Assembly (NCBI GenBank): GCA_029717555.1 | Contig: JAMDHS010000110.1 | Span: 1-63,374 of the forward strand | Direction: 5' to 3' | DNA: 63,374 nt | Source of the DNA: Peribolospora baueri | Taxonomy: Eukaryota | Shown: piece by piece, positions 1-63,374 of the stretch | How the letters are laid out: every line of letters starts with the position of its first letter | Numbering within the stretch: position 1 is the stretch's first letter | The notes under the pieces: generated by a model | What the model was told of the DNA's origin: nothing | Databases searched by the model: none | The model's input: the letters and a program-made list of their open reading frames with translations, nothing else | Program-made: the position numbers and the translations under genes

Positions 1-117
1 GGAAGGATATGGCCCGATCGTTCTTCTCTGGGGCCGGTGGGGGAGAACAACGGAAGGAAGAACAACGAGGGGAATAATGGGATCCGCGAGCGATCGAGAC
101 TGGCGACGAGTGGGAGG

Positions 118-127
118 GTCACGTGAC
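118..127. promoter_or_regulatory. Perfect palindromic E-box GTCACGTGAC (bHLH, Cbf1/Tye7-type site)
   Basis: 10-bp palindrome about 480 bp upstream of the OYE ATG; function inferred only. Confidence 0.35.
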
Positions 128-202
128 TGCCTTTAGCACGTTCGATCATATTATTGCCGTGAAGGCGCGGCCTCGGTTAGAATTAAGGTCAGTTCGGCAC
201 GG

Positions 203-308
203 TTAACTCCGTATGGCACCTTAACTCCGTCGGCAGCATACATAATTCCGTACGGCAGCGCAACTCCGTTGGCAGCGTTAACTCCGTACGTCACTCGCCG
301 TAACTCCA
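203..308. repeat. Six-copy degenerate tandem motif (T/A)AACTCCG with ggcagc/ggcacc linkers, 18-22 bp period; candidate Zn2Cys6 binding-site array
   Basis: Copies: ttaactccg 203, ttaactccg 221, ataattccg 242, gcaactccg 260, ttaactccg 278, gtaactcca 300. Confidence 0.75.
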
Positions 309-608
309 GCACTATAACATGCAGTAATAAAGTTGCTGGGCAGTGGCTTATTGGGATTTGAGATTTTTGACGTTGACGGCTGATCATTGACGCGCTGCGT
401 TGTCGATCATCATTGGCTGAACTTTCCAGGCCACTGGTCGAGCAAGTTCTTTTAGTGACTTTTTCGCGAATCCTTCGCCCAGCAAATCCTTTCGACTTCG
501 TCCAAACTCGCCGAAAGCACCTAGCATTAGTGGAAACACAGGCATCTGACAGGCACAGCCAGGCCCTCAACATCACTTGCTCAGGCACCACCACCAACCA
601 GACCCGCC

Positions 609-2152
609 ATGTCCGCCGTTCCGTCGCCCTCCGCGCCCCTCGCGCTCTACATCTCCAACTATGCCGCGCCCGAAGCGGCTCACCCGCCCGCAGGCACGTT
701 CAAGGACAAGAACGAGAGCGAGCTGCCCAAGCTTTTCCACAAGATCAACGTCGGTCCACACGGTCATGAGCTGGAGCTCAAGAATCGCGCCGTCGTCAGC
801 CCCATGTGCCGTGAGTGATGGGCGCGGCGTTTCTTTCTCCGCTTGGTCCTGCCGCTCGCTCACTTTGTCCGTTCGTCCCGCCGCTCCCTCCAGAGTACTC
901 CGCCGTGGACGGCCACCCGACTCCGTACCACCTGGCGCACCTGGGCTCCTTTGCGCTTCACGGCGCTGGTACGCTCATAGTGGAGGCGTCAGGTGTGACG
1001 TCGCAAGGCCGCATCACTCCCCAGGACTTGGGCATCTGGAAGGACTCGCAGATGCATGCCCACGCCTCGCTCGTCGCCGCCATCAAGAGCTTCTCCCCTG
1101 GCCTCAAGATGGGCATCCAGCTCGCTCACGCGGGGAGGAAGGCGAGCACATGGAGCCCGTTCCACATCGGCCCGAGGAAGGAGAGGAGGTTCGTCACCGA
1201 CGAGGAGGGAGGCTGGCCCAGCGAGGTCGTCGCCCCGAGCGCGATTCCTTGGGCTGAAGGTTGGGCCACTCCCAAGGAGCTGTCCGTCGAGGGGATCAAG
1301 GAGATCGAGGACGCTTTCCTCGCCGCCGCCGATCGCGCTTATGCTGCCGGTGAGCGCTTTTCCGTGGGCGTCGGAAAGAAGCTGGCTGACTTTCCCCATT
1401 CGAACCGCTCCCGATCGCCAGGCTACGACTTTTTGGAGCTCCACGCCGCACACGGCTACCTCTTGCACTCGTTCCTCTCGCCTATCTCGAACCACCGCAC
1501 GGACGCGTACGGCGGCTCGCTTGAGAACCGCGCCCGCCTCCTCACCGACCTTTGCCGTCGCATCAAGCAGCGCTTCCCGAACCGGTCGTTGTGGGTGCGC
1601 GTGAGCGCGACGGACTTTGCGGACCCGAACGAGTTCCCGGAGGGGAAGAGGTGGGATCTGGACGGGACGCTAGCGCTGACGCCGTTGCTCGTCGAGGCGG
1701 GCATCGACGTGCTCGACGTGAGCGCGGGAGGCAACTTTGTGGGGCAAAAGGTCAAGGTCGGCCCGGCGTACCAGGCCGGGTTTGCGCAAGCGGTCAAGCG
1801 ACTTGGCTTTAAGAACCTCGCCGTCGGCGCCGTGGGCATGATGGAGGACGAGAGCGGCAGGCTGGCCAACAAGGTCCTTGAGGACAAGGACGGTGGCGTG
1901 GACCTCGTCCTCCTCGCCAGAGGCTTCTTGACCAACCCCGAATGGTGCGTCCGGCAATTCCTTTTTTCCCCCATTGTCCGCCGCTGACCCGCGCCCTTTC
2001 CACCCGTCATTATCTTCGCCAGGGTGGAGGAAGCAGCTGTGGAGCTGACCGGCGAAAGGTGCGGCGGAACGCCGCAGTACCACCGCTCGCACGCTCCCAA
2101 GCCCAGGGCTGGCTCGTCGGGAGGCGTTCTTCCGCACCACGCCCGCGCTTGA
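609..2152 (+). CDS. NADH:flavin oxidoreductase / Old Yellow Enzyme, YqjM-like class; 3 introns
   Basis: After splicing: LKNRAVVSPMCQYSA, IQLAHAGRKAS, ELHAAHGYLLHSFLSP.SN.RTD.YGGSLENRAR. Introns at about 812-893, 1350-1421 and 1946-2022; stop TGA 2150-2152. Confidence 0.93.
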
Positions 2153-2667
2153 TTAGATCCGATGCCGGGGACCAGGGAAGCGCACGAGCGGTCACCCCGC
2201 TAACGGGCCTAGATGAATCTTGCGTAGAGCTTGGAACAACTGGGGGATGTGGGACGTCCCGCGCTCGTCTTTTAGGAACGGAATACACATCTGTAGACCT
2301 TGTCGGCTGTCGGATTCTGTAGCGAATTGCGAAACGGTGAACCGGACGCAAACGTCCAGAACGCCCGCAGACAAAGCATCCGCACGCACGCCCCAGTCCC
2401 GCCTTGGTCGTTGTGTTCGACACGGTTTGATTTAAGTTAGGCTGTCACCGGACGTGAAATCCGCACGTTCTACTGTACAAATAATATGACAAATCCTCGC
2501 ATGGGAACGAGTCGAATCTCTACGCACCGTACACGCTGGCGTAGGAAGACTAAAGGCAAAGGCACGCGCGGAGGGCGAAGAAGCATGGATCGAGGAGAGA
2601 TGGGAATGGCTGATGGGAGAGAAAAGCGGCTGGGCGCTCTGGCATGCGACTCGACTGTACGCGCGCT

Positions 2668-5600
2668 TCACATGACGAAGAGGCCCTATGAAAGCGCAAC
2701 AGAAGCAAAATTCAATGTCATAGTCTCTTACTCCTCGCTTGTCGCTCCTCGACCAAGCGCCATTACCTCGGAGGCTCACCGTAGTCTGCTCCATCATTTC
2801 CCTGACATCGACCTGGCGCCTCTCGTACGCCTCCTTAAGCTTGATAAATTGGAGCAGCCGAGCTGTCTTTTCGATGTTGGAGCCCCACTTGACGCCCGAC
2901 ACGAGCTGAGAGATGATCCAGGAGACGTGTACCGGGTCTTGGATCCTGGCAAGAAGGACGAGAGGCGTGAGGGGAAACCGCAAAGCCGAAGACCGCACAG
3001 CGATAGCAGCGGATGGCGTGAGCACCTACTCTAGACCGGCGAAGAAGAGCGGCCTTGGCCAGACGCTCTGACTGGTGTCGGGCCTGGCGACACTCAAGAA
3101 CCTCGCGATGTAGAGGATGCGGTGCGCGGCCTCCTGGATCGGTCTAGGCGGCTCGGTGACAAAGCGGGGCAGCTGCACGGAGGAAGGATTAGCACCGAGC
3201 AAAGCCGGGTGGAGGTGTTGAGCGATGACGCGGTTGAAGTAGATGACCGTGGCGTTGTAGAGCGAGGCCACAAAGAGCTGGTTGTACATTTGTGGTGACA
3301 CATCGTCCGTCTCCGCAAAGCTGCGTAGTGAACTGTAAAAGCACAACGCCGTGAGCGGAAGGAAGACTCTTTCGCAAATAGTGACCAGCGTCCGACTCAC
3401 GGCACCGCCCATTGATCCAGGCTGGAGCTATCGTAGACGTTTTTCAGATCGTAGATTTCTTGCCACAGAGTTTGTGCCGTCTCTTGAATGTTGGCGATCT
3501 GGCGGAACGTGATGGCGGACCATGGTCAGACGCCGCCGCACGTTCAAGTACCTCGATCCCAGGTCAAGCGCCCCGACGTCTCACCTCCTTCGCCTTCTTG
3601 GCCTCGGCCGTCGCATGTGCCTTCCTCAGCGCGCCGTGCAACCTGGCCACGCGGCAGGTGAGGTAGTTGACGCCGAGGAAGCCGATAAAGCTGGACGTGT
3701 CGGAGAGCATCTTTTGCGGCGGCGTCGAGCCCGAGTCGGCGACCATGGTGACGAGCGCGTGGGCGTAGTCACCCGTGCCCACCGCGAACTGTCAAAGTCA
3801 AAAGATCGGTCAACGGCCAGTCATTTAATCACCCCAAGCTGGAATATGAACTCACGACAGCGGATCGAACGTCAAAGACGGCCATGATGATAGCGACGCG
3901 CTGCACGAGACTCGAAAGCTGGTACCAGCGTGCCTTTGCGCGTCGGAGGAGGAAAGCGGCGGCTCGGAGGAGGTGGAGGAGCTCGAACGGTCCTTCGTCA
4001 CGGAAGATTTCGTACTGCACAGGAAGGGGAGGCGTGAGAAGACCGGCCAATGGCTCACTCCCCTCTGATACGCCCTCCGACACCCGCTCACCTGACAAGC
4101 CATATGGAGCTGTGGGATATACCGCTCCAAGTCGACGACAGAAACGCGCTCCAGCTGGGAAATCTCGATCATCATCCGCGTCCGGCTCGTGAGAGCCTTG
4201 TAGGTCGTGCGGAGCAGGTGCGGGTCCCGACTTGGCGCACCGGTTGCGGTGACGAGACCAGGGACAGCGATATGGGGGCCGAAAATGGCATCCTCGGGGG
4301 AAGACGCGTCCGAGTTGGAGGGCGAGTCCGAGTCCTCCACGCCGTCCGCCGCCGTGATTGCAGATAGGAAGCCGGATGCGGCGGCGGCGGATGCAGACCA
4401 GTTTCGCGCGGTCGCCTCTTTCTTCCGATTGGCGATCCACCGCTCCATGTGCAGGGCTGACCAGGCAAGCGTCTCCTCGAACAGGTGCGCGTTGAAAAGC
4501 GCCTTGGAAAAGATGGAGGTGTAGAGGTTGGTCACGTTCTGGTCCTTGACCTTGGACCAAGGTGAGATGTGTTCGAGGAAATGGGCGATCAGCCCCGCGT
4601 CCTCCTCGCGCAGCTGAACGGGGGAAAGCGTCCGGGAAGCGGGAGCGGTGAGCATGGGCATATACGTCACCGGCTGTGGAGAAGTGCTCGATGCCAGGGC
4701 GAGAGAGGTCGGAGAGGCGGTCGAAGAGGGTCCGCCGGATTTACCCGAAGCGACGCCCGTGGAAGGTACGCTTTGCATGACGTCGGCGGAGGGCCCGCTT
4801 TGCAGAACGTCGTTCGCGCCGTTGGCCCCACTAGCCTTGCCAGCAAACGACAGATGCCCCCATTGACCGCCGTCGAGAGTCGTAGAGGACGTATTCGATC
4901 CCGGGACGGCGGACGAGTCGGCCGTTTGCGCAGGCGGCAACGGCTGGAGTTGCACTCTGGCATGAGGCACTGGTTGACCGAGCCATGGCGCGGGCGGCGT
5001 AGCGTTGAAGAAGGGTGCAGGATGAACGGAGGTGGGCGGAGAAAAATGGGAAGTAGCGGGAAGGGCGGCGTTGGGGGCGCCGGAGGGTACTCTGCGGAAA
5101 GGGATAGGAAGAATGGAGATGGAGTGAGACGAAGCGCAGGGACGAGAAGGAGCACGAGAACGTACGCTGTCCAAGCGAGTCCGTCAAGAAAGAGGTTATT
5201 CCAGTCGCCATTAGTGTAAGTGTCCGGTGGAGCGGGAGGTGGTATCGGATCGGAGGGATTGGGCAATGGCGGCTGAGGGGGTGGGACCTCAGCAGTGGGC
5301 AAGAAAGCGGGTGCAGGGAGTTCGGAGACGGTGGCAGAGTAGAGCGAGTCTCCATCCATGCTTGGATGAGCGGCGGGGGGGAAAGAGCAGAGGGGGTCAC
5401 CATGTACGGCCGGGCGCGAGGCGGGAGGAAAAGGGTAAAGCGGGTCTCCATGTATGGGCGGGTGGGCGTACGAGGTAGATGCTTGAGGGCCGGCGGTGCC
5501 GGCGCGAAGGACGTCGGCGTTGCGGTGCTCCTGTGGCCATCGGCAGGCAAGAGAGAGACGCTCGCAGTTACTGCAGATGAACGAATCCTTGGGGCAGAGC

Positions 5601-5866
5601 ACCTTTCGGGATCGACACGTCAAACATCCTGGGTTGTGGGCGGTGCATGAAAGGATGAATGCGTGTACGAGGCCGGATGAATGCACGGTGCGGCCGCCGC
5701 CGTTCGCAGCGTCCTCACCGTTTCGCGTCCTTTTGAACTTTTTCCTCTTCGACGGCCCGGCCTGGTTGTCGGAGGGAGGGTTGCCGGCGGCATCGTGGGT
5801 ATCGTGTGGGGCGTTGCGAGCGGGCGGCTTGCGGCTGGTTGAGGGCACGGGGGTGTCCGTGCCCAT
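2668..5866 (-). CDS. Zn(II)2Cys6 transcription factor with C-terminal fungal TF domain; multi-exon
   Basis: KRTRN|GCLTCRSRKVLC-x6-CSNCERLSLACRWP. Downstream helical exons (LIAHFLEHISPW, ETLAWSALHME, WPRPLFFAGLE). Last exon GLFVM-stop inferred after a GT..AG intron. Confidence 0.88.
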
Positions 5867-7217
5867 TCCGGTGGCCGGAGCGGGGGGAAGCAGGTATGCA
5901 AGAGGAGGAAAGAGAGGCGAGCGGAAGAGAGGGTGGTGGACGACGATGATCACGGGAGTGGGAGCAAATAACCGAGGCTCGGTGAGGATGGAGATGGAGA
6001 TGGAGATGGCGACGAAAAGGACGACGACGACGGGCTGGCGTTGGCGTCGGCTTCGGCCTCGGCGTCGGTGTTGCGTTCGCGACGGTCTTCCCTTTCCGGT
6101 GGCCACGATCTATCGGAGGAATCGGACCGCATCATTTCATCCGTCCCCCTTTCTCTCCACCACCGGCGCCCGTCTTCTCTCCCTCGCAACGCCGCGCAAC
6201 CACGCTCGCCTCTAGAAACAGGGACCTAGCGACGACGACGACGAACAGAAAGACCTCGCCAAGGACGCTTGGGACAAGAACAAACAGCGCACACGTTCGC
6301 AAACGTGCGACGGATGAAGGTGGGCTTACGGCCGCCGGCGTCGACCAAATATAACCCTATCTCGGCCAGCCTGACCGGGCGGGCACTGAAACGTCGTCGA
6401 AGCTCGCCAAGACTTCTAACTCGCCCATCCTCCTCAGCGCAATCCACTGCCAATCTCGGTGAGGATGTTGGGCGCGTTGTTCTTGAACGAGACCGATGCG
6501 GTGATTATCTCTCCCGATACTCGCTTTCGCCGTCTTTGTGGACGACCTAGTGTTCATTGACCATGCTTTCGCGAAAGAGAGGACACGAAGCGTTCCCTCT
6601 CCACCAACTCTGCGATGCCCAACCTAGAAGATTGCAACACTTCCGCGGATCTGGCATCACTCGAGATGGATCGTCGCGAACCCATCCATATTTTTCAAGC
6701 GTGTATACGTGCTGAACTAGCCAGACATTGTTTCGCTGACTCTCGTCCAATCTCGACGCCTCTGGATGTTACTAAGCCGTGAAGAGGAGGGAAGGACTTT
6801 GCCTTCTCCAGAATGCCGCGACGGCTCTGCTGTAAACATTTAGGGGGAGATCTCGTGGGCGCACGAGCGAACGCGGCAGCATATGACGCGATGGCGCACA
6901 TACATGCGGGCATCTACTGACTACCACTATATGATGGTAAGGCCAAAACGAGAACTAGGCACACACGGTCATCCACCGGAGCTGCCGCGCCGCAAGATTG
7001 GCAAGAGGTCGATGGTGGTCTTGCTCGGATGGAAATGTGTTAAATGAAATGTGCTTTCTACGGAGAATCGCTGTCAGGGATTGCTCCCTATTCAGGTCGT
7101 CGGGTGGCAAGGCAGGAGGAACAGAAGGGGTTGCACCAGGAGTCGACACCGAACCGAGACAGGAGGAGGAAAGGGAGCAAGGAAGCAGAGAGGCAGGACA
7201 AGACTCAAGGACCTGAG

Positions 7218-7632
7218 TGATGACAAAAGTATCTCCAGCTTGGGGAAAGGAGAGGTGGAGGCCCTGTCGGGCCCCCTACATATACAAGGCAGTTGTGTCA
7301 TCTCGGATCGGAGGCGGCGTTTATGACAGTACCCCGGGGCTAAGCGCGAGCTCCGCGAGCGCGACTGAGGCTGGACGGGCGCTGGGGGGCGGCCGTGTGC
7401 GAGGAGAGCGGTTGACATAGGCGTTTTGAACCGGGCTTCTGGGGGTAGGCCGTGTGGAAGTCGATAACAAGGGCATCATCATCGTCGAAGTCGCGCGCAT
7501 CCACCCAAGAGCGCTCCTCAGGTCCATAGCCGACCAATCGACGAGGTACTGGAGCTGTCGACGGCGAAGACGGGAGTCGAGGATCTTGGCTACTTCGTAT
7601 TCTTCTTGACCAGTCTCCGTTCTGATGACCTG
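7218..7632 (-). mobile_element. 3' remnant of a chromodomain-bearing Ty3/Gypsy element: frameshifted chromodomain, degenerate PPT region and LTR start
   Basis: [24 protein letters not shown]/(1-bp frameshift)/[15 protein letters not shown]...[10 protein letters not shown], then stop, GGGGTAC|TGTCATAAAC (TG start at 7328). LTR end uncertain. Confidence 0.8.
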
Positions 7633-7639
7633 CTAGAAG

Positions 7640-8397
7640 TGGCCTTGGAGGGGGTACTACTAGTGGTTACAGAGGAAGGTCCTGAGGTAGGGAGGGTACT
7701 GCTACGCAATCGCCTCTCCACTGCTTGACCATTTCTTGTACAGTCGTTGAGTCATGAGTATTAATAACATCATGTTGACTGCGCAGGAAAGCCTCCTCTT
7801 TCTGGCCGCTGAGACTCGGGAAGCGGAGTTCAAGCGGATTTGATCTATGGAGCTACGAAAGCGTTCACACAGAGTCCTGATATGGGTCATAGACATCTGG
7901 GAGCACTTGAGCCATAGCGGTGAAGGGGGCTGCCTTTTCGCGAAGGCTTTGGGCCAGCTGCTGCACTACTTTCTCCTCCTTTTGGAGACAGGTGAGGAGC
8001 TGAAGCTCCTTTTGCCTCGCCCAAATGAGTTTGTCGAGAAAAGTAGTTCGGCAAGCGTGGGCCGCTAGCTCCATATCAGAGGTTACAGAGGCGATGTCTT
8101 ATGTAGGGTCGGGCAAAGTCTGAAACTTGAAGAGGAGGCAGTTTGACTGCGTTGGCGATCGCTGGGGGATAAACCCCAGTGGCTTTCGCTGTTTCCAGCT
8201 CGGCCATGCCAGCCTGTACGCGAAAGCCCCTCAACACGTTGCTGGTGTAAGCAGCAACGTGCTCCTTGTAGGTTTCAAGGAAAGAGGGGGGTACCTCTAA
8301 CTGGGACAGCCAGGCTGTTCACCAGGTCTTCCTCCATTAGGGGATCGACAGCGAGACGCTTGTTACGGCGTTGGATGGCGGGGGTGGCGGTGGTCAT
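7640..8397 (-). pseudogene. Decayed helical/coiled-coil ORF, probable ORF1 of a downstream tandem Penelope-like unit
   Basis: ATG 8397 MTTATPAIQRRNKR, in-frame TGA at 8319-8321, continuing through frameshifts (VYPPAIANAVKLPPLQ; LDKLIWARQKELQLL; Ser/Thr-rich tail). Lies directly after the ribozyme and telomeric dimer. The ORF1 identity is inferred from position. Confidence 0.5.
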
Positions 8398-8451
8398 TGC
8401 GCGCCGGAGAGTGGGAAGGGGTGGGAGAGAGCCGGAGGTCGGCTTTTATCG

Positions 8452-8463
8452 AGGGTTAGGGTT
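8452..8463 (-). repeat. Telomeric dimer (AGGGTT)2, read as AACCCTAACCCT on the retroelement sense strand
   Basis: agggttagggtt at 8452-8463, about 75 nt downstream of the ribozyme. Confidence 0.65.
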
Positions 8464-8536
8464 TTGTCGTCAACTTGGGGCTGCCATGAAGTTGCTGCGA
8501 ACCAAAAAAACTAAGCCGCAAGAGAAGAAAGAGCAA

Positions 8537-8574
8537 GCTGCGACAGTGTTTCGCCCGAGGGCTCGTCAGGCAGC
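8537..8574 (-). ncRNA. Minimal type I hammerhead ribozyme
   Basis: Minus strand reads GCUGC CUGACGA GCCC UC GGGC GAAAC ACU GUC GCAGC: 5-bp stem I, CUGANGA core, 4-bp stem II, GAAA core, very short stem III and GUC cleavage triplet. About 60 nt after the RT stop. Confidence 0.9.
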
Positions 8575-8632
8575 AACGATCAGCTCTCTCCCTTGCGGTG
8601 AGGCGCGAAAGTTTCACCGTGGGAATACCGGG

Positions 8633-10720
8633 TCACGTCGTGATAGACGTGAGCGCCGTGTCACCTGATTGATTAGGTGACGTACCTGCGGTGAGTCGCG
8701 TGGCTAGTTCATTAGGATGAGGGTCATAATCCAACTGCACGCGTTTAACGCGATGCCCCTGGATGGATCTCTTGTTTGACGCGTTGAAGAGGTCACCGAG
8801 GCTACGTGTTTTCCTTTTACAATTGATGATCCGAGTGCCCCGAGGGACGAACCCGAGATCAACCCATTGGGAGAGGTAAGGGTCCCAGACGGGACGCAAA
8901 TCGACTGCATCCCAGATGGGGTTGTAAAAGGTTTTGAACACGAGTCGTGGTGGCGGTTTCGTAGCGTCGCTCGTCTCTCTTTCAGCCGGGTGTGCGTGTG
9001 AAAGGGCTCGCTCGCGGAGAGCGTAGTAATTGAGACTGAGGAAAACCTTCCTGAGATACCGAAGGGGATAACCCCGCGCTCGGAGTCTCTGGAAGAAGAG
9101 ATCACGTACCGATAAGTAGTCTGCCAGTTCTGAAGCGTTACGGATGTACCGCGTCAGTTCGGCCTTAATGAAGGCCGATTTGACAGCTACTGGATGGTAG
9201 GAGGACCAGGGGATGTATTGACAGGCGTTAAGGCTCTTCTTGAAGGTTCGGGTTCCGAAACCATCGTTGGAGAGGTGGGTGAAGGGGTTGGCCTCCACAA
9301 ACACTTCCACATCCAGGAATTCAAGCTTTGTGAGGGAAGCTTTAACGCTTATCTTAAGCTGTGGGTGGATACTTGCCAGAAGCGAGCGAAGAACGTCGAG
9401 GACATCATTTTCGTTCCGCTGGTTGCTTGTGAGGGCAACCATGGCGGAGATATCGTCAATGTACCTGGCATAGTACAACACGTTTGCCTGGAGAAGCAGC
9501 TCCGAGGTGAGCTGTTGCTCGTGCCACGCCATGAAGAGGTTGGCGTACGCTGGTGCGCAGCTAGGCCCCATGGCTGTTCCTCCGATTTGCTTGTAGGTAA
9601 CCCCGGAGAAAGTGAAGTAGTTGTTCCAGAGGACTTGGGTGAGCAAGGAAAGGATGAGATCCTTTGTGCCTTGATCGTACCCAGACTTGGAGATGACAGA
9701 GCGTGGTGTTGGCAACCCTTCCTGGGTGGGAATGGAGGGATACATTGCCTTAACATCGCCAGATACAAGGTAAAGCCGCAGCGTCGGCAAAATTTGCCGG
9801 GATAGGTTTGTGATCCCTCAAATTCCTTGGAATCACGGAGAATCCAGGGGTAGCCGGGCAGAAGCGGTTGCAGCTTATAGTCGATCCATGCAGATGCCTT
9901 TGACCAGAAGGTATCGAATCCAGGGACGATGGGGCGTCCGGCGATGGGATTTTTATGGATCTTGGGAATCAGATTGAACTGCGGGAGGCGTAGATCATTT
10001 CCGGTCAACCTCGGAGGAGAGTAACCACTTCCTTTCTTGGGAGGAAAGGGAAGACCGGTAAAGCTCTGTGAGGCGTCGGAGGGTAGCTAGCCAAGCCCTT
10101 GTGTTAGGGTTTGTAATGGCATAGACAGCTCGATCCCTCAGTTGCCTTTGCGCTTCGTTGAAATACCATGTCTCGGAGACAATGTTATCATTGGGGAGCA
10201 CCAGAGTGTCTCCATCTGATAGGAATTCACGAAGAGCAGTCCAAGTCTTTTTACCGAGGTTTGGGGCCGTTGGAAGACGATTTCTGGCAGCGGTATGAAT
10301 CGCTGTCATCAACGCAGAACGACCGACAGCGAGGCTGCGCTCAGAACGGTGACTTTGTTTAGGAGCGGGGGTCTGGCTGGGAATGTGAAACCTTGGGACG
10401 AAAGGTTGAACATCTGGTTTATCGCGGAAAAACCATCTCCAGCGAGCGCGTCGTTCGAAGTCCTCAATAGAGGTAGTCCATTCGGTGTCTGACATTCTAG
10501 GTTTCGGAATAAACTTCATATTGAAAGCTAGGGTCCGTTTGACTTGGAGCGACAGAGGTTTACCCGCAATGTTGTGTACCTCATTGTTTTTGACTAGGGT
10601 GTCAATAAACAAGGGGGACGAATGCCGGTATACGAACTTTGCGCGCTCTGCGGGTGTAAGAGCGAAAGGAGATGTCTGAATATGTAGCCATTTTTCTCAC
10701 ATTAAAGTGAGGGCCTACAT
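8633..10720 (-). mobile_element. Penelope-like element reverse transcriptase, no endonuclease seen (Coprina-like); frameshifted
   Basis: VHN..LS..L...KFIP, IPKIHKNPIAGRPIV, LVSGDVKAMYPSIP, KQIGGTAMGPSCAPAYANLF, YARYIDDI, LEFLDV, YIPWSSYHP..K..FIKAELTRY, RLRARGYP. Split over three or more frames; no GIY-YIG motif seen at either end. Confidence 0.9.
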
Positions 10721-10794
10721 ACCGAGTGGAGGACTTTTTGGGGTCCTGTCGTCCCTTTCCTCTCCTTCCCCCACCTCCGCCAGTTTTCTTGGTG

Positions 10795-12272
10795 CCAGAT
10801 GCAGCAGCGACGGCGCTCCCGAGTGCAGCTTCGCAAGCAGACCTCGAGCCCGTCTCATCCTGGCTGATCCTTACCCATCCTCCAGAGTCGCGCTCCACAA
10901 GCCTCTCGCCGAACCACGTCTTGCCGGAGCCGGGTAGGCCGATGAGCATGATCAATTGAGGGTCTCGATCCAGTCTTCCGACCATCTGAAATCCTTGCCT
11001 TCCGGTTCTCCTACATCTTCCTCGTCTATTTGCGACGATGTCGCTTGACTGTGCTTCTTCCAAGCGCGCTTCACGAACGTCTCCACAAACTCTTCCTGCG
11101 CTCGAGTCTCTACACTTCCCGGGCGGATCTCGCGCAGGGCGGCGATGGCCGAGTGGGCGTCCATTTGAGGTGGAGGAAGAGCGCGAGGAAAGGAGGATGG
11201 GAGGTTGAAAGGTGGCAGCTCGAAGCCGAATAGGGCGATGTAGCACGCCAAGAAGGTCCCTGCTCGGCCTTCCAGAGTGGAACCCGCGGCAGGAGAAGCG
11301 TGAGTCGATCAATAGCGTCGGGCTTTTTTTTCGAACGACTCGCCTCCTCCTTCGTCGCGAGCAAACCCTATTCAGTGTAGCGAGGATAAGAACAGAGTTT
11401 GCTCATCGCGTGGTCGAATACTTTGCGAGCCTTCTCCTCGGCCTTGTCCACCTTGCTTATCTGCTGATCATGCTTGTAAGCAGAGCCTTCTTCTTCGAGC
11501 TCCAACACCTTGTACCAGCTCAGCATTGCCAGCTTCCACTTTCCTTCCCTATTCGCCCAATCGGCCAACCTAGCCCAGCCCCTGGAATCACCGGCATGAC
11601 GAAGAGACGATAATGAGAGCAGCGTGTAATGCGTGTGTAAGGTTTTGACGGGCGAGAAAGTGCAGAAAGAGATCGTCGAGATGGAAAACAAGGGAACTCT
11701 TTGCATGAGCCGGCCGTGGATTCAAGGCTGGCTCGCGGAGAAGCCTGAGTGATGGAACAGGCGCCCTTCTCGACGTTATGCTCGTGGCACCTCGAAATGG
11801 TGATGTGGAAATCTTTGAGCGGCAGGCCGAGCTGTCGACGGAGCTTATCACCCGTCGCCCAAGCAATGACCACGAAGGAGACGTTAGGAGAGCCGGAGGA
11901 GAACGAGGATGTCGTCTTTTCCTTGCCGGAGTCGGAGGCCTTCGCTTGGCCGAGACCAAGCGGAATAATCCGGCCTAGGTCAATGGAAAAACCTTGTTTT
12001 GACTTTGACGATCCACGATCTCCTGCTCCTGCAACGGGCAACCTCTCCACCACCTGTTTGGCCTTTTCCGACAAGCTGCGCAGCTCGTCCTTGGTGCAGA
12101 ACGTGATGTGAAATTCGTCGTTGATGGCGTCGTTCCGCTTGACTGGGACGTTGTGTGGTACTAGCGGCAGGTGCTCGTTGGCGATGGAGTCGACAAAAGG
12201 CCCTGTAAGGGTTAGATAGCCGCGTGTGCGCACTAAACGGAAAGAAGAAGCGTCTGAAGGACGTGACGACAT
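10795..12272 (-). pseudogene. Truncated multi-domain RNA end-healing ('Swiss-army-knife' type) gene: 2H phosphoesterase, TPR-like segment, Cys-phosphatase remnant, P-loop kinase N-half
   Basis: Two HxT motifs (FHITF about 12105; LGLPLKDFHITI about 11800), RGWARLADW..KLAML, GRAGTFLACYIAL..AIAALREIRPGSVET..QEEFV, LIMLIGLPGSGKTWF..ISQDE. Several frameshifts, a damaged HCx5R loop, and no ligase domain found. Confidence 0.75.
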
Positions 12273-12441
12273 GATCGGATGACCCGCTATTGGTCTGAAT
12301 TGGGTTATGAAAGTGTTGGGGGCAGATGGAAGAAAGAGAAAAAGAAAATAAGAAAAGGGCCGAAGTGGTTTGTCCGTGAAGATGCTACCGAATTTGTATG
12401 CGGTGAGGAAACCAAGACGATGGAGTCTGTCACATAACAAA

Positions 12442-12452
12442 GTTTATATAGG
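12442..12452 (-). promoter_or_regulatory. TATA-like box (TATATAAA) upstream of the RNA-repair pseudogene
   Basis: cctatataaac on the minus strand about 170 bp before ATG 12272, followed by a pyrimidine-rich leader. Confidence 0.4.
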
Positions 12453-13012
12453 CGGGAGAAATCAAACTCGATGCCGAGAAATTGACAGTCGGAAACGCAA
12501 GTCAGATGAGAGACGAAAGTGAAGCGCTGGGTATGCCTCCGTCTTCGTCTTCGCGGACTGGGTGTCATCTCAAGCGAGTCGAGTCGAAAGACGGGGGAGT
12601 CGGCTCGACCCTGTAGAACGCGAAATGAAGCGGTCTCCCTGTGACCAGGACTCGTTGAGGTTCAAGAGAGATTTCTAATGGCGGTGGACCAGAATGGCGG
12701 TGCACAGAGTCAGAATCATGTCTGTCTCGGCAAGATGCAGACCGAAACTTGGGGGGTGCGGAAACGAGGGATAATGAGTCCTGTAAAGTGGGATATGACT
12801 CGAAGAGTGGAGCGGGCCGCCTCTCCGTGACCGAGGCCCGGGGTTGCTGCGGGCCGGGCCGAGCATAGAGACCAACTGTCCCTTAGAGGCAGCTCGGGCT
12901 GCTTTTGAGGACGTCTATTTGAAGCCACCCATCTCCCCCTCTCTCCTCGACATTCAACTCTCCTCCTTTCCAACTTATTTTGACCGCCCCTCAACTGATC
13001 CATATCCAAAAC

Positions 13013-13909
13013 ATGCGTGTCTTCGTTACCGGCGGAACAGGCTTCATCGGTTCTGCCATCGTTCAGGAGCTAATCAGCGCGGGCCATCAGGTGCTCGGCC
13101 TCGCTCGCTCAGATGCGGCCGAGGATTTGCTTGCCGCCGCTGGTGCTGAGGCACATCGAGGTGCTCTCGACGATCTTGACAGCCTGAGGCGTGGAGCAGC
13201 TGCATCAGATGGCGTCATCCACACCGCCTGGATTCCCGACTTCTCAGACTATGCAGGCGTCTGCAAGACAGACAGGCTCGCGATCGAGGCGCTTGGCGCT
13301 GCGCTTGCGGAATCAGGCCGCCCCTTAGTCGTCACTTCCGGCACCCTGGCGCTCACGCCGGGCCGCCTGGGGACCGAAGAAGATGCGCTAGATCCCAGCA
13401 CCGCAGCGGCCCCCCGTATACCCTCGGAAGAGGCAGCGCTTTCGATGGCGTCGCATGGCGTGCGCGTGTCAGCGGTCCGCCTCCCACCGTTGGTACATGG
13501 CGATGGCGATCACGGCTTCGTTCCGATCCTGATTCGCATCGCCCGCGAAAAGGGCGTTTCGGCGTATGTAGGTGACGGGCTTAACCGCTGGTCCGCGGTG
13601 CACCGGCTCGATGCTGCCCATCTCTTCAGGCTGGCGCTTGAGGAGGGCTCCGCGGGAGCCAAGTTTCACGCGGTCGCCGACGAGGGCGTGCGGATCCGAG
13701 ATATCGCTGAAGTAATCGGCCGACACCTGAACGTGCCGGTCGTCTCCAAATCACCCGAGGAGGCAGCCGACCATTTTGGCTGGGTCGCGCCCTTCCTCTC
13801 GACGGATAACCCTACCTCAAGCACGCGAACTCAGGAACAGCTCGGATGGCGCCCATCCCAACCTGCGCTGATTCCCGATCTCGACCGGGCGCGCTACTTC
13901 GAACCCTGA
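13013..13909 (+). CDS. NAD(P)-dependent epimerase/dehydratase-family atypical SDR, 298 aa, intronless
   Basis: MRVFVTGGTGFIGS Rossmann motif, GHQVLGLARSD, VRLPPLVHGDGDHGFV, NRWSAVHRLDAA, LGWRP. Uninterrupted ORF; ATG context ccaaaacATG. Confidence 0.92.
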   Translation: MRVFVTGGTGFIGSAIVQELISAGHQVLGLARSDAAEDLLAAAGAEAHRGALDDLDSLRRGAAASDGVIHTAWIPDFSDYAGVCKTDRLAIEALGAALAESGRPLVVTSGTLALTPGRLGTEEDALDPSTAAAPRIPSEEAALSMASHGVRVSAVRLPPLVHGDGDHGFVPILIRIAREKGVSAYVGDGLNRWSAVHRLDAAHLFRLALEEGSAGAKFHAVADEGVRIRDIAEVIGRHLNVPVVSKSPEEAADHFGWVAPFLSTDNPTSSTRTQEQLGWRPSQPALIPDLDRARYFEP

Positions 13910-13941
13910 AAAGAGAATCGGCGACAATTTTGCCCTGCAGG

Positions 13942-14060
13942 GCAGTCGTCGAGCTGCTGCCAGAAGAGGGGGCCGAGACCAACGCTCAGGGAGGGCATTG
14001 GGCCGACGCGCTGCAAGCGGCGGGGTACACCGGCCACAAGGCAGTCGTCGCGCTGGAAGA
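13942..14060 (+). pseudogene. Isolated ankyrin-repeat fragment
   Basis: AVVELLPEEGAETNAQGGHWADALQAAGYTGHKAVV; gcagtcgtcg recurs exactly 99 bp (33 codons) apart at 13942 and 14041. Confidence 0.7.
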
Positions 14061-14129
14061 CATACTCTCGGGTCTTCTGCCTACCTCGGCCCAGGCGCAC
14101 GCCGCCGCCGTCCCCCCTATGATCGTCTT

Positions 14130-14700
14130 CCTAACTCAGTTTCTTTCCTACAATTTACACCATTCATATCCACATCTTTTTCATTCCCCCCTTGCGTCAT
14201 TTCCCTCATCTCTATCCTCTTTCCTTCACTTCTCTTCCTTTTCCTCTTTCCCTTTCCGCTCTCCGGGACGATCGCCTCTTCCGGACGAGGCATGTAACGG
14301 GGCCGAAGGCCTGATTCTATGACTTTAAAGATGACAATGATACACCTTCAGAATACAAATCTTTGACTTCCTAGTCTCTCTGCCTATTATCCTAAACTGT
14401 AAGTGCTCATATATAAAATCATAATCTTGTGACTTGTACTATAACCAGTTTGCGCCGGGCAGGAAATTACCTAATGCGAGTGCGGAAGGATGAGGTGGAG
14501 AGTGGTACGAGGAAAGGTAAGGGGAAATGAGGGTTCGATTTGTCAGGCAGCTTCTTTAAGTCAGAGCTGGAAGTTCAGCATTTCGTCGTCCCGCACCCAC
14601 AACGAAATCAATACAGTGAGCAATTGCCTATGGAGCCCCATCGATAACAAATACAGTACTATAACCCCAGCACTGTAGCCCTGTACATTACCGCTCATCT
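14130..14700 (+). mobile_element. Possible LTR-element 3' end / solo-LTR remnant
   Basis: Pyrimidine tract, then GACGAGGCA|TGTAACGG at about 14293, then an AT-rich stretch with TATATAAAA. No matching second terminus or target-site duplication found. Confidence 0.25.
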
Positions 14701-14852
14701 GTTAGAACTGGCGTCCTAGACGTGCTTGTCAGCCAAGATGGCTAATAACAAGACGAAGGACGTAACACCGGACGGAAGAGGAGGATGTCCGCAAAAACAA
14801 GGGCGTGGCGTCCCACATCACGCATAATCAGGGTCACGGGCGTTCTCAAAGC

Positions 14853-17726
14853 TCAAAGACGGGAGTCGTCTTCTATGCGGTCGAATGCCTTGACCAGATC
14901 TGTCGGCGGGACAGGACCAATCAAGTCAGGGTAACAAGCGTTGAGCCAGTCCTCAAGCCGGGGAGCCCCATCATGGTACAGACGATAAACACCGAGCAAG
15001 GCGAGGCATGCAAGGCACACACTCACGGTAGTAAAACCGGATGGTGTCGATGTGCGTCTTAAGCATCACCCTTTCGTCCACTGTGTGCGAGTTGAGCCGC
15101 GTGCCGATTGGTGCGCTGCATCCCGCGACGTTTCAGACAAAAAAGGACACGGGGGCCAGGCGGGATCAGTCCCCGTGTCGCCGCTTCTGATCGAGGGTGG
15201 GGAGAGGGCAGAGAGGGAAGACCAAAAAGAGGAAGAATGCTCACGGTGTCCAACGATAGATCGTCTTGGTGATATTCCAGTAGTGCTTGGTGTCCTGCAT
15301 CGATGTGAAGAGATCGTCAACAAAATCGTCCACCGGTACAGGTGACCATTCGTAAAACGACCTCCCACCGGCCTCGACTCACGGTATTCCCTGTCATTAG
15401 ACTCGGCGCGGTGACCGTCTCCGTCCCGAACGTGGTCATCACAGCCCGCGCGAACGCCGTCCACGTCTCGCCGTGGATGTCGGTGAGAGGACTAACAGGT
15501 GTCGACCGGCTGAGAGTCAGGGTGACGTTGCTGGGTTCCGTCTCACGCCTCGACGGATCGCGATGAAGAGAGGATCGAGCGGTTGGGCGTACAGAGTCAG
15601 GGTCCGCGCCGAAGGCGTACAAGTCGAGTTCGAAACGGTCTGCTACTGGCTTCAGGACCCGTGTGACGACGTCCATGTGAGCGGAGACGGACGAGGTCAC
15701 CTGCAGTCCGAAGAGGACCCGGTTGGGCAGCAGAACCATACATCAATCAACCAACGATGACAGCTTTCCTTTGACCCTCGCCACCGACTCACATCAATCC
15801 TCGAGTTGAACGTCGCCTCGGCGTGCTCTGGTAAGGCGTTCACCTTCACCCCGCCCCTAGTCATCGTGGCGGCCTTGCTCGTCTGCATGCGGTATCTCTG
15901 CGACTCGCTCTCCTCCGCTAGCTTGGAGGCTAGGAAGGAAAAGTCGCGCTCTCGGATCGCTCGAGGCAACCACTTGGGAAGTCGGGCGGGGGAGGCGTGC
16001 CGTGCCACGCTGTTCGAGCGGCAGGACGTTTCCTGTCATCAGTATGTGGGCGATTTGCGACTCGCTATCGTCAAGTACCCACCACTGCAAGTACCCAAAG
16101 AGAGGATGCTCCTCGGTAAGAGTAGGCTCGTAAATCTCCGCATCCTCCAAAGCGACGATGAACCTGCATCGAGACGTCCGGTATCCGTACCCGTTGACAA
16201 TCAGCACTCGTCAAATTCGGCCGGATGGAAAGCAATGATGTATATGCTCGCCTGGAAAGGAGACCTATACTCGTGTGTCTGGATGGTACTGAAGAATGGC
16301 CGCCAGGCGAGTCGACGGAGATGCGCACGTCGGCGTAGCCTGACACGGAAAAGTCAACGAGATCCACGAGTCAGTCGAGACTACCTTTCAAGGTATCAGG
16401 TGAAGGTGCCAAAATTCAAGCAAAAACGGCTTACCTTTCTCAGCGATGGCAGGCAACGCCCAGAGCCTACCGAATCGCTCCGCTACACCACTCCCACCCT
16501 CATCGACAACGGCTCCTACGCCGTGCGTGCCCCAAATTTGCTCGAGATGTTTAGCTATAAAGGCGGCTCCCCAATAGCCGTGGGCTTCCTCGTCCGAGCC
16601 GAAGGCTAGTAGGATGGTGCGCCGAGGCTGAAAATGGGGCTCATGGACGAGGAGGTACTCAAGAGATGAAAGGATGCCTATGAGGTTGCCCTGCAGAACA
16701 GGGGTCGCCACGCGGAGTAGTGAGCGTTGTGTGAGTCCATCACTTGATCTTCGCACGTAAGATAGACCTACCTTGCAGTCAGCAGCTCCCCTCCCCCACA
16801 CCCATTCTCCATCAAACACCCCTTCGAACGGCGCGTATGTCCACTGGGCTTCAGGCTGGACGGGGACGACGTCCTGGTGGGCGGCGAGAAGGATGGCTGC
16901 GGAGCAGGAAAAAAAGGAAAGAGAGAGATCTAAGCACGTCCAACGGACGCGGTGGGAAGAAGGAGGACTCACGCTTCAGGTCGGGCTCGCTGCCGCGCCA
17001 GGTGTATACGAGCGCGTATTTGTTGACTTTGGCCAGCGAGAAACGTTCGTGCCTACGCAGATGAAAACGTAAAACAGCAGAAAGGGGGAGATTGGCCTGA
17101 TTGTCGGTGCCCATCATCAGGCTCCGGCAGCGCTAACGTAACCCTCTCAACTCACACCGCAGGGAAAGTTCGGCGCAGGTATTCGTGGAAGGCAAGGTGG
17201 TGCTGCCAACGCTCGTCTTGCCTCTCGTCGCGCGGGTCGCCCATGTCATCGTACACCTGAGCTTGCATCCGGAACGGCCGGACGGGTCATAGAGAGGATC
17301 GTGGGCAAGTAAGGACGCCAGCCGGCCGGGACACCCATGGCCAAGGGGCCGCTCAGCTCGAGTCTTCTCACTCGGAATGCGTATGGCGCCGGTAAGCCTC
17401 TGAGCAGAAAGGTTCGCAAATGAAGGACTGGAGAAGACGTCTTCGGCGTCCCGATCTGTGGGCGTCAAAAAGGATGAGAGAGGGTCCGGCTGCGCGCAAG
17501 CGGCGAGGCGGGAACCATTGGAGGCCGCGACATGGCCAAGTCGAGAAAACGCAGGCAAGGACAGGCCGACGACGGCGTGGGTAAAGAAGCGATAGGCCAC
17601 AAGTCCGCCGAAGAGGACAAGAGCGATGCTTGTGATCGCCGCGGAGACGGCCGATATACCTCGTCGCCGCCGTCCCCTGAAAGCGTCACCACGACGGCTC
17701 AATAGAGCGGCCTTCTCGTCGTCCAT
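14853..17726 (-). CDS. CPS1: M20 family Gly-Xaa carboxypeptidase (carboxypeptidase S-like), N-terminal transmembrane anchor; multi-exon
   Basis: AHQDVVPV, WVWGRGAADCK, LAFGSDEE, VDEGG, AEKGY.DV, PGGHSSVP, GGVKVNALPE, MTGNTDT, HTVDE. Confidence 0.88.
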
Positions 17727-18323
17727 TACCGCCGAGCGCACGTGACAGAGCGAGCTGGATATGAGGGGCGAGGGGGTGGGTGGAGGAGGGAGGTGGTGAG
17801 AACGGCGGGAGTCGCTCGTCAACCTCATGAAGAGCTCTTGTACGCCCTTATCTCAGCCTCGTCACCCCGGAGACCATGGCGGTCGGGAGCTGGGGAGCGC
17901 CGGAAAGTTATCAGCCGTTCTCGGGAAGCGTCTTGGATCAGTCATCAGATCAGGCAAGGCAAGGCGATGATGGATGGTCAGTTCGAACGGCGTCCGTCGG
18001 CACGGTCGGTGCGAGTGAAGCGAGCAAGGCTGCCGCCATTTCACATTCATTAGCGCCGCCATTCGTAAAAAGCCCGAGAGCCACAGTGATCAACCGGCAC
18101 GGGCGCAATTCGTGCGGATGCAACTCCGAGGCACTCGACTGATGCAGCCGGGGCAAGCGAGTCGTCCCTCTTCAGGTTCACACGAGACTAGGACGAGCCG
18201 GCGTTGCCCTTCGTCCAACGACTCCATGAGCGCGACCATTTCTGGCAGAGTCTGACCGACCGTTGGTATCTCAGCCTCTCTCGTCTCCGTTTCACAGGCT
18301 CGCACGGGTCACTCTTGGGGAGC

Positions 18324-21300
18324 ATGGCCCATCATCGCAGCAGCAGCTCTTTCGGTCTCCCATGCAGGTCTCCTCCGGACGACCTCTCACGAAAACCTGA
18401 CGGGCATTGCTCGAGGTCCACTCCCACTCGGCTCTCTCTCGGTCGTCATCTCCTGCTCGCCTCTCTCGGTGGAGTGACCGCGCTCGCATGCTTCCTTGCG
18501 CTTTTCGCTTTACCTGGTACCCTCCTTGTCCGCCATAGGGGCCTCTCCTCTTCCTGGTCCGCTGCCCTGCTCGAGCTCGGCTACCCGCTTCATGACATCT
18601 CTCGGCCGCCACCGTCACTCCCCCCGTCACATCAACAAACACTGGCAGAGGGCCTCGCGCGATGCGACCTGAATACGATCAGCGCGCCCCACGCGCTTTT
18701 CAACCCTCCAAGCACTCCTTCCGCGGAGAGGAGGAATGAGAGATACTGGGCCACCGCAGCGGAGGAGAGGCACGACCAGTTCGTCCTTCGAAATGCTAGT
18801 GTCATCGACGGAGACGGTCATCCCTACTTTAAGTCTTCGTCGCTGTCGCCTTCGGCACCACCGGTAGCCGCAGACGTGTGGGTGGCCCAAGGCACCATCG
18901 TCGACGTGGCACTGACGGTGGATCGTAATGAGGAGCGCTATAAAGGCTGGCAGGTGGTCGAAGTCGGCGGAAAGTACCTGACTCCAGGGATCGTCGGTGT
19001 GTACCCTCTTTATGGTATCCTGCGCCGGCGCCTTCTCTGACGAATCTTGCCTCGTAGACCCTCACTCACACATCGGCATGCGTTCTGAGCCTCAAATGCG
19101 CTCCACGGACGACGTGACAGAGGTCACCAAACCCATCGTCCCTCAGATGAGGGCTGTGGACGGCTTGTAAGTGGTCCTCGGCTGGGTGGTGACGTCGGAT
19201 ATGGTGCTCCGTTGCTCTGCTCGGATGGCTTCAGATTGAAAGGACCGTTCTCATTCCTCGATTTTCCTCTTCCGTATCCTTACCACCCTCCCTGAAGCGA
19301 CCCTTTGGACGAGATGATCCCGGTCGTCGTTTCCGGAGGCGTCACCACGTCTTTGTTGCTGACCGGAGCAAAGAACATCATGTGAGCCCGCTCCCACATT
19401 TGTGTCATCTGTAGTTGATGAGCTAAAGGCATCGACCCCCTGACGACGTGCTCCTTTCCTCGCACCCAATTCCGCCGCTTCAGCTCCGGTCAAGGGGCGG
19501 CAATCAAGCTTCGGACCATGCCCGGTCTGTCGGTGGACCGGATGCTCCTCGAGCCTCGACATCCACCCATGCCCCCAACTAATGAAACGGCGCTTGACGA
19601 CTCGCAGTCACGGGCCGTCAAGAAACCGAGGAGGTATCTCAAGATAGCCTGGTGTGTTGGTCGGACCGCCTTGATAAGTTTCGCCGGTTGGCTGCTCTTT
19701 GTCATTGTAGTTTATGTCACGCCTGGTTCATCATTATGAACTCTCCTTTCTCCCGGTCTCGTCTTCCGCCATCTCCACATTTTCTTCTCGACCTAGTGGA
19801 GAAAACATCAAGGATGCTTTCGCCTCGTCTTCTACCGGACCAAAGACTAGACTTGGCTGGGGTGCCATTCTGCGGGAAGCCTTTGAAGACGCCGCTGAAC
19901 TTCGTGAGTCTCTTCCTGCCGGCTGCCTTGACAGAGGCTGGTCCCACTCCGACGACTGGATTGACCTTCAACTTCAATGGTTTTCGTGGTCGGTTGCACA
20001 GGCCGCTCCCAGGATGATTGGTGTGCTGCCGCCCGTTCGTCCCCCGCGTCGCTCCTTTCTTCCTCGACGGGACAGCTCCGCCCGTACCCGAAGGACGACT
20101 TGTCGCTTCACCCGCTGGTGGACGTGCTCAGAGGCGATGTCATGGTCAATGTGAGTAGCCGAGGTAGGTTGGAACCGCATGCGAACGCCTGCTTGGTTCT
20201 GTCTGTAGCAAGAAAGCGAGAAGCTGACTCGCTCTTTGCTTGTTTCAGGCCCATTGCTACACGACCTATGATATCGAGGTCAGTGTAACGCGTCATCTTC
20301 TTAGAACGCCCGTAAATGGAACAAATCCACTCCGACCGACTCGCTAAACTCTTCCCAACATTCGTCGTATGCTATCTTGACGTAGACCCTTCTCCGTACT
20401 GCGCACGAGTACCACTTCAACGTCACTGCGCTTCACCACGCTCAGGAGACCTACCTCATGCTCGATCAGCTCCATCATCTAGCTGGGCCCCTATTCCTCG
20501 CTCTGTTTTCGGGAGAGTACGGGTTCAAAGTGAGACCAGAGCCTCAGCGCCTGGAATTTTGCCCTTTTCTTGCCTTTGGATGATCCAACTAAACTGGCTC
20601 TTTTGGGTTTACTCGCGCATATAGAAAGAGATGGAGAGGGCCAGCGTGTTTAACCCGTCCATCATGGACGCCGCCGGGTTCCCTGTCACCCTCCAGTGAG
20701 TCCTTTCACCCTCCTAACCCTTCACGTGCCTTGGTCCATTGCCGCGGTGACGCGACGGCGGGGGCATGCTGTGATTGGTGGTTTAACAATCTGCATTCTT
20801 CATCAGCATGGACCATCCTGCTCTCCATGGCAAATACGCCATGCGCGAGGCACAGGTGGCCCATCATTACGGTCTCCCGGCCGATAAGGCTCTTAGTGAG
20901 TGCGCCTGCGAGGTCAAGTCTGGGTCAGCGGCTCCCTGGCGGTACGCTCACCCAGGTCTGAATAATTGGATTCATGGCTGACTGCACAGGCGCAGTTTTC
21001 GGGACTGCCTCGCGGTTGATGGCCTTTGAGGATCGCATCGGCTACATCAGGTCTGGATTTGATGCCGTGAGCAAGCTCTACAAGCGAACCGACTGAGTCG
21101 CCTTTGCTCCACTCAGGCTGACATCTGTGTGTTGCGGTCGTCTGCGTAGGACTTGGTCATCTGGGATTCTCATCCTTTGAGACTAGGAGCCACTCCCATT
21201 GAAGTATGGATCGACGGCCAGCCTCAAGTGGATGACGGCTCGCTCAAGCTGGCCAGCAATATCGCTTCACAGCACCTTGAGACTGAAGGACGAGGCGCGC

Positions 21301-23302
21301 CTGAGCAGCGGCCAAATGCGCTGACTAGCAAAAGCACTCTTTGTCACAGGCGGGCAATCGACATCGTTGTGGTGAGGCATCGACCACCGTGCGGCGGCTT
21401 GCAATAGAAGACCGCTCACTTGTTTTCATGCTCGCATGCAATGGACCAGGCCGGACTTGTGGACTCTTACCACCCCGACCTGGAGCTGAGCGGTGCGGAC
21501 CATCAGCATCGGCTTTCTACTTTGGTGGCACGCGATGGAGAGGTCATCTGCTTCGGCCCGGACTGCGATGAGGAAGCGGAACTGGCTAAGTCACAGGGTG
21601 CGCAGTTCGTCCAAGTCGACCATGGCGTAGTCTTACCGGTGAGCAATTTAAGAAACCGATGTGGATTTGGAACCCCTAGCCGGTGCGCAATCTTACACTG
21701 GCGCCGTGCTCACGCGCCCTTTTCGAACTTTCTCCACAGACCTTCGCCCAACTCACGCCGATGCATGGCCTGACCGAAATGCTGATGGAGCCGACGACGA
21801 GCGACGGCTTTGTCGATCCAGCAGAGACGTCCCGATTGACGCACGCCAAGTATGGTCTCGTACTGGACAGCTACCATGTCGACCGGGCAAATTATATTGG
21901 CATTACAGAGATCATCACGTGGGTCCTGGACGATTAATGCCTGACAGAGACGTAAGGCTATTGGATGCTTGGTCCCGAAGCTGACGTGAAGATCGTCGAT
22001 TCGTTTTCCCATTAGACCACCGCGAGCGCCAGGACCGTCTCTGCTACTTCGAGTCGCAGGCGGTGGCTTCATCAAGGGAGTCAGCACGGCCTTTCGAACG
22101 GGAGCTTCTCACTGTAAGAATCTGTCCGCCAACCTTGCTCTGCCGTTTCAGCGTCGAAATGACACCTCTTGAGTCCCCGTGTCGTACTACCTCCTCGACT
22201 ATCCGACGACGCTCCCAGCTGCAGAGCCAGACGTCTATGTCAAAGAAGACGTAGCCCTCCACGTCACGCTCGGCGATCCGGCTAAGAACGCGAGGACGCC
22301 AACGATATCAAGTCAGGTCGCACTGCTTCGACAGCTGCTGCAACAGCCATCGGGAGAAGTATGGTCTGCCGTCGCAAGGGGAAAGATGCCGTTGGCAGTC
22401 CACGCGGAAAACGCACACGTGATGGCTCAGGTGAGCTTCAACGGGCTACGAAGGAACGAGGAGGCACGGCTCCAGCCAATCCTGTTTCCTGTTGACTCTC
22501 TCTCCATCCCATTCCGCTCTTGCACAGGTCATCCGGATGAAGAGGGACATTCCCATGCTGAACATCGTCCTTGTCGGAGCCGCAGAAGCTCATCTCCTCG
22601 CCGACTCGCTCGCCGAGAGCGAGATCGCGGTGGTGCTCGCACCGTGGAGGTGTCATCCGGTCGTATGGGAGCAGAGGCGATGTGAGTTCTTCTGGTGCTC
22701 TTGATGCGGAGTGAGCGGTTTCACATCCGGTTCCTGACCCCGGTGCCCGTTCACGCTTCGTGCTCGCGCCATACATGCAGGTTCGGTGAATCCACCTCTA
22801 GAAGAAACGTCGAACGTCGAAATACTGCGCGCTGCTGGCGTACGCCTCGCTCTCGCTGCCGGTGGTGAGCCGGAGCTGTCTGTCATAGTTCTGCAGCCTC
22901 ACCAACGCTCAAGCGCCTGCTTCGCGCCAGCCCAGCCCAGCTAACCACCTTGCTTCCCTTGGTCCCCATCCTCCCATGTTTCCCACCCCGAAAGATGACC
23001 GCAATGTCCGCAACATGCTTTGGGAAGCGTCGTGGGCAAGTAAAACGGCCACAGGCCTTCCGACGAGGCGCGAGCGGAACGAGTTTGCGGTATCGCTCAT
23101 CTCCCACAGCATCAGGGAGATGTTCGGCCTGCCCACTAACACGACATCCTCGAAGAACTTGGACACGCAGCATGGTCATCGGAAGAGAAAAGACAAGGCT
23201 AGCTTCGTCGTCTACCGTGGCGACCCATTCGAGTACGGCTCAACGGCCGCCGTCATCTTTGACAACGGTCGCTTGGATCGGTGCTGGCCTCCTGCTGAGT
23301 GA
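18324..23302 (+). CDS. Membrane-anchored two-domain amidohydrolase-superfamily protein; very intron-rich
   Basis: N-terminal TM, VLRNASVIDG, GGKYLTPGIV|DPHSH, GGVTTSLLL, RYLKIA|CGEN, RIGYIRSGFDA|DLVIWDSHPL.LGATP, degenerate second barrel, ASFVVYRGDPF; stop 23300-23302. Confidence 0.85.
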
Positions 23303-24030
23303 CGTCCAGATCGTACCGCGTTTGCTACTCCTTTTCTATTCGTTTTTCCTTTCTCTGGCAAAAAATAATACTGAGTGCCGGTCACGAGGGCTAGTTAACC
23401 TAGCCTGTATCACTTGAGGGGAAGATGCTGTATTTGAGACTCCCGGAAAGGAGACGAAGTAGAACTCTCCGAAACTTCAGCCAGGGCTGAAGGAGGACGG
23501 AGTGGCCGATGGCGGGTGAGATGCAATCTTTGAAAGTGGATTGTGTTAAGAAGAAAGTCGGGAGATGAACGTGCCCCGACGTGGAGGGAGCCTCCTAAAT
23601 GGCGATCGATAACCAGCTTTTGTCAGAACGCTCCAAGGCATCGTATGTTGGACGTCGGCCGTGCTTGTGCCCGAAAAGGAATGCGACACAAACGCAGTCT
23701 CTCCACGTCCTAAATCGACGACGACACTGTACGAAGTACTGAGAATCGGCGAAGATCAGCTATGACAGCTCTGCTATTTGGGTCGGACAATTGTCCCAGC
23801 CAACACGGCCAATAGAGACGCCTTCATTCGCAGACGTCTGCACGCAGCTTCTAACCGTGTTGAACTATCAATTAATTGCCCAAGGTAATCAAACGTCACG
23901 GTTGCCAGCTGGCTGGGTTGGAAAGAGTTCCGAGGTGACACATAGCTCGCCCGTCGAACAGCATCGCCGCTCACGCCTCGTGAGGAAGACGATCGAACGG
24001 ACTGGACAGAAACGCATGCCCCACCCTCCA

Positions 24031-27000
24031 TTATGCGTCGGAAATCTCGAAAGATATCTTCATCCCCATTGCCGCCAATTCGGCCTGCCGAGTGGAGACG
24101 GAACCGCCAAAGAACAAAGATTCGAGGATAAGAATGAAAAGGCGTCAGCGTCGCCCGTCTACCGCCTAAGAGCCTCCGAACACGAACACGAATACGCACC
24201 ACCAAGAGCTTGAGTACGTAAGGCACCGCAACCAAAGCGATCGAGCTGCCGGTCTCGCCGCCCACAAGCACGTTCTCCTTCCCGATCGGCATGCGCATGC
24301 CCCCGGCTATCACTCCTACCGACGACGGCGATGACGTACGCTTCCGCTCCCGCTCTTCCTCCTCTGCCCGGCACACCCTGCAGTACTCGCCATTAGGACC
24401 GGTGGGCTTGCTCCTCGCTCCCAAGCCGTCAATCACCTCAGCCGCGCCCGCCGCGCCGCTCGAGCCTGCCCCGGCGCCGGCATCGTCGTAGCCGAGGGAA
24501 ATGAGCGATCCACACGTCCGACACACCCACGCCGTGCTGTAGTCCGAGCAGTTCATCAGGCGATCCTGGAGGAGGTACGAGGTACCGTGAGCGAGCAATG
24601 CGTCACGCTCCATCTCTCCAAACCGAATGCCTCCCGCCCTCTTCCTCCCTTTCACCGGCTGCCTCGTCAGGCTGTGCACAGGCCCCGTCGTCCGCACTTG
24701 GTGCTTGTCGTTCACCATGTGCCTCAGACGCTGATAATACACCACGCCCAGGTAGATGTCAGCCGCGAACTCCTGGCCCGTGATGCCGCTGTACATCGGC
24801 TCGTTGCCGTGGTAGTTGTATCCCGCCGCGAGGAGCTGCTTGCCAAAGTGGTCGACCGGCGTGTCGTCTTCCGAATACCTAGGCGCGGCACACAAAAAAG
24901 GAAAACGACGAAGCGGTGAGCACGGTCTATTGTCACTCCCCTTCCTCTTCGCACCCACTCGCCGTCTGCGACGACTCACTTGAAAGGCGTCGCGTCTTGA
25001 GCGACACCATGCAAAGCGCCAGCCTTGCCCGCCAGGCTCTCGACGAACATGCCAATTGTCATGCGTGACGGGAACGCGTGCGGGTTGATGATCACGTCTG
25101 GCTGCATTCCACTCTCGCTGAACGGCATGTCCACCGCGGGCCATTTCTGGCTGCACACACCCTTCTGGCCGTGGCGCGAGCTGAACTTGTCGCCGATGAC
25201 GGGCGAACGAGGGATGCGGAGCATGATGTGCAGCTTGAGGCACTCCGAGTCGCCCGCGTCGCCACCCAGCAGGCGCACCGTGTCCACATACGCCGTCTCG
25301 TCGCCTTTGTGCTTCTGGAATCGCGTCCGGTGCGTTGTCTCGTCGTAGTACGCGCACAGAACCGAGCCCTGTTTAATCTTGGTACCGGGTGCAACGATGC
25401 CGTCCTCATCAAGCTCTTCCCTCGCAGGATGTGTCGGCCGCACGTCCGGGCCGAAGCCAAAATGCAAGTTGCTCGGCCCAGACCGGTTGGCGCTGGCACC
25501 CTTGGCGTCGCGCAGGTCGATCACCTCGCTCTTGTACACCGTACCGTAACCGAACCCTCGTTCGTGCGCCGACTTGTTCAAGATCATCGCGTCTTCCATG
25601 TCGTAGCCTGTGTACGAGATGACGGCCACGACCGCGTTCGTGCCGTTGGGGAAGTCGTCGAAACCGTACTTGTCGTGCAGCACAGGTCGCACCACCGGAG
25701 TCTGGCCCGTCTGGAGCCGGTACAGCTTATTGTCCGTTCGGCGCGCGATCGCCGAGGCGGGCGTGCCCATCGTCTGTTTGCCCATCTGCCGAGGGGAGAA
25801 GAAACGCTTTAGTCTTCGATCGTTCCACCTCCAGAGACACCGAGATTGCCCGTTACTCACTTGACACTGGTACATGTTCCTCGGACTCTGGTTGAAATCG
25901 GAGAACGGGGTCAAGTTGGCGATGACGCTGAGCACGTTCGTCGGGTCTTCCTCGACGTGCGTGCTGACGCCCTTTTCGATCTCTTCCTTGACACACGCAA
26001 TGTCGAGGTATACCTGCTCGAACGGCCCCACATGGTCCGTCTTGCCGTTGTCTAGGAACGTTACCGGCCGCATCATCCGCGCTCGTCCGGAGAAGAGGTA
26101 AAGGCCCGGGTACTGACCGCCCTTGCTGACGGGCACGAATCCGATCTCCATGTCGAGTGGGATCCCCTTCCGACCTGCCGTCTTCCACGTTCGCAGCGTA
26201 GTCGCTATCCGAGACGCCAACCGCGGAGACGCCCAACCAATGATACGGCCGTCGAGTTGGACGGAAAGCGCTGCCTCAGCGGAGCGAGATTTTTCCATGC
26301 CCAGGGCGGTGAGGTGCTGTGGGACATGGGCCGCGGACAGTGGCATCGTGATGATCTTGCACGTGTGTGAGAGGTGGTTGAGGAGACCGCAAGGCGAACC
26401 GTCCGGCGTGTGGACGGGACACAGAAAGCCCCAAGCCTCCGGCAAAAGTTTCCTGACCGTGGTGGTCTTGAGCTCGGCGAAGAAAGCACCACGGTGGATG
26501 CACCGGAAGTGGCTGAGGTACCGGTAAAAGTTGAGCTTCTCAGCGACGATGGTGAATCCGCTCGTCTGCTGCAGGTCGAGTCCAGTGGGTGAGATGAGGT
26601 TGCCGGTGGCAAGGAAATTGGCGAGCCGACCACCGACGTCCGAGTTGACCCTACCGAGGATCTTCTTGATATAACCGTTGTCGCGAAAGTCGACCTGGGC
26701 GCTCTTCCTGCGAATGTCGTAGCCGATCTGCGTCCTCACGTTGGTTATGTACTCGTCGACGCGCTCCTTGATGATTTGGCCATAGAGGAAGCCCGGAAGG
26801 AGCACCTCCTGGTGCTGGGGGGAGTCCGGGTTGTCGGCGCAGCATTCGCCGGCGACGAGGGCGTAGAGCTTCTGGATCATGAAGCTGCAGACGAGGAAGT
26901 AATGTTAATACGAGCGGCCCCTAAACTTTCCAAAGTCGCACCAACGCGACTCACATCAACAGGTTGAACTTGTCCCTCGAATCGTCCAAATGCACTAGAA

Positions 27001-28562
27001 CGATCTTCTTCATCAGGAACCTTCCCACCTCGACATTGCTCCAGTCCTCCGGGCACCCGAGGACGACCTTGAACTTGTCTCCAAGGAACTCTAGGCATTG
27101 TTCACCGGTCCAGAGACCGTACGTCTGGAAGCCACGGAGCAGCAGCTCGACGCGATCGGAGAGGAACGTGTTGTCGAACCCGCCTGGAGCGCCGCTCATG
27201 AGGCTCACAAAAATCTCCTTGTCCGAGGGGTTGACGAGCGCCTTGAGGACCATCATGATGGGGATCATGTACTCCTGCTTCCTCCAACTGAAGCGCAGCG
27301 TCACGCCACCGTTGTCGAGGTAGTGCACGGTGTTGGTGTGGGAACTCATGTCCGGTCGCGTGGAACGGATCTGACATCCGTACTGGGTGTAAGAGGGACC
27401 TCTGTTGGCGAACGAGGGTCGGGTGAGGGCGATTACGTGGTTGGCGCGAGGGACGATAAGGAAGCGGATCAGGCGCTCGTTGCCGTTGATGACAAAGTAG
27501 CCACCCATCTCTGTCGATTCTTCCTTGCGCCGGACGAGCTCCGAGGAGGTGAGCGATTGAAGGTTACAGCGGTTGGACTGGTAGTTATGGGGGTGACCGA
27601 TAAGTAATCTACTCTAGGACGGAACAAACAACAAGTTTACAGAACGTGCACTCACCCGAACCATGATCGGTGCCATGCCCAGTTCTCGAATGTCACCCTC
27701 CTGGTGTCCGTCATTGACACGCCAGCACACGCGAGCAGTCATACGAGCCTTATAAGTAGTCAACCGCTCACGGGCCTGCAAGAGGGTTGACGATGGAGAA
27801 CGAACATTCCGCCTCAAGTATTAGCGAGACGTTAAACAAGTCGATGGAAGGAAGAAAGGAGGCGCACCTCGGATGGGTAAACGGCTCTCTCCCTCGCCAT
27901 CTTCTCCCGTTCCGGCACCATCGGCCGCCCGATCTGCACTTGGTCGACCCACACTGCATAGTACAATCGGAAAAATCCAGCCAGATATGAGCAAATTCCA
28001 ATAGGCAACCGATCTTAGCTCGCTTCCAGCTCGAACGGACGATGTGGCCCAGTCGATACTCACTCTCAAGTTTGCTGCCTCTTCCCTCTCCGCGTCCGTC
28101 AAAGATAACCTTGCTCCCCACCTCTCTCATAGCCTTGGCCAGCAAACCTTCCTCTTCTGCCTGCTCTCCCACCACGAAAGGATTCGGCATGCCCGGAATA
28201 ACCATACGAGAATCACCTGACGTGAGGGCGTTGAAAGATTCGATGTGCGGCGCGACCAGAGATTGGAGGTATGGCTGATCGGCGGCAGTGGAGGAGGGAA
28301 AACTGAATCGGGAATGAAGGGAGAGCGTATGAAAAGTGTCGCGCGGCCGTGCCTGAGACGAAGCGACAGCGGAGACATCGTTCTTTCGTCGGAACGAAAA
28401 GTCGGTGGGAATGACAGAACTGCTAAAGTGTCGGGCGTCCTTTTGCTTGGAAGATGACAGGGGGGGAAGAGCGGTAGATGCTGAGGGTGGAGTCGGCGGC
28501 GGAGAAGTCGAAGCCGAGGAGGACCCCGAGGAGGACCCCGAGGAAGAGGATGCGGCGGTCAT
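24031..28562 (-). CDS. RPA2: DNA-directed RNA polymerase I second-largest subunit
   Basis: [101 protein letters not shown]. These variants are Pol I-type. Confidence 0.96.
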
Positions 28563-28865
28563 GCTGGTCAAGACGAGCACGTCAGAGAACGACCAAGGTG
28601 GCGGGAGCTCTTCTACAATCAAAAAAAAAGATAAGAAAGCAGAAAAGAAGACTCGGTCGAAGCAGAAGAGGACCAGCTCGCTCCGTCTGCAGCACGCTGA
28701 CGACCGACGGATGTCGAGAAGATCGCCTGGACACAAGAAAGCTGCGGCGACCGGCAAAGGGCTAACCCTACTCGACAATGATCACGTGCCAGTGCTTGCG
28801 TCCAGAAGGTTGAGGCCCAGCCAGCACCTTCCAGCACTCAACCCTCACCTCTCGACTGTCAAGAG

Positions 28866-29365
28866 ATGCTCTCCCGCCGCCTCTCCGTCGTCCTGATCCT
28901 CTGCATCGTGGCGCTCGTTCCTCATTGTGCTCAAGCACAATTTGGAAACTTTTTCCAACACGTCTTTCCCGGGGGAGGGGCCAAGACGGAACAGGAGGCG
29001 CCACCGTCCGGGGACCGGGCTTGGTTCGACGCAAGAGTCGAGGCTGGTGAGTTTCATGGCACGGTGCAGGACGAATTCTGTATGTCTTGACGGGACGCAT
29101 AGGATGTTTGACCGGCTTACACGCATCTCTCTACCCTTGTTCCCTCACCTTCTTTCATCCAGCCAACTGTCAGACCTACCTGTGTCCACAAACGCTCTCC
29201 TGCGTCACGCACCCTTCTCACTGTCCGTGTCCCTTCCCAGAGCAGAAGCGGTGCTCTTGGCGCTCTGGGCCCGAGGATTCGAACAGGGGTCACACATGCG
29301 TCTCGGGCTCGGAGGCGTGTAAGAGGGTGGGAGAGATGATGGGCGTTCCCGCGGTGGAGGGGTGA
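28866..29365 (+). CDS. LCL2: Long chronological lifespan protein 2-like small secretory-pathway Cys-rich protein; 1 intron
   Basis: Signal peptide, QFGNFFQHVF, C..YLCPQTLSCV..P..CPCP; intron about 29047-29162. Confidence 0.8.
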
Positions 29366-29698
29366 AAGAAGGCCTTGAGACGATAGCAACGGTCGGATTA
29401 TCAAGGCAATGGATTCTGATAGGGCAATCCAGAACGACGGAGGACGACGAAGAAGACAGATGATATGAATGATGCTACACGGGACACACGGCTTGGGGAC
29501 TCCTTGGACGCTGTTGGCCAAACTGGCAGTTGAACAGATACGCGCTATTGACATGGCCTCTCGCCCTCCAATTCCCTAGCTCGCCTGGACGCTTTTGCGT
29601 ACGATCAAACCAACAAAACTCTCCTCCTTGGCCTCTCGAACAGCATCTGTCGGCGACCGACCCGACGGAGTGTGGGTCGGGTCGCGAGGGGGGGAAGT

Positions 29699-30268
29699 TC
29701 AAGTCAAAGAGACGGCCGGAGAAGATTGGACGACGACGGCGCTCCACCCTCTAGCCTTCACAGCGTCTTTCCACTCCTCCCACTCCTCTTGCTGCCGACG
29801 CAGCTCAGCAGCCAGCTGTTCGTCCCCCTCTTGGCGCTCTCGCCAATCTTGCTCCAACACCTTCCACGACTTGATCTCGCCACTCACCGTTCCCACCGCA
29901 TTCCCAACGAACACGCCGACGCACCCGCTGACGAAATAGCCTAGAAGCCTATGCGTCCGCTCGAGTTCATCCTCGACGCGCTCCATCTTTGTGAGCAGGA
30001 GAAGGTCCCGCTCTGTGGAGGGTAGGCTGGCAAACGTCTTCGCGGGGTCTTCTTCGTCCGGAGGCGGAGGGTGGGCGCTCGTGGAAGAAGGGGAAGCGTC
30101 TGAGGGATCGTTTCGATCTGATAGACGCGAGGAGGAGGTTCCTGCAAAGGCGCGCGATCGCTCGCTCGCTCGAGGCGAGCCGGCGACGAAGGGGCGAGGT
30201 CGTGAATAGAATCGAGTTGGACCCTTGTTGTGACGGAGAACGGGCGTGAGGACGGACAAGAGTCGCAT
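29699..30268 (-). CDS. Hypothetical protein, putative mitochondrial single-pass membrane protein
   Basis: Arg/Ser-rich acid-free N-terminus (MRLLSVLTPVLRHNKGPTRFYSR), hydrophobic LLGYFVSGCVGVFVGNAVG segment, flanking coiled-coil-like E/R/Q runs. Confidence 0.55.
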   Translation of the reverse strand: MRLLSVLTPVLRHNKGPTRFYSRPRPFVAGSPRASERSRAFAGTSSSRLSDRNDPSDASPSSTSAHPPPPDEEDPAKTFASLPSTERDLLLLTKMERVEDELERTHRLLGYFVSGCVGVFVGNAVGTVSGEIKSWKVLEQDWRERQEGDEQLAAELRRQQEEWEEWKDAVKARGWSAVVVQSSPAVSLT

Positions 30269-30311
30269 GGCGAGGTGTGAAGCCAACCTCCTCCTGAAGG
30301 GCGTGAAGAGC

Positions 30312-30337
30312 GTGTGTGTGTGTGTGTGTATGTGTGT
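30312..30337. repeat. (GT)n microsatellite
   Basis: gtgtgtgtg...gtatgtgtgt. Confidence 0.85.
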
Positions 30338-31063
30338 GGTGAGCCGAAGAAAATGTGCACAGGTCGCTCGATTCACGACGGACGATCGGGCCATGCTCGT
30401 CGGTCGGTCAGCGTCTCACTAAGTAAGGCACGGAACGGGCCCAGGCGCCTTACCGAGCATGTCATCCGGTGAGATTTCCCTAAGCCCACCTGGACCCTAC
30501 GTGTACACGACCGCCGATACCTTCGAGAACCATGGCTCGTTTCTGGCAGTCTGCAGTCTATAGCCTATTTTCGTTGCAGGCGCTCTCTCTAGCTGCCAGC
30601 CACACGTGCCGTGCCGCTCGACGGAGAGCCCCGTCGAACGAGGGAGGACGTACACCGACAGCGCCACTGCCACCTCCGCTTGTATCAAGCGAGGCGCTCG
30701 AGCATAGTTGAGCAACTTGAACTGAGCCAAAAGTCAGTGACGAACGCCGATACAGCGAGCCTTCCATTAATGTACGGACGGACGTATATGAGAATAAACA
30801 ACTAGTGCGATAATGTGCCAAGAAGAATACATGTGGCTGCCTGAACACGAAGAGCGTATGAATGTATGGATGGCATATGGAAACGGTCCGTGCATGCGCG
30901 GAGATTGTCCTTGAGAGTGAAAGGGCGCGTGGTTTGGCATTCGCGAGGACGGAGACGATGGGACGGACAGACGGACGAACGGGTGTCAAGACAGACTGAT
31001 CGTGCTGTAGATATTGGTCAGCGCGAGCCGAACGCTTGATGGCATGGTGAGACGGGCGGCCGT

Positions 31064-33706
31064 TCAGTAGCGGTTGCCGCGTCTACTCCATCGCGCCGCC
31101 AACGGTCGTCTGAACGCCCAAAGCAGGCCGCAGATGACGGCTAGGCCGACGACGGAGACGACGACCCCGATGGCGACCTTGGCGCCCGTGGAGAGGCCGC
31201 CGTGCGAGGCTGGGTAGGCTGCGTCAGTGGGTGTGCCGGACGGAACAAGGAGGAGGGTGGGGTCCATGGTGTAGTAGTAAGGCGCGTCATAGGTCAGAGT
31301 CGGCGAAGAAGTTGTGTTCGTAGGCGCGAAGGCTCGGAGACGACTGGCGACGAGAGTGAGCAGCGGGGCGTTGTAATCTATAAAGTTCATCATAGCAAGC
31401 CAGAAGCGACGGGGGAGGACAAAGGGTTAGGTGAGAAAGGCCATTGACCATGCTCGGGTCGCTCTCTGCTCGATTCATACCGCCGCCCGAATGGGAGGCG
31501 AGGCGAAATCACTCACCGAGCGCGACCTCAGTCTCAGGCCAATCGTTCCTGATATCAAAATAACGATCCTGCTCGTCAGGACCGCCGATGAGAGCTCCAT
31601 AGAGCACGTGAGCCTCATCGGGCGGGTCGCGGTTGATATTGGTGATGTCGTTCCCTCCTGACGCCGCTGCGTGGTGAGGGTTGTAGGGAGAGGACGGGTG
31701 AATGCCGACGATGTAAGGACGGTGCATCGGGTTAGAGCCGAGGGCGTAGTCGAGTTGTTTGCGGGCGAAGGTCTGCGGCGGTCGGAGGAGGAAGAAGGTG
31801 AGCGAGAACGGCGGGCGGCGGTCGTCAGTCTTGCGACAGCAAAGGCGGCGCTCTCGACACTCACCCTGTACGAATTAGACTTGTCCACGCTTGTCGCCCA
31901 CGGCGCATACCTCTCCATGACGGCCGCCAAGTTCAAGGCGGGGTTCAAGCTGTTGTCGCCGCTTCCCTGATTCCAGTAAGCAAGGCCTCCGTTGGTGTAA
32001 AACATGCCGTTCACCTTGTTGTTCACGATGGCGTCGAAGTAGGCCTCGGCGTCTGACTGGAAGTTTGTCCGAGAGGCTGAGGAGGAGCTGAACGAGTGAG
32101 GAGGGAATGAGAGCTGAGAAAGCAGGACGGGAAGCGCGGGCGTCTTAAAGTCCCAATCTGTGAGGTTGGGAGAAGGGAAGGAGATCGGGAACACAAGGTT
32201 CAATACGGATAAAGACACAGTCTCAAGCTGGCTCCGACCCCTTGGCGCATCGTCCAAGCGCGACGACTCACCGAGCGTCGGTGCGGATTTGGCCATGTCA
32301 GTACAGATCTTCCACTGCGAGTACCAGCTGGCAGCCTGGTCAAAGTAGGTCGATTCTCCGGTGGCGAGGGCGAGCCAAGTGGCGCCCCAGATGAGGTCGT
32401 CCTGGTAGGAAGAGGAAGAGTACGCGTCCGCCACCGACGGCACCGACGTCTGGGGAGGGAGAGGCGGGGCGGTCCGGGATCAGAACGGTGGCTTGGAATC
32501 GCCGAGTCGAGAGGCGACGACGCGCATATACGCACCTGGTAGGTGACCATACCACCGGTCGCATTGACGGCCAAGGTCCAGGCGTCCACGGCGTGCTGCC
32601 TGAGGAGCCCTGCGTAGGAGGTGTTAGTGAGCTCGGCAAGGGGAGAGCTGACGGCGCCGTGCGAGTCGGTTGCGAGGACGGTGCCGTTGTAGAGCGCCGA
32701 ACAGGCCGACATGGCGCCTGCAAAGGCGGCCGCTGCGTCCGTGCCTGGGTTGGTAGACTGCAAAGGAAGACAAGGAGGGGCGGATGAGGCGGGGGCAGGT
32801 GGGGTCCCCACAGGGGATGGGAGAGGAGAAGGGGACGCACGTTGATCTGGTAGGACGGTCGGGGCATGGGGATGTTCTGATCGCCTGGTAGTCCCCATTC
32901 GGCCGCCGGAAACACAAACACATGAGCATCGGAGCCGGCTCGCGCAACAACGTCCGGACGTCGGGTGTCTCGGGTCGGCTCACCTCCCCAGTAGTTATTG
33001 TCGAGGTTAACGTCGCCGACCTGGACGAACAGCGTCTGAGGCTGCGGGTGTGCCTGGAAGAAGTGGGAGAAGCACAAAGACCAAGGCGGGCGCGCGAGGT
33101 GAGCTGAGCATGCCGGGCGGGCGGTTGGAGTCGGATGGAGGGAAGGCTCACCCTCATCATCCAATCGAGCCCCCACCGGAGCATAGAGTCTAGGTAAGCG
33201 GTCTGATTTGCAGCGGCATAGCCATCGGCGTGTTCGATAGCGCCCCAGCAGATGGTGGCTAGGGTGTAGGAGAGGGGGAAGGCGAAGAGGAGGTAGTCGC
33301 CGGCATCGAAGTAGCCTCGGGTGAGGTCGACATTGCTGTTGCGGGAGCACAAGGTCGGGACGAGGTCAACGAAGAGGACGCTGAGGTCGCTGACGGGACC
33401 TTTCAGGGACATAACTCACTGATCCTGTCCATCCTGGAGCGCCGAGTCGTTTCTCCACGACACCCTATTCTGGGGACCGAGCACGCCGGAGCGCTGAGCG
33501 TCGTAAAACCAGAGCGCGTCGCCGAGGAGGTCGCTCCACGCCCGCGCCGCATCCTGTACGGAGACATCAACGTAGAGGCCGGCGAAGCCTTTCGAGGCCG
33601 CCGGCGGGGTCCACGGGGGGTTTGGAAGGGGGATCTGGGCGAGGGCGGGAGGTGCGAGGAGGGAAAGAAGGGGAGCGAGGAGGGGGAGGAGGGTTCGGCG
33701 CTTCAT
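31064..33706 (-). CDS. Glycoside hydrolase family 9 with signal peptide and C-terminal transmembrane anchor; multi-exon
   Basis: ALWFYDAQRSG, WRNDSALQDG, DLTRGYFDAGD, YQDDLIWGA.WL, NPHHAAASG, LYGALIGGP...YFDIR.DW.ETEVALDYNA, TM VAIGVVVSVVGLAVICGLLW. Confidence 0.92.
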
Positions 33707-34695
33707 GGTGATCGAGGAAGGAGAAGGAGTGGAGGAAGGAGGGGAAAGAGGAAGGAAGAGATGGAGCGGTCGGTTATCGTCGTCGTCGTCGTCATCGTTT
33801 CTATTTCTCCTCCTCCTTTGTCTCTCTCTATCCCGCCTCCTCACCACCCGCCAAGGCGATGCACGACGACGACCGGACGAAGACAACGACGAGGACAAGC
33901 ACGAGCCATCATCATCCATCCGCTAACCCGCACAGCCAGCGACACACCAAACGCCCGCCGACTTGCGCCCTCTCGCTCTCGCTTGCCATGTGCATCTCCA
34001 TATTCATCTCCATCTCCACCTCTCTCGTTTACTTATTTTTGCCCAATCGGTTCCGCCCGCCAGCCCCTTGTTCTCCCAGAATAAGAATAGAAGAACACCC
34101 GCACGTTCCCTTTCTAACACCAGGCGTTCGTTGACTGCGGCGACCGACAATGAACATGCACCATCAGCACTAACACCAACTTCAGCCTCTCTCTCTCTGT
34201 GTCTGACGCAGACGCCGGCCTGCGACTCCCAACCGTCCTCCTGCCCGTTCGGCGTCTCTACGTCTTCTTCATCTGCTACGTTCCTGCGCGAGATAAACAA
34301 CTATAAGAGGGAAGAAAATAAGAAGGAGCCACTACTGCCACCCCCTGTGCACTACACTGCCAACACCAGAGGGAGGGCCTCGGCGAGACGATGCGAAAGA
34401 GAAAAAAAGCGAAGAGGAAGCCGGGCCGTGGTGGCGAGGCCTTTTCCTGTAGTATGTAGATATGCACTGTGTTGACCGTGAGAACGTGAGGAGGGCGTAT
34501 AGGGGAAGAGCGGAAAGCTCACGGACCGACCAAGGGTGGGCAGAGGCGAATCGAGCGAGGGAGCGAGGAGGATCAGGTGTATGGAGGCGGCGATAACAAA
34601 ACGACGACAAATGACAAGGAAGAGGAGATGTGGCGTTCGAGGTAGAAGAGGGCACTGCGGCCGTTGGACGGCGGTGCAGGACGTCGTCCTCAGCC

Positions 34696-36936
34696 TCAGT
34701 GAATGGGCACTTCCTGCTTGAGCTTCCAACCCAAAAGTTCAAACGTCGGCCAGGAGGTGAGGTCGTCGGTGTAATTGACGTTGTATGTCTGCACCTGCGA
34801 GTCGGAACGACGTACAGACGGTATGGTCAGGCACGTGCCCATCTCAACTCGGCCCAGACACCACTTTAAAAAAAAACACCCAGACCTACCTCGGAAAATT
34901 TTTTGAGCGCCTTGCGCCAGTAGCAAGCCGCCGAAGCGGGCGAGACGTACCGGTTACGGAAGAAGTCCCACGAGTCTGTCAGAATAGAATGGCAGACCGC
35001 GAAAAGGAGAGACGACGGCGAGAGTAAGGTGAGAGGACACTTCATCCAGGACGCGACCGCGGCGGCACCGCTCGACCTCGCCCTCAAGGCCCCCGCTCCA
35101 CTCACTATCAGCCACCTTCTTCGCCTTCCAGTCGTTCGCTATGAGATCGTCCATCACCTCAGAAAGGTGGTTCCACCCGTCCTCGAGACGATCGCTGTCG
35201 GTGGGCAGGATGACAATGTTCTGATCTAACGAGTTGGGGTCGCCGTTATAGAGGTGCGTCCAGTGCTGGATCCAGTGCGGAGGGTGGGTCACGATCACGG
35301 AACGGCAGTTCTGGAGGTACTTGAGTCGGCCGGAGTACGTCTCGCCTGGGGGAGAGGAACGCGGATGACAGATCAAAAGTGGAGAACCGGTGGCCGGTCA
35401 GATGACGCGCAACGACCATGCCTAGAGTGGCAGAGGAAGACCGCCGCCCGACTCACCTTCCGGGTAGCCGTGAAACTTCCACTTGCAGTGGTCCTCCATC
35501 GGCGTGTAGCCCTCGTTTGTCGACCAGACCAAAGGCTTGGCATCTGCCCAAGGCTTGCCGTGGGTGGCATTGAGGAAGTACTGGAGGAGAGAAAAACGCG
35601 GGGCGGTGAGCGAACGGAACTCGAGGACAAACGCGCGAGATTGCTCTTCTCGACGACGTCGCCCACCTTGCGATCTTCGGAGCCGACGTCGACGGCGCCT
35701 CTCCAGTAAAGCGTGTTGGTCTTGCCCTCCCACCCAATCTGATTCTCCAACCGCTCCGTCTTGACGCGCAGCTCATCGTAGGAGCCCACACCCGGCTCGG
35801 GCCAAGCGTAGAAGCCGTAGTCGGGCATGAGCCAGACGTCTAGGAGGTACGGCGCACGGTCGAGGGAGAACTTGCCCGTCGAGCCCCAGTCGTTGACGCC
35901 GATGCAGAATCTGTGAGACGGGGTGTGGGGGAGAAGGTCAGATGGGACGATGACGCGCGTGAGTAGAGCCAGGCGTGGATGCCGACATCGGACGAGCAAA
36001 TTGACCCACTCGACATTGGGGAGCTTTTCCGGGGCAGTGAGCACGCTCTGGGCGAGGAGAGCGAGGGCGGCGTTGGAGCGGGTGAAGACGGACTGCTGGT
36101 AGTACTTGAGGTAGAGCTACGTGGGAGCACGAGATAAGAAACGAGCCGAAAAAGGGCGGTCGACGAAGGATCGATGAGCAAACCAGCCGCCGCCGCCGTG
36201 GTCGTCGTTCGCCGACCCACCCGGTTGTTGTAGATGACGACCCTGGCGTGCGTCCAGATGCCGTCGTCGCACATCTTCTCCATGTACTCGTGCGTGTACC
36301 TTTGTGCAGAAGGGATGAAAACGGGGAATGAGACTGGAGCGGCGGGTGAAATCGAATCCCTCGTCTTTCCTGGGCGACCACTCACCCTCCCCTCTCCTCG
36401 TAGTACTTCTTGCTCCTCTCCAGATCCTCCCACAGCCCGGGGAAAGCGGCGTCGCACTGCTCTTCAGTCATCAAGAGGTTGTCGGGGTCGATGGGCGGCA
36501 GATCGCGCCATGACGCATACGTCGTCGGGCTCGTCTCCGAGCCGGTGGCCGAGGCGCCGAAGTAGTGACCATAGGAAGAGCGCCAGCTGGGGTTGGAGAG
36601 CGAGGACGGATGGGTGACGGCGAAGAGGATGAGGAGGACGACGGCAACGATACCGCCGTCTGTAGGTCCGTGAACGAGGGTGGACGGCGAGGATAGGGAC
36701 AACAAGAGGGCGGCGGTCAGAAGATGGGCGTGTTTCAGACACCCGGCACACGCCGCCGCCGTCGCCGTCGTCGCATTCGATGGGATGGATCGACGAGCCA
36801 TCCATCGTTAGTCGCGCAAAAGTCTAACTAACTCACAAGCCAGGTACCTCGTCCTCTTGGGTGCCGACTGGTGGAACTGCTGGATGTTGGTCGGCAGGAG
36901 CTCGTAAGCGCCGGAGGTGTTCCAGAACTTGAACAT
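34696..36936 (-). CDS. Glycosyltransferase family 90 (CAP10/KDELC-like), type II membrane protein; multi-exon
   Basis: TM IVAVVLLILFAV, WLMPDYGFYAWPE, LYWRGA, EDHCKWKF...EGETYSGRLKYLQNCRSV, FFRNRYVSPASAACYW. Start MFKFW inferred. Confidence 0.87.
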
Positions 36937-38800
36937 GGCTGGCTGACGAGCGGATGGACGAGACGAGACGGACGGGTCTGTCTGTCTGCCTGTCTGTCTG
37001 TCTACGTGTCTGTATCTGTCTGTCTGTCGGGGAGTGTGTTGTGTCGGGTCGGTGTGTCAGTCGGACTTGCGGGGTGGAGAGGAGGGGCGGACGACTGCGG
37101 CGGGAGGCGGCGAAGAAGGATGGATGGCGAGGAGGCTGGCTGCTGTCAAAAGAGAGGAGGCTGGGCGAGGGCTGAGGGGAAGGGGAAGGGATAAGCGAAG
37201 GAGGAAGGAAGGAAGGAAAAAGAAAGATGATGGGAAGATGGGAGAGTGGTGGTGGACGGAGAGATGGATGGAAGGACAGAAGGACGACGACGCAAGGGAT
37301 CGGTCAGTTTGGCGGAGGAAGATTGGACGAACGACTGACTTCTTCTTTCTCTCGACATGGACGAACCGAACCGAACGACGGCCCGCGACGGCGGGAGGAC
37401 TACTTTACAGCTGCCGTTTCAGTCTCGCCACGACTCCAACTCCAAATTGTCCGTCGACGGGCGTCCCCGAGCGACACAACCTACAGCTTGGAGCCGCGCT
37501 GGCTGAGCGTAGACAGCACATGCACTACTGCGTAGACTCCATCTACGCTCCATCTACGCTCGGAAGGAAAAAAAAAAAAAAAGAGAAAAGAGGGCCGGTC
37601 TGTCGCACATCGAACCGCCAGCGGACCCGCCCAGCCGAACGCTTCCTCTTGGCACCGCGTCTCTCTTCGCAGCACCGGATACGGCCGGACACCAAGCGTC
37701 GTGTTGGCCGCGCCCTCAGCGAGGCAGCGCAGCGCCGGGTCTTTTGAAGACCAGCGTCGAGCTCGGGCTTGGACGGACGTGCCTGGCCCCGGCGAGTGGA
37801 CGACTGCGTCGCCGGTGGCTCAAGCAAGGTCTTTCTTTGCACGGCGGTGGGAGAGGAGGATGGTTACATCGATGACGCACGACACGAGCGTTTCTCGCTC
37901 GACGATGGAACGAAAGCCGCCGGCTGCCTTCTCGCGATTCGATTCGCGATGGATGGAAGAAAGCAGGCAAGGCGAGGGACAGACGTCATCCTCGTTTCCG
38001 TACTTACCGCAGCACACCTCTTCCGTCCACGCTCTGTCCGTCGCTGAGAGAAGAGTCACGTTATTATGGTCCGTGCTTCCTAAGCCTGCCAGCAATACTC
38101 TGTTCGAGTGCACCCTCAGGAGAACGAACGAGCGCAGGGGCTCCTCGACCCAATGCCCCCTGCCCGGAGCTGACCGCTTCCATTTCCATTTCTCCTGTCG
38201 ATAATGCCCCAATTGTAGAACACGGCGCTCCTGCGAACCTCAAGCAAGCCAGCGCTCACTTTCAAGTGGACCCCTCTTCGCAGGCCTCCAACATGGACTG
38301 TCCTCGGTTTCACGATCGCACCTCGCCCATCGTCGTCGCCCTCTTCCCCTTGTGTGCGTCCGCACCGAGCATCGAATGCTCGCTTAGGGACGACGGCCTG
38401 ACGTGACCGAGTCTCCTCACTCGTTAACTCACGGCTTTTCCTTCGTCCTTCGAGGGGAGCTCGGTGCCGAGAACGAGGAGAGGAGAACCATAAAGACGGA
38501 TGGACGATGCGATGGTCTCGGCGTGTACTACTGTCAGAAGAGTGGCCAAGCAGTGCCACACATGCTAGTGGATGGTTGACAATGTCAGTAACAAGTGGGC
38601 TCCCCAGCAGGGCGAGCCGATCCACGCTGAGTAAGATGCTCAGGGGCAATCAATATCGATAAAAGTCGCTGGCGCCTTGCACTCTCACCGTATCGACTCA
38701 AACTCCACTACCACTCCGGCAGCAGCAATTCTCAGGCCGACGCCTAGTCCCGCCGCGCTGATCTTTGTAAAGGGGGGAAAGCGTCCGAGTCTGCACCACA

Positions 38801-39074
38801 AGGCGGTTGAATGCGTCGTTGGTGAAGAAATGATAGGAGTCCTCACAGCTATAAATAAATTCTTCTGCTTGGTCCTGCTTCCTTTCGCGGCCATGGGGAG
38901 GGAGGACGGTGATGGGAACTAGCTGTTGAATGATTGGGGCGGCAGTAACCACTCTCGTCCTCCCCAGCCTAAGCGCTTCGATGGCCGCGAAAGGAAGCGG
39001 GACCAAGCAGAAGAATTTATTTACAGCTGTGAGGACTCCTATCATTTCTTCACCAACGACGCATTCAACCGCCT
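38801..39074. repeat. Long inverted repeat: 94-bp arms (38801-38894 and 38981-39074), 2 mismatches, 86-bp spacer
   Basis: Arms compared base by base; they differ only at an a/g and a t/c position. Confidence 0.95.
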
Positions 39075-39200
39075 ATATTGAATACAGGTTTCCACACAGA
39101 GCGCAACTCGAGGACCACCTCGACAGGGCTTGTCCGACAATCAAGATAACTCTGATCTTTGACCTGGCTGTTGGCGAGGACAGAGCTACGAGATGGACAA
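38968..39200 (+). mobile_element. Decayed Ty3/Gypsy Gag-like fragment
   Basis: PKRFDG..K..QAEEFIYSCEDSYHFF followed, in another frame, by KITLIFDLAVGEDRATRW; resembles the P..FDG..F...CE..F / KI...L.G.A..W capsid pattern. Confidence 0.45.
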
Positions 39201-42200
39201 ACAAACAAGAGTACGGCCACTCGCCTAGTATGCCGGCTTCTCAGCCAGACTCGGAGGTGGTTCAACAAGAACGACGAGGACTATTTCGGTTTCAACTCGT
39301 CCGCCGCGCAAGTGACCCCGCCCCCGCTCACCGAGGGGATGCAGTCGCTCGACACGTCCGATTACCGAGGTGTACAGGCCTGGCCCTCGCTACACAACCA
39401 GGACGACGACGACGACGCATATCCCTTCCCGCTCAATAACAAAGGCCCACCCCAGCAGGTCGCGCTCCGGCTCGGCAGTGTGCTACGGAGTGAGCACGCC
39501 CGGTAGCGCGGGCGGTGCAAACGGGGTCAGGACGAATGCTTTGAGCGAGGGCAGCCTGCAGAAGGCTGGTCAGGCGCTCAGTCATCACAGCAATGGCGCG
39601 TTTGGTTAACAGGAGTCAACCAGCTGTCTCGTCCCAGGGAGAAGATGCGGCGGCGTAAAATGTACACAAACGAACCGGACCGAGCGGACATTGCCGTCGT
39701 CGTCGTCGAAGGCGAGTAGCGAGGTGGACGAGCAACACGTCCGTCAGCAGGCCCATCCCGGCATCGCGCAGCCGCACGGTCGATGGTTGAGGTTGCAGAG
39801 AACAAAACGCCGGTCATGAGCTCGATAGGGTCGAGGACGTCACAGAGCGCCCACCCTCCCGCGCCCCCCGTGCTCACATGCCGATGGTCGGGAGGATACT
39901 TGTGGTGATGAGGCTTGTCGCAAAGGCCGCCCCGCCGCCGGGGGGCGCTGGAAGCTCTGCTGGCACAGCACGTCTGTCGGAATAGGTCAAAGCAATTGCC
40001 CTGGCAAACGTGCAGAATGTGAGAGGGAAGGTGCACGGGTGGGAGGAAGAGAACAGAAAGAAGAGCATATCGCCAGAGAGACGAGTAGGAGGTGTCCGGT
40101 GCATGCAACAAATCCGACGTTCCAACGGATTCCTGCGGTGGCTCGTTCCGGACCCTTTGACGGCCCTGTCCGAGCGGCGAGACGAGAGAGAAGAAGCGCG
40201 TCTCCACGCTGTCGCTGGCAAAGACAAGCTGTTAGCCGTAGAAGTGAACCAAGCGCGCGTGGCGGACATCGGCTGACAAGAGGAACGGTGGGGTGACTGA
40301 GTCAACTAACTGCCAACGGCGTGCCAGTAAGTCTCAACACGAAGGAGCGCTTGAGCGGACGAACGCCGCGAGGTTGGGAGGGGACCTAAGTCGGTGGAAT
40401 GGCAGACGCTCATGAGCGTCGGCGACGGGCTGCGGGGCGAGTCGAGCTGAGCCGGCGCTCGTTGCTACGCTCGCTGCTTTTCGAGGGCTGGGCGGGGACT
40501 CTGGGGTGGAAGGCATTGATTGACAAGGAGGACGACGCTCATGAGACGTGAGCCGAGCGAGCGGTCGTCCGCGTCGTCCCATTGCCCTCGCTTCGCCTCG
40601 CCATCGCCATTGCCATCGGCGTTTGTGACTGTTTGACGCCGCGGATCGGTGGCGCATGGATGCTAGCTGATCCTATCATTCGCATTGAGCGCCCGCCCTG
40701 CCCTGGTGACGAGGAGGCGCCGCTTGACGACCGCTACCGTCCCTGAACGTTGGTCGGACTCGGCTGCTTTGCCGCCCTCATCGTCCATCTGGCCGTTCCT
40801 CTCTGGAGCGACGCGCCGCTGGGGAGACGCCTTGTTGGGCGGGCGAACGAGCGAACGCAATTCGGCTGGCGCCGTGCGAGCCGCTTCAAGTACTTGAGCC
40901 CGGCCGTGTCCGGTCCGGTAGTCAAGCAAAGCCAAGCCAAGCAAGTTAGTGTATCCAAGTCGATATGAAATGAACACAGAAGATGCGCTCAATTTGGAGC
41001 CCGCCCTGACCGGCGCCGCTCGGCGGGCGGATCCGCCCCGCCCGCGTCCATCCGTGCCTCCTATCCATCTTTTCATCCATCCATCCATCCACTGTTTCGG
41101 GTTCCATCCATGCGGCGGCCAGCCGGCCGCCCGCGGAGTGGAAATGGACGAGGGGGGGAGCGATCGATTAGGTGGATCGACAGATGGGCGGCGGGAAATG
41201 GGATGGGCGAGAGCGCGGGCGAGAGGCCAGCTTGGCCGTGGCTTGCTGGAAGAAGAGAAGGGAGAAGAGAAGGGAAGGGAAGCTCAAAAAATGAAAAGAA
41301 AAGACGAACGGCACGGTCAGAGATCCGTCCATCAAGAGAAAGCACTCGTCGTCGGCCCCCTTCTTTGCCTTCTTTCTTCGCCCGTGCGGCGTAATTAGTT
41401 GTACGAGCGTGCGCATCCATCGCAGCGGCAAGAAGCAAGGTTCGTACGAAGGAAGTCGGCGCTCTTCCCGTCGTCCTCCCGTCCTCTCTCCCCCTTTCTT
41501 CCCCGTCGCCTCGCCTGGCCCCCACTCCGCAGCTCACTCCGTCTCTCTCGAGCTTTTCTAGCTTTGTTTGAACAAGGCCACGCCAACGCGCGGCGGCGCC
41601 TCCCATCGTCCCATCGTCCTACCGTCTCGTCTCCTCCGCGTCCGTCCGTCCGTCTCAAGCTCACTCACCAAGCCTCGACTCGACTCGACGCACACATCTT
41701 TCTCTTCCTCGCCTCCCCTTCTTCCCCCACCCTGGATATCCAGCGTCCCCTCCCGTGTTTTCATCAGCCCGCCCGCGCGAGCTGCCTTGCCTTGCACTCC
41801 CAACCACACCTTCCGAGACGATGTGAGACGGCGTTCAGTTCAGATGAAATCGACGACGCCTCCCACGGGAAGGGCCGATCCCCCCTCCGCCTTCCCCCCC
41901 ACAACACAGCCAGGCCGACGTCGAATTACGACCGACGCAGACGGACGACGACGAGGGAGCAAGGAGCCAGGGGGCATGTAATTAGGACGTGAGCGTTCGT
42001 TTCGTGTTTCGTGTACCGTGTCGTGAGAAGAAGCAAACAGGGGTTTAGCGTACAAACAAGCGATGTCACGCCAACAAATGATGGCCGACGGGCAAAGGGA
42101 GAACAAACAGTTGGGATGAGGTGAGAAGAGAACGGGGGCAGGGCGGGGCATGGTCGAGGACACACGTACCCGATATGACACGACACATGACTACACGATA

Positions 42201-42429
42201 CGACATGCGACCACACGACAAGAAAAGACCTCGGAGACGAAAAAAGAAAAAGAAGGGGCCCATGGGACCGTTGGTTGGAAGGCAAGAAAAGAAGCAGACC
42301 CAGAGCAGAGGGGTAACCAGATATAGGGTAGGGTTCGTTGGTGGGAATATCGTCCGTCGGAAAAAAAAAGCCGACTTTCGACCGTCGCTCTCCTTCGCCC
42401 TCCGTCTTTCTCCACGCGGCACCCCACCG

Positions 42430-44881
42430 CTACACCGCCTGCGCCTGCGCCTGACGTGCTCCATTGACGCTGCTCTTCCCCACTCCACCGCCACCGCCAC
42501 CACCCGCTTCCTTCTCCTCCTCCCTCGCGTCCCCAATCCCCGCAGCCGTCTGGACATCCGGCTCCGGCTCGACCTCGCCGTCGTCAAACTCGGTATCCGC
42601 CTTCTTCCGCTTCTTCTTGTCGTTCCGCACCGGAATCTTGACGCCTTGGGACTGAGCCGACAGGGGGGAGCATGGTAAGAAAAAGGGACGACGACGGCGC
42701 TGTCCGACCGCAGACTCACCGCCAGCTTCCTCGATAACGGCGTCGGGTCGACCATGCCGGGAAACCTGCGAGGTGAGTAGACGGCTATCGGGGAGGGAGA
42801 GGCACAGAAAATGCCAAGAGAGGAAGGTGAGCGAGCGGCCGCGTAGTCGTCTCGTCGGGAGTAGTACTCACTGAACGGCTCGGTGTAGCACTCGGCCAGA
42901 GCGGAGGTGGTGCCCGTGTTAATACGACCGTTCCTGACGGAAAAGCGAACGGATGAGAAAGGTCGTGGGAAACGAGACGAACGGACGGACATGACTCACA
43001 ACTCGAGCGAAGCAAACGTCAACCGAAGCCTGTACACGCCCTCGGTACGGACGCTGATATCTTGAAGGACAAAAAAGATACCGTGGTCGCCGTGGTCGTC
43101 GTAGAGGGTGTTGGCGCTGGCGACAGAACTGCCGACGAGGTTGCGCGTGTATGACTCGGTTGTCGCTGGGAGCAGGACTGACTGTGCGCTCGGAGGCGGC
43201 GGAGGTGGGGCGTGGGCGTACGCCGCATGCGGGGGCGGACGCGGAGGCTGGCCGGGTAGCTCGAGAGACGAGAGCGAGGGTAAGGACGCGCGTCCCGGGG
43301 GCGGTGGAGGGCCCATGGGTGAGTGAGCATACGGGTGGTGGGGCGAAGGAACGTGGAAGGGAGGTGCGTTGACAGAGCCGGGGGTGAAGCGTGGGGGAGG
43401 ATGCATTTCACCAGTGCCTTCCGATACGACGGTCGATCGAAACTCTGGATCGTAGTCGAACATCCATTGCTCTCCTGGGCCGAACGGCTCGGAATGATGA
43501 GCCGGCGGCCGTGCTTCCGACGAAGGCGGCCGTGCTTCGGGAGGTTGGACATAGTGGTGCTGGGCGCCGTAGATCTGGGCGGTGGAATGCCGGTGGACCA
43601 AGAGGTTCTTCGGGGTGCCGTACATGTCGTCCGGATGGCACAGGTCGGCGGCGAGGAAGAAGAGGGACGAGTTGACCTCGCTGTTCGCGGCGAGAGGACC
43701 CAAAAGGCGAGTGGTGATGTGAGCTACGCCGCGCGGAGCGGAACAGACGGTTGGCGAGAGGAGACGACGCGACCGGCTCACCTGGGTGGGATCTGTCGAC
43801 CGGTGATGACGTCAACGACATACAGCCGGACGATCAACGTCGGGCTCAAAGGTCTGCGGTCCTAGAACGGAGAGTGTAAAAGAACGGAGAGTGTAAAAAA
43901 GCGTCAGGGGAGGGACGGAAGCGACGGGAGAAAGGCGTCGTCGTATTTACCTTGTCACCAAAACCGCACATTCTCGCCCTCGTGGGGTTCTGCACGACGT
44001 GTAATTCGTACCTCCTGCAAGGGCCGAGTGAGAGTGGCGAACGGAGAGTGAGCGGACGATATCGATGAGAAGACAAGGAGAACCAAAGCAAGAGCAAAAA
44101 AAGACAAAGGAGAACCAAAGCAAGAGCAAAAAAAACGACAAAAGACAGACCTGTCATCGCGTATGCCAGAAAAGCCCTTGAGCAAGCGTTGGACGTCCTC
44201 CTCTCGACTCGGTCGGCGCTCCTCCCTCTGGCTCTGCTGCTGTCCTTCCGACGTGGCCGGGGGCGGCGGAGGGGCGTCAGCGGAAGAAACGGGGCGCGGG
44301 GCGGGCAGGCCGGAGGGGCGGGCAGCAGTAGCGGCGCCTCGGGCCGACGAGGACGAGGACGAGGAGGTGGCCATCGGCGGCGGCTGAGGCGGATAGTAAG
44401 GCTGACCGTAGGCGAGTAGGGGTCCGCCCGGGGGATGATGCATCTGGACGGGATAATAGGAGGACGGTCCGGAGCCGGACCTCAAGCGCGATTGGACGGG
44501 TTCCAAGGACGAGGAGGAAGAGGATGACGACGGCGGCCGGTCGTCGCGGTAGTGGGACAAAGGGCTGAGATAGGTGAGCGGCGGGGGAGGAGGCTGCATG
44601 GACGACGACAGCTGGACCGCACCGGGTGCGCCTTGGGGATGGGACGAGCGGGCGTACGTGGAGGGCATGAAGTATTGTCCGGTGCTCGCGCGTCGATCTT
44701 GTGTGGGATGGTAGTGGACGACGTCGTCGCCCGGTTCGGTGCGCGGGGACGGAAAGGACGGCGGGGATCGCACGCCCAAGTCGGCGGCGGCCTGCCGTTC
44801 GCGCGACGTCCGGGCTCGAGAGAGCGGGGGCGAGGAAGACGAGGACCGTCGCGGAAGCTCTGAAGAATGCAGACCGGTCAT
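42430..44881 (-). CDS. Velvet-domain regulator with C-terminal, insertion-split velvet domain; multi-exon
   Basis: YELHVVQNPTRARMCGFGDK|DRRPLSP, TRNLVGS, GIFFVLQDISVRTEGVYRL, VYSPRRFPGM...TPLSRKLA|SQGVKIPVR, basic KKKRKK. Confidence 0.92.
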
Positions 44882-45964
44882 GGCCAGCGAGCGAACGAAG
44901 CAGGCCGGCCGGTTGTCGTCGTCCTTGAGGGGAAGGGGGGGAAAGGGGGAAGGAAGAGGAACGGGAGGCTCGGGTCAGCGGGGGGTGCAAGAAAGGAGGG
45001 CGGTGGAAGGGAAAACGAAGACGGGTGGAGGGAGGAGAGAGAGGGAGACAGAGAAAGAAGAGGAAATGAAATGGAATGCGGAGGCCGACGACGACGAAGA
45101 CGCATCCGTTCGTCGGCCGTGCACCGCCGGCGGTCGTTCAGTCGCCCAGGCCCCGCTCGTTGGTCGACCGGAGGGGGGAGGGAAGGAGAGAGAGAGGGGC
45201 CCGACGAAGAGACAGAAATGACGAGACGAAGACGGGCGGCTTGGACGGTTGGACAGGGGACGAGTGCGATCGAAGAGCAGGAAGGGGGGATGGTACGATA
45301 TGGTATGGTACTGTACGAGCGAGCAGCGACGACCGACGACGGCCACCCGACCCGTCCGCCGGTCCGCCGCCGCCGTCGGACATATTTTCTCCCAGTGTGG
45401 GCGCCAACTGGACTGGACTGGACTGGCCTGACTGGCGAAGCGTTCGTGCCGGAACCATCCATGTCAGACATGGCGAGAGCGGGAACCGGAACCTGACCCT
45501 CTTCTTGTCTCGTATCGCTCGCCCCCGCTTGTCTCGTCTTCTCATCCGTTGTCCTTGCTCCACTTCACTTCTGTTCTCTTCTCTTCAGTTGTCTTCTCTT
45601 GTCTTCTTCTCTCCTCTCCTCTTCATCCCCTCCTCTCCATCCCTCCTCGCAATCGCGACTCCCCGACCGACGGACCTGGGGCGGGCGGCGGTGCCTGAAC
45701 CGGTCGAGTGGCGCGAGTGGGGGAGAGGGAGAAGGAGCGGGGAGATGGTAGGGAGTCGAGATCGAAAGAAAAGAAAGAAAGAGAGAGTGCGGGTGTATGT
45801 GCGTATGTATCTATGGACTGCACGGCACGGCCAGGGCGCCCACGCTGGTCGGCCTGCCGCGGAGAGCCGGCGATCGCGCCGGGGAGCCAGCGATGCGAGA
45901 GGAAGAGGAAGAGGAGACGGAGGAAGAATAGAAGAGAGGAGGAGGAGACGTAACTCGGATTGCA

Positions 45965-46210
45965 CTGACTGACTTTGACTTGGTTTGACTTGCCTTGACT
46001 TGACTTGATTTGGCTTGGCTTGGCTGGGGCTCGGCGGGCTCGGGGGCGGAGATGCGCGCGGCTGGAAGAGCGGCAGCCGGAAATGGCGGCGGAGGGGGGT
46101 TAAAGGAAGAAGGAGAAGGAGGCCAAGGCGAGCGAAGGAAGGCGTGGTCGACGTGGGTGGAGGGCGAGGGTCGAGAAGAAGTCAATGTCAGTGTCAGTGT
46201 CAGTGTCAGT
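45965..46210. repeat. Short tandem repeats (TGACT/TGGCT)n and (TGTCAG)n upstream of the velvet gene
   Basis: Pentamer run about 45965-46025; hexamer run about 46186-46210. Confidence 0.7.
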
Positions 46211-46867
46211 CGTCTGAGCGTAACCCGAGCCAAGGGAACAACAAGCCTTAAGCTAAGTTAAGCCAGCCAGGGCGGGTTGACGCGGGCGAGGCGGACACAG
46301 ACTCAACTCAGATTCGACTCGGCTCATCGGCTCCATCTCGAAGCGGCACTGCACTCGCTCAACTTACATCCATCCATCCTTTCAGCATCCACATCCATCC
46401 TTCCATCCTCCATCTCATCCACGTGCATCCTCCATCTCCCTGCCTGCGTATCCCCGAGACCGCCCTGCTCTGCCAGTGCAGGAGCGGGGCGAGCGGCTGG
46501 CTAGTCGGATTCGACTCGAAGACGAATCAGATAGCTAGATGGATCGATGGATAGGAAGATAGATGGATAGGATGGATATTAGATCAACGCCGCTTCCTCA
46601 TTATTATCGTGCCCGATCCATCACAGTCGTCGTGCCGTGGGATGATACAAGGTATATCATAAAATCCGACACCGCCGGCCGGCGTACGTACGAAAGCAAA
46701 AGCTACGCTTCGGTAGCCAAGGATGTCGAGCGAGCGAGCGAGCCACACGGAAGCGGAAACGAAAGCGAAGAATAGCAAAGCACGGCAAAGAACGGCAAAA
46801 GAAAAGCCGGTCTATGAGACCATACGGCAAGACGACAGACAGACACATAGACACACACACACCCCGT

Positions 46868-49408
46868 CTACTTCTGCCCGTCCATGAACACCCGCGACAG
46901 CGGCCGAGCCGTGAGCGCAGCAGTTCGACCGCGACGAAGGCTCGCACGACCGTGTCCTTGACGGAGGTCCTTGATCGCTTCCTCAAAGTCGCCACGACCG
47001 ATCGAACGCCGGCTGCTGCTCTCCAAGCCCGCACGCGCACCTGCACCACGGATCGTGCCCGCCCGGATCGTACTCCTACTACTGCCGCCAACCGAGAGAG
47101 ACGAAGCTCGCTCGTCCGTCGGCGTCCGACCCTCGTCTCCCGCCAGCAGCTCTTCCATCGTCGGCTCTGTGTCAGACCTGCCTGGCACCGCTTCGCCAGC
47201 CGGACGCGCCGTCCCCTTCCCCTCGCCCTTTGCTTTCGCTTTCGCCACCTCCATTTCTGCTTTCCGATCTGCTTCGAGCACCTCTGCCTCCGCGCGCTGA
47301 CGATAGATAGATGGATAGATAGATAAACAGATAAACAACGGCACAGCTCTTTCACCGCTTCCCACGTCGACACTCACCATCAAGCTCTGCGCAAAGCTGC
47401 CGATAAGACCAAAAAAGTCCTCTGCCTTGGTCTGACCCGGATCTTGGCCGTAGTACAACAGCAGACTGCGCAGGTCCGCTTGGATTTGCGTCCCCATCGC
47501 CCGCAGAGCGTCGATGGCCGGCGTAGCCTTTTTCACAAACGACTGCGCCGACGGACGGACGGAAATCAACATTTCCTTCCCACCCTACCCCACGCCTCCT
47601 TGACGTCGTGACGTACCTCCATCACCGGTAGGAACCGATCGCCGGCAGGCGAGATCCGAATTCTCTTCAGCACCCTCATCTCCTCTCGGATCCCGTCCAG
47701 GCCCGACACCAACGAGTTGACCGATGCCATGATGGCCGTTGTGGAGACTGGTACAATCGCGGACACAATGTTGGTCAGTGAGCGCACGAGAGGAGGAGGA
47801 GGACGACGACGACAACGATGACGTACTCCGAGCGGCCGCCTCCACGTGAGGACAGTTGTCCAAAAAGCCAACGAGCGACTTGTCGCTCCGGTTCAGCAGT
47901 CGGACCAAGTAGTGGAGCAGCGTGGGTGTGCCCGACGACACCTTCGCCGCCTTGGTCTCCCTAATTTTCAACAGGTCCTCGAGCTGGAAGCCGCTGGCTC
48001 CGCCTCGGAACGTCGACGCGTTCAGGACGTTGCCGACGACGAGGACGAACTGAAGGAAGAATTAACCGTCGATAAGTTTTCGATAAGTTTTCAACGTTCA
48101 CCTTCTCCGAACCCGCGCGCCCCGACGCACCCGCAGGATCGTCTTGAATTCGCTCGACTTTTGCATCTCGTCCACCGCCTTGCGCAGGATCTGCAGCTCC
48201 GGCTTGAGCTCTTCGACGTCCATCTCAAAGTGTCGACGGTAGATCATGCACGTCATCCTCTCGTTCATCCGCGGAATGCCGAGGATCTAAATGCGAACCC
48301 CCCCCCTTTTTTCGTTAGCCTAAATCCGTCCCGTCCACAGGCAGCCGTCTCTCACCTCCTTGAAATACTGATCCGCCTTGGCCAGCGACGCCACATCCCC
48401 GTCGTAGTCCCGAATAAGCTCCATCTCATCCGTCGTCGGCAGGTATTGCTTCAACGCCTTCAAGTTGTCTTCCGACAGTTTCACATCGTCCATCTCCAAC
48501 AACGCCGCCCTGATCTGTGGGTACGATAGTCGGATGCGAGAAAGCATGATCGCAATGTTGTTCGCTCGAGTCAGGTTTAGCAGCGTCGTCACGTTCGCTC
48601 GCTTTGACGTCGTCGGCGACACAATCTCTTTCGGGGTCGCGTTGCTGACGGCAAAAAAGTCGTCCAGGTCGTCCAGCGAAACTGGTTGTGCCGATGCGGG
48701 CAAATCCGTCCATACCGTGTTGGCGAGGCTACCTGGCATGATCTTGCTCCAAAAGAAGGGCTATTTTCCATCCGTTCGATCAGACCCACGCTGTCCGTCG
48801 TGTCGAACACAGACGGTAAACCCAGACAGACCGGCGCTCACCTTTCTCTTCTTCCTCGGCATCGTCGGAATAATCATCTGCGGCAAGGCCCCGGGTGGAG
48901 GAGGCGGCGGTGGCGGCCCAAAGGAAAGGCCCGCTGCAGGCGGCGGAGGAGGCGGGGGAGGCGGAACACCTACGTCCGGCACGGGAGGCGGAGGAGGCGG
49001 AGGAGGCGGAGGAGGTGCAGTTGACGATGGTGAGGACGATATAATGTTTTCTCTCGCCGGCGCCGCCAAAGGCAATGAAGAAGGCGGCGGCGGCGGCGGC
49101 GGCGGCGGCGGGGGAGGAGGCGGGGGAGGAGGCGGGGACGACGAGAACGAAGTGGCCGCTGCCTCCTTGATCGTGGGATGGTGCAGCGTTGGTGGGAGTG
49201 GAGGTGGCGGCGGTGGAGCAGGAGCAAGTGGTACTGGCGAAACGTGGCCGGCAGCTGCATTGCACGAATCTTCGGCCACGACGTCGTTCTCTGCTGATCC
49301 TGGTCGCTTTTGGGCTGTGCGTGCCGCCTCTCGGGAATCGCTCTCTCCCAGAGTCGCTTGCTGAGAAGTAAGTGGGGACGCAGCAGCCGAGGAGCGGGAG
49401 CTGCGTTT

Positions 49409-49441
<33 letters not shown>

Positions 49442-52400
49442 AGGAGGAGGTTTACGCGCCTTAAAGTCCATCTCCGTCATGACTCTCGCCTTGGAGAGAT
49501 CGTTGGAACTCGGCGACGATTGTCTGGCCATCAACAACAGCTGATCCTGCAGTCTGGCGACGTTGGCCCTCAAACTGGCGATCTCCTCGTCCTTCTTTGT
49601 CAAGGTCTCGATCGCTTGAGATGCCATGACATCGGCATCTACTTCTGGCATGCGAGGGGCGTCCACGGGTGATGGGCTGCCCTTGTCGGCGCCGACACTC
49701 TGCGCGGCGGTGAGACTGGTTTGGAAACGGCCGTAGACTGCCTCGAGCGCCCTCTTGAGGTATTTGATCTCCTTGTCCCTCGTTTCTAGGATCGTCTCCA
49801 GGTCCGCGATGTTCGCCTTGTGCCGAGATATCTCCTCCATGAGGTTAGTCCACTGCCGATTCCGCTCGACGCGATCCCTCTTCGAACGTTCCTCGTCGTC
49901 GCCGCGATCCCGAGACTGAGCGGAGAGACGGTCTACCTCGGCCTGTAGCTGCAGAACTTGCTTCTCCTTCTGGACCAGGCGCTGAATGACGCCCGCAAAA
50001 TTCTCTCGATCGCCCTTGCGGAATGAGCCCTTGTCGTGGGAAGGAAGCGGGCGCGTGCTAGGGAGACTACGAAGCGTATTCATCTCGGCCATCTGACCGT
50101 TGAGCTCAGCCTTGAGAGACGTGCGCTCGTCGCTCAATTCTTCGACCTTCTGGCGCAGCGTCTCGATCTCTTCGACAAACGCGCTAGGCACCGTGCTGGT
50201 TTCGCCCACCCTGCTAGCCTTGATCATCGCTTGCTGCCCAACTATGTGCTGGACGGAGGCGAGGTACTGTCGCATAAAGGTCCGCCAACCCTCGTCAAAG
50301 TCCTCGACGTGGATGGCATGTTCGACAAACTTGTCCAGCACCGTCAAGAGATCGGCTTTCAATTGACTGTCAGGAGCAAGCATGGCGAGATTAGACGAGT
50401 GTTTTTGAGACGTTCGCAAAGGTCAGTCTACTCACTCGTCCACGTTCTTCTCCAGGATCTGCACATATCGCTTGACCGTCTCGACGAGCACGGGGTAGAG
50501 CTCGCGATGCTGCTGAGCCAATCTCACCAGCTCGGAGAGACTAATGTCCGATTCATCTTCACGCATGTGCCCTATCGTACGCTCGTGCAGCTCGTCTTGG
50601 TCCTCTTGCTTGTCCTCGGTGTAGACCTTGACCTGGTTAAGCAGCGACTCTGGCGGGTTCAGGTATCGCAAGCTCTGCGAAAGGTCAAGGCGGCAGGTAG
50701 CCAGGCGATCGTCAGCAGTCTTGTAAAAAGGCGTGGCGCAAGCCAAAGAAGCAGGGTTCGCGTAGCTAACTCACAGCCATGACCTCATTCAACCCTCTCC
50801 TGGTAAACTCGTCGCGCAATGCCAGCCTTTCCTCCAGCTCTTCCGGACTGTTGGTGATCGCGTTGACAAGGACCATGGCGCTCGTCCGGTACTCCCACAA
50901 CGCCGGACCATCTTCCACATCTCCTTCGATCCCGAGACCAGCACCAAAGCCGCCAGCGCCGTCGTGCGACTCAGCGCCTTGGGTGTCCCTCACGCGAATT
51001 GAATCGACGAGAAATTGGAAGCGGAACTTTTCGCCATAGACGACGCGAAAGTCACTGAGGGCGGCGAGCACGAGTCGATGGCCATCCGATAGGGAGAGCA
51101 CACAGAGGGCAGCGAGCATATCGGCGACTTGAGAACGCAGTTTGAGAGAGGGAGTGAAGAGGCAATAAGCGATGTAGACGACCAGGTTGGGAGAAGAGAG
51201 CACGCAGTCGAATCCAAGCTATATGGAGCAGGGGAAATATATGACAAGGTGGGCGAGGACGATGAGCAAAGTTGAGCCTTGTGGCCAATCGCACGGAGTA
51301 GGACTCACTTCCGTGTTCATGATGATGCGTAAGCATTTGACGCATTCGAGCAGCACGGCGTCATCCATCTCTCCGCCGACATCGGTGCCTTCGTGCTGCT
51401 TGGCCCTGCTCGAGGTGATCTTCTCCAAGAGCCCTTCGAGTGCACCGAGGCCGTCGACGTCGTTTAGGAACTCGCGGATCCAAGCCACCTTGGCCGTGGA
51501 TAGGGTGACGCGGAGGGAGAGCATGTGTTTGACAAAATCCCTCGGAGCGAGTTTGCTGAACGGCACAAGGAGGACCATGTCATCCCAGTCCCGGCAATCA
51601 GCCATGAAGCGGTTCGTCGAAAGGGAACGGAGAATGAAAGAAATCACACTACCCACCCGGCCCTGATCGTGTCCGCATAGTACTTTGGCGAATCCTTGCC
51701 CTTCTCAGCCGAGCTCGACCCCCACCAGCTGCTCCACAGACTGCCCCCAGTGCTCTGAGGGGCGAGAGGCTGAGCGTGCGTGCCCGTCTTCTGTGCGACA
51801 AGCGCAGGCAAGGATGTCTGCGTATGCGGGTGAGTAAAAGCGGAAGACATAGACGCGGTCGCCACCTCCCTCGGCGACATGCCGACAGGCTCCGTGTTAG
51901 CATCGACAGGCGGGCCCATGCCCGTGGCTTCGGCCGTCCCAGTCCCGGTCCCGGATCCCGCCGAGTCGTTCGACCCCCAGCTGCTTATGCTCGCGATGCT
52001 AAATCTCTCCTGAAGCTTGCTAAGTGCGCTCTTGCTCACCGTTCCCTCCCCTGCTGGCCCGCCCGTCGACGAGGAGGCTGAGGAGGATGCACGCGATGGG
52101 GAAGCGACGTCGCCCATCAGTTGGGCGACAAGACGTCGTTGGGGCGAGGAGACGGGCGAAAGTGGAGCGCCAGACGCGGACGTGGATGCAGACCTGGTTG
52201 CATGGTGCTGAGCGATGAGGAAGCGCTTGCGGTCGGATGGGAGCGCAACCATGGCCTGGCGTTGAGGACCTCGGATGCCGAGATCGTTCTGGACAGGTGG
52301 GCAGGCAAAAGACAGCAACGGGCGCGTGTATATCGGATCAGCACTCTACCTCCATACATCAGGAATGCATTGGCCACGTCTGACAGAGTCCACAGCACGC

Positions 52401-54550
52401 TCACCATCAACCCTTCAAAATCAGCCTCCAACCTTCCCCTCCTCACCTCAGCCTCGTCTCCCTCCGGCTCTTCGTCTGTCCCTTCGCCTCCCAGGATACC
52501 CAGCACGCTCAAGCCATTCGACTCGCCGTCCTTCACGTCTGCGGCGGACAGGGCTACGGGCCCACTGACGCTGAGCACGCGAGAAACGCGGACATCGGAT
52601 GGCGTATTCGTTGGGGTACTGCGCTGCTGTTCACGTTGCGACGCCGGAGACGTTGTGACGGTAGAGGCGGGGAAAGAACGAACGGCGGAAGACGAGGCTG
52701 ACAGAGCAACGTCGGAGCCGTTGGCGCCACCGTTGCCACCGGATAGCCATCCATCAAAAATGCTGCTCAACCTAGACGTCGCCGGTTTGGTCTTGCTCGC
52801 CACGCCCCCACCTTCTCCTGCCGCCCCAACACCACCGTCGATGCCACCGTCGCCGCCGCTCCCGTCATCCTTCTCGAAGCTCGTTGGCCGCCCCTTGAGC
52901 GTGTCTTCCTCTTTTTCCTCCAGGCTCGCCTCGCTGCCCTGACCCCGCTGGTGGATACCGTGCTCGGACGCCAAAGCGGAGAGCACAGGGTCGCCATCAG
53001 CGCTTTTAGCGGTGGAGTCACTTGGCGGGGAGGAAGCGCTCCAGAACGCGCCGAAAAGGCTGGAGGGCCTTTGCTGAACGTGCGATTGCGATTGTCCAGA
53101 CTCGGATCCCTTGCTCTCAGCAGCATCAGCCTGGCCTCTACCGAGAGCCATGCTAAGCGCGGCGGCCGCCTTGCTCCCCGGTGAGACGGGAGGCGACGAG
53201 GATGGCGAGGCCGAGGACGATACGGCGACGGCGACGGCGCGACGAGCGGGCTTGTGAAGGGCTTTAGAATAGCCTTGAGCGACGGTGCCCAGTCGGGCCA
53301 TCCACTTTGGGGAGATGGTGAAACGGAGGGTGGGGGGTTCGGGAGAATGTCGGTAGGAGGAGAGATAGTGGGCCAATGACATGTTGGTGGGGAGATCTTC
53401 GACGGCTAAGAAGCGGTCGGTCGACGGGGGACGGTTGCAACGTTTGGTCAGCTGTCTTTCAAAAGTTCCCCTTTGTAGAAATTCAATCACGGTCCGGCGC
53501 GCTCACCTAGCTGACCACCCCCTGTGGCACGGACGCTCTGGAGAGCGTACTCGACCCTAGCGCTCTTGGTACCCTGTACTATGATCTTCCGTATCCCGAA
53601 CTCGTCCACGATGGCCTGGATCACATCCCCCACCGAGCGACCCTGTCCGTCGTGAGCGATCTTCGTCTCCTCAGCGGTCGGAGCGGGTATAAACACCCTC
53701 CTCGTCCATCCGTCGGATATCTCGGGGACGCTCCAGAACTGGCATCGGAAGGAGAGGGAGGGGAGGAGAGAGACAAGGCGCAGACGGGGCAGGTGGAGGT
53801 GAGAAGAAAGGACAAAGTCGGAGAATTGCCGAGTCGGCGCAGCGGGCGACCTGGAGGAAGGCAAACGCGGCGGCGGTAGTCGAGAAGATGATGGGAGTGT
53901 GGAAGGGGTGGGCGGAGGAGGTGGAGCGGGTCGAGAAGAGGCGGATAAATAGGAGAAGACGGGGACGTTCAAGGACACGAGACCTGTGCGTGGGGTTGCA
54001 AAGAGGAGGAAAGCCAAAGAATGTGTTTAATCCTCCACGACCCATGTAAGCTATCGTCACGGGCGGCGCTCACCGTCTCCTATCCTCTCCAGCTCGCCCT
54101 CGGCCCACTCCCTGTTGGGTTCGGTGACCACGCGTTCTTGAACCGCCCACCGAGCGTCGCCGACCTCGTTCACCTCTGCTCCGAGCTCTGCGAGCTCCTC
54201 GTCTGAGATCGCCGTCGCGACATGTGCTCTCAAGTCGCCCAAGATGAGAGAGCTGATCGCGCGGTCGCCTGTTTGGACATCTTCGGCTAGGACGGCGCGG
54301 ATGAGGTCGGCTACGGTGGAGGAAGAGGTAGAAGGGAGGGCGACGGAGCTGAGGGTGATTCCATCGGGGAGAATGACTTGTACGATGTCCTGTGCAACAA
54401 CGGCATGGCCATGGTGAGCAGCGCAAGATGGGGTGGGGTGATCGAGCGTCCGGCGCATGGAAAGCAAGTGGTCGAGTTGGGGGTCAGATGTGGTCTGTGC
54501 GGGCGAGCGAGGAAGCGGCGTCGAGAAGGACGTACAGCACTACCGGCCAT
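46868..54550 (-). CDS. Diaphanous-related formin (GBD/FH3, coiled coil, FH1, FH2, DAD); multi-exon
   Basis: LSLRVTLSTAKVAWIREF, ECVKCLR.IMNT, polyproline tracts 48890-49450, PFFWSKI, RANNIAIMLSRI, GNVLNASTFRGGASGF, PTLLHYL, GDFEEAIKDLR. Start MAGSA inferred before an intron. Confidence 0.93.
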
Positions 54551-54654
54551 AGCACTGGCTCTCCGTACCAAAGGCTAGGCAACCCTGGAGCGCCGCGCTC
54601 AAAGAGAGTCAGCAATGTCCAGGGCACCTGCGACCTCCGTCCGACGTTTGGTCG

Positions 54655-55075
54655 TTTGGTCGTTTGCGCGTTTGCTCGTTCGTTCGTTCGTTCGTTCGTT
54701 TGTTCGTTTGTTCGTCCGTTTGTTCGTGCCTCCGTCCGTCCTGTCCTCCGCACGCGAAAGCGGTCGCAAGCTTGGGAGGCACTGGTCGGGCCTGGGGTAT
54801 GGAAGGGTCGAGCGTGAGGTATATCTATCAGTGTTGTTGAGGACGAGGATGGGGCGATGGAGGACGGCTTGGGTCTGCTGCCGCCTGTGCGAGGTCGTTA
54901 ATGCAACCTTAGGGGGAGGGTCCGATCGAGGGAACCCTAACTCGGCCGGTGATCAACGCCGACCACTTCTGGACGACTTGAAACGCCGAACGAGGTCAAC
55001 AAACGAACCAACGAAGCGGCATTCACATTCACATTCTCATTCTCATTCTCGTTCACATTCACATTCACACTCACT
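54655..55075. repeat. (TTCG/TTTG)n and (TCACAT/TCTCAT)n microsatellites in the formin / 5-phosphatase divergent promoter
   Basis: Runs at about 54655-54727 and 55020-55075. Confidence 0.75.
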
Positions 55076-55366
55076 TTCACCTCCTTCTTCCACTTTCCGC
55101 CAGGCGCCGTACCCCGCTCCCTCGGCGCGTGAGGGAGCCGCGAGCAGTGCTTGCCGTCTTAACGTACCCCTCCTCCACCGCCCTCACCGAGCGCCTCTCA
55201 TCCACCACTATATCACAAGCTCCTCCTCCAGCTCGGCCCTGGTGGTCTTCATGCTCTAGTCTCGCCGCCTCTCCACCCGGCCCCCTTCATGTCCCCGCTC
55301 TAATCCTCCTCTCTGCTTCAGCCCGCGCTTCCTATCCTTGACCGCCCTCCCCCTCCGGCTCGAACC

Positions 55367-58300
55367 ATGTCGGCCGCCACGCCCGCCTCGGAGCAGTGCA
55401 CGCTGACACCCAAGGCGATCCGCCTCCCAGACGCCGCCGCAGGCCAGGATCCTCAAAGCCCTCGGATTGCGACGCGCTTGTCTTCCTCCTCTCCTCGCCT
55501 CTCCTCGGGCAGCGGCTCACCCCAAGGTCGACCGAGGCGCGTCAGTCTCAAGGCGGTGGAAAGGGCGGTCGTCAAGGTCCTCAAGGGCCCCATCTCCCCC
55601 ACTAAGGAGGGCAAGCAACGACCGCGGGACAGGTTGGCCATGTCCGAGAAAGACGACGCGGCAGGTCCGCTGGCCGAGCCCACAGGGTTGTACGCGTCCG
55701 AGTCGGGCGGCCAGGACCGACAAGCGCCCGAGCTTCCTCGTCTGGACCAAGGTCACCAACGGGACGGCGCTGCGTCGGAATCGGCCCCTCCAGTCGGCTT
55801 CACGCGGCCACGCTCAGGTTCCTCCTTTCCGTCATCGCCGCCCCAATCACCGTCCAGCGGCTCGGACGTCGTCGACGAGGAACTGCAGCGGACGCTGGAG
55901 GGTTCCCTAGGTTCTCAGTGGTCCGCCTTCGTCCGAGAGAGCAGCTCGCCAAAGGCCGAACGGCCCGAGCCTATCCTCAAGGTACCAAAGGAGCAGGCCG
56001 GCTCCAGCGGGGTCACAGCACAGCCGTCCTCTCCTTCGTCCCCGCCTCGCACGCCCCAAGTCCCGCCGCGCAAGTTGCCTTTCCTATCCTTGTCAGCCGC
56101 CGTCAGGTCTAGCCCAAGCGACGCCGAGACATCCTCCTACGTCGCCCGTCCGCGTGCCACCGACCTTCCGACGACGCCCATCTCCGCTTCAAGGACTATG
56201 GCCTCTTCCCCCACCGCTGTCATCGCCGCCAGACTGCCCGACGAGGTGCTCTCTGGTAATTTTGTCGTGCCTGAGAACAGGGCGTCGAAAGAGGAAAAGA
56301 GACTGTCGCATAACACAGACGTGGACACGGGTAGCCCACAGGCGTCGGCGACATTGGCGGGCTACTCGGCTCGGTCATCCACGTCCAGCCGTAGCCCTCT
56401 CCCTTTGCTTATTTCTCCACCAAGAGACGGACGAGGAGCCGGCGACCGCTCAGCGGGCCGAGAGAAGCTCTTTTCTCGCTTGCAAGTCCTCGGGCAGCGC
56501 ATCGGCGGTCTTGATCTTTGGTCGCGCGGTGGCGGCGGAGGAGGCGGATCGGAGCTAGAAGAGGAGAGCGATGTAGCAGATTCCCATCTCGATGCGCGTC
56601 GTTCACCGTCCATGTCCAACCTCAAGGCAGCCGTCAACGGCGATGGGGGTGCGTGCAAGAACAGCGCCTTGCCTTCGCTGGCCGTCACCGTCCCTCTCGT
56701 ACCAGGTGTCGACCCAAAGTCGCAGCCCGCACCTGATCCTGCGCTCGACTCCCCGCCCGAGCCAGAATCGCCGCGGGAAAGGCCAGCGATCAAGGTGCGC
56801 ATCGTCACATGGAACATGGGGGAGAGAGTCCCCAAGGGCGATCTTTCCGTGCTCCTTGGCGATGCGGGTGTGTACACGCCTCCTGATAGAGACGAGGAGG
56901 AGGAAGACAAGGCTGACGAGGATCGTGCGAATGATGGCGGGCAACGCGGCATGGAAGAAGAGGCCGGTGCTGGCGGAGCGAAACCGATGGCAGACATGGA
57001 TACGGTCGGAGTCAAGACCGTCTTCTCCCCGCCTTGCTCCTCTCCCGAATCACCGTCCTCATCATCATCAAAGTCCCCCGGCGGTGGTGCCAAGGCCAAG
57101 GCCCGGGAAAAGGACAAGGTCAGCAAGGGCCCGGAAGGTTTACCTCTGCTCCCATTGAACGACGACCACCCGTATCATCTGCTCGTCATAGGTGGGCAAG
57201 AGGTGCCCTGGGGCGATGGAGGAAAAGCTGCTACGAGCGTGGGGATGGCGGGCGAGCTTGGTCTTGGGCTAAGGATGAGGAAGGAAAAGAAGGAGAAAAA
57301 GGAAAAGGAGAAGGAAAAGGAAAAGGAAAAGGAGAGAGACACAAAGGGCGTGGATGGAGGTGGGCAGGAGAAAGAGGAGCTAAAGGACGACTTGAACGAG
57401 TCCAAGAAGGCTGACAACGAGAAGGAATCGAGTGGCGACGTCAGCGGCGGTGCGTCGGCGAGCCTGTCGTCCGACGGAGGACCGTTGGCTGCCTCTTCCG
57501 ACGCCGAACAGCAGCAGTCGTCGTCTCCCCCTCTTCCTTCCTCCCCGCTACGTATCTCCAAGCCATCCGACCTCAAGCGTCTCAAAATACCATCGATCCA
57601 GAGGTCCTCGGTGGGGGCATCAGGCCCACCGAACGTCCAGATTCCTCCTCAATCGGCGACGGCGCCCAGTTCACCTCGAACAGCGACCGCTTGGAGCACC
57701 AACGCGTTCGATCGACCCGTCACTCCATCCCCCGGTGTACTCGCCATTGGTCCCCAACCCGAGCCGGGCGGCGGTATGGCAGGCGCGGCCGCTGCCTTAA
57801 GCTTGGGAGGCTGGGCCGCGGGCTTGGCTGGTGGGGGAGTCGGCGTGGGCGGAAAGGGCTGGAGCGAAATGTTGGAGGACTGGTTGAGCAGGGGGCCGAG
57901 AGAGAGAGATGTGGGCGGCGCCGGCGCGGCTGTGAAAGGCAAGGCATCCTTTGACGGACGTTCTGGAGCTAGTCGCGGGCATACGCCCAGTGCGTCGGTA
58001 TCCGGCAGCACCGCGGATCTGACGGAGAGCTTCAGAGCTGGTTCCAAGGAGGCAAGTGACGCGGTGGCAGCAGTTGCAGGCAACAGCGTCAGCGCACCGG
58101 TCACGAGAGCAGGATCGCCTGTCCTGCAGGCGTCGGCGCTTCCTCTGCCTCCTGCTGAGGCCGAACTGGGCTTGTCGGATGCTCCAGCGGGACAAGGTTC
58201 CTCCTCGTTACCTCCGTCCTTGACCGTGACCACCCCTACGCCCTCACATTCCGTGCAGCCCAGCTGGGTCTCTTACTCGGAAACCGCCACAAAAAAGACA

Positions 58301-61117
58301 CGGTCCAAGTTAGGTCAAGGTGGCGGTCAAGCGCTTTCGAAGGCACCGTCCACTTCGAGCTTACTTGCGCCTCCGCCACTCGGCGGCATTGCGAGTTCGC
58401 ACTTGATGGAAAGGCCGCCGTCGCCGAGCGCCGACGACAGCGTCTTTTCCGGCGGGGGAAGCTCACGATCTGCATCCGGAGTGACGACGGACGGCGATGG
58501 CGACGGCGGTGGAGGGGTTTCTGGCATCGTTCCCTCTGCAAGCGCAGGCAGTATGATGACGGCCACGACGGACGAGGTGCCAGTGCTCATCGACGCCCAT
58601 GGCCCTTATGAGCTTCTCGTTAAGGAGAGGATGATGGGATGTTACTTGGCTGTTTATGTCTGGAGAGGATGCAAGGACCATGTGCAAGGTGAGTGTAGAC
58701 GGGCGCTGGACGGTGCCACCTTTGGCTGGTATCCGCGAACGGAACGGGCATTGCTCAATTCAAACACTGCCGTCGATGTGTCTTGTCCGTAGGCTTTTCA
58801 AAAGACCACGTCAAATCGGGCTTGCTCTCCGGACGTGTCGGCAACAAGGGGGCTGTGGGCGTCAGTCTCAAGATGGCCGGGACGAGACTGCTGTTCGTGA
58901 ACGCCCACTTGGCAGGTGAGTCGCGTCGCTTGGCAAACTGAACAGGCTGGTATGCCACCGAATGCTTATAAATCGAGCGCTCCTAATTCGGTCCTTCGGC
59001 AGCCCATGAAGGAAAGGTCGCTCTGCGATTGGCTAACGTGGCCAAGATCAAGAGCGAGCTCCAGGTGGACACTTTCCTCCCGACCGACGACCCTCGTAAC
59101 GCTCTGGAAGACGTGACGGAAAAGTTCGACCACGTCTTCTGGCACGGCGATCTCAACTTTCGGATCGACATCACGAGGCAGCATGCCGACTGGCTCATGA
59201 TGCAGAAGCAATATGCTCAGGCGCTTGAGTTTGATCAGCTCAGGGCGGTGCTGAAGGAGAACGTGGCCTTCCGAGGCTTCACTGAGGCGCCTATAGACTT
59301 TCCACCGACGGTGAGTCGAACACGGCTAGCCCAAGTGGATATGACCAGCGGCTGAATATGTCTTCTGGGTTCGACTGCCGCAGTACAAGTACGACGTGCT
59401 GAAGACGTTGAGGTCAAAGCGGGGCAAGTCTGTCCGGAAGAGCATCCACCTGCGACAAAAGTCGCAGCCCGAGGCAGAAATTGAACTTCTTGCCGATGAC
59501 GCCGAACGGCCACGGGCGGAGGTTGTACCTCCCAAGGAGAGGAGGACGAGTGAAGAGCCGAGCTCGACGACCGACGGGGAAAGCTCGAGCAAGCGTGACC
59601 TCCGATCTTGGACGAGCGACAGGCGGGACGGGGACAGCATGTCACTCTCGTCAGCGCCAGGCTCGATATCTTCCTCTGCCGGGCGCCCCGAGGCTTCGGG
59701 CTCGTTTGAAGCCAACCTGGACGACGCGCCCGTCACGCCTTCGAAAACCGTCTATGACAATAGTGGTGGCTTGTTCTCCAAAGGGTTGCGACTCAAGGCC
59801 AAGGCCAAACTGGTGACCTTTGCAAAATCAAAGGCCCAGTTGGCGTCCGCCCAGTTGGCGTCCCCGGTGTCAAAGAAACTAGGCTCGCTCGCAGACAAGG
59901 CGTCGGCGTCGGCGATGCACCTCGTCCATGGCGGAGAGCCGGCAGTGAACACGCCGAGGCCTTCGTTCAGCCAACCTGTAAACTTCGGTTTTCCGGGCGC
60001 TCCGAAAGACGCCCCTTCTCCCGCTCATCTGCCTCTTGCTCGCTCCCAGTCCGTTATGGGCTTCAGCCCAACGAAGAGCGCCAGCGCCGGAGCGTCCGAT
60101 TCGGCCGGACGGGAGAGCGAGGAGATGCGCGACGAAAGGTCGGAGGAGCAACAGGTGTTCGACACGAGCGCTAAGCAACGGGTGCCAAGCTGGTGCGACC
60201 GAATCCTGTGGCGGAGTACCGTGCCTGTGGAAGATTCAGAGGAGGAAAACGACGGGGACGAGGAAATGGAAATTGCCGGAAGCGCAAGTGGCCCTCGGCG
60301 AGCGGGCAACCAGGCGGTGAGCTACATCCTGCCGAGCGTGAAGGGCAAGAGGGAGCGGCTCGGGGGCGGAGAACGGTCTATTAGCTTCTCTCGCCCGCGG
60401 ACCATGTCTCGCTCTCCGTCCAGACGGAGTCGCAAAGGATCGTCGACGCGCATCGGCAGCGGCGGCTCGAGCCCGACTGCACTCAAGTCTCCGCTTTCGC
60501 GGCTACGAAACAAGAGCCGGGGCAGCTCGGGCTTTCCACGCTCGCTCACCGTCGACATGGCGGCCGCCCGTTCGACCGACTCCTCTGGTGGCTTGGCGAT
60601 GCCCAGGACAGCCACGCTTCCCATCGATCACGGATATGCGCCTTCCACCGGACCGGGCGCAGGATCGGGCAGAGCCCCATTCGGAGGGTTGAGGAGACGA
60701 GCAGCATCGCACAGCGAGCTTCACCGCGCCGACACTCGCGGCAGCGACTCCAAAATGCCGAATGAGACGTCTCTGGACGGCCGTCCGACCATCCGTCCGA
60801 TCACGAACCCTTCGCTACCGACCAGCGCTTCTTCGGCCAACTTGCTTGGGCCGCTGCGTTCGTCCTGGTGGGCGAGCCACCTGCACCTGCCGGCCTTTCT
60901 CACCAACGCTACCGGATTCACCTCCAGCCCTCCCGTGACGCCGACGCCGAGCCAGACGGCTTTGGTCGACGGGCCGCGTGCGCCTCGGGTGATTGGACCG
61001 AAGAAGGGAGAGGTGCAGTGTGTGCTGTACAAGAGCCTCGTGGACAAGGAGATGAGGCAGCTCGAGGCCAGGAGTGATCATCGTCCGGTCATTGGCGTCT
61101 TCCACATCGGCGTCTAG
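55367..61117 (+). CDS. Inositol polyphosphate 5-phosphatase with long low-complexity insertions; 3 introns
   Basis: VRIVTWNM, LLVIGGQE, GNKGAVG, LFVNAHLAAH, FWHGDLNFRI, FPPTYKYD, RVPSWCDRILW, SDHRPV. Confidence 0.93.
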
Positions 61118-61823
61118 ATGCCGCCTCCGCCCTGCTTCTCGGGGAAAAGGCCCCCATTTCCAGTTAGTGATTCTTTCTCGTCTCTTGCGCTACGAGGCGT
61201 CGTCATCCGTCAGTAGGTCCGGGAGGCTTCTATTGTTTACAGCATTTTTCTTTCTTGTTCGCCTTCGCTCTTGTCCTCGCTCGCTCCTTTCCTTTCTGTC
61301 TGTCTCCCTTGGCCTGAGCCCCTATACCGTCCCTGATCCACCTTGCTACCTACGTATATCTATCTACCTACCTAGGTACCTACCTGCCTACCCACCCACC
61401 CGCATCCCTTCTCGCACCCACCACCGCTCTGGGCTGCGAGACGCTTTGATGATACCTTGCTCTGCTTTGCTTTTATATCCGTCCGAGCATAGATTTTAAT
61501 ACGACCCTCGGAGCCTCACTCACGTTCGTCGCCCTCCTCCCCATCGTCCGGCCCGATCGGACCCTCTTCTTCCGTCCCACGTGTCGATCGCCGGTATTGA
61601 ATTCCGCGCCCGTTTCCGAATTGTAAATCGCGCTGCGGATTGTAAATGAGGGTGAAATGAATTCCACCGTCTGCCCTTTTTCGCCGCGCCAGCGTTCATC
61701 TCGGAACGACGACGACAACGACGCTTAGACGAAGACGACGACGAAGACGACGAAGACGAAAGACGACGCTCACCTCTCCATCCTTCTCGCCCTCATATTC
61801 ATCGCCCACCATCCCCTCTCGAC

Positions 61824-63030
61824 ATGGCCGACACTCCGTCGTCCGCCGCCAACCGGGGCTCGTCCCCAGCCTCCACCTCGTCCTCCACCACCGCTCAACG
61901 TTCCTCCTCCCTCACCCCCCTCGTCTCCTCCCCTCCAGCCTCTCCCGGCGCCGACGCAGCCGGCCTTGCCTCCTTTTCACCTCCACCCTCTCCCCCGTCT
62001 CAACCCGCCCCTCCTTCTCTTGTACGCCCTGAGCTCAAGGTCGCCACCGGCGCACCGAGCACCGGCGCCACTGGCGCCCCCTCAGAGAAGGACGCCGGCG
62101 GCGCGACCAGACCGCGCAACAGGGGGCGGAGCGGCAGCTTGGTCAAGATCGAGAAGATAGAGCCGAGCCCTGAGGAGATGCTCGACCAGAGCGCCGGGTT
62201 CAACCCGAACGCGGAATGGGTCAACTATAAGGGTGAGCGCGATACGCCGTCGACGCTCCCTCGACCTGCTTGCGCCCATGTAGTCACGCCCCCCATGCTG
62301 ACCTACGTCCGTATGTCCTCCTGTCTCGCTTCCTAGGTGCCTGGGTAATCCACGTTGTGCTGATCATCCTCGGCAAGATCATGATCGACATCGTGCCAGG
62401 TATGGGCCAAGACACCTCTTGGACCGTCGTTAACTTGGGCTACATGGCCATCTCCTTCCTCATGTTCCACTGGGTCACCGGAACGCCGTTCGAGAGCAAC
62501 TCGGGCGTGTACGACAATCTCACGCTGTGGGAGCAGATCGATGAGGGCGCCCAGTACACGCCTGCGAAGAAGTGGCTGACTAGCGTGCCGATCGGACTGT
62601 GAGTACATGCATCGTCCTTCCTTGGATCGCACCGAGTTTCGCTTCTTTCGTGGGGTGAGTCGCCTGGAATAGCGGTTGACGAACACCTTGCCACCGACAT
62701 GATTCTACCCGAAAGCTTCCTCGTATCGACACACTACACCCGCTACAACCCTTTCCTCTTCGGTGTCAACTTCCTCGCCCTTCTCCTCGTCCTCGGCCCC
62801 AAGCTCCCTATGGTGAGTCTTTGCGTAGTTTACCATGCAAAGCTAAGCAGCATTCGTCCATCCTGTGTCCACTGATCGTTCCTCGTCCCATCGCGCTCGT
62901 CGTACAGCTCCACCGCCTCCGTTTCAAGTTCGGGGAAGAGCCAAGCTCTCCATACCCTTCGGCGCCTTCGACGCCGATCAGGCGACATGCGCCCTTTTCG
63001 GAGCAGATTCCGGCGTTCAAATCCGATTAA
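61824..63030 (+). CDS. ORM1: ORMDL-family sphingolipid homeostasis regulator; 3 introns
   Basis: NPNAEWVNYK|GAWVIH, MFHWVTGTPF, LTLWEQIDEGAQYTPAKKWL..VPI.LFL.STHY, PKLP.LHR.R. Confidence 0.95.
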
Positions 63031-63374
63031 ATTTGTTTATCTAGCCGGCGCTCTTGGGAGCGGCGGGGAGCAACTTATGGGCCCGTTCGGCGCCCAGATA
63101 GGATAGAGTGGACGAGGTCCTCTTTTTGTCTGTCGCCGCTATCCGACGTCTTCCCCGCCCGCCTGCTTTTCCCAAATTTCCCATAGTTGCCTCCTCATTA
63201 GCCCCGCTTTCCCACCTTCCCGTTCTCGTCGTCGTCTTCTTCGCGCGCTAATCACCACCTTGTATCCTTTCCGCCGTTCGTCACATCCCTTCTCGCTCGA
63301 CCTCTCGTCTCTCGCCTGATAGAAGTTTCGCCTCACCGCCTGTCTCTCCCCCCCCCCCCCCCCCTCCCCCCTCC

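What the first reader, a model, noticed from the sequence alone, without database searches (positions are those of the whole stretch)
8537..8574. Intact 38-nt minimal hammerhead ribozyme invisible to the ORF track
Seen: all core nucleotides (CUGACGA, GAAA, GUC) with fully paired stems I and II; predicted cleavage between 8542 and 8541. Stem III is only about 2 bp with a 3-nt ACU loop, not the palindromic loop that lets many minimal PLE hammerheads act as dimers. It looks undamaged although the flanking ORFs carry stops and frameshifts. Activity is untested.
Basis: partly seen in the sequence, partly recalled or inferred. Interest (0 to 1): 0.75.

Follow-up and report, generated by a model that had tools for sequence, protein, structure and literature searches.

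The report
Shortened hammerhead in dead fungal retroelement
The small self-cutting RNA motif is real, but it is the already described tail ribozyme of a telomere-type "Penelope-like" jumping gene, here in a broken copy inside a fungal chromosome and with most of one of its three stems deleted.

Summary
The 38-nt type I hammerhead is on the minus strand at 8574->8537, with the cut predicted after C8542. My stem-and-core descriptor expects 0.04 such motifs per shuffled window.

It lies 58 nt after the stop of a frameshifted, endonuclease-less Penelope-like (Coprina-type) reverse transcriptase. A telomere-complement motif follows 73 nt later, then the start of a second, truncated unit. This is a partial tandem.

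A covariance model built only from relatives ranks this motif first in the window at 17.1 bits. It finds hammerheads in 52 of 77 related loci, 60 of 63 on the RT strand. Nine of 12 stem pairs covary. The layout hammerhead, 44-62 nt, telomere motif, ATG recurs in 34 of 51 cases.

The "intact minimal" reading fails in one respect. Sibling copies carry 11 more letters inside helix III, and relatives have helix III stems mostly of 5-9 bp. This copy is therefore a helix III deletion derivative. The short form still holds about 56% of the family's depth in the same organism.

Hammerheads in fungal telomere-type PLEs are in print (PMC4209133, PMC8557442). This is a new member of a known kind. Activity is untested.

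The parts
8537..8574 (-). Type I hammerhead motif. Helix I 8574-8570/8541-8537; core CUGACGA 8569-8563; helix II 8562-8553; GAAA 8552-8549; helix III 8549-8543 (2 bp, 3-nt loop); C17 = 8542.
   Evidence: CM R1 hit 8573->8538, 17.1 bits
8541..8542 (-). Predicted self-cleavage site (GUC then G), between C8542 and G8541.
   Evidence: Read from the sequence. Cleavage itself was not tested.
8546..8547 (-). Site of the 11-letter difference in helix III. Other copies carry AAAGCTTTTGC (+ strand letters as printed) between these two positions; the window copy lacks them.
   Evidence: table 4: with the extra letters 583.9 of 1368.6 (X1), 506.3 of 1140.7 (X2), 110.8 of 110.8 (X3), 91.2 of 91.2 (X4)
8464..8536 (-). 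73-nt spacer between the hammerhead and the telomere-complement motif.
   Evidence: The relatives' spacer is 44-62 nt, median 56.
8453..8463 (-). Reverse-complement telomere motif AACCCTAACCC (GGGTTAGGGTT on the + strand). It marks the end of the high-copy part of the element.
   Evidence: Depth falls from 1014 (bin 8453-8669) to 295 (bin 8236-8452) in X1, and an X3 contig begins at 8463.
8633..10752 (-). Unit A: 5'-truncated, frameshifted endonuclease-less PLE reverse-transcriptase ORF. Pieces: 10696->9998, about 10005->9820 in another frame, and 9817->8636. Stop codon 8635-8633.
   Evidence: tblastn with homologs; profile positions 362-995 of 999; homologs 37-41% identical, named ones from Phenoliferia and Microbotryum; only RVT_1 and no GIY-YIG
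7675..8452 (-). Unit B: 5' part of the next unit in tandem. It has a 55-nt leader, an ATG at 8397-8395, and decayed N-terminal coding pieces 8318->8079 and 8098->7868. It is cut off at 7675.
   Evidence: Profile positions 36-94 (E 3e-6) and 105-165 (E 7e-6) of the homolog profile. The joint 10752->7675 in X1 and X2 gives a unit length of 3078.
8516..8598 (-). Long outer duplex (8598-8583 with 8534-8516) that encloses the hammerhead. Seen in this family only.
   Evidence: flank duplex -25.5 kcal/mol, z -3.6 against shuffles. Absent in most of the 21 relatives tested.

Best explanation
This is the hammerhead ribozyme of the 3'-terminal module of an endonuclease-deficient, Coprina-type Penelope-like retroelement in a GC-rich fungus, probably a basidiomycete yeast.

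The family unit is about 3.1 kb. In order it holds a short leader, an ORF (N-terminal domain plus RT), a stop, 58 nt, the hammerhead, a 73-nt spacer and AACCCTAACCC.

The window holds a partial tandem inside a gene-rich region. A 5'-truncated unit (10752->8453) is followed by the first 0.8 kb of the next unit (8452->7675). The hammerhead sits at their junction, in the position of a PLE pseudo-LTR.

In the family, the motif most likely self-cleaves read-through or tandem transcripts after GUC. That would leave a 2',3'-cyclic phosphate on the upstream ORF RNA. It would leave a 5'-OH on a fragment that starts with the 3' strand of helix I and carries the spacer and the telomere-complement motif.

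DNA copies end at the telomere motif, not at the cut. The RNA that is reverse-transcribed must therefore still contain the uncleaved hammerhead, so cleavage is a side or processing reaction rather than the step that makes the priming end.

This particular copy has lost 11 nt of helix III. It keeps a perfect core and helices I and II, and sits in a dead element. As a monomer it is probably weak or inactive, and it has no function at this locus.

Shown: the motif, the element, the tandem layout, conservation and covariation in relatives, and the deletion.

Inferred: cleavage, its role, and the loss of activity.
For: Motif and chance.

Element:
- tblastn with homologs maps one RT copy, 10666->8750, in three frame pieces.
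- The homolog profile also matches the N-terminal part downstream of the hammerhead.
- 42 homologs were found; the named ones are basidiomycete, and only 2 of the 42 carry GIY-YIG.

Family-wide hammerhead:
- The strict descriptor finds one on the RT strand in 38 of 77 RT-related metagenome loci, against 2 on the other strand.
- The CM finds it in 52 of 77 loci, with 60 of 63 hits on the RT strand.
- By eye, 12 of the 13 complete units that failed the descriptor hold a core with slightly imperfect stems.

Covariation: 96.2% of cells are paired and 9 of 12 pairs change on both sides. The score is 0.467, against 0.114 in shuffles (0 of 500 reach it) and 0.03-0.11 when partners are slid.

Module: 34 of 51 hammerheads are followed at 44-62 nt by a telomere-complement 8-mer, and 33 of those 34 by an ATG within 70 nt. 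The background is 111 of 2232 windows.

Tandem habit: 29 of 77 contigs have exact terminal overlaps of 50 nt or more. A joint 10752->7675 is present in X1 and X2.

Copy boundary at the telomere motif, and the 11-letter helix III difference.

Literature:
- Fungal PLE hammerheads have a large helix III, and the Serpula one cleaves as a monomer (PMC4209133, abstract and passages).
- Athena and Coprina combine reverse-complement telomere repeats with an adjacent HHR (PMC8557442 and PMC6431247, passages).
- In a lizard PLE, uncleaved RNA is the main substrate and HHR mutants still insert in vitro (PMC11167929, passages).
Against: - No RNA data: no RNA run holds the stretch, so neither transcription nor cleavage has been seen.
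- Rfam's hammerhead models do not reach threshold.
- The thermodynamic model prefers a non-native fold for both forms. Short form: MFE -12.5 against hammerhead fold -8.1 kcal/mol. Long form: -16.0 against -12.3. This is weak evidence, because tertiary contacts are not modelled.
- The short helix III form holds about 56% of the family's depth in X1 and X2. It may therefore have spread after the deletion, which argues against calling it simply dead.
- The element is not at a chromosome end. Ordinary genes (RNA polymerase I Rpa2, an epimerase, an FMN oxidoreductase) lie on both sides. That is unusual for an endonuclease-less PLE.
- The covariation set was chosen with a descriptor that demands minimal pairing. 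The paired percentage of helices I and II is therefore partly built in; only the pair-type changes and helix III pairs 3-5 are free evidence.
Confidence: 0.8

Rival explanations
1. The short form is a working minimal hammerhead. After the 11-nt deletion it acts like metazoan PLE min-hammerheads, as a dimer through its near-palindromic helix III strand or with help from the element's protein. It was spread further by retrotransposition.
For: - The short form holds about 785 of 1369 (X1) and 634 of 1141 (X2) depth units, against about 110 for single-copy flanks.
- The core and helices I and II are untouched.
- The double-hammerhead fold scores -25.2 kcal/mol, against 2 x -8.1 for two monomer folds.
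- One relative (L008) has a true helix-III-less, palindromic form, and two others (L007, L048) have very short helix III.
- Protein-assisted cleavage is reported for a lizard PLE hammerhead (PMC11167929, passages).
Against: - Depth of collapsed contigs is not a copy count, and segmental duplication would give the same picture.
- No second hammerhead lies in the window for a cis dimer.
- The dimer's lowest-energy fold is non-native (-31.1 kcal/mol).
- No activity data exist.
Confidence: 0.3
2. The hammerhead fold serves mainly as a structural 3' element. It would be a binding or positioning site for the RT next to the telomere-complement primer-binding motif. Cleavage would be incidental or even harmful to transposition.
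For: - DNA copies end at the telomere motif and include the whole hammerhead, so the template is uncleaved RNA.
- The distance from hammerhead to telomere motif is tightly kept at 44-62 nt in 34 relatives.
- A review describes the ribozyme fold as exposing the adjacent telomere repeats (PMC6431247, passage).
- HHR mutants still insert in vitro (PMC11167929, passage).
Against: - The catalytic core letters are invariant in 28 distinct relatives, which a mere scaffold would not need.
- The fungal Serpula PLE hammerhead cleaves well in vitro (PMC4209133, passage).
- The short form lost much of the fold yet seems to persist.
Confidence: 0.3
3. It is a chance match to the hammerhead consensus with no relation to the retroelement.
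For: - The loose core pattern is not enriched.
- There is no Rfam match.
- The fold energy of the 38-mer is ordinary, z -1.0.
Against: - Only 0.04 hits are expected per window for the full descriptor.
- It is the top CM hit of the window.
- It lies exactly where 52 of 77 related elements have theirs.
- It is followed by the same telomere motif and ATG layout.
Confidence: 0.01

Closest known systems
Hammerheads of telomere-associated, endonuclease-deficient PLEs of fungi (Coprina clade), as described by Cervera and de la Pena 2014 (PMC4209133) and cited in Craig et al. 2021 (PMC8557442)
   Same: - Type I topology.
- Lies in the repeat or junction region of a PLE without GIY-YIG.
- Reverse-complement telomere repeats lie next to it.
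- No obvious loop-loop contacts.
- The sibling long form and the relatives have a sizeable helix III.
   Different: - This copy has only a 2-bp helix III after an 11-nt deletion.
- The element lies inside a gene-rich region, not at a chromosome end.
- The spacer to the telomere motif is 73 nt, against 44-62 nt in the relatives I fetched.
Minimal (min-HHR) hammerheads of metazoan PLEs, thought to act as dimers (PMC4209133)
   Same: - Very short helix III with a self-complementary strand.
- Short helix I.
- PLE context.
   Different: - Helix II is 3 bp here, against 6-8 bp there.
- The helix III strand has a central mismatch.
- The form arose by a recent deletion from a long-helix-III ancestor.
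- No tandem partner is present in the window.
Athena/Terminon 3' ends of bdelloid rotifers (PMC6431247, passages; the primary 2017 paper is not held and was not read)
   Same: [quoted passage not shown]
   Different: - There the repeats are said to lie immediately downstream of the hammerhead; here 73 nt separate them.
- The host kingdom and the telomere repeat differ.

Membership tests
Hammerhead ribozyme, type I | Conserved core C3 U4 G5 A6 N7 G8 A9 ... G12 A13 A14 (numbering recalled from Hertel et al., as used in PMC4209133) | tested here: met
   CUGACGA at 8569-8563 and GAA at 8552-8550. The same columns are invariant in 28 relatives.
Hammerhead ribozyme, type I | Three helices around the core, with G10.1-C11.1 and A15.1-U16.1 closing pairs, a non-G at position 17, and the open end at helix I | tested here: met
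   Helix I is 5 bp, helix II is 3 bp and starts G-C, helix III has A8549-U8543 plus one more pair, and position 17 is C8542. Helix III is marginal at 2 bp with a 3-nt loop.
Hammerhead ribozyme, type I | Match to a curated covariance model (Rfam hammerhead clan) | tested here: inconclusive
   No match at gathering score or at E<=10. The same models also miss 18 relatives and give a clear one only 13 bits. My own model built from relatives gives 17.1 bits.
Hammerhead ribozyme, type I | Stem covariation among homologs | tested here: met
   9 of 12 pairs change on both sides, with a score of 0.467 against 0.114 in shuffles. This is among related elements. Among copies of the same genome only the helix III indel could be seen.
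Hammerhead ribozyme, type I | Site-specific self-cleavage giving 2',3'-cyclic phosphate and 5'-OH ends | not testable with these tools
   No RNA run is listed, and only contigs of DNA runs could be laid.
Coprina-type endonuclease-deficient Penelope-like element | PLE-type RT with a conserved N-terminal region and thumb, related to fungal PLE proteins | tested here: met
   Homologs are 37-41% identical, including Microbotryum and Phenoliferia proteins. The profile of 25 homologs is covered over positions 36-165 and 362-995 of 999.
Coprina-type endonuclease-deficient Penelope-like element | No GIY-YIG endonuclease domain | tested here: met
   Only RVT_1 is found in the ORF pieces. The ORF stops at 8633, 36 residues after the end of the homolog profile. 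40 of the 42 homologs lack PF01541.
Coprina-type endonuclease-deficient Penelope-like element | Reverse-complement telomere repeats with an adjacent hammerhead at the 3' end | tested here: met
   AACCCTAACCC at 8463->8453, 73 nt after the hammerhead. The copy-number boundary is at that motif.
Coprina-type endonuclease-deficient Penelope-like element | Location at or near a chromosome end | tested here: not met
   No other telomere repeat lies in the 63-kb window. Ordinary genes lie on both sides, including Rpa2 at 23.8-26.9 kb. Where the family's other copies sit is unknown, because no genome is held.
Metazoan PLE min-HHR (dimeric) | Long helix II (6-8 bp), helix III absent or a few palindromic letters, and tandem copies that allow a double hammerhead | tested here: not met
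   Helix II is 3 bp. The helix III strand is self-complementary in 6 of 7 letters. Only one hammerhead lies in the window. The short form is derived by deletion.

The most novel reading that the evidence does not exclude
The family may pass through unit-length circular (or rolling-circle) intermediates made by hammerhead cutting.

The window's copy runs 10752->7675, and in other DNA of the same organism these two positions are direct neighbours. The insert is therefore exactly one 3078-bp unit in circularly permuted order, at a non-telomeric site and without an endonuclease. That is what integration of a linearised unit circle would give.

29 of 77 related contigs also close on themselves. Ordinary tandem arrays explain that equally well.

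A second, milder novelty: one 11-nt deletion turned a fungal large-helix-III hammerhead into a metazoan-style minimal one, and the short form apparently went on spreading.
Probability: 0.12. Interest if true: 0.65.

Novelty: new member of a known kind. Interest (0 to 1): 0.25.

Why it matters
It gives a clean annotation for a small RNA motif that gene callers and Rfam both miss. It also shows, with independent loci, how regular the hammerhead / spacer / telomere-motif / ATG module is in fungal endonuclease-less PLEs.

The natural pair of long and short helix III forms in one genome is a ready-made test. It can ask whether hammerhead cleavage is needed for these elements to spread, a question the literature leaves open (PMC8557442, PMC11167929). 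As a single locus it is a fossil, and ordinary.

Tried and rejected
- **Rfam.** No match at gathering score for the whole window, and none at E<=10 around the site. The relatives' loci also gave nothing. One relative got only a partial 13-bit Hammerhead_HH9 match. Rfam is insensitive to this class.
- **Own genome.** None is held, so genomic copies could not be fetched.
- **Sequencing runs.** No RNA holder is listed. Only 4 DNA runs of one study hold the stretch, as contigs, so no starts or ends of RNA could be seen. Table 6 lists none, as expected for contigs.
- **Phage collection.** A search with the RT gave no match. This was an idle check.
- **RNA-repair neighbour.** I asked whether the neighbouring 2H phosphoesterase plus kinase gene belongs to the element. 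tblastn found no hit in any of the 77 related loci and no second copy in the window. Rejected.
- **Outer duplex.** I asked whether the 16-bp duplex around the hammerhead is a family feature. Most of the 21 relatives tested show none, with z near 0. Not general.
- **First alignment.** The first MAFFT alignment of hammerheads (A2) was out of register at the 3' end. It was replaced by A3, with sequences trimmed to 4 bp of helix I.
- **Papers not held.** Arkhipova et al. 2017 and Gladyshev and Arkhipova 2007 could not be read. What I say of them comes from passages in other papers that cite them.
- **Supplements.** None were opened. The supplementary figures of PMC4209133 may already show hammerheads from similar yeasts.
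- **Earlier notes of this scan.** Nothing was found for this genome or this sequence.

Full report
**1. The observation**

The minus strand from 8574 to 8537 reads GCTGCCTGACGAGCCCTCGGGCGAAACACTGTCGCAGC. It fits a type I hammerhead:

- Helix I: 8574-8570 with 8541-8537, 5 bp.
- Core: CUGACGA at 8569-8563.
- Helix II: 3 bp, starting with G-C, closed by a 4-nt loop.
- GAAA at 8552-8549.
- Helix III: only A8549-U8543 and C8548-G8544 around a 3-nt loop.
- C17 at 8542.

A loose core pattern is not enriched in the window: 2 found against 3.46 expected. A descriptor that also asks for the three stems finds this one site. It finds a mean of 0.04 sites in 200 dinucleotide-preserving shuffles of the window, and 8 of 200 shuffles had any.

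Rfam reports nothing at gathering score or at E<=10 in 8300-8800. The same library also misses the clear hammerheads of 18 related loci, and gives one of them only a partial 13 bits. The blank is a limit of the models, not evidence against the motif.

**2. What surrounds it**

The window is GC-rich at 54-63%. It carries ordinary fungal-type genes on both sides of the site:

- an FMN oxidoreductase at 0.8-2.0 kb;
- an NAD-dependent epimerase at 12.9-13.9 kb;
- RNA polymerase I subunit Rpa2 at 23.8-26.9 kb;
- a Velvet-domain ORF at 42-43 kb.

On the minus strand, 58 nt upstream of the hammerhead, an RT ORF ends with its stop at 8635-8633. Full-length homologs map to 10666->8750 in three frame pieces, so the gene has at least two frameshifts. 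Pfam sees only RVT_1, weakly, and no GIY-YIG.

The 42 homologs found are 24-41% identical. The named ones among the best come from the basidiomycetes Phenoliferia and Microbotryum. Only two distant ones carry a GIY-YIG domain. Coprina elements of Microbotryum are mentioned in PMC8557442 (passage). I read the gene as an endonuclease-deficient, Coprina-type Penelope-like element. No tree against named clades was made.

**3. A partial tandem**

After the hammerhead come a 73-nt spacer, the motif AACCCTAACCC (8463->8453, the reverse complement of the fungal-type telomere repeat), 55 nt, and an ATG (8397-8395).

A profile built from 25 full-length homologs matches two ORF pieces further down the same strand. 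Piece 8318->8079 matches profile positions 36-94 (E 3e-6). Piece 8098->7868 matches positions 105-165 (E 7e-6). The RT pieces cover positions 362-995. The hammerhead therefore sits at the junction between the 3' end of a 5'-truncated unit and the 5' part of a second unit, which is also frameshifted and is cut off at 7675. This is the pseudo-LTR position usual for PLEs (PMC8557442 and PMC11167929, passages).

**4. Copies in the same and a related organism**

No genome is held for the window. Four public DNA runs from one study hold part of the stretch, and I laid their contigs on 6500-13000.

- X1 and X2 match the window's unique flanks without a difference, for example 6500-7121 and 7249-7704. 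They come from the same or a nearly identical organism.
- Summed contig depth is about 110 in unique flanks, 650-1450 over 8453-9971, and about 300-500 over 7585-8452 and 9972-10839. The 3' part of the element is thus the most repeated, as expected for 5'-truncated retroelement copies.
- The drop lies at the telomere motif: 1014 in bin 8453-8669 against 295 in bin 8236-8452. A contig of X3 begins at 8463.
- DNA copies therefore end at the telomere motif, 90 nt beyond the predicted cut. The RNA that is copied into DNA must still hold an uncleaved hammerhead.
- One contig in X1 and X2 joins 10752 directly to 7675 ("goes back 3078"). This gives a unit length of 3078 bp.

**5. The helix III deletion**

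One search also shows 11 extra letters (AAAGCTTTTGC on the + strand) behind 8546, in the middle of helix III.

| Run | Depth with the extra letters | Total depth |
|---|---|---|
| X1 | 583.9 | 1368.6 |
| X2 | 506.3 | 1140.7 |
| X3 | 110.8 | 110.8 |
| X4 | 91.2 | 91.2 |

With these letters helix III has four outer pairs (A-U, C-G, A-U, G-C) and a 10-nt loop that can pair further. Its hammerhead fold scores -12.3 kcal/mol, against -8.1 for the window's short form.

The closest metagenome relative, L001, has the same four outer pairs. The long form is therefore the older one, and the window's 2-bp helix III is the result of a deletion.

The short form is not private to this locus. It accounts for about 56% of the depth in X1 and X2. 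Depth of collapsed contigs is not a copy count, and duplication of segments could give the same figure.

No other well-supported difference inside 8537-8574 is among the 40 rows shown. A further 529 rows were not shown.

**6. Relatives**

A scan of metagenome contigs with the RT alignment gave 77 loci at 30-39% identity.

- My descriptor finds a hammerhead on the RT strand in 38 of the 77, and on the other strand in 2.
- Of 29 contigs whose ends overlap exactly by 50 nt or more (tandem or circular assembly), 16 pass the descriptor. By eye, 12 of the other 13 hold a core with slightly imperfect stems.
- Helix III in these relatives is mostly a 21-34 nt hairpin of 5-9 bp. This agrees with the "large helix III" reported for fungal PLE hammerheads (PMC4209133, passages). 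A few are very short (L007, L008, L048).

On an alignment of 28 distinct hammerheads (A3), 96.2% of cells are paired and 9 of 12 pairs change on both sides. The covariation score is 0.467, against 0.114 in shuffles (0 of 500 as high) and 0.03-0.11 with slid partners. The set was picked with a descriptor that requires some pairing. The pair-type changes and the inner helix III pairs are therefore the free evidence.

A covariance model from A3, without the window, puts the window's motif first in the window at 17.1 bits (rough E 0.0046). The next hit scores 10.2 bits. The model finds 63 hits in 52 of the 77 loci, 60 of them on the RT strand.

**7. A conserved module**

Of 51 full-length hits with enough flank, 34 are followed at 44-62 nt (median 56) by a telomere-complement 8-mer, against 111 of 2232 background windows. 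In 33 of those 34 an ATG follows within 70 nt. Fourteen of 46 also have two or more CCCTAA repeats 241-340 nt upstream of the hammerhead.

The window keeps the same order with a somewhat longer spacer (73 nt). This matches what is in print for Athena and Coprina: reverse-complement telomere repeats combined with an adjacent hammerhead (PMC8557442 and PMC6431247, passages).

**8. How it most likely works**

Shown:
- the motif;
- its place in a dead, partially tandem, endonuclease-less PLE;
- its conservation and covariation in relatives;
- the deletion in helix III.

Inferred:
- In the family, the hammerhead cuts read-through or tandem transcripts after GUC. This separates the upstream ORF RNA (2',3'-cyclic phosphate end) from a 5'-OH RNA that begins about 90 nt before the telomere motif and runs into the next unit.
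- Because DNA copies include the whole hammerhead, the template for telomere-primed reverse transcription is uncleaved RNA. This agrees with the in vitro result for a lizard PLE, where hammerhead mutants still insert (PMC11167929, passages).
- Whether the cut trims leaders, limits template supply, or is secondary to a structural role of the fold stays open, here as in the literature.
- The window's copy, with a 2-bp helix III, is probably a poor monomeric ribozyme. Its helix III strand is self-complementary in 6 of 7 letters. A double-hammerhead fold is 9 kcal/mol better than two monomer folds (-25.2 against 2 x -8.1), but no partner lies nearby.

**9. Known or new**

Hammerheads in PLEs, including fungal telomere-associated ones, were described in 2014 (PMC4209133) and are treated as universal in EN- PLEs (PMC8557442). 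Earlier notes of this scan list several such elements in other fungi. Those notes are unchecked leads; one of them reports a solo "tail" that ends near the cut.

This is a new member of a known kind. It has three particulars: a deletion-derived minimal helix III that nevertheless makes up about half of the family's depth, an internal rather than terminal location, and an insert of exactly one unit in permuted order. The last point is the basis of the bolder reading, that circular intermediates exist. I hold that at about 0.12.

**10. Limits**

- No RNA data and no assay.
- No genome.
- Copies of the same family were seen only as contig tables.
- Two primary papers were not readable.
- No supplements were opened.

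Noticed in passing
window 7675-10752 (minus strand): The PLE insert begins at 10752 and ends at 7675. In X1 and X2 a contig joins these two positions directly ("goes back 3078"). The insert is therefore exactly one unit in circularly permuted order, flanked by unrelated DNA. An integral unit length is not expected from independent truncations. A unit circle or a collapsed tandem could explain it.
   Followed up: partly
window 10752-12790 (minus strand ORFs 12443->11520 and 11402->10602): There is a gene for a 2H-SAK phosphoesterase (E 1e-16) plus the first 33 positions of an AAA_33 P-loop kinase. It is broken off where the PLE begins. It is itself repeated in X1 and X2, at depth 300-825 against about 110. 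In other copies the kinase goes on, shown by a loose end at 10746. The one weak long homolog has an RNA ligase + kinase + 2H architecture. These enzymes would heal hammerhead-type RNA ends, but no link to PLE loci was found.
   Followed up: partly
window 6934-7675 (minus strand): This is a fragment of a chromovirus-type LTR retrotransposon. It holds a frameshifted integrase C-terminus with a chromodomain (Pfam Chromo, E 4e-4), followed by a very high-depth stretch (up to 2800 in X3) that looks like an LTR.
   Followed up: no
window 8516-8598 (minus strand): A purine-rich arm (8598-8583) pairs with a pyrimidine-rich arm (8534-8516) to give a 16-bp outer duplex that encloses the hammerhead (-25.5 kcal/mol, z -3.6). 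After a cut, the two products would stay base-paired. Most relatives lack it.
   Followed up: partly
loci L001-L077: 29 of 77 contigs with related RTs have exact terminal overlaps, mostly of 123 or 127 nt. Their unit lengths cluster at about 3.65-4.1 kb, with the RT at varying offsets. These elements therefore assemble as tandem arrays or circles.
   Followed up: partly
loci L011, L018, L027, L036, L038, L047, L052, L057, L065, L073, L077 and others: In 14 of 46 cases a second, longer run of CCCTAA repeats (2-6 units) lies 241-340 nt upstream of the hammerhead, in addition to the short motif downstream. Which of the two marks the true unit end in those families is unclear.
   Followed up: no
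loci L008, L007: Two relatives have helix III reduced to a short palindromic stretch (4 and 8 letters). This is the metazoan min-hammerhead format, inside a clade where a large helix III is the rule.
   Followed up: no
locus L001 1267-2256: In the closest relative, about 1 kb separates the RT stop from the hammerhead, against 58 nt in the window. Earlier notes of this scan report an exonuclease gene behind the RT in some yeast PLE lineages. I did not check L001 for it.
   Followed up: no

Follow-up and report, generated by a model that had tools for sequence, protein, structure and literature searches.

A decayed SAK-family RNA-repair gene copy joined in frame to a 5'-truncated Penelope-like element in fungal DNA

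On the minus strand of a 63,374-nt stretch of fungal DNA (GC ~0.58; the whole stretch analysed, hereafter the window), a truncated copy of a SAK-family ('Swiss Army Knife') RNA-repair gene reads in frame into a 5'-truncated Penelope-like element (PLE). The locus encodes no working repair enzyme and no working reverse transcriptase (RT), in agreement with the original prediction that the copy is non-functional as assembled, for both the SAK and the element parts are frameshifted and truncated. The same prediction had ranked a gene truncated by the element ahead of a template-switch chimera, and both ahead of a functional cargo, and the evidence presented here leaves that order in place. We consider the chances slightly better than even that a SAK paralogue was truncated and joined to the element at the DNA level through microhomology, which would make the fusion an accident without functional coupling. 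The features of the locus are collected in Table 1.

Table 1. Features of the SAK-PLE locus, in window positions.
Feature	Position	Strand	Basis or remarks
TATATAAA (TATA) box	12443..12450	-	171 nt upstream of ATG, within multi-copy block (summed depth 4-5x)
Decayed, truncated SAK gene copy	10746..12272	-	ATG 12272-12270 to last SAK codon, CAG 10748-10746
2H-SAK phosphoesterase domain, open frame, both HxT motifs	11727..12236	-	Pfam E=1e-16
Helical linker ('TPR-like' segment), reachable only via frameshifts	11434..11586	-	Weak tblastn match, E=0.53
C-terminal third of PTP-SAK phosphatase domain	11048..11272	-	Pfam profile positions 99-153 of 153
Start of P-loop polynucleotide-kinase-like domain	10830..10991	-	AAA_33 positions 1-33 of 143
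Junction, up to 7 bases common to SAK copies and another element copy	10746..10752	-	Contig comparison
PLE copy 1, 5'-truncated	8452..10752	-	Core ORF frameshifts near 10672, near 10040 and at 9818; stop 8633-8635
Type I hammerhead motif, complete core, helix III of 3 bp with 1-nt loop	8536..8575	-	18.7 bits
C-strand telomere-repeat motif CCCTAACCCT at 3' end of copy 1	8452..8461	-	1 match in window, 0.10 expected
PLE copy 2, front only (N-terminal extension of element protein), cut at 7675	7675..8451	-	HMM matches
High-copy retroelement fragment, Ty3/gypsy-type: chromodomain (7321-7632) and LTR-like stretch	6868..7674	-	Pfam Chromo E=4e-4

The assignment of the upstream gene to an RNA end-healing family was borne out by Pfam profile searches, which recovered the domains of the SAK family, a family reportedly named by Burroughs and Aravind in 2016. 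Its 2H phosphoesterase domain, lying in ORF 11520-12443(-), scored 61.8 bits against a cut-off of 27 over profile positions 1-117 of 124, and the two HxT/S motifs of 2H-SAK proteins are present as HITF and HITI. Intact orthologues from Agaricomycetes (852-857 aa) carry, by Pfam, 2H-SAK (PF22547), PTP-SAK (PF22784), AAA_33 and RNA_ligase in that order. The window copy keeps the order of 2H-SAK, PTP-SAK tail and P-loop start; it differs from these fungal proteins in having no Cys loop, no kinase body and no ligase, and in being one of several copies. The Cys-phosphatase that had been proposed was accordingly right as to the last third of PTP-SAK, but the HCxxGxGR Cys region (the HCGGG stretch of orthologues) has no counterpart in the window copy, so that PTP-SAK is incomplete. 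Likewise, the proposed P-loop kinase was matched through the AAA_33 motif GLPGSGKT, but the kinase stops after about a quarter, and comparison with orthologues placed no RNA ligase part anywhere in the window. The segment described as TPR-like corresponds weakly to the linker of the orthologues, but gave no Pfam match. An upstream TATA box had been noted and was found as TATATAAA, which occurs twice in the window against 0.06 expected.

Decay of the SAK copy is extensive. Compared with orthologues by tblastn, it has no residues ~230-395 and none beyond ~530, and a deletion near 11340 removes ~165 codons from the phosphatase domain together with its catalytic Cys region. Other SAK copies, visible as contig loose ends at 11339/11341, have sequence at the site of this deletion. 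There are also several frameshifts, and the linker, the PTP-SAK tail and the kinase start lie in other frames than 2H-SAK. Omitting base 11602, as in other copies, merged two SAK frames into one open stretch of 108 codons, and applying three indels of other SAK copies together left the 2H-to-linker frame closed, with one gap letter missing from the contig sequence used. Searching the window beyond the element did not recover the missing SAK 3' half, nor does the window hold a second SAK copy, a second such element locus or element-derived sequence upstream of the SAK copy. A homologue search with the junction ORF at near-query lengths gave no match. As had been stated, no intron-like interruption was seen in the 1.5 kb of SAK sequence; such a lack is unusual among basidiomycete genes.

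The retroelement block is a head-to-tail pair: copy 1, which is 5'-truncated, is followed by the hammerhead and the telomere-repeat motif, and these by the front of copy 2, which a chromodomain retroelement fragment cuts short. When 4 bases that are present behind 9818 in all listed contigs were added to the first copy, all 4 stops over 485 codons were cleared. The second copy was recognised with an HMM built from the N-terminal extensions of relatives, which matched 8079-8318 (E=3.2e-6) and 7868-8098 (E=1.8e-6), both behind the 3' end of copy 1; the next best of 1,451 window pieces gave 0.21. The ribozyme that had been predicted stands as a complete type I hammerhead core, but its score falls below the Rfam gathering score of 34 (E=0.044 in 221 nt). 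Searches of the whole window and of 6.6 kb returned no match, and the minimum-free-energy fold of the region was no better than shuffles (z=+1.0). The motif lies ~75 nt from the reverse-complement telomere repeat, an arrangement that reproduces the 3'-end feature of such elements with a hammerhead below gathering score. Helix III is very short, unlike the large helix III described for fungal PLE hammerheads in PMC4209133. Many other copies have 11 extra bases at 8546 (~45% of the depth in organism A and all of it in organism B, introduced below), and folding by hand suggests that these would lengthen helix III to the form described for fungal PLEs.

Relatives of the RT ORF (8633-9817) were abundant, with 9,986 found at E<=0.001. 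Identity to relatives is 30-45% over ~640 residues, which places the protein among PLE-type RTs, with the N-terminal conserved motifs and the thumb; the relatives with names are from Rhodotorula, Microbotryum and Puccinia. Among the best 150 of the 9,986, Pfam found RVT_1 only, in 126. A GIY-YIG endonuclease was absent from the ORFs of the window and, by Pfam, from all 150, as were the SAK, 2H, PTP and AAA_33 domains from these 150 relatives. When RT relatives were compared with SAK orthologues by blastp, the best E-value was 0.2, and none of five related metagenome loci held SAK-like sequence at E<=0.1. The suggestion that other PLE copies might be preceded by the same domains therefore failed among the 150 best relatives and the five loci. 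Three of these loci (L001, L003 and L004) show a hammerhead followed by a telomere repeat, and L004 has the identical layout of copy, hammerhead, CCCTAACCCT and next copy. Homology to relatives begins at ~10666, and 17 of 84 relatives have 250-480 further residues in front. This N-terminal extension is itself conserved and has no Pfam domain (relatives P0005-P0017; loci L001 and L004); a homologue search with the N-terminal ORF of the element at longer lengths gave no match.

These relatives also bear on FNVRKMATY, which had been taken for the PLE N-terminus. It is retroelement-coded, but comparison with relatives (F.V.R.A[ST][YF]P..F[FL]) shows a conserved motif in the interior of the element protein; the aligned motif sits 320-480 residues into full-length relatives, which have 300-480 additional residues ahead of it. 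As FNVRKMATY is internal, the fusion swaps the element's own N-terminal extension for a crippled SAK front. Judged by its features, the element is probably a Coprina-like, endonuclease-deficient PLE. It resembles Coprina/Athena PLEs in its PLE RT motifs without GIY-YIG, its hammerhead and reverse-complement telomere repeat, and its head-to-tail copies of which the upstream one is 5'-truncated, and its anatomy matches that given for endonuclease-minus PLEs in PMC8557442. It differs from them in location: the window has no telomere array and there are genes on both sides, so that the locus is internal and not at a chromosome end.

Contigs of four public DNA runs, from two organisms (A and B) of one study, were compared with window positions 6400-13400. 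From the P-loop onwards, ORF 10602-11402(-) stays open via ACEAALG and GRRGKGRQ into DPKKSSTRYVGPHFNVRKMATYSDISF, as far as a stop at 10602, and the in-frame reading from kinase to element is thereby real. The basic tract within it is composite, GRRGKGRQ belonging to SAK and the stretch beginning DPKK to the element. SAK copies matched the window down to 10746 and a separate element copy matched it up to 10752. In organism A, two contigs in each of two runs departed from the window exactly at 10746 and continued in frame as TVILDRVNPT, the expected kinase continuation, where orthologues read GRTILDRCNTS. Because the SAK contigs leave at 10746 and the element contig matches to 10752, the break lies at 10746-10752. 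None of the listed contigs bridged 10746. Another contig matched the element up to 10752 and went on into the element's own N-terminal extension, in sequence that ends at 7675; the contig comparison does not give the letters between these two sides. We rejected the reading of this 10752-to-7675 joint as a tandem or permuted unit, as the profile of the relatives' extensions puts 7675-8451 at the front of the element. A spliceosomal intron at ~10722-10672 was also rejected: its exon phases misfit, and the alignment of relatives passes through this stretch uninterrupted in the SAK frame.

Both parts of the fusion are repeated. In run X1, summed depth was 89-94 in the single-copy flanks, 286-590 in the SAK part and 325-716 in the element, depth being a sum over look-alike copies and not a true copy number; uncovered parts were not interpreted. 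On this summed scale, the SAK gene with ~480 nt upstream (10746-12750, minus strand) amounts to ~3-6 copies in organism A, the figure for organism B being 2-3, and at least two SAK-like copies of organism A continue past 10746 into authentic kinase sequence. The element 5' region was at <1x in organism B, and the summed depth of the chromodomain fragment reached up to ~12x in organism A and was greater still in B. Contigs of organism A matched the window's flanks, and some of its internal stretches, without a single difference. In organism B, a contig of 4,880 nt continues from 12862: beyond the single-copy flank (12862-13400) it has 3.6 kb of sequence unlike the window, and no SAK-like sequence was found at this syntenic flank. 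Given the raised depth and the organism B flank, the SAK copy is a member of a repeated family and not an old resident of the locus. The proposal that the PLE truncated a resident gene thus holds as to the truncation, but not as to the residence, the gene being one decayed member of a family of 3-6 copies.

In the origin that we favour, an extra copy of a multi-copy fungal SAK gene, decayed before or after the event, would have been broken inside its kinase domain. The broken end would then have been joined at the DNA level, with microhomology of a few bases, to a Coprina-like PLE without endonuclease, at the point where that element is 5'-truncated. We infer microhomology-mediated end joining as the mechanism, and likewise the order of these events; the common orientation and the common reading frame would have arisen by chance (1 in 2 and 1 in 3, respectively). 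As the SAK 3' half is missing beyond the element, plain insertion is not enough, and a deletion or rearrangement is needed too. According to PMC8557442, PLEs are frequently 5'-truncated and occur in partial tandems, and PMC3846280 describes a PLE 5' junction formed by microhomology, in a Penelope copy of Adineta vaga. The window junction is like that one and those of 5'-truncated LINE-1 elements in its few shared bases, and differs in lacking the remaining half of the target gene. Since the element has no endonuclease, a pre-existing DNA end would also be needed, unlike in junctions of the LINE-1 type.

A less probable origin, though one with a real claim on the data, is a template-switch chimera, in which the element RT, helped by a short homology of a few bases, jumped from an internal point of the element RNA to a SAK transcript and copied it to its 5' end, leaving a co-oriented retrocopy with a SAK front and an element back. 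The common orientation of the two parts mildly favours this origin, and the up to 7 bases in common at the junction, the absence of introns from the SAK sequence, the missing SAK 3' half and the lack of the block at the syntenic place in organism B all accord with it; PMC3846280 discusses both template jumps and chimeric ORFs of PLEs. However, the multi-copy block that was copied extends over the TATATAAA box and a further ~300 nt upstream, which an mRNA from that promoter would not contain, and a DNA copy is favoured over an mRNA copy because these sequences lie within it. The lack of introns does not discriminate, because other SAK copies appear equally intron-free, with no intron-sized insertion among the rows listed, and PMC3846280 reports PLEs able to copy genes with introns kept.

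An assembly artefact, in which two repeats were wrongly joined and the junction is not real, appears improbable. Both sides are indeed multi-copy, no listed contig bridges the joint, and several window-specific indels are missing from the contigs. Against this, the ~7 common bases are too few for a graph mis-join and the exact matches to organism A contigs extend to some internal stretches. Moreover, since contigs drop rare variants, a variant missing from them proves nothing.

A little more doubtful still is the idea that the fusion is not unique, the window copy being a dead member of a young sub-lineage of endonuclease-less PLEs in which a SAK 2H/phosphatase/P-loop front replaced the N-terminal extension; in a milder and equally doubtful version, the element RT would have spread an intron-free, multi-copy SAK family in these yeasts. 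If this were so, intact members of the fusion sub-lineage would tidy the ends made by the element hammerhead.

Hammerhead cleavage leaves 2',3'-cyclic phosphate and 5'-OH ends, the substrates of RNA-repair domains. Least probable of all, and very unlikely in our view, is that a PLE lineage took up the 2H/phosphatase/kinase front of SAK as a cargo to heal its own hammerhead-cut ends: the match between those ends and such domains, the in-frame fusion and an element variant at ~2-copy depth that skips 10645-10725, with its upstream flank outside the contig data, would suit it, but the domains are absent from the 150 best relatives and five loci, the SAK part is frameshifted and has lost the ligase, three quarters of its kinase and the Cys region of the phosphatase, the element part is itself frameshifted with its conserved extension replaced, SAK copies with the normal kinase continuation exist, and organism B has SAK copies yet <1x of the element 5' region. 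Terminons are giant Athena-based elements with co-oriented extra ORFs, and the window is like them in having an extra coding segment co-oriented upstream of an endonuclease-less PLE RT. The segment is decayed, however, and nothing ties it to the element; the earlier comparison with an Athena-like Terminon carrying cargo gives way to an endonuclease-less, telomere-type PLE pair with no extra Pfam domain in its 150 best relatives.

With an accidental DNA-level joining as the preferred origin, the locus would be an ordinary retroelement-associated pseudogene. Its value lies in offering a base-resolved example of an endonuclease-less, telomere-type PLE that reached an internal site beside a broken gene. 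Of interest to specialists are the conserved 250-480 aa extension in a Pucciniomycotina-centred PLE group and the SAK RNA-repair gene family, which in two related fungi has several copies and apparently no introns.

The single-copy neighbours, judged by eye from their translations, are an NAD-dependent epimerase-like ORF at 12923-13909 (plus strand) and a Zn2Cys6-type regulator-like ORF at 4667-6109 (minus strand). Elsewhere in the window, an inverted repeat of 94 nt (98% complementary, 86 nt between the arms) occupies 38801-39074.
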